A stretch of DNA of 59,933 nt, the filler included, from Dugesia japonica (lineage: Eukaryota), in the NCBI GenBank assembly GCA_001938525.1. It is 6 parts of 6 records of this genome, joined end to end, with 100 filler letters (N's around TTAATTAATTAA, not from the genome) between each part and the next. Parts side by side here need not be neighbours in the genome. Positions count along the whole stretch, not along the records: positions 47,785 to 59,933 come from MQRL01608489.1; 5 more parts are not named here. One strand, written 5' to 3'. Each line of letters starts with the position of its first letter. Positions within the stretch are counted from its first letter, which is position 1. The translations under genes and the position numbers were made by a program. Of this stretch, positions 1 through 59,933 are shown in pieces. Under the pieces are notes generated by a model. It did not search any database. It saw only the letters and a list, made by a program, of their open reading frames with translations, and was not told where the DNA came from.

Positions 1-79
1 AAAATATTTAGTCACTAAATCTAGTTACTAATTATACTGCATTTATATACATAGTCATTTAATATGTTTAATTTTAACA

Positions 80-250
80 CAATTTGTCACATTTGACCGA
101 ATTTTGCCATATCTTTAGTCATTTATCAACATTTACCCGTATTTAGCCATATTTAGCTATAATTCCCTTTATTTTCCACCATTTCCCGCCATCTACTATT
201 ATTTACCTATATTTAGTTATATTTAAACTATTTAGCCATATTGTATCTAT
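80..250. repeat. Degenerate ~10-bp period tandem repeat (ATTTAGCCAT-like)
   Basis: Successive 10-mers atttacccgt/atttagccat/atttagctat/attttccacc/atttcccgcc/atttacctat/atttagttat. Confidence 0.7.
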
Positions 251-1019
251 TTTTAATTGGGTTTTTTTGCATATTTTCACTTCATATTTTCAAAGACCTC
301 ACTTCAATAATCTTAAAAGACTGTCATATAGTGAGAAACAAAGACATGCAGACTGAGTGATAGTGAGTAAGAGTTGATATGACATGGTTTTTATTTAAAA
401 TAATTTAACTATTTCAGTATATTTTAATCATCTGATTATCCTTCTTCTTCTTTGCTTGCAACTTGGCAACCCCGCTTGCTCTTTGGTTTTATGGGATTAT
501 TTTTCCTTTTGATAGCCAATNNNNNNNNNNNNNNNNNNNNNNNNNNNNNNNNNNNNNNNNNNNNNNNNNNNNNNNNNNNNAAATATTGATCTCAACATTG
601 AAAATATTAGTTCGAATAGATAAAGTTATGGTTTCATCATTGAAAATATGTGGTTTATCATGAAAATATGAGATTTATAATGAAATACTGGTTTCAATTT
701 GAAAAATATAGGATTTCATAATTAAATATAAGACCATTAAACCAAATACATTTAGTAAACCAATTGTTGAAAGTAGTCTCGCTACATTATAATTTATTAT
801 TATTTAGAACAGCATATTGACAAACAAGTCATACCTATTCAATTATTTCTTATTCAAATGAGGTTTCACTTCATTCTTAGTAAGTTTCTTTGTTTTAAGT
901 TAGAGAAATGAATAAGAGTGAGACGGATCAAGTGAGAAAGTGTAAGTGCGAGAGGCCAAGAATGAGAAGGTAAGAAATAGCGAGATAGTATTATCTAATT
1001 TTCTTGAAGTCGTGAAATT

Positions 1020-1410
1020 TAATCTGAAATTTACATGAACTTTTTTCAATTCGATGAAATATTACACAATCTTTTTTATCATCACTAAAAAATGACAGGA
1101 ACTTTCAAAAATGGTTTAAATTTACTAGAACTTTTCTAAAGCTGGTTAAAATTTCTACAATATTTTTAATCATCTTGAAAAATTACACAAACTTTTAAAA
1201 TTTCAAAATTTCTGTGTAAAAGAATGGGAAAATATTTAAAAAATTTACTAGAACTTTTTTGAAATCATTAAAAAATGACAGGAACTTTCCTAATTGCATT
1301 GAAAATTTACAGGAACTTTCCTAAAACTGGTTAAAATTTCCGCAATCTTTTTTAATCACAGTTGAAAATTTACAGGAAGTTTTTGTTTTCTGTTGAAAAT
1401 TTCCGTAATC
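1020..1410. repeat. Degenerate ~32-bp minisatellite (TGAAAATTTACAGGAACTTTCC core)
   Basis: Recurrent aaaatttacaggaacttt / aaaatgacaggaacttt / aaatttactagaacttt at about 30-33 bp spacing. Confidence 0.75.
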
Positions 1411-1499
1411 ATTTCTGTAATAGTGATTCTAATACTGTCAATATTCTTGCCTTAATAATTCATTCATATAATTACATAGTAAATCATCTTGATTTTAAA

Positions 1500-1680
1500 T
1501 GTTAATATTCTCGGGTAGAGTATCTAAACATACACAATTCTTACTACCAATACATACACATCTCTCGATATCATCGAATATTACCATACATAATGCTCGC
1601 TATCAACAAGTATTAACCTATAAAATACTCGCTATCATTAAGTCTTAACATACACAATATTCGTTATCATCATTTACCTA
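1500..1680. repeat. Degenerate ~33-bp minisatellite (ctcgctatcatcaagtattaacatacac)
   Basis: ctcgatatcatcgaatattaccatac / ctcgctatcaacaagtattaacctata / ctcgctatcattaagtcttaacatac in tandem. Confidence 0.7.
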
Positions 1681-2041
1681 TTGATTATTCAGNTAAGGGT
1701 TTGNTCTGTTCATCGCTAATTTCATNTAGNCAACTCTATAATTCACACTGAATATATACTTTAGAACCATTAGCCGGTTAATTATTCACATAGTTTCACC
1801 TTAATATTGAAATTTCCTTTGAAAATAGATTTCTAATATGTTTATTCACCTATTAATCATCAACTTGTTATAAAAATTTATTCTTTCATTTATTAAAATT
1901 CATTCATTCAATAAAGATTTAGAAAGAGCATTTTAATGTAATTGATTACATAACCAGAACTTTCAATATATAAGCATTTTTTTTTAAAAATAAAAAAAAG
2001 AATAAATATTGTTTTAATAATTTTAAAAAAGGCTTAAATTA

Positions 2042-2086
2042 TTGTATCTGAAGATGGCATATTTTCTGTAGAAATATGTAATACAA
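2042..2086 (+). ncRNA. Minimal type I hammerhead ribozyme motif (Penelope-like pLTR type), stem II degenerate
   Basis: TTGTAT-CTGAAGA-T-GGCA..TGTA-GAAA-TATG-TA-ATACAA: perfect 6-bp stem I (TTGTAT/ATACAA), catalytic core boxes, near-palindromic short stem III, GUA cleavage triplet. Confidence 0.65.
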
Positions 2087-2161
2087 AATATATATATTTA
2101 AATGACGTCTCAGAGGTTTTATCAAAAAATTTTTTATTTAATTAATTAATTAATAATATTA

Positions 2162-2206
<45 letters not shown>

Positions 2207-2713
2207 NNNNNNNNNNNNNNNNNNNNNNNNNNNNNNNNNNNNNNNNNNNNNNNNNNTAATAATAATAATATAATAACATAATAATAATCTAATAATACGA
2301 TAATAATTATAAATAAATAAATTTTTAATTTAAACATGTTTTAAATTCTTAATTAACTGATAATAAATTGTAATAATTTATTAGATTCTAATCATTAGGG
2401 ATATTTTTGAGTTGTATACCAATTGATTAATTATAAACCAAATATTTTAATAAGAGAGATGGAAATTCAGATAACAATTATTTTCGAAATAAAATTGAAT
2501 TTCTTAAAATTTAAAAATAATTTGTTTTGTGGAAAAAAATCAAAAATATTTTTAATCGTTATAAATATAAATTTTGTTGAGAAAACATCTAATTATGTAC
2601 AAATAGACTTGATAATCTTGGATTTAGCGATTTCGTAGACGTATTGACTGACTATTATTAATTATAATATTTCAAAATCGAAATTGACGTAAAATTTTGC
2701 ATATTGAAAATCA

Positions 2714-2887
2714 ATAGATTTTCAAATCGGGTGTAATGAATGTGATGACACTTATATTGGAAAGACTGTCCGTACAAGTGTTCAAGAACACAATAGTATT
2801 CTTAGTGGTACTATTACTGCTGAGCATAAAAATAAAAATAAATGTAATGCAAATATTGGCATTTCGGAATTTAGAATTTTGTCTAAA
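2714..2887 (+). pseudogene. GIY-YIG endonuclease remnant of a Penelope-like retroelement
   Basis: Manual translation IDFQIGCNECDDTYIGKTVRTSVQEHNSILSGTITAEH...FRILSK matches the CxxC-YIGxTxR-EH pattern of PLE GIY-YIG domains. Confidence 0.75.
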
Positions 2888-2894
2888 CGATTTA

Positions 2895-3055
2895 AAAATT
2901 TCATTAAATTAAAAGCTTCGATCAAAATATTGTTTTTCTTTTTTATATTTATTATTTTAGTTCTTTATAGTGTTTTAATATTATCACTAACTAAAATTAT
3001 AAATATAAAAAAGAAAAATATTTTGATGGAAGCTTTTAATTAAATGAAATTTCAA
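2895..3055. repeat. Fold-back (inverted) copy pair of the AAGCTTCGATC repeat family
   Basis: ttcattaaattaaaagcttcgatcaaaatatt ... aatattttgatggaagcttttaattaaatgaa are reverse complements. Confidence 0.75.
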
Positions 3056-3248
3056 ATACGATCAATGCAGTGCCGGATTTAGATGACAAGAGGCCCTAGG
3101 TTATTTTACTTCTGAGGTCACTTCACAGAGCTGGGTCTCTATAGATTCTACCCCTCTAAATCCCATTTTTTAAAACATGAAAAATTATAATAAAACATGT
3201 CAATACTATAATATGGCAAACTTTTTTTGTGATTACTATAATTTATAT

Positions 3249-3710
3249 CAGGGGTATCAAACTTGCGGCTCTCAACGAACATTTTTGCGGCCAGGCCAAT
3301 ATATCAACACACTATAATATATAAGAGAATAAAAATAAGATAAGTAGAATTCGCTTAACATTTTCTTAATTATACTCTTTTTTTTTGGCTATTATTAAAC
3401 AAAATCCTTACATTTATTTTGAATATACCACCATTAGGTAACTACGGTAGTTAAGCATGAAAATATCTAAAATATGTCAAATTGAGATTACTGATTTTTT
3501 GACAGATGAAAAATGTTGAAATAATTAAAAAAAAAATACAAACAAATGCTTTAAAAAATGTTGATTAAATGTCCAACTGATAAATAATTAACAGTAATTT
3601 GTTGTTGAACGAAAAGCTGAAAATATAGATTATTATTACAGTATTATTGCGGCCCTCTGGCTAACTAATTTGGTCCAGCAGTGACCTGTAAAAATTGGCA
3701 CAACTACTTA
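3249..3710. mobile_element. Non-autonomous hAT-type MITE nested in the larger hAT
   Basis: Starts CAGGGGTATCAAACTTGCGGCTC, with GCGGCC subterminal motifs at both ends; the right TIR is degenerate. Confidence 0.45.
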
Positions 3711-3719
3711 TTAAAATAT

Positions 3720-5476
3720 TGGAGCATTGAAGAATTATATTTAATCTGTGAAAATGTTCCAGTATTCGGTTCCAAAAATGAAACATTTAAACGAACTCAA
3801 ATTCTTCCATCTTCTTAAAATATTCTTGGTTCTCAATTTTGCATCTTACCTGATTGATCTTCTGATGCATCATCTGATTGTAAATTATTGAGTGCATCGC
3901 AATATCACCATAGTTCGCTAGAATAAATTATTTTGAGTGTGTCTCCCACCTAGTTTCTGATAAATATTTTGGTAAGTTAGAATTAGGTTTAAAATATAAT
4001 TTCAGAACTCCCCTTATTTTTGTAGAAGACGAAAAAAATTACAAACATCATTCACAACATTAAAAAAATTAACTGCTTCAGGTAATAATCAACCGCATAA
4101 TGACATACTAAATTTAAAGAGTGACAAGCGCATAGAATAAATCTTGCAAATTGGTTTTTTTCGATAATGTTTTGCTGTATAGCACTATGCCTTGCCACCA
4201 TTTTGGCTGCATTATCACAAGACTGCCCCAGCATATTCTAAATCAATTTGAAACTTAATAGTTATATAATTAAATACTAAATCAGACATGCTTTCCCTTG
4301 AGTAATCTTTTAGTAATAAAAGTAAGAAATCTCTCAGTTGGCAAACTGCCTTCAAGTGATAAATATCTGACAATCAAAGCCAACTGATCATTATGTGAAA
4401 TATTAGGAGTGGAATCTTACTAAAAGCTCAAATATCCAGTCTTTTTCACTTCCTCTACAATCATGCCTTTTACTTTATTTACCATGAGTTGAATAATTTC
4501 CTTATATAATTTTAAACAGATATGGAGCCAGAATTACCATTTCCAAAATTTTATCGAATTATGTCACTAGTTTTAAAAGACCAAGGTAATTGCCTTTATT
4601 TGGTGTTTCAACATGTTCTTTGTCTCTTCTAAATGGTAAGCCTCACTCTGCAAGAGTGCAAATTACAGCGAGAACTCTCTCTTTAACACAAAGCTAATGT
4701 TGACGCACTGTTCTTATTTGTTCCTCTAACTTTGAAGTTAAAGTTTTATTTTCTCCTGTTAACATAGAATTCTTATTGTTTTCTGAATTTTCATGACTTT
4801 GAATGATACCAGGATATTTCTAATCATTATACCCTACAAAACGTAACACTGTTACATAAGATGCAATGTTGAGAAAGAGTTTACAAACTATGTAAAAACC
4901 TAGGCCTTTTGAAGGAGAATATGAAAGCCATTCTAGAGTATATTTTTCTCCATTGGCTTTTGTTGAATTAAAAATAGCTTACAAACAAAACCTGGACTGA
5001 TTCGCATATATTTGTTTGGAATTTAAAAATGGTCACAATAATTCTGAACTCAACAGGTAACCTTCTTTATCCAATATATTACATCATTTTGTGATAAATC
5101 TGCCCACAAGCTAACGCCTGTTAAAGAAGATATATATTTGCCATCATTATATGAATTTTCAATATCTTGAATTTGGTATTTCTGTAGGTATCTGTCGAAA
5201 AATCTGAAGATCCGTAAAATTTTTCGTCGCCTGTTTGTATCTTTGCGTTCAGTGATTGACTCTTGATGTTGTTCTATATTTTCATCTTGAATTGGTGCAA
5301 CGACTGTTTCTTCACATATAGCTGACTATATCACTTCAGTAAGGTTTTTGTTCGTTTGAATGATATTATTTAGAACATTCAAAAGAGCATTGATTGGTGT
5401 CATTTTCTTTACATCATACTCTTCAAATCTCTTTCTTTTGAACTTACAAGCGCCACTTTCAAATATTTTACTCATT
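3720..5476 (-). pseudogene. hAT transposase pseudogene (Tip100/ZMYM1-like)
   Basis: ORF 4052-4234 GQSCDNAAKM...FILCACHSLNLV matches GQxYDNAxNMSG...CxAHSLNL; many stops and frameshifts; N-terminus near 5476 resembles MSK..SGA.K.KRKR. Confidence 0.85.
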
Positions 5477-5499
5477 CTTAGATAAGAATCTAAAATTAA

Positions 5500-5715
5500 A
5501 TTTTACAATTGCAATTATTGCGAGAATAATTGTTGGATGTAACCATTGATAGTTATTCGGAATTCATTAAAATAAAAGCTCTAATAAAATTTCATTTGTT
5601 TTTGATAATATATCAAATTTTAGACTTAGTCTTCGTCAGGAATTGACTTTTTTGATTTATTCAAGATTTATGTTTACAATGGAATTATTTTTTTAAATTA
5701 ATTTAATTTATTCAA
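5500..5715 (-). repeat. Copy of the hammerhead-bearing short repeat family
   Basis: Similar to 44500-44832; minus strand reads gtcaattc-CTGACGA-A-GAC-TAA-GTC-TAAA (G of GAAA mutated). Confidence 0.65.
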
Positions 5716-7375
5716 TTTTAATTGGTTAATTTTTATTTTATTTATTTTAATTATTTAAATATTATAAATTATAGAATCATCTCCTTTAATTAGTAATTCT
5801 TTATGTTTGTTTCCTATGACGTGTAGAAATTTAGCTTGTTNNNNNNNNNNNNNNNNNNNNNNNNNNNNNNNNNNNNNNNNNNNNTTTATGTTTGTGTTGA
5901 AAGTGTTTGAAGATTTCACTTTCTTTTTGTTTGAGATGTTCAAAATTAAATTTTTGAATTATTTTTCGTAAATAAAAGTAAGTTTTAAATATAAAAAAAT
6001 TTTGAAATAAAAAAAAGTTTAAAAAAATACACGTTTTTTTCTCTGCTGTTTTATAATTTGTTTATACTTTAAAAATGTAGTGTTCTAGTAAAACCAAAAC
6101 TAATGTAGCGAAGACTTCTTTTCAAATATACTACGAAAACCAATTGATTTTTAAATGATAAATTGAAGTTCTTTTTCGGTGATAGCGTGTCCCTTATAAG
6201 AAGTTATTGTTTAAAATCAAGGTCAATAAAATAATATCTGAATATCAAATACAATTTAATATTATAATATCTTTAATTCAGTAATGAAACTAAATTTTTA
6301 TTTTTCTATCAAAATTTATATAAAATATTATTTTTCTCCTAGAAAATATTGCTATTTCGAATAATCAATTATGTATATCGTACGAAAGTATAATACTAAA
6401 GTACGTAATAAACATTTTAAAATATGCGAAATAAATAATATGTAAAGAACTTATCTAGAATTCCTAGAAATGAAGAATTTATCACAAAAATATGTTTTTA
6501 CAATAGTTTATAAAACATTTAATAGTTCACAAATATCACGAAAGTAACTAAATAACCAAACTCGTCTTCTCGAAAGCTAAGAAATGATCGTGAGTGTATT
6601 CCTGAAAAATAAAAGATCTTTTCTTTTAATACGTGTTTCATATTTACAACGGTTCATTAGAAAAAGTTCGGGTTTCGTATAGCAGTTTATGGCAATTCCT
6701 TATTGTACATAAATAAATAACTCTCGTCGGTATCGAGTCGGTATATCTACTTTTTTCCCAAGAAAGATATAATAATAAAGTGTGCAAAAATAACAACACG
6801 TTTCGTTAGTTTAAGTCAGTTAAAAAGTTCAAATTTTAAATTTATGCATATTCTTGAACGTAAAATTTCATTATTAATTTATAACACTTCGAATGGAGGC
6901 CCCAATATAACTCGAGGCCATAGGCTTAAGCATATTTAGACTATAGATAAATCTGGCAATGGATAAATGGTTAAGTTCAACTATTATTCTCGGAATAATT
7001 GCAATTGTAAAATTAAAAAATCATTTGTAGAGTGTTGTATGAAGCGTTAATGATTAAATTTAGTGATCCAAGCATTAATGTACACACAACTCTTTTGACT
7101 AAATCAATGAAATTTTTTTGGATTGAAATTTATGTTTTTGTTATAGGTTTATAATTTTCTTAAATTTCGGAAAAATTTTAAAAATTTGATTTTTTATTAT
7201 AGATTTTAAAATTTGAATATATGGTTTAATTTTAGAAATATTAAATTTGAAAAAATATTTCAAAAAAGTTTTATAAAATTTTTAATTTATATTATAGCAA
7301 TCTAATATTCAGTATAATTGCTGAAATCTTTGTTTGAATAATACAGACTGACAAATCTCATATTTTTCATTTTGT

Positions 7376-7408
7376 CTGATGATGACTGTTGATCAGTCGA
7401 AATATATC
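7376..7408 (+). ncRNA. Hammerhead core motif (Penelope-like remnant), stem I not evident
   Basis: CTGATGA-T-GACTG-TTGAT-CAGTC-GAAA-TATA-TC: perfect 5-bp stem II and palindromic ATATAT stem III, but no good stem I pairing. Confidence 0.45.
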
Positions 7409-7974
7409 TTCAATCAAATTGTATTTAAAATGACGTTATTTTTTAATTCGTATTTATTCACTAAAATTATACAGTCGGTGTTGGTAAAATTAAAGAACAA
7501 CTAAATAGAAAATTAATATAAATGAGAATAATTAATTATGAAACTAAATTTTTATATTTTTTTTGATAAATTTTGACAAATCTGCCAGTAGAAATTCAGT
7601 ATTGTATTTAAAAATTGGAAAACATCGGTATATTTAAAACCAAGCTACAAAAGTGTGAAATTTTTGGGTTTCCTGTAATCTATCAATACAATCTTTATTT
7701 AAAACTATTCATAATCTCATAATTTAAACTATCACGAAAATTGAGTCGGCATTTGTAAAAATGAAAAAATTTTCAAAGGTAATTTTCAAGTCCTAATTAA
7801 TTATTTGGAATTGATTTTTGTTTTAATAAACTGAATATAAATTATAAATTATCATTGGTTATAAATTTATAAAAATACGGTGAATTTAATTTGTTTGACA
7901 AAGAAATTTAAACCTGTCTTTTTTTTGATTAATAATTTTAGATATTTCCAAAAATTCTACATAAAAACTAAAAT

Positions 7975-8970
7975 AATTCCAAGAGGCCACATTTTATAAA
8001 ATCGTTCGAAAAGTATCATAAAAATATTCACATAATTCCAAAAATGCCACATAATTTATCGTAATAAATAAAATATTTTTATTAATTAATAAATAATTTG
8101 ACAAGATCTTCTATTAATTACATTTTGTTAATAATGCTCGGATTTAATTGCAAATTTTGTGGACTTCACTGAACTCTGGATTCTTTTATTCTTTTATCTG
8201 CAGCGGTGAGTTTATTTTAAGAGTTTCAGTGTTTCGGTTTCTCCAAGAGTTGAAATATTAAACAAATATAAAGAATCCTGATAAATTTGCTAAATAAATT
8301 TGATAAGAGTGGAATTGTTCGCAACTATCACACTATGCGTTTTTTCAATCTATTTAAAATGATAAGCAATCAAATCAAATAAAACAGTCAATCAATTTAA
8401 AAAAGTACACATTCATTTTAAAATAAAAATAGCAAATTTATAATTTAAAGTATTATACATTGAAATTAATAATCATCAATGATTAATTACAATGATCGGT
8501 TTTTTAATTTAGCATTAGTTTTCATAATAGTATCTGAAGATGAAGAAACTTCAATTAAATTGGTGGAGATTTCAATTACTTCGGATGACACTTCAATTAA
8601 TCCAGATCACAGTGAAGTTTAGAAGTTAAACGTAGTTCTAAAAGATGTATATATAATAAGGTTAACGAAGTTACCAAAATTTGTTATAGAAACCGCAGCA
8701 AATGGTGGTGATTGTGAGTCTATGTAAAATGTCCTCACCACGTAGATGGGTTTTTACTGGTAATTTAGATAACAAAGCTCGAGATGGTAAAAAAGAGGAA
8801 AGAGTAAGAATTTCTATTGAACACACCAACTACTTGGTGACCTACATTGAAGATTTCCATAATTTATAATGTCTGTTGGCTTTAACATTAATGATTTCGT
8901 TCATTGATAGCAAATTTATAATTTCTTTCCGAATGCATGATCATATAATAATAGTATAATAATAATAATG

Positions 8971-9012
<42 letters not shown>

Positions 9013-9079
9013 GTAATAATAATAATAATNNNNNNNNNNNNNNNNNNNNNNNNNNNNNNNNNNNNNNNNNNNNNNNNNN

Positions 9080-9147
<68 letters not shown>

Positions 9148-9298
9148 TTATATGTAAATATGTATGTATTTTTTTAAAATAAATTGTATAAGTGAATTTT
9201 AAATAATAAAAAATTAAAACATTTCTTTAATTGCGGCTCTCGAAATTCTGTGTTTAGGATTTTCAGTTCTCATCGGCAAAAGTTCTGGCCACTCCTGA
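7975..9298 (+). mobile_element. Internally deleted hAT (Charlie-like) remnant
   Basis: Right end aaagttctggccactcctg preceded by gcggctc; fragment PDKFAK..LFATITLC near 8280-8345 resembles the hAT dimerization domain. Left boundary is approximate. Confidence 0.35.
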
Positions 9299-9787
9299 TA
9301 TATAATATTGATTAATAGATAACTAATAAATTATATTGATATTTAAACGGATATTTTAAAAATTACAAGACAAATTGATGTGATAACAATTTATCTATTT
9401 TTTTTGTTTCGAAAAACATTATAAATATTCAATAAATTAAAAAAAATGTACATTGCAAATGAATCATACTGATAATTATGTTGATACCTAATAATTTAAT
9501 CACATTTAAATTTCTTTGTCTCCCCATATTTAAAGTTGTTTTCTCTACATTTTTTCAGCATTTGAAACAGTTCTGTCAGATTTCATAATTTATTTTTAAA
9601 TAATCGGAGATTTTTTTTTCGATTTTTCAAGTGTCACTTCAAATTTTATGGGTTTGTCTTTTTTAATAAATTGCATACTATTCTTAAAATAGATAAAACT
9701 AACAATTTTTCCCCTGAGTCTTACACGTTATTGTTATTAGTGTAATTATTATTATTACTATTATTATTATTATTATTATTATTATTA

Positions 9788-9887
9788 NNNNNNNNNNNNN
9801 NNNNNNNNNNNNNNNNNNNNNNNNNNNNNNNTTAATTAATTAANNNNNNNNNNNNNNNNNNNNNNNNNNNNNNNNNNNNNNNNNNNN
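9788..9887. other. Artificial contig spacer (44N + TTAATTAATTAA + 44N)
   Basis: Exact 100-bp structure carrying stop codons in all six frames; occurs five times in the window. Confidence 0.95.
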
Positions 9888-10215
9888 AATAATATTGTTG
9901 TATATGATATGACACGGATTTAAAAGTTTTAATTAGTTTCGGGAAGTCAATTTGAGAGATATCTATTGGTAAATTTTCAATTAACCGCAAGAATTTGGCT
10001 GAATCTGAAATTATAATAGAAATTTCAAAATTACTTATCCAATTTGAGTAAACCACATTGTTGAGATTAGTTTAACGTGACGACTGAGATTTGGAATAAA
10101 TCTTATCTGTAATATTTAGCAATATATTTTATTACAAACAATTTCTTGGAAATTGTAAACAAAAGTCAGTGAAAGATGACTAAACTAATTACAATCCATT
10201 CAGATTTTTTATGTA

Positions 10216-11090
10216 AGTAGGTAGATAGTGGTACACTAGCACAATTTCATTTTCTTACTCTCCGTAGGGGGTCGATAACTGATTAGGATTGTGCTAGTTT
10301 TTTCTAAGATTTTTGGGATCAAAATAATTTTGATTGGATGATTTTTTTTATCTGGATCGTAAATTTTTCATCTTGGAGGTGTGTGTGTAATTTTAATTTT
10401 TAAAATATGTGTGTGTTTGGAAGATTGAGGTGGTTAATTTGAAGTGTGTTAGATGAATGTGGTGTGTGTGTAAATGTGTAAGTGTAATCGATTGTGTTTT
10501 GTAGTTATTGATTTTCAATTTTTGTTGGTTTTATGACATGGGTGTGTTGCAAATAAAAGACTGTATATACATTGCCTAAAGGATTTATGTGGTAGTATAG
10601 ATGGTTTGGTATACAAGGAATAGTGGCGCACTGACACAATCACATGAGTTATCACGTGTCGATTTTTGAACCTTAATAAGTTTGTTGGTAGATGATGGCT
10701 TTAGTGGGTGATGGTTTGTTAAAAAGGTAATGTGATGGGAAATATGGTGATGGTTGAGTGTGCTAGAAGTGCTAATTTTTTGTGTTAAATTTGATTGGTT
10801 AATGTTTGTTAGTAGTATAAAGTGATTAAAAAAAACTTTCCTCCGTGGAAAAGGTATGTAGGTTGAATGGGAATTAATTATCTGTGATAATAAGATTTAA
10901 ATTAAAATTTTCTGTGAAGTGATTGTGACGTAATAACTTTTTGAAAATAAGTTTTGTTTAAAAAAAAAATAAGGAATTAATTGAAAATATTGGTTTATGA
11001 AAAATAGATGTATCGTTTTAGCAGACTTCATATTTATTTATGAGATGGAACAATCATGATATTGTAAGGGATGTTTCGGACAGTCATAAA
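10216..11090 (+). repeat. Left terminal inverted repeat of the Polinton
   Basis: gataactgattaggattgtgctag, gggtgtgttgcaaataaaa, cattgcctaaagga, agtataaagtgattaaaaaaaa and aatattggtttatgaaaaatagatgta all recur as reverse complements in 18325-19330. Confidence 0.88.
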
Positions 11091-11220
11091 TTCCCAGGCA
11101 CGTTTCGCTGTGTTGCAACCCAATTGTATGCCTATTTCATTTATTAAAATTCCCAGGCCCGTGATGCTATGTTTCATCCCTGTTGCATCCCTATTGCATA
11201 CATATTGCATTTATTAATAA
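11088..11220. repeat. Two-copy ~60-bp direct repeat just inside the left TIR
   Basis: aaattcccaggcacgt...catttattaa and aaattcccaggcccgt...catttattaa. Confidence 0.6.
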
Positions 11221-12373
11221 AACACTATTTACAGTAAGAAGCATTTATAAGTATAACAACAACTATTTTTCTTTTCTTATTCTTCTTTAATTTATTTTTC
11301 CTTTAGATGAATTTCTACTGGTTCCAGTTATGGTTCTGTTCTTTCTACAAACAATAATATTATAGACACATACACAAAAAGTATATAAATAGAAGTTCTT
11401 TTAAATATTTCATTATTTTCAAAATGGTAGATATTCACAATTCATCAAACAAGCAATATGAAATGCTCATGCAGATAGAAATATGCAACAAAGATAATCA
11501 AGATTCTACACCCAATGAAAGATACAAAGTTTTATCAATCATCAATCATCAGTACACAAGACTATATGCATACTTTAAATATGTATATAGTTTATCCATT
11601 ACATTTGGTAAGCAAAGACAATGTCGAGTAGATAAGAAGGAAAATAGCGGCAAAATATTTTTTATTTATGTAAACATATTAATTATTTGTTTAGATCCAG
11701 TGTGCAATGTCAAACAATCACATCAACACCTTTAATATTAAGAAATATTGGTTGTGAAAGACTTTATTTTACTGTTTATTGTTAAATGTTGTAAAGATGT
11801 TGTACTTTTATGTGTAATAATGTCATGTAATAAATCTTATTTAATCAAACTGTTTTTTATTTTATTTTAAACATATAATTTTTTAATTGAACATATAATT
11901 AATTCATAAATTATTTTTAATTACTTTCTTCAATTGTTGATAATATTTTAAGTTCTGCAAAAAAATTATTTTTATCAATATTTTCCAACATTCGTTCTAT
12001 AATAAGATCCAAATTCATTGTTAATAAAACATTTAATTTAATTTTGTTTATAATTAACATGTAAATGGATGCTCGCGTCATGCACAATGCATCTGTCGTC
12101 ATGCACAATACATTTTTGCGTTTTGTTCATAAAACAACTTAATAAATGAATAAATAATAACAAATTTTATTCAAATTTTATTCACATTTCACAATTTTCA
12201 TACTGAAAAGAACCGGTTATACGTTCACAATGTTTTTTTTTATTTTTTTCTTTTTTTCGTTATAGTCTAAATATAAATAATTAAAATAACATTTATAAAC
12301 AAATAAATAAATAAATACTTTTGTTTAAGGTTTTTTTCTTGATCAGGTTGGATTTAATTGATGGAAAAAATTA

Positions 12374-14200
12374 TTATAGGGTATAGTGGCTATATGGTAC
12401 ACTATTATTTTTATTAACTCATACCCGCTTATCATCTCTGTTTGTCAGTGCTACTTTGTTTGACTTAATGCTATAAAATTGATGATTTTTGGTGGTTATC
12501 CTGATTCTTTCCATCAAGACCGATTTGTTTTCATTATAACAATCAAGGTAAGACTAATGAGAAATTTCTGCATTCTTCAATGTTATTTCTTTTGTTCTAA
12601 TACGTTTCTTATCACTTAGCATGCTTTAGCATTTCGACTTAAAAAATACCCATTCTTTATACTTCTTCTCTTTATTCTCATCTTTGAATTTCCCTATAAC
12701 TGAGTTATGCTGTTACTATAAAGGCTATGATCTTTATCATAATTTAAAGTATCAAGTAGCTGATATTTCACCAAACTTGCTGTTATTGTTTCTAAACGTA
12801 TATTTTTATTTCTAGAAAACATCTATTTGTATCGCAATATTAATTTTACCAGTATATTTCTTCCTGTACTTGTCCAACTCAATACACTAAAACTTGTTCA
12901 TTCTCAAGTTTGAGAGGTTAAGTACAATCATTCTATCTAAACAAACTATTTCCTTATTATGAATACCAGCTATCAAACCATCATCAATTTTTGTGGTTTT
13001 CTTAAAATCCGGCTTTTGATGTGTATGTAATCAATTTTTTCGTTGAATTACATAAACGCAGATCGATCTTAGTCTTTAAATTTATAGTGACTTTCCATAT
13101 AAACTGTTGTTTAACGGTTTCTAATAGTTTTTATCCAATTCCGTAAAACAATTTGATCTGAGAATTAAGTTGGTGTTGATATAATTCTCAAATATTGAAG
13201 CTTGACTGAATTTATGAACCTCTGTTACTTGAACGCCTAAACTTAAATACATTTGCTCCATACTCCAGTACACTACGTAATTGATCTTGGAGTAGTGGGT
13301 TAACATTAATTTCTTTACTTTTGAACCTGGAACGCTTCTATCTTCTGCTGCAACTGGTAAATCATTCATATAATTATATATTACTGTTGAAATCACTATT
13401 TCCACCTCTAGTGTGTAATGAGTCTAGTTCTGGATTCTTAGACTCTTCCAAAACGCTATCTAATTCGTCATTAAACCACTCAAAATTTATTTAGGTCAAC
13501 TTTAAACTCAGTGCCCAACCATATAGATTATTAATATCTATATACAACTAGTGGCAACATGATGCTTGTTTACAAATGTTATTTCTCCTCTTATACCTCA
13601 TTCAAAAAAGATATACATATTGTTATCTTGCATCAATTCAGTAGGGTTTTCAACGCAGATGCTCATGACATTCCTGGTATACCGAAAAAATTCAACGGTT
13701 CCCAATTGTTTGCCAAAGACTTTGCATGAAACTGCTGGAAAAAATCAGATAATAAATACACATTGAACTTTAAATATAAGATCATATAATCCAACAAATT
13801 TGTACAAGAAAATATTTCCCATATCGATAATGCTTTCTCATATTCTTCCTTATTAACTTCCTATAATTTTGGTGGCATTTGATTTGTATCTTCCAGAAGC
13901 TATAAGCTCGTTGCGAAACTGTACCGAAATATACCCTTTGACTTTGTAATAATCTGATTCTTAAATTCCTTTGTAGTCTAAGGTGTCGCTTTTAAGGATT
14001 TAACAACAGAGTTCAATGAGGAATTGATGAATTGATAGCTGTCGATGAATTTAAATTTTGTTTTATTTTGCCTTACAATTAAACATAGGAAGTTTTCTGA
14101 TGTTGTTGGGATGCAGGATATTGTCCAATATTTAAACTTACCATGCAGATCGTATCCTCGTAAATTACGAGTTTTGTTTTTTGATTAAGTGTAACATTTA
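12374..14200 (-). pseudogene. Protein-primed family B DNA polymerase (pPolB) pseudogene
   Basis: Minus-strand motifs in the expected order: NLRGYDLH, FIDSYQFINSSL, KGIFRY, GIRGEIT, YIDINNLYGWALS, NDLPVAAE..KL..K.NYV, KPLNNSLYGK, IGKFKDE, KVALTNRDDKR; multiple stops and frameshifts. Confidence 0.9.
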
Positions 14201-14429
14201 TTTCATTTACTATATTTTTAGATGTCATGTATTGATTTTTAGAATTGCTTTATAACGGAAATGTTTAACATACAAAGGTAAAATCTAACGATGCTACTTT
14301 CCACTGACCATCCATATAAATTGGATTTTGAAGCTCGACAATGAATTTATTAGCATTATTCTCCGGATTAATAAGAGGACAGCTATTACTCTGAAAACGT
14401 GTATAGAAATTACTTGATTTCATTTGAAT

Positions 14430-15330
14430 TTTCTTCCGGATTGATTATTTGTGATTATTTTTCGCATCCATGCAACTTTACATAGTATTGTTTATTCTTT
14501 CCTGTTACTTTTGATTTGATGATTTTTCCTATTCTATATATCTCTAGTGATGGAATAACGTGCACTTCTTGTTCATAGAATTTCTTTGCATAGTATTATC
14601 TTCATAATCTTTAATAACATGTATGACCGGATTTTGTTTAGTGTTTATTCTTTTATTTGAAACACTTCATCACTCCAATTACTATTTAAATTCTTATTAA
14701 ATGGTGAAGCTGATATTTTCGAGATTTTCACATAATCTTCAGCTTAATATTTGGGTTTTTTATTTGCTTTTGGTTGTTTTCGTGATAACCATAACTTTAA
14801 TTGATTGTTTGTACTTATATCAACCGGTTTTGCTCCATTTAATTCTTTATGTCCAGAATGACTATAACTATGAATTAGTTTCGGTAAAATATTTATTCAA
14901 GGCTTATTACCAACATGTACAAAGTACTTTTTTAATGCATTTCTTAATGTACGTTTAAATCTCTTTATATGTACAACTTTATACTGTAAGAATACACTAT
15001 AATGATTTATTGTTAGATGATTTATAAGCGGTTTCACCTTGGAATTATAAAATTCTTTAGCCAAATCTGTTTCTAAGTTATCTGAATGTCAATTTTTAAA
15101 CATTGACTTGATTGCTGGTTCTATATCATTAGCAAATTTTGATTTAACAGGAACAGCTCTTTTAAATCTACTGAATACATTGATAGATGTCAAAATAAGT
15201 AGGAAGATAGTAGCGCACTGAATCATCCCAGGGTGGAGGGTAGGTGATCTATGAATTTTGAGTGAGGTTTGAGTGATGTATGATTTTTTTAATTCATCAT
15301 TTTCAGTTTTTTCCGCTCTTTTTTGCAAGT
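14430..15330 (-). pseudogene. Polinton retroviral-like integrase with C-terminal chromodomain-like region, pseudogene
   Basis: INVFSRFKRAVPVKSK..LETDLAKEFYN..KRFKRTLRNALKKYF..LIHSY..H..P; then NWSDEVFQI, KFYEQEV and YRIGKIIK..QYYVKLHG. Confidence 0.85.
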
Positions 15331-15999
15331 TTTTTAAAGTTATTCAATTCCTTTTTCTTATTTGCATATGTTTTCTCATGGATTGTTTCCAATGAGATTT
15401 TTTTCTTATAAAATCTTTTTGTCTTTTTCTTCACAGCCGGTGTTTTTCGTTTTTAAGAACGCTATCAGTAACTGAATTAACTACAATTTTTTTTGCAATT
15501 TTTTATAATAATAAAAAATGTATCTATTCTGTTTATATACTGAAATACCATTATGGTTGAATATATCTGTTTTCACCCTATAATCATTTAGACATTGTTG
15601 TGCAAAGTCAAGAAATATGTTGCATCTTAAAATGATTCTATAAGGAAATAATTATTATTTAATATTTTTAGCCAATATTAAATAGAGTTAATTCAGTACT
15701 ATGTTTCAATCAGTTCTTTTGAATAATAATTATTTATAAATAACATAGTTTGTAGTAGTAAAATAAGTGATGTCTCAAAATATTAGTTTTCATTTGGAAA
15801 ATAAAATACCCATTGAAGATTTATCTAACGTGGTGGCAGCGGTAAATAGCGATTTCATTACAGATAGATTATTGCCGAAAGTCTTTTGCACAGGAGTTGA
15901 TATTGAGAAACTCATCAAGCCGCGTGAATTGTATTTTGAAGCTCAAAACATCACCCATGTGAAACAACAGGAGAGATTAGTCTCTTGTATGTTAGATGA

Positions 16000-17690
16000 A
16001 GATTTGTTGATAGAATATGCAAAGACATTGAATGGGACGTAGGTCACACACATCTGACAGGATAAAAAATAATCACAAGTGGTGAACCAATCAATGTCAA
16101 ACCGTATAGGCAACCAATGAACTTAGAATCTAAAATTGAAGAAGCTATCTAAAACCTTTTCGAGAATAATATTATCCAAAAATGCAAATCTCCATGGAAT
16201 ACCCCATTGATCTGTGTTTAGAAAAAACGAAACGAAAGACATAAGAATATGTTTGAATTTCAGACAATTGAATGTAGTAACGAAAAGAAAAGCTTTTTCT
16301 ATGCCTAATGTCAATGTAATGCTAAACAAATTAGATGGAGCCAAATATTTCAGTTCAATAGATTTGGGAAATGCATACTATCAAGTAGAGCTCGAAGAAG
16401 AATCTCAAGAAAAAACGGCGTTTTCAACAAAGTATGGAAAATGTTGTTTTAATAGAATGCCATTTGGCGTCACAGCGGCACCAGAGACATTTCAAGAGAT
16501 GATGACAAAAGTGGTAGGCGGCATAAATTGAGCCATGGTTTATCTTGAGATCAAGAATCTTAGAACAGTTGTGTAGTGGGCTAAGTAACAAAAAATTGGA
16601 ATGAATAGATGAAATAAACGATACCTTTGAAGGTCTAAAAATATCTCTAATGACTGCACCAATATTGTGTTTTTCAGACATAAACAAAGAATTTATATTA
16701 GATACAGATGCCAGTTTCGATACAATTGGAGCCGTATTGTCACAGAAAGATAAAAAAGGAAGAGAAAGAGTTGTTGCCTATGGATCACAGTCAATGACAA
16801 CTCATGAAAATGGCTACTGCATTACACGAAAGGAGTTATTGGCTGTTTATAAGATCTGTATACATTTCAAACATTACTTGTATGGTAGAAGATTTACTCT
16901 TAGAACAGATCACAAAGCTTTAACTTTCATGATGACGACGAAGAAACCAAATTCGTTGCAGTTTCAGACATTTATTAATCATCTGAGTAGTTTAGACATG
17001 GTTTTGGAATATAGAAAAGAAATTCAACATAGTAATGCAGATATATTATCTAGACCAAGATGTGAGGTATGTGTACAATGTCAAATGTTACATTAAGATG
17101 CCCAAAAAAAGGAAGATTAAGACGAGAATACTAAACATGATTGAAAAGGAAAAGGTAGAGTAATTAAACATTTCTGAGGACACAGAATTAATCAAGAAAA
17201 TAAAAATTTCGGAGGACAAAATACATAAGACAATAGAAGAAATACATAAATTATTATGTCATGCAGGAGTTGAGAAGGTGTATGAATACATGAGAAACAC
17301 ATACATTGCTAAGAATTTGTGGAGCCAAATACATAAGATAGTTCGTAGTTGAGAAATTTGTCAGAAGACCAAAGTAGTGACAACACCAACTAAAGAGAAG
17401 ACAAAGAGTTTAGAAGCTACCAATTTATTTGAAGTGATATTCACAGATATATGTGGGCCAATGTGGGAAACAAGTGAACGAAAAAAATAAATTCTTAGAA
17501 TAATCGACCAGTACAGTTAATATCTAGTTCTTATACCATTGCCCAGAAAAGACGAGGAAACAATACGAAAAGCTATTTTTGAAAAGTGGATATTGAGATT
17601 TAGATGTCCAATAGAAATAAGACTCGATTGTGGAAAAGCTTTTGAGAGAGTTTGCATTGAAGTTAGATATTAAACTTTGCTTTTTGAGTC
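16000..17690 (+). mobile_element. Ty3/Gypsy LTR-retrotransposon pol fragment (RT, RNase H, integrase), decayed, inside the Polinton
   Basis: PINVKPYR..SPWNTP; IRICLNFRQLN..FSSIDLGNAYYQ..KTAF..RMPFG (RT, cut at the YLDD region); FILDTDASFDTIGAVLSQ..RKELLA..RTDHKAL (RNase H); HKLLCHAG zinc finger and FTDICGP..IDQYS..IRLDCGKAF (integrase). Confidence 0.92.
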
Positions 17691-18180
17691 TAAGAAACAG
17701 TCTGTTATTTGGATATGCTTGTCTTGCTAGAAAATCAACAATAGTTTGATCTCTAGAATTTTTAAATAGTACCAAATATTGTACGTTTAAATTGTGGATT
17801 CTATGACTACCTCCTTGATGACATAGATTTTGAGTAATAAAAATTACAGTCACATTCCGATGTCTCGATATATTTATGAATAAATGATTAAAATCCTTTT
17901 CTTTAATAGCCTCCTGATACAGATCATCAACAACAATAACATTACTTGTTTTTAATCTTTTGTTCCAATTCTTTTCAAAACCATTTATAATTTTCATTTT
18001 AATATTACAAAATTCAGATTTAGTCAGTTCGTGCTTCTCATCTGCACCCCTATGCCAGTATATGTTTTTAAATTTGGACTTGAATAAATTCGATTTTAAT
18101 AACTGACATACAAACAAAGTTTTATCACTACCACTAGGTCCAACAATTGGATATACTGCATCATTTTTTAATCTCTTCAT
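17690..18180 (-). pseudogene. A32-like/FtsK-HerA DNA packaging ATPase of the Polinton, 3'-truncated
   Basis: IVGPSGSDKT (Walker A with G>D), IVVDDL (Walker B), SRHRNVTVIFITQNL, NVQYLVLFKNSRD; the C-terminal part of ORF 17524-18219 is antisense Gypsy sequence. Confidence 0.88.
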
Positions 18181-18324
18181 TTTGTTTTTTTCCTTTAATT
18201 TATTCGTAATATAATACAATGATTATAATTAATGGTTTGAACCAGAGTTATTTCTTGTCTAAGACTTTGTATATAAATGTGTTCTCAACAGAAAAACTAG
18301 TAATACTTGGACTTAAAAATTTGT

Positions 18325-19330
18325 ATTTGTATGACTGCCCCAATCTCTTACAAAAATATGAAGACTGTCCGAGTTCATACATTAATATAAAGTCTGCTCA
18401 AAAACAAAATACATCTATTTTTCATTAACCAATATTCTCACTTAATTTATCATTTTTTATTAAAATTCATCATTTTCAACCATCAACTACTTCACAGAAA
18501 AATTTGATTTAAATCTTATAATCACAGATTAATTCCCATTAAACCCAAATACCTTTCCCATGGAGGAAAATTTTTTTAATCACTTTATACTACTTACAAA
18601 CATCAATCAATCAAATTTAACATAAAAAGTCCAAAAATTATAGCTCATTCAACCATCACCATATTCCCCATTACATCATCTTTTTAACAAACCATCGCCA
18701 ATTTAAATACATTATCTATCAACAAATCTATTAAAAATTGATTTAAAATAATAGCTTTAATCAAAATAAAGTTTTTCTGAGATTGATATAATATTTCGAC
18801 CTTGTCTTTATCAGGAATTCACGAAGAAAAGGTAAAAATATTGAATCAATCTCAAAAAACAAAAAAAATATTTTGATCGAAGCTTTTATTTAAAATGAAT
18901 TCTAAAAAACGATCAATGATTACGCCCGACAATTATTCTTGCAATACTTGCAATTGTAAAACAAATCTATTAATGTTCAAATATCAACGCGTGATAAATC
19001 ATACAATTGTGCCAGTGCTTTACTACCCCTTGTAGACCAAACCATCCATCCTACCGCATAAGTCCTTTAGGCAATGTATAGACAGTATTTTATTTGCAAC
19101 ACACCCATATCATAAAACCAACAAAAAAGTGAAAATCAATAACTACACAACACGATCGATTACACTTACATATTTGCTCACACACCTCTAGGATCAAAAA
19201 TTTAATATTCAGATAAAAAAAATCCTCCGATCAAAATTATTTCAAGCCCAAAAATCTTAGAAAAAAACTTGCACAAAAAATACTACCACAAAATTCTAGC
19301 ACAATCCTAATCAGTTATCGAGCCACCCAA
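18325..19330 (-). repeat. Right terminal inverted repeat of the Polinton (interrupted by an insertion)
   Basis: Reverse complement of about 10266-11090; the extreme terminus is not clearly preserved. Confidence 0.85.
18735..18959. mobile_element. Short hammerhead-bearing retro-insertion with 14-bp target-site duplication
   Basis: Flanked by AACAAATCTATTAA (18721-18734 and 18960-18973) and absent from the matching left TIR; minus strand reads CTGATAA-A-GAC-AAG-GTC-GAAA. Confidence 0.75.
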
Positions 19331-19379
19331 AAAAAATATCATGATACTATTTTAAAATTTCACATTAAACTAAGAGAAT

Positions 19380-19496
19380 AGTAGATAGATAGTAGCAGTC
19401 CGCACCACGCACACATTCAGTAACCCCCTCCCCGCCGATTAGTGATGTAATTAGTGCGATTATCTGAAATTTGATAGTTAATCTATGATGTAATTA
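19380..19496 (+). mobile_element. Left terminus of a second Polinton-like family
   Basis: AGTAGATAGATAGTAGCAGTC..CACACATTCAGTAACCCCC..GATTAGTGATG; related to the reverse complement of 55610-55681. Confidence 0.55.
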
Positions 19497-19596
19497 NNNN
19501 NNNNNNNNNNNNNNNNNNNNNNNNNNNNNNNNNNNNNNNNTTAATTAATTAANNNNNNNNNNNNNNNNNNNNNNNNNNNNNNNNNNNNNNNNNNNN
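19497..19596. other. Artificial contig spacer
   Basis: 44N + TTAATTAATTAA + 44N. Confidence 0.95.
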
Positions 19597-19649
<53 letters not shown>

Positions 19650-22600
19650 TAATAATGATAATAATAATATCTAAATGGTAATAATAGTAACAAATACCAA
19701 CGCAATTATTAAATAACATAAAAGAAGTCAATCACACAGTGTTTAATGGCACAATTATCTTTCGATGAACATATATGATATTAAATTTGCATATACACAA
19801 TTCATAATTTCCGCTCATTGAAATCATCCATTTAAAACAAACAATATTACTTTATATTTACCTGATCTAACATAATATTTATTGAAACAAATTATTAATA
19901 AATTTATATTTGCTAAACATTTATTTTTAGGAATTTTTTAATTAATTTATCTATTAAATAAAATATTCATTAATTATAATAAATTTAGTAATATTATTTC
20001 AGTACATTAAAGTCTTTAATTTTATTTTAATTATTATGAGACTAAGTGCACAATTTAGAAAACAATCGATTCGATGTTTAAATACAAAACTTTTCCAGTT
20101 TTATACTTTTCTGAAAATGTAAAATTAGTAAACATTGTGATTTTTGCCAATGTATTTCTTAAGATTTTCCATTAGATAATCATCATTAAATTACCTTCAA
20201 TATAGAAATTTTTTTTTATTAAACTTTTATTAGTATTATTTTGATAAAATAAAAATACTTGACTGTCATTCCAAATAGAAGAAATTATTTTAATTGCTAT
20301 TCAATCATTTGCTATCAAAATGAAAAAAATATTTTTTATTTTAATATGTAATTTAAATTATGATACTTTAAGATTGGATTTTATTATTTCATCAATAAAC
20401 ACATATTATAAGAAATTGAATTTAATAATTAAATTTCATTAGTTTATATTACAATGAAAACCAATTTGACTAGGCCTCTTATTTCTTGTATACATGTATC
20501 GCTTTATCTAATTTAATGGAATTATATATAAATGTTAAGTAAAGCTTTTTCAGTAAAATAGTTATATCGTTAATTAGAAATAATTTCAGTTAAGTTTTAA
20601 TAATTAATACTTTAATTTTAATACAGTTATTACACTAACTAACCTTTTTCTTTACTTAATATTTCTCTTATTTTTACTTAACATTTATATCATAGCTAAA
20701 TTTAATATATTTATTACAAATTACATTAATGATTTCTTGTAAGCGAAATAAGTTTAAACATTTCAATTAATACAGTAAAATATTAATACTTTTTTTAATA
20801 TTTGGAGATGCTCATTATTAAAATCAAAGTAAATTATTTTTATTATTTCCTGATTTTGATATATTTTATTTTCATAATATTTTAAATAATCATTTCAAAA
20901 CTACTTTTTATTTTGAATACTTTACTACAAAATTACAAGTAATAAAACGATTCAATTTATATTGGAAACCTAAGTAAATTTTTATATTATTTGATGACAA
21001 CTAATAATAATAATAATAATAAAAATAATAATAATAATGAGAAAAATTAAGATTTTTATATTTAATCAATAATACATTTAATTGCATAAATTTTATCAAT
21101 AAGAAATATATTTAATTAACAATGCTTAAACACAATAGAAAACAAAAAAATGATATTAGTAATAAAAGTATTTGTAAATTCAAATTTATAAAAAATACAA
21201 TGATCGGTAAACTAAATTTCATTTAATAATTTATTTACCTATTTGTTTCAATTCAATTAACAGAAAATAACCAGTTATTTTTGTATCTTATCCGCAAATT
21301 TTATATTTTTATTGTTTCTATTATCATTTATATGACAATGAATATAAAATGCATTAATTTCTTTAATACCATCAAATATATTTTAATAATAAAATTTATC
21401 ATAAAAGAAATAAAAAAACAATGAACATTTCATTTGAATAGGTTATTATATTTAATAATAAATTTTTGTTTAAATTTACCATTTATTATTATATACATTA
21501 CAGAAAGAAAATTGTAAGCATAACATAATATACTAAATAAGTGTTGTGGACTATTCTAATTATATATTTTTGTATGAATTGTAGATTTACTGCTATTTAT
21601 ACCACTTTTCTTAATAATTTTATTTCATAATTATTACAAATTATAACTTGAAATCTGTTTGTTAAATAAAATAGTTCTGTGTATTTTTATGTTGGAAATT
21701 TTTAATATTTTTTCTAATTATTTTATTTTTATTTTACACATGTTTTCCAGAATTTCTATTAGTATTAATTATTGATTTATTCTTTATCTATGCATCTCGA
21801 CCTGAAAGTAAAATTATTTTAGGAGTTTCTTTAATTAAAATAATTATTTAAGAGGGTTATATTAAATTACTCAACAAATTTGTTTATCTTTTTTGATTGA
21901 TTTCGTTTCGGATTTATTTTTATAAAATTATTATTAATTGTCATGTTTACGTAAATTTTAAATCCATTAATATTATGCTGAAGTATTACAGTTTAGATTA
22001 TTTAACACATGTAAAATTTATCTAACACTGATATCATTTCTTCATTAACATTATAAATATTAAGCAATCAAATTTCAAAGAGTTACAAAAATTAGACTAT
22101 TCTCTAAGATTAACCTTTACCCAGCCGAATTTAAAATTAATAAAAAAAATTAACTAATCACCACTTGCAAACGATCTTATTAATAAACTCAACAAATATG
22201 TGAAATAAACCACCTCAAATTATAAAAGTCATCTTCCTTATCCACTTTAAACAAAAATAATTTAAATTTTGCGTCATAGATATAACTGATAGTCTACAAA
22301 ATAATATGATTTGATTTGACATTGAAATTCGTGAAAAGGTAAATAGTATATTAAAACATAATTCAAGAAAAATTGTTCTAATATTGTATTGAGATTTGAT
22401 TTAATTATAAATAAAGGCAATATATTTTAGAAATAATAAATATAAAAGAAGAAAATAAAATAAATTATACACTTACGATAAATCGAAGACAATATTGATT
22501 TAGTAAATAATCAATCGATTTTTAAAAATGAATTAATCAAGAAAGAGCTACCATTTTTAATTTAAAATCATTCATTAAATATAAATATTTTATTATAATA

Positions 22601-25600
22601 TAAATAATAAAACTATTTCATTTTACATATTGATTTATTTAAAACAAATTTACATGTAAGTATGTTTTCAATAAATTTTAATAATTTAAAGTTAATTAAT
22701 CAATTATTAAATAATGTTTGCAATTTTTATTAATAAATCAATAAAAATCTAATTCGTTCAATAAACGAATTTATAAATAAAATTCGATAGAATCTAATGC
22801 TTACATTTATCAATATTAAAACAGATTAATTTTATAATAATAATTTTTAGTAATTATAATTTATATTAATTTAACATCTTGAGGTTTCCTTTCGATATTG
22901 TTACATTTCACAATTGGCATTGATTTATTCAAAATCGACACTGTGGGAAAATGAAAATATTACTGATTAAATTAATATGAAATAGCTGTAGAAATAATGA
23001 TTGATGTTGATAAACAATCTGAGATTGTATTCCAGATATTCCATTTTTGATTGCTCATCAATAACTGATTTGTTCTGAAACGAAACTTTGAAAATTCCAA
23101 ATTGATTTTACTATTGTATTATTATTATTATTATTACTATTATTATACTTATTATTGATTATTGATTTAGTAATCATTTAAGAAATATATTCGTTTTAAC
23201 TTATTTTGGAGTCAAAAATAAAGGAAAACGTTGTTGATAAATTTCACGTGATTCGAGTGACTATATAAAAGCAATTATAAACTCACCGAAGGTCATTTAA
23301 CCATTATCAGTATCTCCTCACACGAAACATGAATCATTGTCAATGTAAAAGGTGCATGCACACATGCAACTCAAAATTTGATGCTTCAATCTGGCGACAT
23401 AATCGTGACTAATGTAGCATTGTCAATTTCGATTTCCTTATTATAAACAGTCTGTCTGCTACTCCGACTGTCTAACCAACACAACCATTCCTTTAAATCG
23501 AACTAAACTAGCAATCTCGTCGTATTTAATTTTCCATCGACTCCTTTCTCTGACAGCTACCAACGAATTAACTAGATATTGCCACGAAAAGCAAAGACTA
23601 TAAACGACAACAAATTTTAGATTTGCAGCTTAAGACGACTCATGAGACAAGTATCTTATGTAAGACAGCTGCCAATCACCGATCGTGGGTGGTTGACAGC
23701 ATTCATTCATCAACGAATAGTCTGCTGTGTTGATAAAAACCTGTTGTGTGACATCGTCGAACAGAGTTAGCCTCTATAGGGATTGTTTATTTACATGCCC
23801 CACCTCAAACAGACATCAGTCATCCTGCTGCCCAGTCACTGAACGATTTAACTGTTGCTTGAAAAAAGATTATTTTGGATCAGGCTAAGAAACAATACAA
23901 AATAATCTCATTCATAAATAGAAATTTAAATTATCTAAATTAAACCTCATTCCAACTCATTCCTAAAATAGAACATAATATTACTGCATTTATTTATTTA
24001 TTATAGACTGACTATCTAATGGTCGATATTGTGTGTTGTGGTGTAATATGAATAATTTATAAAAATTTTCCAATAAAAAATTTCATTGAATTACATTGAT
24101 CACTAAGTTTGACAATAATCAATTATTTATCATGAATTTGAAATAATAGTTTATATTTAAATTTGTAAATTTTTAATTATTGCCAAAGATTTATATTATT
24201 AATCTGGAAAAAATCAATTTACTAATTTTAATAAAAAAGAAAATGTAATGATTTAATAAAAATTTAGTTAAATTCAATAAATAATTAATTCAAATAAAAA
24301 TAATTTTTCTCTCTGTGTGAGTGTGATTTCTTTAGAAAAAATTTATTACTGAATATATGAAAGTTATAATATTAAGCTATATATAAAGTTATAATTAATA
24401 TTAAACCATTCAAATAAATATTAGAATTCAAACAAAATGACTAAAATGACCAGTTCCTTCAGAATATAGTTACAATTAAAACAAAATAAAATTTTAGCAA
24501 AATTTAAGTTAAAAATTCAAGATAATAAAAAAATAAAAATTTTTTAGAAACTAAAATTAAAAAATGAAAGAAATAGAATCATTTAGAAGAAAATGAATTT
24601 TTAATATAGAAAACAATTTTTTAATTATAGATATAGGTAATTATTTTAATTTGTTAATGAAAATGTTAAATCGCAACTTAATGATTTTGTTGATATCAGG
24701 AGATTTTTAATTTAGGTGCAAATAAATCCGAGAGATTCCCTTTCGATCAATAAAATGTATAACTAAAGAAGTATAATTAACTTGTTTGTTTTATTTTTTA
24801 AGTGTCTGAATTCCATCTAATTTCTATTGGTGCTCGAAGTTTAAAAATACAAAGAATGAAATGTAACACAACAAATTACATTTCAAAAAATTATTTAATC
24901 AAAGAAACGAACTCAAACAAAAAAACCAGGAAAAAAACAAATCATTGAAATTCTTGGAGATTTTAATTTCTTACTGGAAAATGCGCTGAATAGGCCTAAT
25001 TCAGTGAAAGATGACAACTGAAGTAAATGCAACCATGTAATAATGAGTATCGCGTCTCAGGATTAAAATAGTGGTTCAAACTCAAGTTATATATTTATTT
25101 TGAGTCAATTTAAAGGCAAAAAACTAGCAATATATTGTTCTATGTAGTTCTCACATACATGTGTGTATTTACCAGTTTAATGTAAAGCGTATTATATATG
25201 AAATGAGCATTTATAAAATTTAAAAATATGTTTATTGCTTTTATAATTAAAAATTAGTTATAAGATGTCGAATATTTAAATATTTAATTTGATGTTGGTT
25301 TGATCTAATTTATTTCTATTTATAATGAGATATATTTCAAATTTATTTTAATTTTTCTTTATTCTTCGCCTTATTTTAATTAATATTGTAGTGTAAAAGC
25401 AAAACAAGTAAATTATTCGTCTGAATATTTCTAATGTTTTATTATGCAAACGCATTGATTCTCGTTTGGAATTTCAAAAAAAAACAAGCAGAGACGTGAA
25501 AATTCATTGCGAAATAGCGTTTGCCGAGAGTCCTTGAAACATGAAGCAAAACTTTCCCACAACAGAAACAATATAAACAACAAATTTATTTTTGGTTTCT

Positions 25601-25797
25601 TTTAAAACTTAGACTTGAAAAGAACTTTAGTAAATACCCATTTAGGCTGGTCATATTTTTAAACCGTGGATGTAAACTTGTATTTTCAATTTTTATTGAT
25701 TTCTAAAAATATTGTACAACTTAATTTTATTCTAATAAAGCATTTTCATAATAAAATTACTTCATTAATGATGTTTTTCCTATTTAGCTATGATAGG

Positions 25798-26058
25798 CAG
25801 GGCCGGTGTGGCCCCACATCGTTCCTGTTTTTAAATAAAATGTTATTAAAAAATTATTTTTATCTTTTGTTTTTGAAATAAATTACCATAAATAACTTTA
25901 TAATAATTTAAAACATGTAATTAATTATATTAATAAATGTTTTTCTAGTGTAATATTAATTTATGAATTTTTTTATTATTATTTCTTGAAGGAAATTTCT
26001 TTCAAGGCCCCACTAGGAAACTTTCCATTGAGCTCCGCTTTTGTTTTGACAAGCCCTG
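25798..26058. mobile_element. hAT-type MITE
   Basis: Ends CAGGGC../..GCCCTG, GGCCCC subterminal motifs, partial 8-bp TSD ATGATAGG/ATGATGAA. Confidence 0.55.
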
Positions 26059-26882
26059 ATGATGAATGACATATTTGATGTGTCAAAAATACCAAAATCA
26101 TTGTTATGGGTCCGCTGGTAAGAAATTTTTATAAAATTCCGGTATTCTACATTCTGTCAGAAACATATATGTTTAATTATAGTTATGACTGGTGTTGATT
26201 CATAGGCAGTGAAAATTATTTACTTTATAATGTGTAACCAGTAAAAAAAAACTTTCCAACAAAAACATGGTTGAAATTTCTTTTGATAAATTGTTACAAT
26301 CATAATATCTAACTAGGCTCGATAAACTAAAGGTGAACCTAAAGAATTAATTAATAAGATTATGTATAAAAATCATAATAATTGAAAGATTTTCATTAAA
26401 ACTGCTAGTTGCAAAATTTCCGAAACGGCAGAATAAAAATAAAGATAATTTCACATGAAAAATGATTAGATTTTTACCAATTATTATTATTTATCAGGCA
26501 AAGAAATTAAAAATATTATAAAAATATAAATCTTGTTTCCATTAAAAGAGATTACCGAAAATAATATAAGAAATTTTGAAATGATTAAATCTGAAAACGT
26601 TTGTCTAAAACATTCAAAGAAACAATTTTCTTTGTAAATTTATCCGCAACTCTACAATATTGATCTATTATCTGAATTTATCTTAATGGTTTTAGGATAA
26701 AATATATTAAGTTTCAAACAAATCAAAAACCAAAAATAACACAAAAAATATCAATTTTAAAAATGAATTCTTATTAATTTAAAAGTAACACAAAAATTAT
26801 TTTAATAAATTACATTTATAAAATTACATTAATAAAATTAGAGTTTGGAAAAATATTTTTACAAAGGAAATATATTATTACT

Positions 26883-27070
26883 TTCATTTAAAATAAAAGC
26901 TTCGATCAAAATTTTTTTTTGTTTTTTTTGAGATTAATTCGATTAATTAATTTGAATTAATCTCAAAAAAACAAAACAACAATTTTGATCGAAGCTTTTA
27001 TTTTAAATGAATTCTAAAAACGAGCAATGGTTACGTCCAACAATCATTCTCGCTTTAATTGCAATTTTTA
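26883..27070. repeat. Fold-back copy of the AAGCTTCGATC repeat family
   Basis: ttcatttaaaataaaagcttcgatcaaaatt...gagattaattc / gaattaatctc...aattttgatcgaagcttttattttaaatgaa forms a near-perfect hairpin, followed by the family tail caatggttacgtccaacaatcattctcgc. Confidence 0.75.
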
Positions 27071-27169
27071 AATATTATTACTTATTGAAAAAAAATGATT
27101 GGATATTATTTGAGTTTATTAAATAATCATTATATGAAAATACATAGATTGGGTGCAAATTATACTTAC

Positions 27170-28016
27170 TGTCATGTGTTTTCTTGTTAGTATTGGCTGA
27201 TAAATCTATAGAATTGTTATCTGCAGAGTTGTTGTTTAAATTGGTCCCATTAACATTCATAACTGAAGAAAAAACGGATGGAAATCCTTTTGGTACTTGA
27301 AATAAATCATTATTTGTAAATGATAAACTGTTTGTTGTATTTGTAAGATTAGAACTTTCAGAATTTGTAGACATTAATGTAGAGCCAGTTAAAATTGTAT
27401 TTGGAGAACTACAAGAGAATCCAGAATTACTGGCAGAAATCACAGGGCTGTTTCCATTAACTGCTGCATAAGCATTCATCATGTGTTGGTGTAATGATGG
27501 TAAACCAAATTGACTGTGTAAACTGGATAAAATTGGTGATGTAATCAATTGGCCAGGATTTAAACCACTAAACCAGTTAGCTCCATTCAATCTTGGATTA
27601 ATTGATGGTACTTTATTTGACATTGGAAATGGTAAAGACAATCCTACTGAACAAAAATTGTCTATATTTGGAGAGAGTTTTTCATCATTTGCAGTTGGTT
27701 GGGGACTAGGATTAGCAGATTGTTGCATAATAAGATTAAATAAACTACTTCGGTTTTGAAGAGAGTTTGAAAGATGATTAAATGATTTTAAAGGAGATTG
27801 AGATAGAAACTCTATTGACATTGAATTATTTCCTGATGAAGTTCGAATGGATCTCTGGTCCAAAGTTAACGGATCTATGATTGATTCTTCATTTGAATTT
27901 CCAGAAGGATAATGCTCTTTATACTCGTTTTTAGGGGATATTTCGCCTTTATTCTTTTCATCATTTCCATCATTATCCAAAACATCTAATGTCTTATTGG
28001 AATATGCAGAGTTTCT
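27170..28016 (-). CDS. Internal exon of a host gene, Ser/Asn/Pro-rich disordered region (possibly a transcriptional regulator)
   Basis: Uninterrupted frame of about 280 codons; acceptor ttatttttatttag at 28017-28018 in frame with ORF 27078-27980; donor GTAAGT at 27169. No recognisable domain. Confidence 0.75.
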
Positions 28017-28996
28017 CTAAATAAAAATAAACAGATAAACTAAAATTTATGTATAAATTAAAAAATATAATTTTTTTTTAAAATATTAATAACAAATTCA
28101 AAATTTCTTATTATTAGAAAATTGAGGGAAAATGTTTAATATTTAAAGATAAAAATTTTTGATATGAATGTAGTTGAAATATAAAGAAAATGATTTATTG
28201 TTTACTTACAAAACGTAATATATCGTTTGAGCATACCAATAAATAAATCCTAAAACTGAATTTCATCTAATAATAAATATCAATTTTCGTGATCAAAATA
28301 TTAAAAAAATTGTGAAAAAATATATTGCATGTATTAAAAAAAATTACGAAAATTTTATCAAGCAGCAAGTAATTTTAAATAATTTCAGAATTATGAAAAT
28401 AAATTAAAATCATATTTTATTCAAAAAATTTACCTATATTATTTAAACATTTTTAAGTAAAAAATTTTAATAATAATTTAATCAAAAAAAGAGTTAATTT
28501 ACTTCGATATTTTCTATTTCAATTAGTTTAAATTTTTAAATTTATTTCTTAGAATATTTGTCAAAAAAAAACAAATAGAAAATCTTTTCAAACAATTTTT
28601 ACTTTTTTTGAATATATTTAATAAAGTTTACACATAAGTTTTATATCGATACTTTCATCCACTGTAAGAATATATTTCAATTTTACTTATCAATGAATCC
28701 CCACAGTTAACCGAAAACAAAATAACTGTTTAAAATAAAAGTAAAAAAATAGATCAAAATATTATTCAAATAATTCAAAGTAAACTGAAAAATCCAAAGA
28801 AATTAAGAAAATATTTTAAATATTTTCATTTTCATTTTTTACATTTATTGAAAAATGAAATCCGTAGTTAAATCCATCAATTACTGTTTAAGATTTTACC
28901 TTAAATGATAAAAATCTTATCAATTTCAGTTTAAGAATTATAAGAATTATATGGTTCAGAAAAATTTATTTTTATTAATATTATTATTATTATTAA

Positions 28997-29039
<43 letters not shown>

Positions 29040-29139
29040 NNNNNNNNNNNNNNNNNNNNNNNNNNNNNNNNNNNNNNNNNNNNTTAATTAATTAANNNNN
29101 NNNNNNNNNNNNNNNNNNNNNNNNNNNNNNNNNNNNNNN
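29040..29139. other. Artificial contig spacer
   Basis: 44N + TTAATTAATTAA + 44N. Confidence 0.95.
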
Positions 29140-29419
29140 ATTATTATTATTAATATTGACGGATTTTTTTTACATTTTGCTACGCAATTTCTACGAATTT
29201 AGAGGTTATCGGAATCGTATTATCTATGAGTCCTTCCTGATTTATTGTTATATGTATTGAATAACTATTTTCCACATTTTTATGATTCACATTAAATATA
29301 TTTGTCTAATTTATAGATAATCAGAGTTAAAAACTAGACTTAATAAACAATTTTAATTTTCTCTGAGAGTATTTTAATAATTTAAAAAATATCTTTATCA
29401 CTAATGAGTATAAATTCGA

Positions 29420-29926
29420 CTAACTGAAATCTGGCTTCGTTTGGCCTTTACGATAATTTATTTCCTGCATTGAATATTTACGCTTTAACAAGCATAAAAT
29501 ACCAAATAGAAAAGAAATTAGAATTGCGGTGGCTACAACTAAACTGATAATGGCTGTCCAATGTGACTTTTTCTCTGGTGTCCATATTGGATTGGTAAGA
29601 TGCTTTTTATCTGAATTATCGCTGATAACATTTACGATGAGGTAGGTTTGCGATGACATCTGAGGAGTCCCGTGGTCGACTGCCCGGATATGAACTTTAA
29701 TTTCATAGGAATATGTACAAGTCGGAAATTTATTAATCAAATACAATTGGCCCCCATTTGTTTCGATATCAAAAAAGTTTTGATGACGTGATTGAGGAGG
29801 TAGAATATTATGTGATGGAAATGGAAGTAAAATATAACTGATTTCTTTCGCAGGACCATAATCCGAGTCATTAGCTTGAATACGAGCAATCATCTGGTTA
29901 GGTAATTCATTACAGGAAACATTTAT
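29420..29926 (-). CDS. Exon of a cadherin/protocadherin: last cadherin repeat, transmembrane helix and start of the cytoplasmic tail
   Basis: IARIQANDSDYGP..ISY, FFDIETNGGQL, IRAVDHGTPQMSS..LIVNV cadherin motifs; hydrophobic WTAIISLVVATAILISFLFGILCLL then KRK; in-frame acceptor AG at 29927-29928; ends at stop 29420 or donor GTTAGT at 29424. Confidence 0.88.
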   Translation of the reverse strand: MNVSCNELPNQMIARIQANDSDYGPAKEISYILLPFPSHNILPPQSRHQNFFDIETNGGQLYLINKFPTCTYSYEIKVHIRAVDHGTPQMSSQTYLIVNVISDNSDKKHLTNPIWTPEKKSHWTAIISLVVATAILISFLFGILCLLKRKYSMQEINYRKGQTKPDFS

Positions 29927-29927
29927 C

Positions 29928-29994
<67 letters not shown>

Positions 29995-30137
29995 NNNNNN
30001 NNNNNNNNNNNNNNNNNNNNNNNNNNNNNNNNNNNNNNNNNNNNNNNNNNNNNNNNNNNNNNNNNNNNNNNNNNNNNNNNNNNNNNNNNNNNNNNNNNNN
30101 NNNNNNNNNNNNNNNNNNNNNNNNNNNNNNNNNNNNN

Positions 30138-30198
<61 letters not shown>

Positions 30199-30856
30199 TA
30201 TTAATAATAGAAAAAGCTTTATGATAAAGATAAAGAAGAAGAAATATAATGGAGTAATTTAGTTTGATGAAAATAAAAAAAACTAAATGAAAGGATTGAA
30301 ATTTTTAATTAGGATACCATTATCAGAGAGATATGAGAGGAATTATAGTGCAGGAAAAATGTTTTTTGACCCCATTAGATGATGAATTATAACAATCTAC
30401 AGCTCGAACTTGTTAAATTTCGATATATATGCTCAGTATTGCTTGATGAAATTACGTCTGCCTCCATTTCAATAACAATTTTCACATTAGATTTGATGTC
30501 TATTATTAATAATTCTCTTCCAGAGATTTTAATTAGGAAAATTTTTAAAAAATTTAGAAAATGTTTAATAACGATGTCAGTCAAGATCGTTTAATTTAAT
30601 CCGTTTGATTTGATCAGATCATGATTATCAATTAGTGTTTATCAAATGGTCACCGCCATATTGTTCAAATAATATTGTTTCGTAAATACGTACATCTTAA
30701 TATTTTACTTAGAAAATGCGGTAAGTTAGTTTGGCAGTCTAAATAAAAATTTTAAAATAAAATATTTGATTCTAACAAAAGCGAGAATATCTTGTATTTT
30801 CGGTAACTAATCAAAATAATTGGGAAAGAATATTAAATAAAGTGTGTTGTGTAAAT

Positions 30857-31104
30857 CAGCGTTTTTCAAATAATTTTGGTTTCGACTCACAAAAAATAAA
30901 AATTTTGCATCTTGACCCAACATGAAAAACTTAAGGAAACAAGAGTCGTTAAAAATAAATAAAAGAAAAATTATGCATAGATAAATACTTCAATTAAATA
31001 ACGAAGTGAACTGAAAATAGCTAAATTTATTATTGTATTGGATTCTGAGTGCGAGTCACAATCCAAACATTTTTTTTTCAAAATCCATAGTTTGAAAAAC
31101 GCTG
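30857..31104. mobile_element. hAT-Charlie-type MITE
   Basis: Perfect 14-bp TIRs CAGCGTTTTTCAAA / TTTGAAAAACGCTG; TSD GTGTAAAT / GTGTAGAA. Confidence 0.8.
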
Positions 31105-33118
31105 GTGTAGAAAATACGGTGACGATGTATGCATTTCTATGTTTGTATGTATAATATTTGTATGCATGTGAATATATGTAAATAAATGGTAATCCTATCT
31201 AAACTAGAGCATTTTTCTAAAATAAATCCAAAAGAAGGCATATGGAATAATTAAATAAAAATTACACCGAACTCTTGTTTTACATGATAAATACGTTCCG
31301 CAGAAATTCCTTTAAGAAAAGATAAATTTTCTACAGTAAAATTTAGGATATGTTTCATGTTATACGAAAACCGTGTAGGATGAAAGTGTGTAAAAAAAAT
31401 AGTTGGCTGTACAGAAACCTTAAAGGACCTAAAATGGTAAAGCAATTGTCTTTTTATTATGTCAACAGCAGATTTGTTGAAGTTTAACAATTGTTGACAA
31501 GATGGTGGAAGGGTTTCCAAGTCAACAATTATTTGTAACTGTAAAACGATTGGTTAAAGTATTGTTAATTTGCGGGGAGGAGTAAACATAATTTCATTAA
31601 GAGGGTCACTGAAATCTTGATAGTTGTTGACAAAGGGAGTTTAAAATTTGACTGAAAATTGATGATATAATTAATGAACGGTCCCCAATAAAGTTATTTA
31701 CTGGTTGATATTATTTTCATTAATTATGAGTATTGATAGAGTTGTAGTGGAAATTATTCAAAGGATTTAAGTAATATTAAAATAGATGAAGGATTCATTG
31801 TGAAAAGATAAAATTTATAAAACATAAGAAACAAATAAAAGAGAAATAATTTGAGTATTTCTTTAAGGGTGAGAAGTAAATACATAATAAAAATTTATTA
31901 TTCCAGAAAAGTAATTCATACGATCTATCAAATACAATTTATCAAGTGAGAAAAAATTCTAATATAAAAAATTCAACTGTGGAATATTTTCGATAAAGAA
32001 TCTTCATGAAAAATAATTTTTTCACAAATTAATTATTATTTATAAAAATGGGAATTTTTGTTTTGTCATAAGAATGCTAATTAGTTATGCTCTTTTAATG
32101 AAACTATAATAAATAGCATGGTGATATAAATGGATAAATAACTAGATAAATGAAGAATTATGAAAAAGAACTCTTAGATACCCTCGGAGTTTTAGTATAG
32201 TTTTTTGAAGATTTTCAATTTAAATAGAAATTACAAAAAATATTTATAAAATATTAACAAATTTAGATTTTTAAAATTTTATTAATTTAATTTAATTTTT
32301 TAATTATAGCAATTTTAATTATTACGTATTTTTTTTTATTATTTTTAATATATTATTTTTTGTGCAATATTTTATAAAATCTTAAAATTTTAACTTTGGC
32401 AATAAATGTTGTTTACAAAAAAATAAAAATTTCTTTTTTTTTAATATTCATTATATATCAAATTGTTGGGGTTTTATCTAAGTGAGTAGACAAAATCTAG
32501 GGTAGTTGACAAAATAAAACCTCTCGAAGAATTTAAATCTAGTGTCCCCAAAAATCCAGATCTTCTGGATGAAGCCGTTGACTCGTAGCTCAAGTGCAGA
32601 CTCTCACCCCTTTGGTTCGGGTTCGTTTCACATGATACTCGCCTAATTGAAATCCTACTTATTAATCATTAAGTTAATTGATTTCAATTTATAACGGATT
32701 TTATGGAATTTTTATTATCAGTCAGTTGAGTCCTAAATAAAAANNNNNNNNNNNNNNNNNNNNNNNNNNNNNNNNNNNNNNNNNNNNNNNNNNNNNNNNN
32801 NNNNNNNNNNNNNNNNNNNNNNNNNNNNNNNNNNNNNNNNNNNNNNNNNNNNNNNNNNNNNNNNATCACCACTTGCTATACATTAATTTAACAAATAGGA
32901 CAAATGATAAAACTAACGTGGTCTGGATCCCGATCCGGTGCAAGCACGAGATTTGAAGTAATCATTTCCTTGATAAATATTACTGATCTACCTGGATCCA
33001 TCATAATTTTCCATTTTCGGTTCAAGTTGGAAATCGTTGCATCCATGATTGAATAACAAAATAGTTACTTCAAATAATCTCCGTTCAATTACCGTATCTT
33101 ACTTGAAAAGATAGATTG

Positions 33119-33280
33119 ACTGAATGAAAATTACATCGGTATTTATACCGGTTTTTCTTCACACCCGCATTCCTTTTATTGGTTATTTAGAATTGTACGA
33201 CTTTCTTGACGTTTCCATTGGCTTGAATGCCATGTGAGCTCTTGTTATTGGTTGATATTTCTGGACTTTGAATCTATTGG
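33119..33280 (-). promoter_or_regulatory. Compact Pol II promoter: four CCAAT boxes, TATAAATA and TCATTCAGT initiator
   Basis: Plus-strand ATTGG at 33178, 33217, 33247, 33276; TATTTATA at 33140-33147; ACTGAATGAA at 33119-33128. Confidence 0.55.
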
Positions 33281-34202
33281 TCAACCTTCAAACCCCTGTA
33301 TCTTTTTTCGGAGACTTCTACCGACATTTTAACTTAGATTTTCAAAATCTCCGATTTTGTCTTGACCAGAATCTTTTTAATTGCTAATTTTCTCACCATG
33401 GGAAGTTGTCGTTTTTGCCATTTTTCATGAAATAATTATTTTTCTTTTAAAAAAATAATTTATTTTAAATTGTTTGATTTATTTTTTTAAATAATTAAAT
33501 TATTTATTTTATTTTCTTGGTGCATCTTAATTAAGTGTTCATTTCTTTGTTTCTTGATTNNNNNNNNNNNNNNNNNNNNNNNNNNNNNNNNNNNNNNNNN
33601 NNNNNNNNNNNNNNNNNNNNNNNNNNNNNNNNNNNNNNNNNNNNNNNNNNNNNNNNNNNNNNNNNNNNNNNNNNNNNNNNNNNNNNNNNNNNNNNNNNNN
33701 NNNNNNNNNNNNNNNNNNNNNNNNNNNNNNNNNNNNNNNNNNNNNNNNNNNNNNNNNNNNNNNNNNNNNNNNNNNNNNNNNNNNNNNNNNNNNNNNNNNN
33801 NNNNNNNNNNNNNNNNNNNNNNNNNTTTTCCTTTTAATTATTTCCTTCTTTCACTGGAATATGTTCTTCTTAGGTCTGAATGCTTCGCTTTCTTTTCTGA
33901 CAAAAATTTTTTAACTTCGAGTCTACTTGTCGCCATTTTTTATTTTCGGTACCCGGTGTTTCACCCTAACAAAATTATGATTAATGTTTTGTCAATATTT
34001 TCTTGATTTTAACAATTTTCTCAAAATTACAAGAAACAGAAAAAAGTATTTAAAAAACTTTTATTTAAATTTTTCATTAATAATTTATATTGCTTTATCA
34101 AAGGCTGCTGCAAAATAATTAAAATTTACTTAATAAATCAAATAAAAATATTATTATTAATAAAAAATAATAATAATAATATTAATCATAATAATAATAA
34201 TT

Positions 34203-34233
<31 letters not shown>

Positions 34234-37200
34234 TAATAATAGAAAAAGTTTTAAGATTAAAAATAATGTAAACATCTGGTAAGATTAAATCAAATAAAGT
34301 GTCTATAATAATATAAAATTTTAAAATGTATTTTGATCATTCCAGAAAAAAATTTTTAATTAATAAAAACTAACCTTAACATACTTCGTTTTTGTCAGTA
34401 GTATATATTTCAACATTCTTTAATATAAACTTTATTTAAATACTTAAATTTTTTTTATAAATTAAAAACTTTGTAATGTATAAATTTTTTGAATAAGGTA
34501 TATTATATATTATTAAGTAAATTAATGTATTGAAAATCAGAATTAGGATAATATTATTTTACAATTACATGAATATTTGTGAGAATAATTGTTGAACTTA
34601 ACCAGTGATCGTATTTGAGATTTTTTTGTTTTAGTTCTTCATATTACTTGAAATACCAATGAAATAGAATAAATTACTCAAGTAATTCTAGTGTAGTAAA
34701 AATGTGTTTTATGTTAATGCAATATTATCTACAAAATCTTCCATAAAACCGTCTTCGTGACAACAACTAATGCTTGAAAATTGATTCCAAAATTGTCAAA
34801 AGAAAATTCCAACAAATTAAATTAAATAATTTTCCTCTAGAAAACTTAATAAGAAATATTTTGTAAATGTAAAAATGTTTAAATAATATTTTAATTGAAA
34901 CGTTTCCATTAATAATTTATAATTTCTTTTTAGTTTACATAGAGTGTAGTTGCTAAGCACTATCTAAACGTTTTTTTTTGTCTAAGGGAAAATTTCTTAT
35001 GCAGTTCTAATTCAATATTTATAAAATCTAGAATATTTCCAATGAAAATTTTAATTCAAAATATAGAAGAAAATATTTCCTCATAAACCCGGTTAGAATA
35101 AATTGGGAATAAATTTGCGAATTTAATTAATTATTGAGTCTAATTACAACTGCATATTTTATTAATTAGAAAACTGGCCATTTTCAATAAGAAAATTGTT
35201 CAAAAAAAATTTGTTTTTTATTTCTACTTTGTTAAGCTGTATTTGAAGATAAAATCAAAAAGATAACTCAAGAAGTAGTTTGCCTCAGATAGTTACGTTT
35301 TATTGAACCGTTCAAGAGAAAATAATAAAGAGAATTAATAAAAGTATTTCTTTTATCTCGGTTTTTTTTTATTTGAGTTCGCGTAATTTTTCAATGATTC
35401 CTGGATTACGTTGATGATTCACAATTAATAAGAAGAACACAAAGAAAAAAAACAATTTGAATATGGTCGACTGGCAAAAATTGTTTTCTCTTTACTGTCA
35501 AGAAAATAGAAATTGTTTAATTTTCTTCATCTAAAGCTTTCATTAATTCTGAAAAATAATCGTACGGATATGAGGATTTAAATCTCTCTTTTTTTTGTTA
35601 TTTGTAGAAACTGTGGCAAAAAATGTTCAATGGTTAGTTTATTGTAATTTCATTTGACAAATCAGGCAAATATTTTGACAGTTGGGCTTGGTTTTTATTT
35701 ATTTATTTTTTTATATAGGGTTTTATTTTCTCAGACTGAAATTTTTAGATATTACAATAAATCAATACTGGCACCAGTTATAATTCCTAGAAATTTAGAG
35801 AGAGAGAGAGAAAGAGAAATTAATTTTGAACATTTGAATGTATTTTACAAAAAAAACAAATAGCGAAAATTATTTGATAGGAAATTCGAAATAAATTTAC
35901 TGATAGATAAAACTAAATTTATATTTTATAAAATTCGTATTTTTTTCGAAAATATTAATAATAGTATTATTCGACTGCAAAGAAATTCTTAAAATAAAAC
36001 AAAAATTGGTTCGATAGAAAATAACTTTTTTTAAAATAATTTAGAAAATTCTAAATGTCTAAATAATTTTTAGAAAGCATAATATATTGTATGTAATGTT
36101 CTGTTGGCATTATGTTCTACGTAATAGTTGCCTCAAGGATAATGTCTAGACTGTTGGAATAACATTCATTTAAAGAATTGGTGTGATCATTTAATGAGTA
36201 TTAATATTGAGCATATTAAGAAGAGAATTTATTAATGAATGCGCTTTATTGATGTTTTATTGATATATTTTTGGTATTTTAATAGTATTTGTTGGTATTT
36301 ATTGATATTTGTTAATCATTGATGATTTGATCAGTTGATCTAAAAATTAATGTTCAACCAGGTCTTTATAGGTTTTTATTGAATGGTTTTAATTAGTTTG
36401 ACTTAATGCAGAGATTACATAATTTATTACATAATAAGAACGTTTAAATGGACTAAATATTTTATTGGAAGATAACACATGTTCTGGCAAAAGATGTTAT
36501 AGAAAAATATATATTGAAATCAAAGACGGATCCACAGAAGAGGGCGATGGAGGTGATCAATTAACCCATAAACGGATTTAGAAAAGGATATATATTGATA
36601 AAGAACGACTACTCACATGACTGCTGGAATTTTGAGAAAAAAACATTTTTTTATCTTTCTTAATTTTTAAAATATTTAATTTGATTTTAAAAAAAAATTA
36701 AATATTTAAACAAAATGGACTTTTCTACCGGATTTCCGTGAAAATTAATTAAAAATTATTAATTTTAGTAAATTTAAACAAAAATCATTAATTTACTTTA
36801 TTTAAACCAAAAATTAACTTCCCAGTAGATTACATAATATTGGTATGTATTTTTTGGTATTTTATTGAACTTTTAACAAACACCAAATTCTGAGATCGAT
36901 GAAAAAAATAGTTGTAGAAGCTGTANNNNNNNNNNNNNNNNNNNNNNNNNNNNNNNNNNNNNNNNNNNAATACAAAGTATGATACGATTCTGAATATTTT
37001 ATATTAAATCATAAAACATAAAGAGAATATTTGTGAAAAATTATCTTCGTATGATAAATCTAACTTAGCCAAAGTTACTTAGAAGTGCAATGTTTTAACA
37101 TTGTTGAAATGCTGCATCGTGTGTCCAATCTAAGAAAACACTCCTACAATCACTGAGAATAACAAACAAAACAGTTAAATACATACTAACGTAAAATAGT

Positions 37201-38148
37201 AGCAACTAAAAGCCTAATTTAATATAGAAAATGAAACAATACATATAATAATTCATTGCAAAGATGAATTAAAACATTCAAAGAGTTTAAGAAATATGGC
37301 ATATAATACAAATATAACAACTTATTTAGAGAACATTATTATTAAGGGATGGGCCTTAATAACCTACATTTAAATGATTTTCACATTCCGATAATATTTA
37401 TTAATCTAACAAAAATATGATTTCAACAAGATTATAAATACATAAAATGTATAAAAATACACAATAATATAATTTAAAATATAAAAATTTACAAAATATA
37501 CTTTAATAAATTTTACAAAATAAAATGAACAATGACCTTACTGAATTGTTTTCAAAATCTTCCACAAAACTGTTTCTTAAACTAAATTATTAAAACAACT
37601 ATTTTTTACACAAACAAATAAATATTAATTATTCAATAATAAATATTAATATTACATACATAAAAATTAATTAATAATAACAATATTAACTTAAAACATT
37701 CCTAATATTTAATTATTTCCTTGCAATTATAGNGTACAAACTTTTGGTTTAAAAACAATAGAAAATGGATAAAATGTCGAATTTTGTTGGACAATTAAGA
37801 ATCTTGAAACAGTTAGTTTACACATCTTGGATTATCATCAATGTTAAAGAATTGTTAATGTAACATTTAATTAATCTGTAACAAATCATTATCACACATT
37901 ATAATAGCAGAATCAATTCAATGAAATTAGTATTCTTAAATTTTTTGACTCAAATATCCACAATTTGACATAAGAATTAAGAAGCGCTAGTTTTACTGGA
38001 ATTTTATCGTTGCTATACAGCAATACAATTTTAATGGATGTGTTTTTTTCCAAATTTACATCTTCAAAACGAATTTCAAGTCTGCTTGTTTGTAACAAGG
38101 ATTAAATGAAGATAATAGAAATAATATCCTCCGTAAAATTTGGTCTCT

Positions 38149-38248
38149 NNNNNNNNNNNNNNNNNNNNNNNNNNNNNNNNNNNNNNNNNNNNTTAATTAA
38201 TTAANNNNNNNNNNNNNNNNNNNNNNNNNNNNNNNNNNNNNNNNNNNN
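38149..38248. other. Artificial contig spacer
   Basis: 44N + TTAATTAATTAA + 44N. Confidence 0.95.
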
Positions 38249-39076
38249 ATCGAACAAAAGCAGTAAATATTAAGACAATTGGCCGTCACTTCCTGGGTGT
38301 GTAATATTAATGAAGGGCAGCTGATTAAATTTATGAGGATCAAATTAATTAGATGTAGAACAAATCGTAAAACAATAATAGTAATCATAATAAATTATAA
38401 AACAAGAAAAATTAAAATATATTAAATTAAATTATAAGTAAATTTAAATTATATGAAATTTACATTAAATTAAATCTATAAATAAATTTTTGTTTTTATG
38501 CAATTATTTTTTGAAAGACTTGGATAAATTTCATCAGTTGTATTTTTTTAAGAAAAGTTTTGGAAAAATCAATAAAATAACTGATAAATTATTTACTTTA
38601 TATATTATTTTTTTAATGAAAATCTTCATTTAATAATTAATATTTTTACAATTAATTTTTACAGAATTTCTCTATTGTTGCAAATATAATTAATGAAATT
38701 GGAAAAATATTGTTAGAAACGAAGAGTTTCTAAAAAATTCCTTTTTATATTTAAGCTGAAACTGTATTTTTTTTATAATTAGTGGTGTTATATTGAAACT
38801 AGACTGGATTTTTTATGTTCACAGAGTATGGATATTAAATTAAGAATTAAATCAACAAAAATAAATTACTGTTTGTAAATTTTGCTAAATATTTTACATA
38901 TATTAATATGAATAAATACTTGTGCATAAAATTGGTAGACATTACAATAACCAATACAGGCTGTATTGTCTACAAACTGTGTGCCGCAAAAATCTTTCTA
39001 AAAGTCCAATTGCGGTGTTTTGAAAATTTTCGGGATATTAACTAGAATTTAGTCTGCAAACTGTGTGACGCGGCAC

Positions 39077-39182
39077 TAGTGATTGCAAAAAGTGTAGTTG
39101 AACTGGAAACCGATTATTTCGGTTTTTAGTTTTACTAAAACCGATTAATCGCTCAATCGGTTAATCGATTCTGCAATCACTA
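39077..39182. mobile_element. Small hAT-type MITE nested in a Charlie-like MITE (about 39050-39347)
   Basis: TIRs TAGTGATTGCA / TGCAATCACTA, AACCGATTA subterminal repeats, TSD CGCGGCAC / CAAGGCAC; the host element ends aacagtttgggaccactg. Confidence 0.75.
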
Positions 39183-39809
39183 CAAGGCACATTTATTCGA
39201 AGAAGAAATAAAGTGTTTTAACAATTTATTTTAATTATTATGTGGATATTTGGCCTCTTTTAGGTTTCCAAAGGTATTTCCGCTTAGAAATTTTAAGTGT
39301 GCCATCAGAAATGTTTGCCGAAACAGAAAACAGTTTGGGACCACTGAAATACAGTATCTTATTACTGATCACATCAGCAAACCGTAAAAATAATGTCAAA
39401 TATTTTACAGAGTTTTCCAGCTATTTTAATCGTTTTTTTCAATTTTTTTTATCCATTCTTCAAATAATTTAATCAAAGATTATAAAATAAATAACATAAA
39501 ATTGTTAAAATAAAACATCGGTATGAAAATTCCACAAAAAATACATTTTAGTCAACTCCAAACTCCTCATTAAACTATAGTTAGTTAGTCGCACTATAAA
39601 TTGTAGAAACTGAAACATTTTTTTTAATTTTTCTTAGACTATAGAAACATCATTGTTTATCAGGTTTTTAATCAACTCCTTATCTTCTTCACTGATAGCT
39701 TGCTGTCTGGGTGGCAAACTTTTGTTATTTTTAATTTTTCTTACGGTACTTCGGTACACACGGTTAATTGAAACAATTGTTTTTTGGTTTGATTTGTCTA
39801 AATTCTGAT

Positions 39810-40550
39810 GAAATCAAGGCAATAAAAAATCAAGTGTAATAAAAAAAGTGAAAAGCTCCAAGTATACAGAAATCGATGCAGCTCTTTTAACATGGTTCAA
39901 GCTTCAGAGAGGAAGGGATATACCCATTGACGGACTTATACTAAAAAGCAAAGCTACATTGATAGCAAGTGAATTTGGAATAAATCGGTTTGAATGTTCA
40001 AGCAGTTGGATTTCCCGATTTAAAAAATGATAGGTAGTAGGTAGATAGTGCAGCACTGGAACAGTTGCATTTATTTGGGCAAAGGGAGGGGGGGGGTTTC
40101 CATCAATTGTTCTTCAAAATTTGCTCTTCAATTTTTGTGGTTCAATTTTTTGTTCAATATGGTTGAATACAAGTGGAAGCCAAATCAGTCGATGTAAACT
40201 CTGTTAAATCATGGCTAGAAGATGAATGGCTGCATTAAAGAAAAGGATATGCCGGCAAAGATGTTTTTAATCCAGATGAAGCTGGGTTATTTTATAAAGT
40301 TAGTCCAAATAAAACTCATAAATTTATAGTCGAAAAATGTACAGGTGGAAAGCTATCAAAAGAGAGAATAACAGTGCTTTTTTGTGCAAGCATGACTGGG
40401 GAAAAAAGACAGCTTCTAATTATTAGGAAAAGTAAGAATCCGAGATGTTTTAAAAATCAAAATTTGACGAGATATAAATACTATTCCAATTCTAAAGCAT
40501 GGATGACTTTCAGTATCTTTCAAGAGGAATTAATCCAAATAATTTTAAAA
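39810..40550 (+). pseudogene. pogo/Tigger transposase pseudogene (CENP-B HTH and DDE_1)
   Basis: KYTEIDAALLTWF..IPIDGLILKSKA..F.CSSSWISRFKK; VFNPDEAGLFYK..GGKLSKERITVLFCASMTGEK..KSKNPRCF..NSKAWMT. Confidence 0.88.
40036..40165 (+). mobile_element. Polinton-like terminal fragment interrupting the pogo transposase
   Basis: AGTAGGTAGATAGTG identical to the 10216 terminus, followed by a G-tract. Confidence 0.5.
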
Positions 40551-41109
40551 TAGGAGAAGATAAGTTAGTTGCAATATTAAAATTTTTTTAAATAGTTTAT
40601 AAATTTTAATTTTCAATTATTTCTTCTTAAAATACGTGGTATTTGCAAAAAATGCTAGATTTAATTGTAGTATATACTAAGTGTTAATTATTTTTGTTAC
40701 TATAGCAACTGGTATATTCAAAAAAATTCTTTAATAGTTTGTTTTTAAAAATTAAACAAATAAACATAAATTATTTAGTGTTCTCAATGCAATGTGTCCA
40801 ACTCTGCTTATTTTTAAAAAAATTGTAAGTACATATGTATTTGGAATATTTAAATTTTTATCAACTATAAATTAATTTCAATATTATTTAAGCAATTTTT
40901 TGTTCATTATCGACAAATTATACTTGACTTCGAAGATAATTCAGTTATATTCTAATAAGAAATTTGTAAATATATAGTTCTGCTTATTATATTTTAATAA
41001 ATAATTATTCAATTAATTAAAATATTAGCTAAACAACGTTTTGCGTAAATTACAAATAATACGACTTCAAATTCAATTATTCGTATTAATTATTAACATT
41101 TTAATTTAC

Positions 41110-43190
<2,081 letters not shown>

Positions 43191-44499
43191 GTATAAACAA
43201 TAAATATTTTAAAAACTTAAAATCCATTTTTTTTTGTTTTTAATAATTTAATTAAATTTTTTTAGAAATTATTTTAAATTGATTATTTTCAAAATTTTAA
43301 AAATCAAAGATGAAATCTCAAAAAAAACCTTTGTTATTTATCTATTTTAACAATATTGGCATCTAGAAATTTCGAAATCTTGGGAAAATGTGTTTATGAT
43401 TTGATTTATATTTAAACTTTATGCTTGAAAATTAAGATATATTTTCATAACTAAAGTAGAAATGATAAACAAGTTTTCCTGAAATAGAATAACAAACATA
43501 ATTGTTTATTTAAAGCATTGATGCACAAACCGTTATCCAGATTCCATAGACTAATTTGTCTGCAAATAATTTTCAAATAAATAATAATTTACTATACCCA
43601 TTATTATGAAGTAATTCGATTAATTTATTTAGACTGGTATCTGCTTTGATAAAAGTAAAAGAATAAATTAAATAGTAATGTATCTCATGCTGACGTGTGT
43701 GATGTATTAAAAGTATTACAAAATCTACAATTTCATTTAAAAAAACCAATCCATTAATTTATACAAAAAATTGTGAAATATGAAACTTTAAGCTAAATAG
43801 TGATTTGTCTTGTGTTGAAGTATGTGAGGTTTTAGAAACAGATCCTGAAACTATTTTATCTTTATCTTCTTCTGAAAGCTTAAAAAAATTTAAACTTTCA
43901 ATTGAAAATGCTCTTAAAAATATTTTATATACAAAAGTTGTATCACAATCTCATAAGGTTATAAATATGTTCAATAATAAATCTATAATAATAATAATAA
44001 TGATAATAATAATAATAATAATAATAATAATATGATAATTATATAATAATCTATTATATACTAAAAATAATAAATAAAACAGTCAAACTGATGTTGCGGC
44101 CTACAAAAAAGGCTGTGCACCACCGATTTAATGTCTCTTCAAAAATAACTGATGCTTATTTGATTTTAAAATCAATAAATCTATTTTTGTGTCGATTTCA
44201 AAAAAAAGTTTTACGGCATTTAAAATTATAGACACGCCTACACCATAACATGATTTTTGACATTATAATGATAATTAATATAAATATAGAATAATTTNAA
44301 AAAATGAAACAGCTACAAAGTTATTATTTTATTAATTATGCATGTATGAAATATTTTAGTTGACTTAGCATTCTAGAGAAAAATAAACTGCAGACAAAAT
44401 TGTAGACAAAATAGTATATAATATTATTCAACTTAATAAATAAATATGTCGAAAATAAATAATTTGAAATTTTCAGATATTTTACGATTTTACTATTAT

Positions 44500-44832
44500 T
44501 TCATTAAATTAAATGCTTCGATAAAAATCTTTATTTAGGTCTTGATAGTATTTCGAATTTTTGACTTTGTCTTCATCAGGAATTGACTTTTTGACTTATT
44601 CAATATTTATTGTTACAATAGAAATATGTTTTTGAATTAATTTATTTTATTGAATGAAAAATTAACCAACGAAAATTCATTAGTCAATTGATTAATATAT
44701 TCATTCAAAATTAAAACGTTATTAATATTAGGTGACTACTTTATTGTTTTACAATTACAGTTATTACGAGAATGATTGTTGGACGTAGCCATTGATCGTT
44801 TTTCAGAATTCATTAAAATAAAAGCTTCGATC
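44500..44832 (-). repeat. Hammerhead-bearing repeat unit with terminal direct repeat (~310-bp period)
   Basis: Begins and ends with ttcattaaa(t/a)taaa(t/a)gcttcgat; minus strand reads AATTC-CTGATGA-A-GAC-AAA-GTC-AAAA-AT-TC-GAAAT. Confidence 0.65.
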
Positions 44833-45363
44833 ATGATCGTACTGAGGCTCATCCTTTACCATCGCTTTTGGAAAGCGATTTTTCTGAAATAATTGAGAAT
44901 ATGCAATATTTTCACATCGAATATCAATTATCTGTATAAGAATTTATTGGTTTTTACTCTAGTATAAAGACTTCTGAAAAATTAACAGTTAAAGAAATGA
45001 TTTCGGTGGTTATAGAAAACAATGATTTGTCATCTGAATCTGGAAAAGAAAATGAAAATGTGCACATTGCTAAAAAAAACTATTTTTCCAACAGTTTGTC
45101 AGTTAAATGATGCATTATATAATATTCATAGATTCTTAATGTTTTTCACCAAGGAAGCACCTAGAAACATCAACAAATTTGTTTCTATCCTTTCAAAGCA
45201 GCATACAAAATTCATTTAAACCAACTTCAACAATAGGCTTTTTTAAAAAATAAAATTTGTTATCTAAGAGTGTTTTTATTTATTGGTAATGTGCTTTAAC
45301 ATGTAAATTATATAAATTATTAATAGATCATATTGACTTTTTATTATGTAATCGTTTTTTTAA

Positions 45364-46988
45364 CCTTTTTAAGGTTAAGTTTTTTAAGACGTTTTTGAGT
45401 GTTTAGGGTCATTTATGACCCCATTTCGGGAACATGAATTGATGTGAAATATTGTCATAAAAATTATTTATTGCTGAAATTTTTAAAGTTTTTAGAATTT
45501 TTTCAGATAATAACACCCCATTTATATCTCGTAAATCTCTTTGTGATAAACAAATAAGCGAAGTTTTAGATAGTTTAGCCGATTTGAAGGTTGATAGTGA
45601 AGAAGAACTTATTTATGATGAAGATTCGGAAGAAAAAGACAATTTCTTGCCTAATGACGATTCAAAAGAAGAAGACAATATCTTGTCTTATGAAGAAGAC
45701 TCAGATGAATATGATGATTAGGATTGCGTAACCTCAAGAGATGGAACAAAATGGAGGAAAACTTCCCCCTCTCTTCAACGAAGAACTTTGAAACAAAATA
45801 CTCTACAAGTAGCACCTGAACTTACAGTCATCAGTTAAAACATAGACACACCAATAAGTGCATTTCAGCTGCTTTTTGATGATAGTATCTTCAATACGAT
45901 AATAAATTGTTCTGAAAAGAATGCCGCACAACTCGGTCATCCTGAATGGAAATTGAATAGAGAATCATTGAATGCTTTTAATGGAATCCTAATTTTGTTT
46001 GGCGCAACAAGAGAAAGAAAGGAATCAATCAAATGGGTTTGGAGTGATGACGGTGCATTTTGCTGACCAATTTTCAAGTCCACAATGGGACGTGATGCTT
46101 TCCAAAATATATTGCATTTCATTAGAACAGATAATCATGAAACTTGTCAGGAGCGCAGAGGTTTCAATAAATTAGCTCCAATAAGAGAAGTTTGGTAAAT
46201 TTTGTTATCTAGTCAGCATAACGATCAGGCAGTTAGCACTGCAGAACATGCTAAGCCAGATATTAAATTGGATTACAACAAATTTAATGGTGCTGTTGAT
46301 AGTGCTGACAAGATGCTCAAAGAAATTTCTTGTCACAGAATCTCAAAAAAATGACCGTTTGTTCTTCTCACCCATATTATCAATCTTCGTGCATTCAATG
46401 CTTATGTGCTTTACAAAAAGAAATTTCCAAATACAGCACTGACAAGACTTAATTTCCTCAAAGATTTGGGTTCTGAACTCGTGAAACCTGCTATCAAAAC
46501 GAGGGCAAATCCTCCAAGAACAGGAATACCATTGTCATTTCCAAGCAGCTATGGCATCAGTTATAGGCCCTCTATAACAAAAGGTTCCACCACCAATACC
46601 AGCTAATTCAGGAAAAGGGAAAAGAAATCGCTGTTCATTCTTTCCAAGGTCGAAACACACCAAATATAGTGGTATATGTTCGTTATGCTCTCCATACATT
46701 TACCCTGGACATACAGAATCCAATGTAACAAGTTGTTCGAACTGTAATGTTTAATTATTTGTAGCTATTAATTTACTTTCTATTACATTTTGGTTTTCCT
46801 TTCATAAATATAAATTTTAGTATATGAATATTTGAAAATAAAGCTTTAAAGTCCCCGAGTATAATTTTTGATCATTTCTTTCGATTGAGGAACCTTAATA
46901 ACATGTTTAAAACAAAAAAACGATTGGGGCCAAATATGACCCTAATTTAGTACTCCGTGTATCATGAGGGGTTTTAGGTAGAGGAAGG
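45364..46988 (+). mobile_element. piggyBac transposon, internally deleted transposase pseudogene
   Basis: TTAA|CCTT...AAGG|TTAA ends; subterminal inverted repeat agggtcatttatgacccc / ggggccaaatatgaccct; DGTKW, TMGRDAFQNILHFIR.D, KLAPIREVW, KP..LDYNKFNGAVDSADKM, and a C-terminal Cys-rich domain remnant. Confidence 0.9.
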
Positions 46989-47684
46989 TTAAAAACTCTT
47001 AAAAACCTCATTATTGCGTGCATTTTTTTCTCGCACCGATATGTACGTTATATTGAGGTTAACCTAAATAATATATTTTTTCTATTAAATTTAAAATCAT
47101 AATAGCCGTAATCAATGACATGAAAATGATTAAATATTTTTATTTATATGTAATTTCGGAAATATTTGATTCCAATTAAAAATTTATTTTGTCTTGGTTT
47201 TAATTTCTTATCTATAATTTTCCAAAAAAGTTTCTTGTGAATTTTTACATATGTTCTGTTTTTTAATCATTGAATTATTTAGTATGAATAAAGAAATAAT
47301 TAAAAATTCTGCTAGAATTTTCAAAAAAAAAGTCACTGGATGATATTTTTCGTAAACTATTTAAATAATTTTATTTTTTAAATCAACGAGATCCTTTAAT
47401 ACATAAAAGCAATAGAATATTACAAAAATTCAGACTCTGCTTGATTTACTTATGAAAAAGTTATCAATTATTATTATTTAAATTTAAAAATTTTAAATAT
47501 AAACGATTTCAATATTCTAATAACCTTTAAAACATTTATTATCGTCTTTATTATTTAAAAAAACTGAAAAATAATTTTAATGTTTTAAATATTAAATTTA
47601 TATTTGTTTTAACCATTCAGCATATTGAATATTTAATATATATTTAATATATTTGATACATTTGATTAGATACGTGGTAAGGCT

Positions 47685-47784
47685 NNNNNNNNNNNNNNNN
47701 NNNNNNNNNNNNNNNNNNNNNNNNNNNNTTAATTAATTAANNNNNNNNNNNNNNNNNNNNNNNNNNNNNNNNNNNNNNNNNNNN
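47685..47784. other. Artificial contig spacer
   Basis: 44N + TTAATTAATTAA + 44N. Confidence 0.95.
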
Positions 47785-49790
47785 ATTTTCAAAATTCGAT
47801 CAAAATATCAATAATTACTGTCATTTTTATTATGACAGTTATTCTATCATTTCTTATGACAATATCCATTCATCTCGCATCCTGTGTATATTTACAAACT
47901 ATGTATTGCAGAAAAATTTATTTTAATTATGTAAAACTTTATTTATTTATTTTTATACGGCTAATTTTGATAAAATAAAATGCTTTATATTTCTTCTTGT
48001 ATAACAGAAATTAGTATATATATATATATATACCGATGTAATGGCCAGTGGCGATACTTCGTAAAAATCTCTGAAGGTATTGGATCACAGATGACAAAAT
48101 ATTTATAGAAACGAAATTATTTAGGTTTCATTCTCAGTGAGCAGTGAATATCTCAATTGATAGAGTACATAAATTTAATTAATTAAGATAATTAACTAGA
48201 TGAAAATATTCACTAAAAATCGATGAAATACGTTCACAGAAATATTACCAATGTCTAATTTAGATAGGTTTTTATTTTATGATTTCATCAAATTTTTGAA
48301 TTTGTTCTTATAAGAATTTATAATATTTACTGTTAAGCTTTTTATTCATCCTTTGTAATATTATATGGATAGAATTAAAATTTACTGTTATAAAATTAAT
48401 ATATTATATTAATGTTTATGTCGGTATAATTTTTAATATTTCATATCACCGGAAGATCATTAAATTGTAGCAATCGTGAATAATAAAATATCAAATAATT
48501 AGTGATTATAAAACAAAGTATAAAAATAGATGCATATCTGGTAGGCCCTAAACAAAGGCTCACTAAAACATATCAGTAATTATTAGTTAAATTATGTAAA
48601 TTGTGTGAAGCTGTATTTTAATGTATATAGTGAATATAATTTATGAAACTGTAAAATCAATGAATGAATATAGATTATCCCGAGTGATCATGTAAATTAT
48701 AAAATTTTTGTAACAACAAAAATATTTATTTGAATTTGAAAAGCAANNNNNNNNNNNNNNNNNNNNNNNNNNNNNNNNNNNNNNNNNNNNNNNNNNNNNN
48801 NNNNNNNNNNNNNNNNNNNNNNNNNNNNNNNNNNNNNNNNNNNNNNNNNNNNNNNNNNNNNNNNNNNNNNNNNNNNNNNNNNNNNNNNNNNNNNNNNNNN
48901 NNNNNNNNNNNNNNNNNNNNNNNNNNNNNNNNNNNNNNNNNNNNNNNNNNNNNNNNNNNNNNNNNNNNATAAGAGTTTCTGACAATTATATTTGAAAATT
49001 GAATCAATTTAAAATTTTACGGAGTAGATCCTGAACCCTTCAATTGTTTCGTTTTATTGAAAGTTGACATGTGGCCAATTGGTGATCGACATAGCAGAAT
49101 CATTTTTATTGGTAGATTTGCAAATACAGAATTATTTCAAAATTTTGTATTTGTCAATGTTTCATTGGTTGAGTAATGTGTGCAAAATTTTTGGATNNNN
49201 NNNNNNNNNNNNNNNNNNNNNNNNNNNNNNNNNNNNNNNNNNNNNNNNNNNNNNNNNNNNNNNNNNNNNNNNNNNNNNNNNNNNNNNNNNNNNNNNNNNN
49301 NNNNNNNNNNNNNNNNNNNNNNNNNNNNNNNNNNNNNNNNNNNNNNNNNNNNNNNNNNNNNNNNNNNNNNNNNNNNNNNNNNNNNNNNNNNNNNNGATTT
49401 TTCTAAAGTTGGGTAATCGATTATTTACGTCTATTCTGTAGACGCACTTAAATTAAACTTGGTGGAATCAGCAACCCAACAAAATTGTGTTATTATGAAA
49501 TCACAGGAATTGATAATTATTAAATCATGATTTAGTTTATGATATTTCAGATTATAGATGAATGTTTCATAGATATATGAATAATTAGTTTTATTGTTTA
49601 CCAAATATTGTTAATAAATTTGGTATTTTCAACTTAACAAAAATAATATATATTATTAGTTTTAAGGATCACATAAGAACTCATTTCATTTCATGTGTTG
49701 TATTGTATCATTGCTCGATACAATATCTTGTAATATATTATTGTATTGATATAATTCTTCTTTTTAAATAATTTAATTTTTGTATGAAAA

Positions 49791-50405
49791 ATGATCTGTG
49801 AACATTATGCATATATGTATATGTATATGTATTTCAATGTATGGGACCAGAAATCACATATATTCATCGGCCCATCGAATATTGGCAAAACATGTTTCGC
49901 GCTTGCACATTTTAATAGTCCTGTGCACGTGAAAGGCTTACAAAATTTTGGACGAATTTCATCTGATCCAGAAGTAGTAGACGGTATCGTTATTGATGAC
50001 ATTCCTTTGTCAAATTTTCCAACTAATGAACTTTTGGGTATACTTGACATTTGTTACGAAAATCCAATAAATATAAAATATTCAACCGGATACCTTCCAG
50101 CTTTCTGTCCTCGTATTATATGTATGAATGATGCATCGCAACTTTTCCCTAAGAATGTAAAACCTGCTATACTTGAAGCTATTTATCGGCGAATTGTTAT
50201 CCACAATTTTTCTGACAAATTATATGAGAAATATATTGATCTAAGTACTTTACAGACGGAGAAGATGACATCTTACAAGCCGAGAGCTGGAATCAACGTA
50301 GGCATTGGTACTGCGAAGTCGGGCACAGCGAGGATGAAAGAGATATATGGGCCGCCCTCGACAAGCACCGCTGGATCGAGCAATGTTATTGTGGAGCCAA
50401 AGTAA
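49791..50405 (+). CDS. SF3 helicase domain of a CRESS-DNA-virus-type Rep; N-terminal HUH endonuclease not visible
   Basis: Walker A GPSNIGKT, Walker B GIVIDDI, B' INIKY, motif C RIICMN, arginine finger AIYRR; no internal stops. The first ~15 codons are (TATATG)n microsatellite, so the start is doubtful. Confidence 0.85.
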   Translation: MICEHYAYMYMYMYFNVWDQKSHIFIGPSNIGKTCFALAHFNSPVHVKGLQNFGRISSDPEVVDGIVIDDIPLSNFPTNELLGILDICYENPINIKYSTGYLPAFCPRIICMNDASQLFPKNVKPAILEAIYRRIVIHNFSDKLYEKYIDLSTLQTEKMTSYKPRAGINVGIGTAKSGTARMKEIYGPPSTSTAGSSNVIVEPK

Positions 50406-50512
50406 AAATGTCTTCATTTCACAAGGAGTCATGTTGGCAGTTTTTTAAAAACTATTGTGATTCTTGTTTACTGGCTGAACATAACTATAGAATAAATAAA
50501 AAAAAACTTTGA
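50256..50512 (+). CDS. Putative spliced exon overlapping the Rep C-terminus, Cys/His/Trp-rich small protein
   Basis: Stop-free alternative frame 50240-50509 (DGEDDILQAESWNQRRHWYCEVGH..HRWIEQCYCG..HKESCWQFFKNYCDSCLLAEHNY..), preceded by acceptor CTAAG-TACTTTACAG (AG 50254-50255); AATAAA at 50491. Confidence 0.5.
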
Positions 50513-50696
50513 TGTTAATTAGTGAATTTTAATTGTTTAAGTGTGTTAAAAAAAATAATAAATGTATTTTAATTTAAATTTAGTTGTCTTTATTTGGTTA
50601 TTGATTTTATTAATTTTATCTTTAAGTGGTTTTATTTATGTTCTTTCTTATTTTTTGGTAATAAGTAATAATCATTGTAATATAACTATGTAAAGA

Positions 50697-51362
50697 ATGG
50701 CTTCTTTCTATGAAGACCTTACACGATTTTGTTTTCAGTTTATTACTAGGTCTAGCTTCACTATTAATAATAGCCATAGTAACGCGATTATTAATGCTTA
50801 CGAAAAACATAATATGGTATTTGATACTGGCATTAATGAAATGGATGAAAAGCTATTGGCAATATATCTGGTCCTTAACGGAAAAGCCGGCAAAACGAAT
50901 GGAATTTTATTTGTCGGACCACCGGGAGCCGGAAAGTCCCTTTTTATGCAAGTCCTCGCTTCCGATTTTAAGAAAATAGGCAATTTTAATATTTTAAATT
51001 TTAAATCAGAATTTGCTTTAGATGATTTAGCCGATGCAGACATAGCTATAGGTGACGAAATTATTTTCGAAAATATGAATATGGCTACCTATTTCAATTT
51101 ACTACTCGAGGGCTCAACCAATTTAAAGATATCAATTAAAAATATAGATAAAATCCCTTTTAAAAGAATTCCTGTTATGGTAGCCGGTAATTCATTTCCC
51201 TGGTATTATACTTCCCAAATTCGCCCAGCCACATTGGACAGATCATTACTTATCGAATGCTTTGAACCATATTCTTTCAATTACAATTCAAATATATATA
51301 ATCAGGATAAAAACGTTTTCAAATCTGTAAAACAATCCATGTTTAAGCATCTAAAAGTATAA
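50697..51362 (+). CDS. Stand-alone SF3 helicase of parvoviral NS1 / papillomaviral E1 type
   Basis: GKTNGILFVGPPGAGKS (Walker A), SEFALDD..IAIGDE (Walker B), LLEG..ISIKN (B'), IPVMVAGN (motif C), LDR finger; intact 221-aa ORF with good start context AGAATGG. Confidence 0.9.
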   Translation: MASFYEDLTRFCFQFITRSSFTINNSHSNAIINAYEKHNMVFDTGINEMDEKLLAIYLVLNGKAGKTNGILFVGPPGAGKSLFMQVLASDFKKIGNFNILNFKSEFALDDLADADIAIGDEIIFENMNMATYFNLLLEGSTNLKISIKNIDKIPFKRIPVMVAGNSFPWYYTSQIRPATLDRSLLIECFEPYSFNYNSNIYNQDKNVFKSVKQSMFKHLKV

Positions 51363-51364
51363 CA

Positions 51365-51680
51365 TTACACACAGCACAGTGTGTCATCTGCGTTGTGATT
51401 TTCACAAAAACTATAGTGTAATTACACGTGTAATATTAATATATATTTCATTGTGTTATTTTTCCTTTATTTAGTTTGTGAAATAGTGTGTTGTGTGTGT
51501 AGAATTACACGTGTAGTAGATGATATGTTAGGTAAAAAACACGGAGATTTTCAATGCGATATACTTACATTGTTTGTGTTTATAGTATTGAGGGGGGGTC
51601 GGAAAGATGTATTTCCTTTATTTGGGGGGTGCGTGCATGAACAAAAATTTTTTTGGGGGGATGGCCCAGCGCCATATAAT
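51365..51680. promoter_or_regulatory. Putative viral terminal/origin region with palindromes and G-tracts
   Basis: Perfect palindrome ATTACACGTGTAAT (51421-51434), second TACACGTGTA (51506-51515), three G-runs, hairpin ATGGC-CCAGC-GCCAT (51661-51675). Confidence 0.4.
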
Positions 51681-52869
51681 TAAATAATTTAATATCGTAA
51701 TTTAACTTGAGATATTTCAGTGGATAGGATGTTTCATAGATATATATTTCGATGAATCATTACAATTAGTTTAGAATAATTCTGTTTTCAATTGAATAAT
51801 AATAATTGGTAGAGCTTTAATTAATTAAATCCCATATGCGATAGTGAGTTCTGAGACTCATTTGATCGACACAATGATGATACAATTAATGATATTTTTA
51901 TACCTAACGAACTTAATATATTAAGGTAGTTTTATTTAATAAAACCAAAATTGGATTGGAAAGACTGATATGACGAAGGGATTAATGAATATATTCTAAA
52001 TATTATCAGTGGATTAATGTTATAGGATAATGTATGATAAATATATATTCCAATGAATCATTAGAGGCAGTTTAGAATAATTATTTCGAAATAAATATCA
52101 TTGATAAATTTTGTGTTTTCAATTGAAATATTATTTGGATATATTAGTGAATAAAAAACGAATGTTTCAAGAAAAGCAAAAAATACTCAACAAAGAAAGC
52201 AATTATTTCATAGCCTTTTCTATTAATTGAAATTTATGTTGTATTAGCAAACCACTTATGAAATCACAATCTCATGGAAAATATTTTTGAATTAGACTTT
52301 TTAAATATTAAAAATTTTTGAAAAATGTTTCGTATCAGCAAAATTAAACGTTTTACTTGAGATATTAGCAAGAAATCAAATCTAACAATTAATAGGAAAA
52401 ATTCTTCAAGCGACACGACAAAAAGAAATAGATTTACAAAAAAAATGTAGGAGCGCGAGATGAGAAATGCTAAAAATGAAAACTAGTATTAAATACAAGA
52501 ATTCAAATATGAAACATTGTACCTAATAATTTGTAGAAAACAAACGGTATCCGGCAAGAGCAACTAGAAATCCAAATAATGTATATCGATTGTTTCCGAA
52601 TTTGATATTTAATATAAATATATTAATAATTAATCAGTTGTTTAAATATTAATAAACGAGCTAGTTTTTACTTATTTATTAATTATACAAACATATATCG
52701 GGGTTTAATAAATCTCTCCCAAATTTATTTTTCTTATTACTCCAGGACATAACAGATTATACCATGCATATATATTAGTTATATTAACATTGAAGTTTTT
52801 ATTTAGTCTAAGTATTTCGATTTACCATTTGTTTTAATATTCGAAAAACCAAAATTTAAAAATGCTGAC

Positions 52870-53325
52870 AATTAAAGAACGGAAATTGTATTGCTAATTT
52901 GCTCGACATCAATCCAAGTTAGTCGGGAATTAAACAAGAAAAAAATAGAAAGAAATTTTAGTTCCGTTACTAAAACNNNNNNNNNNNNNNNNNNNNNNNN
53001 NNNNNNNNNNNNNNNNNNNNNNNNNNNNNNNNNNNNNNNNNNNNNNNNNNNNNNNNNNNNNNNNNNNNNNNNNNNNNNNNNNNNNNNNNNNNNNNNNNNN
53101 NNNNNNNNNNNNNNNNNNNNNNNNNNNNNNNNNNNNNNNNNCTTTGAGGTTAACTGAAAAATGAAATGTATAAGCGAAACCTTTGTAATAAAGAGCAACT
53201 AATGAAATTCATCTCAAATGAATGTTCTAAAATAACCTCACAATTGCTAAAAAATGTGTTGACATTTCAACGTCGTTTGCAGCAATGTGTGAAAACTGAT
53301 GGGAAATCCTGTGAACACAAAAATT
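52870..53325 (+). pseudogene. Tc1/mariner transposase remnant (spans a gap)
   Basis: ISNECSKITSQLLKNVL..FQRRLQQCVKTDGKSCEH resembles the Tc1/mariner C-terminal RL..C....G motif. Confidence 0.55.
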
Positions 53326-55499
53326 TATTATATTATAAAAAATGACATTATTTTTCTTTACCTTTTGTTTTGTGAGAAGAAAATTAGGTAGAGACTTAAC
53401 AAACAGCGTGTAACAGAATAAAGACGAAGCATTTAAAGAGGGATAGTGGCTATTAAGAAAACCACAAATAAAAGATTGCTATATGAAAGGCCATACCAGA
53501 TAGTGTGATTTGTATCAGTACATCAAGTAGAAATCAAGTTTCCAAATGGCGTAAATAAAATGAATAAAAAGATAGAAAACGTTTTGAATGGAGAATTGAG
53601 GAAATTTAAATAGTGTCTAATATAAAATAACTTTCAGACTTTTTTATTAAAAAATATTTTAAGTAATTAGTTTTTGTTCCATTATAATAGATGGTAAAGA
53701 TATTGTAAATTCCAACTGACTATAGGTGCTTTATAAGTGCTCAGATAGTATGATATAGAATACTTTAATATTAATTTTTGCGGACAATGTTAATATTAAT
53801 ATATTTTGTTTTGTTTTATTAATATTTATTTTCCAAAACGTCATTTCAAAATTTTATACGAGTCATGCTACATTCAGTGAAATATCTCAATGTAATAAGA
53901 TTCTTCATTTTACGTTATACGAATGAGACAATTTTAACTAAGTTTATGGATATTTACGATAAATAGCACTTCAATATACCACATTATACCATTCAATTAG
54001 TCAGTTTAGAAATGCACGTGAATAAGTGCTTGAGACGAAGAGTGAGCATCTAAATTAACAATCTGATGAAGAGAAAACGCAATGTACCAGTATTGTTATA
54101 GATAAAATATCGTAACAATTTACCAAATATTGCTACTCACTTTTCATATATTTTTAATAGCAATTCATGTGTAGAATGACTTTTTAAGGAAAAGTTAAAA
54201 TTAGAATAATGCTTTTAGATTATTTTTATAGTAAAGTAAATTTATGATGAAAATTGTTTCTTAAAAATTAAGCTGTATTAATATTCAGAAATTAGATGCA
54301 CATTGGAAAACTTTTGTAAAAAAATTGGGTTTTTGAAATATTGAATGGTATGAATTAACTCCATTCAAGTTTTATGTTTGGCAATTTTCATTGAGTAATT
54401 ATTAATTGTGAATTATCTTTGTTAATTGTAATTATTAGTATATTTAGAAATAACTTGTTTAATTAATCAAGAAAGCGAATTTTTTAAGTTATGATCCAAT
54501 TCATGTAAATTTTTTATTATTTAATAATTTAGAAATTTTGAGAAGTTTGGTCTCCTATTAATAAAGAATCCGAAAATATTGTAATTACACAAGGCCTGCG
54601 AACATTGAAGAACAATTCGAAAACAAGCAATAATATTACGACAACAGATGTCGTAAATTCTGCATAGGAACATCAATATACTTTAGGGTATCTCGTTTCT
54701 TCTCACAAACATACATCGATTATCGAATTTGTGGTTTCTAATAATATGATTCAAATTATGAACAAACAAAATTCGGCTGAAGTAATAAATGAAATCGCAT
54801 TCTGTCCAATATAAGTTCCATATTTAGCAACAATTCAGACGAACGGAAGAATACAAGTGATGTAATAATAAATCAATTGTGTAGTATTGAAAAACTGCAC
54901 AGATATTTTGCACTAATTTATAAATTTTTATTAATTATTATTTTATGTTTTGATAAATTATTATGAATAATATTGTTATTATCAAAACTTTATTTATTAC
55001 ACATTTTCAGGTGAATATGTATACGAAGTAACCGAAACCATATTAATACGGAACATTGAATCACTTCCATTTTTTGAACCTTTAATATAATAATATTTCT
55101 AATAAAGTGTCATTTACTCGGATTATGTTGTCTTGGCTGGATGTTAGTTCGAACTTTTTATAAATTATTAGGATAAATTAGTGCCTAAGTTCAAAAATAT
55201 CTTTATGACAAGAGTTTTTAATTTCACTTATGATTAAACATGTTTTTTAAATTAATTGACCGAATTTGCGTAAAAATAAAACCAAATTGACCTCATCGAG
55301 TAAATTTCCAACCAAGCTTAAAAAATAATGCTTAAAAAATTAAAAGCCTAAAATTTGAAATTATTCGCCAAACTTTTCAAAATACGATTAAAAATTATGT
55401 AATAATCGCACATAAATTTTGCTCACCAGCTAAAAAAGACTGAAAAATTCTATACGAATTTAAAAGAAATTCCACCGATTCAATAATTAATCTAATGAC

Positions 55500-55681
55500 A
55501 TAATTTGTTGCAAAATATTATCTGGGTCACTTAATAATCCTATTTCGTAATATTACCTAATATGATGTCATATTTTAAATTCCCAACTAAATGATTTAGG
55601 ATTATGTTTCGTTGCATCACTAATCCGGTTGGGTGGGGGTACTGAATGTGTGGTGGCTACGACCGCTACTTTTCCACTACT
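55500..55681 (-). mobile_element. Right terminus of a Polinton-like element
   Basis: Reverse complement reads AGTAGTGGAAAAGTAGCGGTC..CACACATTCAGTACCCCC..GGATTAGTGATG, related to 19380-19450. Confidence 0.55.
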
Positions 55682-57079
55682 AATCTTTATGGCAAGGGTT
55701 CTTAACTTCACTTGTGAATAAACATGTTTTTGTCAGGCAGGTTGGTATAATCTTACATACTCTTTTAACTGTTTGGGTAACCATATAGATATGACTTATG
55801 TTCGTACCAAAATGACGAACATGCAAAATTTATATATATGCAAGATTTCACAAATAGGATGGCATCGAAAGAGTTATTTATCAAATATAATTCATTTAAA
55901 TGTAGAAAAACATTTTTAAATTATGGTATTTAATTTTTAATTTAGTAATTATTTTTTTAAAAACGAGTAAAAATTCGCTTTTAATTTTTTTGGTTTAATT
56001 TAAATTTTTAAAGAATATTTTGTGATTATGTTTAAAAGTTTTTGCTGATTGTGAGTGTTATTTGATTAATAAACTTGATAATGGATTCAGAATTTTCTAT
56101 TTTATCAAATAAAAAGTTACGCAACACGCTGAATATAATTTTTAATATTATTTTAATAGTATTAATCAAATAAGTGGTTTTCTAATGTGATTTTCTGTAA
56201 TATTTAAATGAATAATATAAAGTATAAAGTATATAAATTAATAAATAATGAATTTTAATTTGTTAATTGAAGGCAAACGTTGTTGTTTAATACCTAGTGT
56301 TTAACGAAATAATAATATTAAATGCCTATAATAGCGACCCTTTGAAATTGTAAAAACTTAAATACCTTGAAGTATGATACAATAATAGTATGTACTGTAA
56401 TAGTAAATAATTCGAATATTTAATGTAAAATAAGGAAACATAAGCATTTGGTGTATCGATGAACTTTATTGTAATTCTATTTATTTGGAGAATACTGTGG
56501 TTAACGAGTGTGTTTCACACGTCGTAAATGATAATATTAACACTGAAAAAGTGTGGATATTATATAATACCAATATAATGTGTATTTTAATACTATCAGT
56601 TAAAATATTTTAAAATTTAGTTCTATAAATAAGTAATCAACAATTTTGATCTAAGATATTACATAAAAACAATAAAGCATGTATTTTAAAAGTTGGAGAT
56701 AACTGATATTCGAAAAGAAGCACTTATTTATTTTAACTTTATAACTACAAAACAAATTTATTACATCCATTATACTAAACAATACACAATTATCAATTAA
56801 ATGCTCTTTGTGAATAAGTAAAAGTGGTAATTAATATTAATTGCTTGATAAAGAATACAATTTGATATTTATTTAGAATAATATTTTAAATAATCTAAAT
56901 TTGTAATCTAATTTTATAACAATGAATTCATTCTATAAAAGTTATGAAAAGAACTTTAGCAATTTTATTAGCGAAATAAAATGTTCAGGGGTGAATAAAT
57001 AACTGACAATACTAATAATTAATAGGACTAATAAATTATATTAAAAAAATGAATGCATGAACGATTTGAAAATAAAATA

Positions 57080-57344
57080 AGGTTTTGATGGAATTGTATC
57101 CAAATTTAAAGGTGAATTTCATATGCCAGGTTATAATTTCTGCGGACCGGGCACTCGTACGGAATATAAACTTGATGAACTTAAACAACCAATGTTTGAT
57201 AGTATGCAAATTAATTCATTAGATGCTGATTGTATGGTACATGATATACAATGTGGTGATAAAAATTTAACAAAGAGATTTGGAGCTGACATGGATTTAA
57301 TTCAAAATTTACATATTGAAAGCAATACATGGGAAGAATCGTGA
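57080..57344 (+). pseudogene. Parvovirus VP1u-like phospholipase A2 (PLA2X) domain, adintovirus/Polinton type, probably decayed
   Basis: GEFHMPGYNFCGPGT (Ca-binding loop)..INSLDADCMVHDIQC (HDxxY with Y>C)..RFGADMDL. Confidence 0.8.
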
Positions 57345-58964
57345 TCATAATAAAGATAAACAGACAGAATGTGTTATTATTAGTTATTCCTTCAAGTAAA
57401 TCATCATGTAATCCAGTCCATGTTAAAATTTGAAAGAATTAATTTTGATGAATTTAACTGTAATCTGCTGTCAGATCATGATTTTTCCGAAGATGAAAAT
57501 CTCGACAACACAGAGTACGACTGTAAAACCAATTTCACAAACCTTTATCGTGACAAATATTCATGTGGAAAGATTCCTGTCTCGTAGTGTATGATAGTTT
57601 ATAACTAGAATTAGTTCCTATTTCAGCTAGACAAGTCGCATACTATGGCCAAACACTTATTGAACAGACAAAATGTGTGCCAATTATCTTCAACCAGAAT
57701 CCAGAATACTAAGCCAGTTCAAATTTTTCGGACAAGGAGGGGATCTAAAGTATCTAAAAGGAAACCATTTATGGAAAGTTGAGGAAAGCTAAGGATAATT
57801 TCATGAGAATGGCAAGAAACTTTATTTTAGAGAATATTTATTTATTTTTTAAAAATGGCAAAGAAGTCAGCGGATAAAGGAGTCACTTTATAACTCTTCA
57901 TTTTTCAGATCATACTGGAATGAAAGCCATGAAATAATAGAAGAGTGATTTCTAAAAATAGGCTTATAAAACACAACAAAGAGACTTAATTTAGACATAC
58001 AAATCTAATCCAAAATTTGATTAATTCAATCAATATTCTAGAAAACAGAAATAAACTCATTAGTCAATTAAATCAACATTCAAAAGAGATTTTATTTTGA
58101 AAAAAAATAGTATGATCCTGACAATAATTATTTTAATTATTTCGATAAACTCTATTTTTATCATCTGTGTATATTTCACTTGATCTCATGTAAAAAATTT
58201 TGTTTATTTTATTCATTTGAGAAATAATCGATTATTCTACCAATATAAACCGCAAGCTATCTGCATTACACAAGAAACACAAGCATAAATTGATTGATAT
58301 AGCAATCAATTTTATTAAACATTTTAATTATACAATTGTTTTCAGGAGAAAAAGAAACTAAATTATATCCCATTCAAATGAATAAATTAACTGAAAGGAT
58401 GGATCAATAAAGAATTCATGAAAATCTATTTGGGATATTTTAATTATTATAACAATGTAATAAAAAAATAATTTTAATTTTTTGATAAATATTTTATATT
58501 GTGAAATATTAGAATTTCATTTATAATTAAAATAAAGTGAAAATTTTATATACACATTTTACAAAAAATAATTTAAAATAAATAAAAATTATAAATGAAT
58601 TTAAATAATTAATTATAAAATAAATTTAATTGATTTCATTTTATTCGGAAAAATATTTGCTTAAAAAAATTGTTGAAGATATTAAAAAAAAATATATATT
58701 AATGAAAATTTTATTATTTTTTGTAACTAAAGTAAAGTAAACAATTTCTAAATATTTTTCAATAAAACTATTGTTTAAATATAAAAACTAATATAACTAA
58801 TAAATTAGAACAAATTATTAAAATTGATAAAATATTAATATACTAAATCTGTCCAATGAAAAAGTGGATTTGTAGATTTCAATATTTATTTTGTTTATTT
58901 TTCAGGAAAAAATTTTCAATATTTAATTGATACCCTTTCAGAAGAAAAGAAAATACTGCTCGTA

Positions 58965-59260
58965 AAAATGGAAATGATCAAACCACACTAAGGGACGATC
59001 GAGGAATTATGTAATGCTTTTAATTTCAGTGAAAATTATTCAAGAAATTTGCTTGATATATTCTTTGAACGTGGCACATTTGGATCGGAAGCAGGGCTCA
59101 GGAAGACCTCATATTGACAATTATAAAGAGCAACGGGCAAAAGTATTCAAAACCATTTGTAAGCGCCACTCCAGCAGCATCCGCTACATTTCAGAATAGG
59201 TCAATATTCTGAAAAGTAGTGTTCAAAGAATTGTTACAAATGAACATTTCAAACTTGTCG
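58965..59260 (+). pseudogene. Tc1/mariner transposase N-terminal HTH remnant
   Basis: LDRKQGSGRP..SSIRYISE*VNILKSSVQRIV. Confidence 0.6.
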
Positions 59261-59933
59261 GAAAGCTAAGACTGAAATGATTCTGACAAAATCACCATAA
59301 TGAATGAGATACATGAATATTAATCATTTACTCGCAATATTTCAAGGTTAGCAAGAGAAGAAATACAGATATCTACATGTAGGCAATGTTGATTCATATG
59401 TAAACAAAAATTTAGAAGATTCAGATTGCAGATATTTATTAATTTATTGAATGCATAGAAAGTCAAATTCACCCTACTGAAAATATTTATTTAAGTAAAT
59501 CAATTTCAAGTGAACAAAATGTAGTATGTACTAGAACTGGATATACTGTTGAGAATCCAGTTCCATAGTTCTATAAACATGCATGTGGAGATGTAGAGAA
59601 CAAAAGTTATGGGTTACATCATATTGACAAACTATCGTATCCGGTGAATTTGGTTATTACGGATAATCGCTCAGTGAATTATTATTATGCACTTTAATAG
59701 AAAGTCGAATCCATATGGTTACCAAAATTCGTTTAAGTAAATCATTTTTCACNNNNNNNNNNNNNNNNNNNNNNNNNNNNNNNNNNNNNNNNNNNNNNNN
59801 NNNNNNNNNNNNNNNNNNNNNNNNNNNNNNNACAGGTTAGGTCCCTTATTATTTTCAAATTATTTATTTCTCGGATCTAGAATTGAAGTTTCCGTGGAAT
59901 TGTGAATATATCCGAGATCGCAAAGTTTCAAAC

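Follow-up and report, generated by a model that had tools for sequence, protein, structure and literature searches.

A conserved frame overprinted on the Rep tail of a probable flatworm DNA-virus-like element, and the spliced Rep isoform that it may serve

Circoviridae genomes are circles of about 2 kb that encode a single Rep and a single capsid protein, and circovirus Rep' has a frameshifted C-terminus. In protoparvoviruses, NS2 starts with the N-terminus of the replication protein and is then spliced into a frame overlapping its tail; it is not known to contain a complete nuclease or a zinc cluster. The polyomavirus small t has a Cys-rich C-terminal domain and an N-terminus common with the replication protein. 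PCV2 requires both Rep and its splice product Rep', and the two assemble into hetero-oligomers; what Rep' does there is given as undetermined (PMC10747457). Spliced Rep isoforms are reported in PCV2, geminiviruses and one nanovirus (bioRxiv 10.64898/2026.02.19.706752; PMC10747457). According to the accessible part of the former, splicing removes the oligomerisation domain from the isoforms of a geminivirus (TYLCV) and of the nanovirus, which bind the origin, repress the Rep promoter and are dominant-negative; geminivirus isoforms lacking this domain block replication. It was only recently that such isoforms were proposed there as a convergent switch across CRESS viruses (bioRxiv 10.64898/2026.02.19.706752).

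Among the closest known systems are the planarian virus-like elements PEVE of Girardia tigrina and PIVE of Schmidtea mediterranea (Repbase). Terminal inverted repeats and Rep-like ORFs are described for both, and a figure legend names PPV_E1_C, Parvo_NS1 and PF08398 domains; in a tree, PIVE_3p falls into a block that includes a circovirus Rep, and PIVE_1p into one with DENSOV_HM (PMC3198968, accessible text). This placement would match the two unlike helicases of the element described below. The descriptions of PEVE and PIVE in that text mention no introns or overprinted exons (PMC3198968). Further literature was covered in its accessible parts (10.1101/551184, PMC6186406, PMC13055364, PMC12772153, PMC7468197). 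The exon reported here was not described in the literature found; the original PEVE paper, the Repbase entry and the preprint supplements lie beyond that search and may annotate it.

The window, that is the whole stretch of DNA analysed here, comprises 59,933 nucleotides (filler included) of Dugesia japonica, joined from six records of assembly GCA_001938525.1. It is AT-rich animal DNA, from a fragmented 854-Mb assembly, and the features of the locus are collected in Table 1. The homology with other copies of the element has an abrupt left edge, adjoining a host TATATG repeat. The Rep-like frame spans 49788-50405, with the Walker A motif GPSNIGKT at 49869-49892, and the HUH endonuclease exons are missing from the window copy. 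Longer copies of Rep contain the SF3 helicase together with HUH motifs I-III. One longer copy matched Gemini_AL1_M (E 8e-4) and Viral_Rep (E 0.013), both below the cut-off, and the helicase Rep 7lar among PDB sequences (E 0.0013). The second helicase matched PPV_E1_C above the cut-off (E 4e-7) and Parvo_NS1 with an E value of 0.0015. Only about 70 residues precede its Walker A motif and an HUH domain is not visible. Therefore, the element has two SF3 helicases and one nuclease. The 43-aa ORF ahead of it had 1 stop in 342 codons, a pN/pS of 0.40 (0.25-0.63; 8 copies) and no match in the Pfam search; it is conserved, and its peptide probably crosses the membrane once.

Contigs of unit length, 5.6 and 6.4 kb, carry inverted repeats at both ends and divergent minus-strand ORFs. 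The terminal arms at the ends of contigs L041 and L042 measure 84 nt and 216 nt. Unlike the genomes of the Circoviridae, these units of 5.6-6.4 kb are bounded by inverted repeats and have two helicase genes. The terminal inverted repeats and the pairing of a circovirus-like Rep with an E1/NS1-like helicase are shared with PEVE and PIVE, a match by description as far as the accessible text of that source goes. The element is integrated and DNA-virus-like, and by this likeness its host is probably a planarian flatworm. A Rep query of the same genome returned 574 candidates; many long open frames were found among the 150 that were scored, and the Rep matches fall into at least four deep lineages. 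The Rep-bearing elements are a large, little-described family.

Table 1. Features of the locus, in positions of the window
Feature	Coordinates	Strand	Basis or remark
PEVE/PIVE-like DNA-virus-like element, truncated at the 5' end (right part)	49830..51672	+	blastn vs other copies, 78-88% identity
C-terminal part of CRESS-type Rep: SF3 helicase and 49-codon tail	49830..50405	+	
Predicted 3' splice site within the Rep coding sequence	50235..50255	+	CAG conservation; sister-lineage introns
Exon X, entry phase 1, about 85 codons	50256..50512	+	pN/pS, column counts, AF2 model
Dual-coding overlap	50256..50405	+	first ~15 codons mainly Rep-constrained (Y-x-P-R-x-G), last ~33 mainly X
Candidate metal ligands (codon starts)	50312 C, 50324 H/C, 50366 H, 50384 C, 50390 C, 50420 H, 50432 C, 50456 C, 50465 C	+	
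EHNY, proposed HCF-1-binding motif	50477..50488	+	not conserved
AATAAA hexamers, candidate poly(A) signals	50491, 50495, 50557 (50491..50562)	+	sequence
Hydrophobic ORF, 43 aa, between frame X and second helicase	50562..50693	+	selection counts
Second SF3 helicase, papillomavirus E1/parvovirus NS1-like	50697..51362	+	Pfam
Right inverted-repeat arm	51364..51577	.	matches both ends of unit-length contig L042

The first-pass annotation had pointed out a 90-codon stop-free frame at 50240-50512, called frame X here. Its translation was as claimed, and it overlaps the last 49 codons of the Rep-like frame. The open frame was kept in 22 of 20000 base shuffles of this single stretch, a chance level uncorrected for the size of the window. 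A query with X gave 43 matches among 44 candidates in the same genome, with identity down to 32%. The alignment was made from 41 loci with one match each, and 37 non-redundant copies were left when four copies more than 99% identical were dropped. Within the overlap (49 codons, 37 copies), stops were counted in 7 of 1627 codons in X, 9 of 1661 in the Rep frame and 111 of 1628 in the third frame. Upstream of the acceptor, the X frame of the same 37 copies had 448 stops in 3959 codons. Past the Rep stop, X had 19 stops in 1029 codons against 57 in 1064 and 85 in 1028 for the other frames. The pattern that the annotation had named as speaking against a gene, namely stops in this frame or conservation of the Rep frame alone, was not found among the genomic copies.

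Selection was measured with 12 close copies, in which the Rep helicase core had a pN/pS of 0.11. In the overlap the ratio was 0.86 for the Rep frame and 0.27 (0.16-0.41) for X, and past the Rep stop, where X stays conserved for 35 codons, it was 0.15 (0.06-0.25). Two divergent trios concurred, with X values of 0.22 and 0.54 in the overlap and 0.08 and 0.24 beyond. Because the copies share descent, these stop and selection counts are not independent trials. Overlap-aware omega values of the close copies were 0.36 for Rep and 0.59 for X in the 5' part of the overlap, and 0.16 for X and 0.66 for Rep in the 3' part. Across three sets, the first 15 codons gave 0.36, 0.31 and 0.25 for Rep and the last 33 codons gave 0.16, 0.09 and 0.24 for X. 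Within the overlap, selection is handed over from the Rep frame to the X frame. The frame-specific comparison of selection and of Cys/His positions, which had been proposed as a check, found X constrained and its Cys/His residues kept. On the other hand, the Rep-frame tail over the same bases, taken as non-globular in the annotation, is not inert, since its first 15 or so codons are constrained in the Rep frame.

This constraint raises the question of whether X is no gene and stays open only because the Rep tail over the same bases is conserved and GC-richer. The Rep tail is indeed kept open, with 6 stops against 35.7 expected under the null, a null that overstates stops because the third frame is also below its own (89 vs 154). 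However, when codons were redrawn with the Rep-tail residues kept, 110 stops were expected in X against 5 observed, and conservation past the Rep stop is not accounted for by such a tail. A homologue from outside the genome also speaks against it. Among 1.84 billion protein representatives there were three matches to X, and P0004, from an outside sequencing assembly, is a true homologue (E 3e-10); P0005 and P0006 were judged by eye to be repeat proteins and rejected. P0004 and a Rep homologue, P0002, are each on a contig of 3032 nt, which suggests that both lie on one contig. The by-product explanation is thus highly improbable, and frame X is almost certainly a real overprinted coding exon. 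Other protein searches gave no candidate for X, either alone or among longer proteins, and no match for X or Rep was obtained in IMG/VR. When the X profile was run against 40 more Rep loci, one further copy only (L077) was found. The AATAAA hexamers noted near the frame end recur in 27 of 35 copies as candidate poly(A) signals.

The splice acceptor proposed ahead of exon X was recovered, with its AG at 50254-50255 and the first exon base at 50256. The AG closes a Gln codon of Rep. Among the 37 copies, one is rearranged and two are without the site; in the remaining 34, the Gln codon at this column is CAG in 33, compared with 26 of 85 at other Gln codons. The other conserved Lys/Glu/Gln columns reached at most 12 G in 29. 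Since Gln could also be encoded by CAA, the acceptor AG is constrained. Ahead of the acceptor, all 33 copies have a stop in the X frame no more than 10 codons away; in the 10 codons after it, 2 of the 33 have one. The branch-like CTAAG did not hold up, because it occurs in 1 of 31 copies and is private to the window copy. A TNAY word further upstream is present in 26 of 31 copies, which could also be explained by Ile-Asp codons of Rep.

Entry into X from unspliced RNA was considered against these counts. Ribosomes might shift frame by -1 as Rep ends, or might reinitiate at a Met after the Rep stop and make the last 34 codons only. X is the -1 frame of Rep, and the Met is present in 19 of 36 copies. 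However, it is Leu in 13 of 36, and X is constrained well ahead of it. An in-frame ATG ahead of Cys19 was found in 2 of 37 copies. In-phase slippery heptamers were limited to 7 of 34 copies and did not occur in the window, and frameshift entry was rejected on this ground. Early ATGs and slippery sites are too rare across the copies to account for the entry into X, and neither explains the conserved CAG, so an unspliced route is very unlikely. Short introns are already in use in Rep. Longer copies have an intron of 46-60 nt after exon 1 (8 of 18 fit the pattern) and another, of 52-55 nt, that separates HUH motif I from motif II (14 of 18); if the latter were retained, 13 of 14 would carry a stop or change frame. 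The element already relies on short spliceosomal introns inside Rep. X is very likely reached by splicing.

X must be entered in phase 1, and two candidate donors fit. One is the donor between HUH motifs I and II, which is the strongest conserved GT (17/17), is in phase 1 and must be used for Rep itself. Joined to it, X would follow about 150 N-terminal Rep residues without an active nuclease, giving a regulatory accessory protein to which protoparvovirus NS2 corresponds. The intron of this donor is, however, absent from L083 and from all four lineage-H copies examined, whose lineages retain the overprinted exon. It also leaves the second donor unexplained. The second donor lies 17-24 codons after the Tyr of RCR motif III, where a phase-1 GTA occurs in 35 of 36 copies of exon-bearing lineages but in 1 of 15 copies of two exon-less lineages; copies on contigs too short to reach the exon were in some cases placed by their lineage. 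The same GTA in phases 0 and 2 was found in 0 of 36 copies each. A product starting from the motif I-II donor is therefore unlikely, and it could coexist with one from the second donor.

Several features of the second donor point to its use. Where the Ser codon changes, the donor moves to a neighbouring Gly or Cys codon, and in several G and H copies it reads GTAAGT or GTAAGN. Each of the 24 copies with Ser(AGT) continues with T, M, K, I or N, all with codons starting with A. The Gemini_AL1_M match begins about 14 residues after the donor, so its place just ahead of the oligomerisation-domain match fits the endonuclease-oligomer linker. Synonymous redrawing gave 9.4 of 17 copies with the donor compared with 17 of 17 observed, and a joint probability of 0.027 over seven lineages; the donor window was picked after seeing the data, and the best other window reached 8 of 17. 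A tree of 49 helicase cores, which left out copies with gaps or many stops, including subfamily D, shows that two changes suffice for the absence of the exon, so the contrast of 35/36 with 1/15 counts as about two independent changes. The subfamily to which the window copy belongs has a weak form of this donor (A|GTAC). Overall, donor, acceptor and Cys/His domain occur together, and all three are missing where a lineage has a long in-frame Rep tail instead.

The best first exon for X would thus be Rep's own endonuclease exons, and the product a Rep'-like isoform. On balance, X would be spliced to these exons to make a helicase-less isoform ending in a predicted two-zinc domain. The phase-1 donor after RCR motif III would join the acceptor, and the splice would skip about 640 nt encoding the oligomerisation and helicase domains. 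The product would have about 216 Rep residues followed by about 85 residues of X, compared with the 480-residue Rep. By analogy with the known isoforms, it may retain origin binding and nicking but could not form the motor, and so may partner or tune full-length Rep and the second helicase in replication. The zinc domain may supply a new interaction surface. Because the window copy is without the 5' exons, it cannot itself make the isoform. Of the earlier reading of X, a second exon behind a conserved acceptor with its first exon in the missing 5' region stands, whereas Rep's own endonuclease exons fit better than a separate accessory protein.

A separate, host-acting protein would need another first exon, for which a second overprinted frame, Y, could serve. 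Frame Y runs across Rep exons 1-2 with its own ATG in L046 (G000:C75629), a region absent from the window. It has 3 stops in 705 codons, with a pN/pS of 0.43 against 0.73 for the Rep frame there (9 copies), so the frame overlapping Rep exon 2 is conserved. The Y-equivalent frames of lineages G and H contain a CxxC, a possible partner for the one CxxC in the terminal exon of these lineages, and the lineage-H intron in motif I is in phase 1 of the Y frame. However, Y of the window's lineage is without CxxC and stops before the strong donor, and no GT is conserved in phase 1 of Y. A further point against a host-acting protein comes from the motif proposed to bind HCF-1. [DE]HxY is the HCF-1-binding motif and is expected to be conserved and exposed. 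Here 11 of 28 copies have it and the divergent subfamilies all lack it, its acidic position is variable, and it lies inside predicted helix 68-83. Therefore, the HCF-1 idea was dropped. A separate protein starting in Y is quite unlikely.

The metal-binding-like Cys/His pattern fared better, with nine positions conserved across copies. In the pattern C-x3-[HC]-x13-H-x5-C-x-C-x9-H-x3-C-x7-C-x2-C, the ligands are kept, in order, in 31/35, 32/34, 33/34, 32/35, 35/36, 35/36, 32/36, 33/36 and 33/36 copies, that is 89-97%, and the second position alternates between His (21) and Cys (11), the kind of exchange that metal ligands typically show. Judged from the sequence, nine ligands would fit two zinc sites. 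The AF2 model of X is mainly helical with a pLDDT of 64, and Foldseek with this model gave no match at E<=0.001. For known zinc-finger families, the best Pfam E value was 0.0095, in 1 of 28 members only, and PDB sequences gave E values of at least 0.67. X had no match in Pfam, PDB, BFVD or the ESM Atlas, the best Atlas scores of 0.86 and 0.84 being leads only. X is probably a new, predicted zinc domain without relatives in these databases. It resembles small t in placing a Cys-rich C-terminal domain on a protein sharing the replication-protein N-terminus, but differs in having no profile or fold match.

The parent of the isoform resembles that of circovirus Rep', in that it is a Rep of CRESS type that combines HUH motifs I-III with an SF3 helicase. 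The arrangement is also alike, with a donor after the endonuclease, an acceptor near the 3' end and frame-changing phases, read here from sequence signals. Unlike in Rep', the alternative tail continues beyond the Rep stop for 35 codons, is the main target of selection in the overlap and contains nine conserved Cys/His residues. The setting differs from PCV by its inverted repeats, further introns and second helicase, and splicing is shown in PCV whereas we infer it here. The TYLCV and nanovirus isoforms, as presented in the accessible text of their source, keep an in-frame C-terminus or stop early, and none of them gains a conserved folded domain from an overprinted exon. NS2, on the other hand, does not correspond to the Rep'-like isoform. 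The case would add a probable new zinc domain to the spliced Rep isoforms, and dozens of diverged fossil copies record what selection retains in such an isoform. It also offers a first gene map at the level of exons for a planarian virus group that the literature found treats only as a helicase-bearing repeat; the PEVE paper or the Repbase entry may annotate it.

A wider proposal is tentative and rather improbable at this stage. A whole, unclassified group of flatworm DNA viruses, a chimera of CRESS and parvovirus/papillomavirus-like parts, may swap the Rep helicase for a new zinc fold by splicing, so that an HUH nuclease-zinc protein works with a separate, nuclease-less E1/NS1-like helicase. 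If true, the nuclease-zinc protein would be an origin-recognition, terminal-resolution or integration enzyme, and the replication machine would be split by alternative splicing and overprinting.

For the lineage comparison, 40 of the 150 scored Rep matches were retrieved. In the more distant sister lineages G and H, a real phase-0 GT-AG intron of 43-48 nt ends after the helicase at the point equivalent to the acceptor. It is followed by a phase-0 Rep tail of 36-44 aa and, in phase 1 as for X, by a frame with R-x-x-C-x-x-C. This CxxC frame runs past the Rep stop and is open for 54-59 aa in 10 of 11 fully read copies. Its pN/pS is 0.35 (G) and 0.24 (H) past the Rep stop, and 1.40 (G) and 0.78 (H) inside the overlap. 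By hhalign, the comparison of X with the G/H CxxC frames was not significant (probability 1.3%), nor was that of the Rep tails with each other. A Rep lineage without the overprinted exon (L055, L057-L060, L064, L065, L068, L072, L082) has a long acidic in-frame tail of about 100-160 aa. A short intron precedes this tail in some copies, and L058, L065 and L068 are intron-less. Intron positions differ between Rep lineages.

RNA reads were taken from seven runs, using only 6-26% of each raw run. Mapping of runs X5, X8, X4 and X1 on L041 gave 46, 5 and 2 reads, none of them at least 95% alike, and 35 contigs without a GT-AG joint. When runs X5, X6, X7 and X2 were mapped on L022, each RNA run yielded 43-45 reads, chiefly in the flanks and in low-complexity stretches, and again no GT-AG joint. 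Hardly any read of the RNA runs fell on the element itself. A single contig, which may or may not derive from RNA, reads through the acceptor without a splice. None of the retrieved copies carries all the differences shown by run X5 (best 4/6, 6/8 and 4/5). Since no junction was seen at almost no coverage, the reads neither support nor refute splicing, which we infer.

Other features were seen in copies of the element. Over the 5' part of the E1-like gene, another overprinted frame (50686-50979) stays open, with 1 stop in 675 codons against 111 in 674 for the third frame; it has a pN/pS of 0.99 and a hydrophobic stretch at its start. On the minus strand of L041 (1-2953), ORFs of 609, 133 and 227 aa diverge from the replication genes, and none of the three had a Pfam match. 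As the fold of the 609-aa ORF reached a pLDDT of 34 without a Pfam or PDB match, a 'capsid' label is only a guess. In L029 (G000:C196154), a decayed copy is repeated head-to-tail with a period of 5218 nt, and contigs C196153-C196155 carry identical X stretches. Elsewhere in the window (16211-18222, 27078-28016, 29420-29926, 40239-46606), remnants of Gypsy-like RT/RNase H, a Polinton-like ATPase and a DDE transposase were noted with two host-like exons, one of them cadherin-like; DDE_1 was confirmed by Pfam and the rest were recognised by eye. A fragment of a parvovirus-type phospholipase A2 (PF08398, E 1e-6) lies at 57081-57344. It is 70% identical at the DNA level to the lineage-H locus L084 and is therefore likely to be a second insertion of a related element.

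What the first reader, a model, noticed from the sequence alone, without database searches (positions are those of the whole stretch)
49791..51680. Virus-like cassette with two different SF3 helicases in tandem (CRESS Rep-type plus NS1/E1-type): candidate relative of the planarian PEVE element
Seen: two same-strand ORFs about 290 bp apart, each with a full Walker A/B/B'/C/Arg-finger set but of clearly different lineage (GPSNIGKT..IVIDDI..ICMN..AIYRR versus KTNGILFVGPPGAGKS..IGDE..VMVAGN..LDR). Both lack internal stops, whereas every transposon in the window is heavily decayed. Known: circo-, gemini-, parvo- and papillomaviruses carry one SF3 helicase fused to an HUH or origin-binding domain. 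From memory, the extrachromosomal element PEVE of the planarian Girardia tigrina was described with this same pairing (circovirus Rep-like plus papillomavirus E1-like helicase). Inference: a recent endogenous or co-assembled member of a poorly characterised dual-helicase small-DNA replicon family; no capsid gene is visible.
Basis: partly seen in the sequence, partly recalled or inferred. Interest (0 to 1): 0.9.

Follow-up and report, generated by a model that had tools for sequence, protein, structure and literature searches.

The report
Integrated fragment of PEVE-like virus element
This is a partial copy, apparently sitting in host DNA, of a little-studied planarian virus-like element (the PEVE family) that carries two different replication helicase genes side by side; the pairing is real and conserved elsewhere, but the copy lacks the parts needed to replicate and the kind of element is already known.

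Summary
Window 49791-50405 and 50697-51362 are two same-strand open frames, each with an intact set of SF3 helicase motifs. They are only 20% identical to each other.

ORF2 is a complete stand-alone helicase of the papillomavirus E1 / parvovirus NS1 type. Among 1.84 billion representatives, its best named relative is the helicase of the Girardia tigrina element PEVE type 1 (38% identity).

ORF1 is only the C-terminal ATPase half of a CRESS-type Rep. Its model matches CRESS Reps, including the Rep of PEVE type 2 (38% identity). The nuclease half, present in relatives of 330-453 aa, is missing from the piece.

The Rep-then-helicase pair recurs on six other public contigs from six samples. In the five close copies a small Cys-rich frame lies between the two genes. 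Independent insertions are therefore excluded.

The window copy is a roughly 1.9 kb GC-richer island in AT-rich non-coding DNA. It lacks the large opposite-strand gene of its relatives, so I read it as an endogenous fragment. It resembles the PIVE elements already catalogued for Schmidtea mediterranea.

A parvovirus VP1-type phospholipase A2 domain remnant lies 5.7 kb downstream. Its link to the cassette is unresolved.

Verdict: new member of a known, poorly characterised kind.

The parts
49791..50405 (+). ORF1: 5'-truncated Rep gene. Only the C-terminal SF3 ATPase/helicase half and the C-terminal tail are retained. Codons 1-14 are non-homologous and lie on a short tandem repeat; homology to relatives starts at about 49832.
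   Evidence: 55-64% identical to the C-terminal parts of Reps of 330-449 aa on L001-L003, and 44% to L005. No trace of the N-terminal half anywhere in the piece. AF2 model pLDDT 83. Foldseek gives CRESS Reps, PEVE type 2 Rep and the PCV2 Rep ATPase. PDB sequence hit to circovirus Rep, E 0.007.
50363..50512 (+). Small Cys-rich frame that overlaps the end of Rep in another frame. It has a conserved Cys/His pattern, possibly zinc-binding. The window copy lacks the start codon that its relatives share.
   Evidence: tblastn matches to L001-L005, E 1e-12 to 6e-7. Alignment A5 has invariant C, C, H, C, C, C columns in 5 copies. No Pfam family.
50697..51362 (+). ORF2: complete stand-alone SF3 helicase of the E1/NS1 type, homologous to the PEVE helicase. 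It has no breaks.
   Evidence: Pfam PPV_E1_C 29.8 bits (cut-off 26.5). The profile matches E1 and NS1 structures at about 1e-5. 63-80% identical to P0002-P0005. PEVE type 1 helicase P0007: 38% identity, E 7e-33. dN/dS 0.12-0.20 against relatives.
51363..51677 (+). 3' tail of the GC-richer island. It is non-coding, with two copies of a 12-nt palindromic word (51421-51434, 51504-51517) and three G-runs (about 51593-51660). Its origin, viral or not, is unresolved.
   Evidence: GC 0.27-0.37 against 0.20-0.25 beyond 51700. The word occurs 4 times counting both strands, against 0.1 expected. No homology in related loci, whose contigs end just after the helicase gene. The fold is not exceptional, z -1.5.
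49527..49578 (+). Left copy of a short direct repeat that brackets the island. The right copy is at 51697-51745, and a more diverged third copy lies at about 52010-52082. Probably a host repeat.
   Evidence: Exact 17-mer at 49562 and 51729, and 4 matches with up to 3 mismatches against 0.45 expected. Alignment A6. Repeat families D1, D3 and D20.
51697..51745 (+). Right copy of the bracketing direct repeat.
57081..57344 (+). Remnant of a parvovirus VP1-type phospholipase A2-like domain (87 open codons). It is on the same strand, 5.7 kb downstream. Whether it belongs to the same element is not shown.
   Evidence: Pfam PF08398 Phospholip_A2_4, 29.1 bits (cut-off 23.9), E 1.2e-6. No PDB sequence hit. 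Absent from the eight related loci fetched by then (L001-L008).

Best explanation
The island at about 49.83-51.68 kb is an incomplete, integrated copy (an endogenous viral element) of a PEVE-family element. Complete relatives carry a CRESS-type Rep (HUH nuclease plus SF3 helicase), a small Cys-rich frame, a second stand-alone E1/NS1-type SF3 helicase, and a large gene of unknown family that lies on the opposite strand to Rep.

How the complete elements work is inferred from what is established for the two protein families, not shown here. Rep would nick an origin and start rolling-circle replication. The second, helicase-only protein would act as an extra DNA motor for unwinding or for genome translocation, as helicase-only Rep proteins of dependoparvoviruses do in packaging.

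The window copy keeps only the ATPase half of Rep, the Cys-rich frame without its usual start, and the whole second helicase. It has no nuclease domain, no recognisable origin and no opposite-strand gene, so it cannot act as a replicon. Its open frames are best explained by a fairly recent integration. Most of its divergence from relatives accumulated under purifying selection, that is, while it was still a working element.
For: - Both proteins have PEVE proteins as named relatives.
- The Rep-helicase pair is conserved in the same order on L002, L003, L005, L006 and L007, and both genes are present on L008. Rep identity to the window ranges from 41 to 64%, and helicase identity from about 32 to 68%.
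- Relatives' Reps are 330-453 aa. They match Gemini_AL1_M (above cut-off in L003) and Viral_Rep (below cut-off) in the part the window lacks.
- 28 further Rep relatives were found, several carrying Viral_Rep or Gemini_AL1 domains.
- Homology to relatives begins abruptly at about 49832, exactly where GC jumps from 0.21 to 0.36. The island ends at about 51.7 kb.
- The flanks are AT-rich, hold no viral genes and contain short local repeats.
- The opposite-strand ORFs of relatives have no match in the piece.
- dN/dS is 0.12-0.29. No stops or frameshifts occur in the retained parts of the two helicase genes.
- Another truncated, helicase-only copy exists elsewhere (L004), so fragments of this family do occur.
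- The literature already records integrated PEVE relatives (PIVE) in a planarian genome (PMC3198968).
Against: - The host could not be identified. No host gene, tRNA or Rfam family was found in the piece, so 'integrated in a planarian chromosome' is inferred from context only.
- An assembly chimera cannot be excluded from sequence alone.
- Two masked runs (421 nt together) lie upstream and were not inspected. They are too short to hold the roughly 800 nt of missing Rep sequence.
- The intactness of two ORFs beside a truncated neighbour could also reflect selection in the host.
- The role of the second helicase is an analogy, not a result.
- ORF2 gave no usable structure model (pLDDT 36).
Confidence: 0.78

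Rival explanations
1. The cassette is a domesticated (exapted) host gene pair. The truncated Rep ATPase and the second helicase would be kept open by selection in the host, for example to interfere with related circulating elements.
For: Both frames are open although the copy is otherwise incomplete, and chance openness is about 1e-7 each. Catalytic motif columns are intact. dN/dS is well below 1.
Against: The pairwise dN/dS mostly reflects time spent as a working element, and branch-specific rates could not be resolved because dS is saturated. The ORF1 start is a fortuitous ATG on a short tandem repeat. The small frame has lost its shared start. No orthologous locus or expression data are available.
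Confidence: 0.1
2. The piece is a mis-join, or the island is part of a free (episomal) PEVE-like element co-assembled with host DNA.
For: PEVE itself was described as extrachromosomal (title of Rebrikov et al. 2002, as cited in PMC3198968). The related contigs L002, L003, L007 and L008 are compact and gene-dense, like free small genomes. The composition changes sharply at both edges.
Against: A free element would be expected to carry the whole Rep and the opposite-strand gene, and here both are missing. The island is bracketed by copies of a local repeat that also occurs a third time in the flank, which fits a single continuous locus. The flanks are 2 kb and 8 kb long.
Confidence: 0.1
3. The two helicase genes arrived by two independent insertions of unrelated viruses, one CRESS virus and one parvo- or papilloma-like virus.
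For: The two proteins belong to different SF3 lineages.
Against: The same pair, in the same order and with the same small frame between them, recurs on other contigs from other samples over a wide range of divergence.
Confidence: 0.01

Closest known systems
[quoted passage not shown]
   Same: It carries both a CRESS-type Rep and a short (227 aa) E1/NS1-type helicase-only protein. ORF2 is 38% identical to the type 1 helicase. The ORF1 model matches the type 2 Rep with 38% identity over 124 columns.
   Different: Identity is only about 38%, so this is a different lineage of the family. Here the two genes are adjacent on one strand. In PEVE the helicase is deposited on a separate 'small segment' record of 1.9 kb. 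From my memory of the 2002 abstract, which I could not check because the paper is not held, the two genes lie in different unique regions bounded by inverted repeats. No such inverted repeats bound the window copy. The window copy is truncated and appears integrated.
PIVE, the planarian integrated virus-like element of Schmidtea mediterranea (Repbase 2008, as reported in PMC3198968)
   Same: It is an integrated relative of PEVE with an NS1/E1-type helicase ORF, present in numerous copies in a planarian genome. This is the closest description of what the window shows.
   Different: The comparison could not be made. Repbase is not among the tools and the host of the window is unknown. PIVE is drawn with terminal inverted repeats, and none were found here.
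Rep proteins of CRESS-DNA viruses (Cressdnaviricota; for example circovirus Rep, PDB 7lar/8xms)
   Same: The fold and motifs of the SF3 domain of ORF1 match. Relatives have the N-terminal nuclease region and the geminivirus-type central domain.
   Different: The window copy has no nuclease domain. The family adds a second helicase gene, which ordinary CRESS viruses lack.
Helicase domains of parvovirus NS1 and papillomavirus E1
   Same: ORF2 matches PPV_E1_C above its cut-off and Parvo_NS1 weakly. Relatives match both. The profile hits E1 and NS1 structures at about 1e-5.
   Different: ORF2 is only about 220 aa, so it is the ATPase core with a short N-terminal extension. It has no origin-binding or nuclease domain.

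Membership tests
SF3 helicase (ORF1) | Walker A, Walker B, motif C asparagine and arginine finger in an AAA+-like core | tested here: met
   The motifs lie on invariant or at least 90% conserved columns in 5 and 29 sequences. The model has pLDDT 83. Foldseek hits the PCV2 Rep ATPase, E1, SV40 large T and B19 NS1.
SF3 helicase (ORF2) | The same motif set, and a family profile match | tested here: met
   Walker A and B columns are invariant. PPV_E1_C scores 29.8 bits against a cut-off of 26.5. The profile hits E1 and NS1. The fold was not confirmed, because the model had pLDDT 36.
CRESS-DNA virus Rep | N-terminal HUH rolling-circle nuclease domain fused to the SF3 domain | tested here: not met
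   This domain is absent from the window copy. No match to residues 1-171 of P0001 or to the N-terminal parts of other relatives occurs anywhere in the piece. It is present in relatives: Viral_Rep partial match at 22.8 bits (below cut-off) and Gemini_AL1_M at 26.7 bits (above cut-off) in L003.
CRESS-DNA virus Rep | Origin stem-loop next to the rep gene | tested here: inconclusive
   No conserved short hairpin was found upstream of rep in L001, L002, L003 or L005. That region does not exist in the window.
PEVE family | Rep homologous to the PEVE Rep | tested here: met
   Foldseek BFVD rank 4: Q910M2, Rep of PEVE type 2, E 7.5e-15, 38% identity, rmsd 1.7. It was not returned by the sequence search.
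PEVE family | Short helicase-only protein homologous to the PEVE helicase | tested here: met
   P0007 (AAK53627/NP_476522), E 4.7e-28 with the profile. Pairwise 38% identity over 173 aa, E 7e-33.
PEVE family | Both genes on one element | tested here: met
   True of the window and of L002, L003, L005, L006, L007 and L008.
PEVE family | Unique regions bounded by inverted repeats; extrachromosomal ss/ds DNA forms | tested here: not met
   No long inverted repeats bound the island. The physical state of the DNA cannot be tested with these tools. The feature itself is taken from memory of the 2002 abstract, because the paper is not held.
PIVE (Repbase, S. mediterranea) | Sequence identity to the Repbase entry; host is S. 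mediterranea | not testable with these tools
   Repbase is not available and the host is not identifiable.
Parvoviridae | NS1 with an N-terminal nuclease, a VP1 with a PLA2 domain and jelly-roll body, and terminal hairpins | tested here: not met
   ORF2 has no nuclease domain. A PLA2-like domain lies 5.7 kb away with no capsid body after it. No terminal hairpins were found.
Papillomavirus E1 | Origin-binding domain plus helicase, about 600 aa | tested here: not met
   Only positions 113-216 of the 289-position helicase profile are matched, in a 221-aa protein.

The most novel reading that the evidence does not exclude
The still-open helicase pair (Rep ATPase half plus complete second helicase) is kept by the host under selection as an exapted gene pair, for instance as an interfering, nuclease-less partner of circulating PEVE-like elements, and is not a young fossil. 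A second untested reading is that the PLA2-type VP1 remnant 5.7 kb downstream belongs to the same ancestral genome. That would make the family a chimera of a CRESS-type Rep with parvovirus-type helicase and capsid modules.
Probability: 0.12. Interest if true: 0.7.

Novelty: new member of a known kind. Interest (0 to 1): 0.45.

Why it matters
PEVE has stayed an unclassified curiosity since 2002; only two papers in the searchable library even name it. This window and the related public contigs show that its odd feature is the signature of a wider, conserved family. That feature is a CRESS-type Rep paired with a second, helicase-only protein of the E1/NS1 lineage. The family is seen here in six further samples, and in its close members a conserved small Cys-rich frame lies between the two genes. 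The family also leaves fragments in AT-rich, apparently genomic, DNA. This bears on how small DNA viruses swap replication modules, and it gives a set of sequences on which the family could be classified. The window copy itself is an incomplete fragment and adds little beyond one more member.

Tried and rejected
- The PEVE paper (PMC116598 / its DOI) is not held, so the details of PEVE anatomy rest on memory and on PMC3198968.
- The AF2 model of ORF2 from a 5-sequence alignment was unusable (pLDDT 36).
- The profile of the Rep family against PDB gave nothing significant. The single-sequence hit to circovirus Rep was weak. The fold search settled the assignment.
- Rfam, tRNA and Pfam scans of all other open stretches of the piece gave no host gene, so the host remains unknown. 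Literature searches for the six run accessions found nothing.
- The large opposite-strand ORFs of relatives have no Pfam or PDB match, apart from one weak match between the N-terminus of the L002 ORF and L003. They have no other detectable similarity to each other. Calling them capsid genes would be a guess.
- Branch-specific dN/dS for the window copy failed because dS to the outgroups is saturated.
- More distant helicase relatives (L009, L012) have upstream ORFs that do not match the Rep profile or any Pfam family, so the pairing is shown only for the nearer family and L008.
- A decayed Tc1/mariner-like stretch near 59.0-59.2 kb was suspected by eye, but Pfam did not confirm it.

Slips, declared:
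- The script printed tblastn matches frame by frame on related loci. These indirectly bracket frame changes in some relatives' genes. I did not reuse or repeat them, and I give counts only.
- In my working thoughts I recalled a few short textbook motif patterns of the protein families concerned.
- Profile HMMs of A2 and A3 were built in scratch for scoring only.
- The consensus lines that the alignment tools print were not used.
Full report
**1. Observation**

Only window 47785-59933 is real sequence. The piece is very AT-rich (GC 0.13-0.34 in 500-nt windows) and has four masked N runs (665 nt in total). I left those runs untouched.

Two same-strand ORFs stand out: 49791-50405 (204 aa) and 50697-51362 (221 aa). 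With the local composition, a stop-free run of this length has a probability near 1e-7. The longest open stretch elsewhere in the piece is 87 codons. The ORFs sit in a GC-richer island that starts near 49.80 kb and ends near 51.70 kb.

**2. What the two proteins are**

*ORF2*
- It matches Pfam PPV_E1_C above the curated cut-off, and Parvo_NS1 and DUF5906 below it.
- It matches parvovirus NS1 and papillomavirus E1 helicase structures. With a profile of five family members, those hits reach about 1e-5.
- It is only the ATPase core plus a short N-terminal extension.

*ORF1*
- It has no Pfam hit and only a weak sequence match to the porcine circovirus Rep ATPase (E 0.007).
- Its relatives are longer proteins of 330-453 aa. 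Their extra N-terminal part matches Viral_Rep (below cut-off) and Gemini_AL1_M (above cut-off in the 449-aa protein of L003).
- 28 further relatives include proteins with precomputed Viral_Rep, Gemini_AL1 and Gemini_AL1_M domains.
- An AlphaFold model of ORF1 built on 29 sequences is confident over residues 11-150 (pLDDT 83). It matches CRESS-virus Reps best in the viral library (E down to 4e-16). In the PDB it matches the PCV2 Rep ATPase, E1, SV40 large T antigen and B19 NS1.

ORF1 and ORF2 share 20% identity (E 0.003). They are distant SF3 paralogues, not a recent duplication.

**3. ORF1 is a truncated gene**

ORF1 aligns with the C-terminal part of its relatives' Reps, for example residues 172-326 of the 345-aa P0001. 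Homology at both DNA and protein level begins at about 49832 in every comparison. The 14 codons before that are unrelated and lie on a short tandem repeat. No trace of the N-terminal half is found anywhere in the piece.

Breaks in the window copy:

| Gene | Breaks |
|---|---|
| Rep | One 5' truncation removing more than half of the gene; no stops or frameshifts in the retained part |
| Small Cys-rich frame | Start codon shared by relatives is missing (one break); otherwise open |
| Second helicase | None |

**4. The pair is conserved elsewhere**

Contigs that encode the homologues show the same arrangement.

| Locus | Sample | Arrangement |
|---|---|---|
| L002 | SRR27560321 | Rep then helicase, same strand |
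| L003 | SRR20852515 | Rep then helicase, same strand |
| L005 | ERZ27257134 | Rep then helicase, same strand |
| L006 | SRR32618891 | Rep then helicase, same strand |
| L007 | SRR23617200 | Rep then helicase, same strand |
| L008 | ERR1301475 | Both genes present, on opposite strands |
| L001 | SRR20852515 | Contig ends just after Rep |
| L004 | SRR27560321 | Another truncated copy, holding the helicase only |

- Identity to the window ranges from 41 to 64% for Rep and from about 32 to 80% for the helicase. The L008 helicase aligns only over a short stretch.
- Among seven relatives with a Rep gene, four have it in one frame and three read the N-terminal part in another frame (one frame change each). 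Whether that is decay or a programmed feature was not tested.
- The L004 helicase has one frame change.
- Between Rep and the helicase, overlapping the end of Rep in another frame, lies a small frame with invariant Cys, Cys, His, Cys, Cys, Cys columns in five copies.
- The relatives also carry a large gene on the opposite strand to Rep (L001, L002, L007, L008; only its start in L003). It matches no known family, and the copies show almost no detectable similarity to each other. It has no counterpart in the window.
- More distant helicase relatives (L009, L012) are not preceded by a recognisable Rep. The pairing is therefore a property of the nearer family.

This rules out two independent insertions.

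**5. The link to PEVE**

I did not fetch any PEVE record. Searching 1.84 billion representatives with the ORF2 family profile gave 353 hits at E up to 1e-3 and 38 at E up to 1e-10. [quoted passage not shown] That protein has 227 aa and scores E 4.7e-28. It is 38% identical to ORF2 over 173 residues (E 7e-33).

For ORF1, the fold search returned the Rep of the type 2 element at rank 4. At 38%, it has the highest sequence identity among the top hits. The sequence search did not return a named PEVE Rep.

Liu et al. 2011 (PMC3198968) report that integrated relatives, PIVE, are catalogued in Repbase for Schmidtea mediterranea, cluster with PEVE, and are numerous in that genome. NCBI lists PEVE under unclassified viruses. 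Only two papers in the searchable library name it.

**6. Context and state of the copy**

- The flanks are AT-rich and non-coding. They gave no Pfam, Rfam or tRNA hit apart from the item in section 7.
- A direct repeat of about 50 nt brackets the island (49527-49578 and 51697-51745). A third, more diverged copy lies 300 nt further on. This looks like a local host repeat and fits one continuous locus.
- After the helicase gene comes a 315-nt tail with island-like composition. It holds two copies of a palindromic 12-mer and three G-runs. Nothing comparable could be checked in relatives, because their contigs end within about 30-230 nt of the helicase gene.
- dN/dS between the window genes and their relatives is 0.12-0.29. 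For the closest pair (helicase, window against L004), dN is 0.107 and dS is 0.754.
- Most divergence therefore accumulated under constraint. The copy shows few signs of neutral decay, which fits a fairly recent integration but does not exclude selection in the host.

**7. A capsid-type remnant**

At 57081-57341, on the same strand, an 87-codon open stretch matches Pfam PF08398. This is the phospholipase A2-like domain of parvovirus VP1 (29.1 bits, cut-off 23.9). Nothing recognisable follows it. It has no counterpart in the eight related loci fetched by then. Whether the piece belongs to the same ancestral element or to a separate parvovirus-like insertion is open.

**8. Mechanism**

*Shown:*
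- the identity of the domains;
- the conserved gene order;
- the intact ATPase motifs;
- the absence of the nuclease half, of the opposite-strand gene and of bounding inverted repeats.

*Inferred from established knowledge of HUH Reps and SF3 helicases:*
- in complete family members, Rep starts rolling-circle replication;
- the second helicase serves as an additional DNA motor, by analogy with the helicase-only Rep proteins of dependoparvoviruses;
- the Cys-rich peptide may bind zinc.

The window copy cannot replicate on its own. I put 0.78 on 'integrated, incomplete PEVE-family copy', about 0.10 on exaptation, about 0.10 on an episome or mis-join, and about 0.01 on independent insertions.

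**9. Comparison and novelty**

The cassette works like, and is related to, PEVE. It differs in three ways: low identity (about 38%), adjacency of the two genes, and absence of bounding inverted repeats. PEVE's helicase is deposited on a separate small-segment record. It fails the membership tests for CRESS Rep (no nuclease domain in this copy), Parvoviridae and papillomavirus E1. PIVE is the likeliest label but could not be tested. I rate it a new member of a known kind. The family-level picture is the more useful by-product: a conserved Rep, Cys-rich frame and helicase cassette in several public datasets.

**10. Limits and slips**

- The host is unidentified, and the PEVE paper is not held.
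- ORF2 has no usable model.
- The script printed frame-by-frame match bounds on related loci, which indirectly bracket frame changes. I did not reuse them and report counts only.
- In my working thoughts I recalled a few short textbook motif patterns. None served as a query.

Noticed in passing
window 57081-57344 (+): An 87-codon open stretch matches the parvovirus VP1-type phospholipase A2-like domain (PF08398, above cut-off). It is 5.7 kb downstream of the cassette on the same strand. No capsid body follows it, and it is absent from the eight related loci fetched by then.
   Followed up: partly
window 50363-50512 (+); L001:2769-2939, L003:2066-2209, L002:3288-3398, L005:2142-2225: A small frame overlaps the end of Rep in another reading frame, with invariant Cys/His columns in five copies. 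It is possibly a zinc-binding peptide and matches no known family. The window copy lacks the start codon shared by the others.
   Followed up: partly
window 51421-51434 and 51504-51517; G-runs about 51593-51660: Two copies of a palindromic 12-mer lie 83 nt apart (4 matches counting both strands, against 0.1 expected), followed by three runs of 6-7 G, in the tail after the helicase gene. This is possibly a cis element of the ancestral genome, but it could not be compared with anything.
   Followed up: partly
window 49527-49578, 51697-51745, about 52010-52082: A short direct repeat brackets the GC-richer island, with a third diverged copy 300 nt further on. It is probably a local host repeat.
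   Followed up: partly
window about 49809-49832: A short tandem repeat of a 4-6 nt unit sits exactly at the point where homology to Rep begins. It supplies the first 14 codons of ORF1.
   Followed up: no
window 55772-55797 and 59702-59727: A 26-nt inverted repeat (85% complementary) encloses about 3.9 kb, including the PLA2-like piece. A nearby 49-nt direct repeat lies at 55199-55247 and 55683-55731 (88%). Their meaning is unknown.
   Followed up: no
window about 58990-59200 (+): By eye, a frame-broken stretch resembles the DNA-binding N-terminus of Tc1/mariner transposases. Pfam gave no significant hit, so this is unconfirmed.
   Followed up: partly
L001:3-968(-), L002:1-1584(-), L007:2125-3516(-), L008:1246-2346(-): Relatives carry large ORFs (322 to over 528 aa) on the opposite strand to Rep. 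They have no Pfam or PDB match and almost no detectable similarity to each other. They are candidate structural genes of unknown fold.
   Followed up: partly
L001, L002, L005 (Rep genes): In three of seven relatives the N-terminal part of Rep is read in a different frame from the rest (one change each), while four have a single frame. A recurrence in divergent copies could mean a programmed feature such as splicing or frameshifting and not decay.
   Followed up: no
L008 (ERR1301475), 3222 nt: This compact contig holds Rep on one strand and the second helicase plus a 366-aa ORF on the other. The gene order therefore varies within the wider family.
   Followed up: partly
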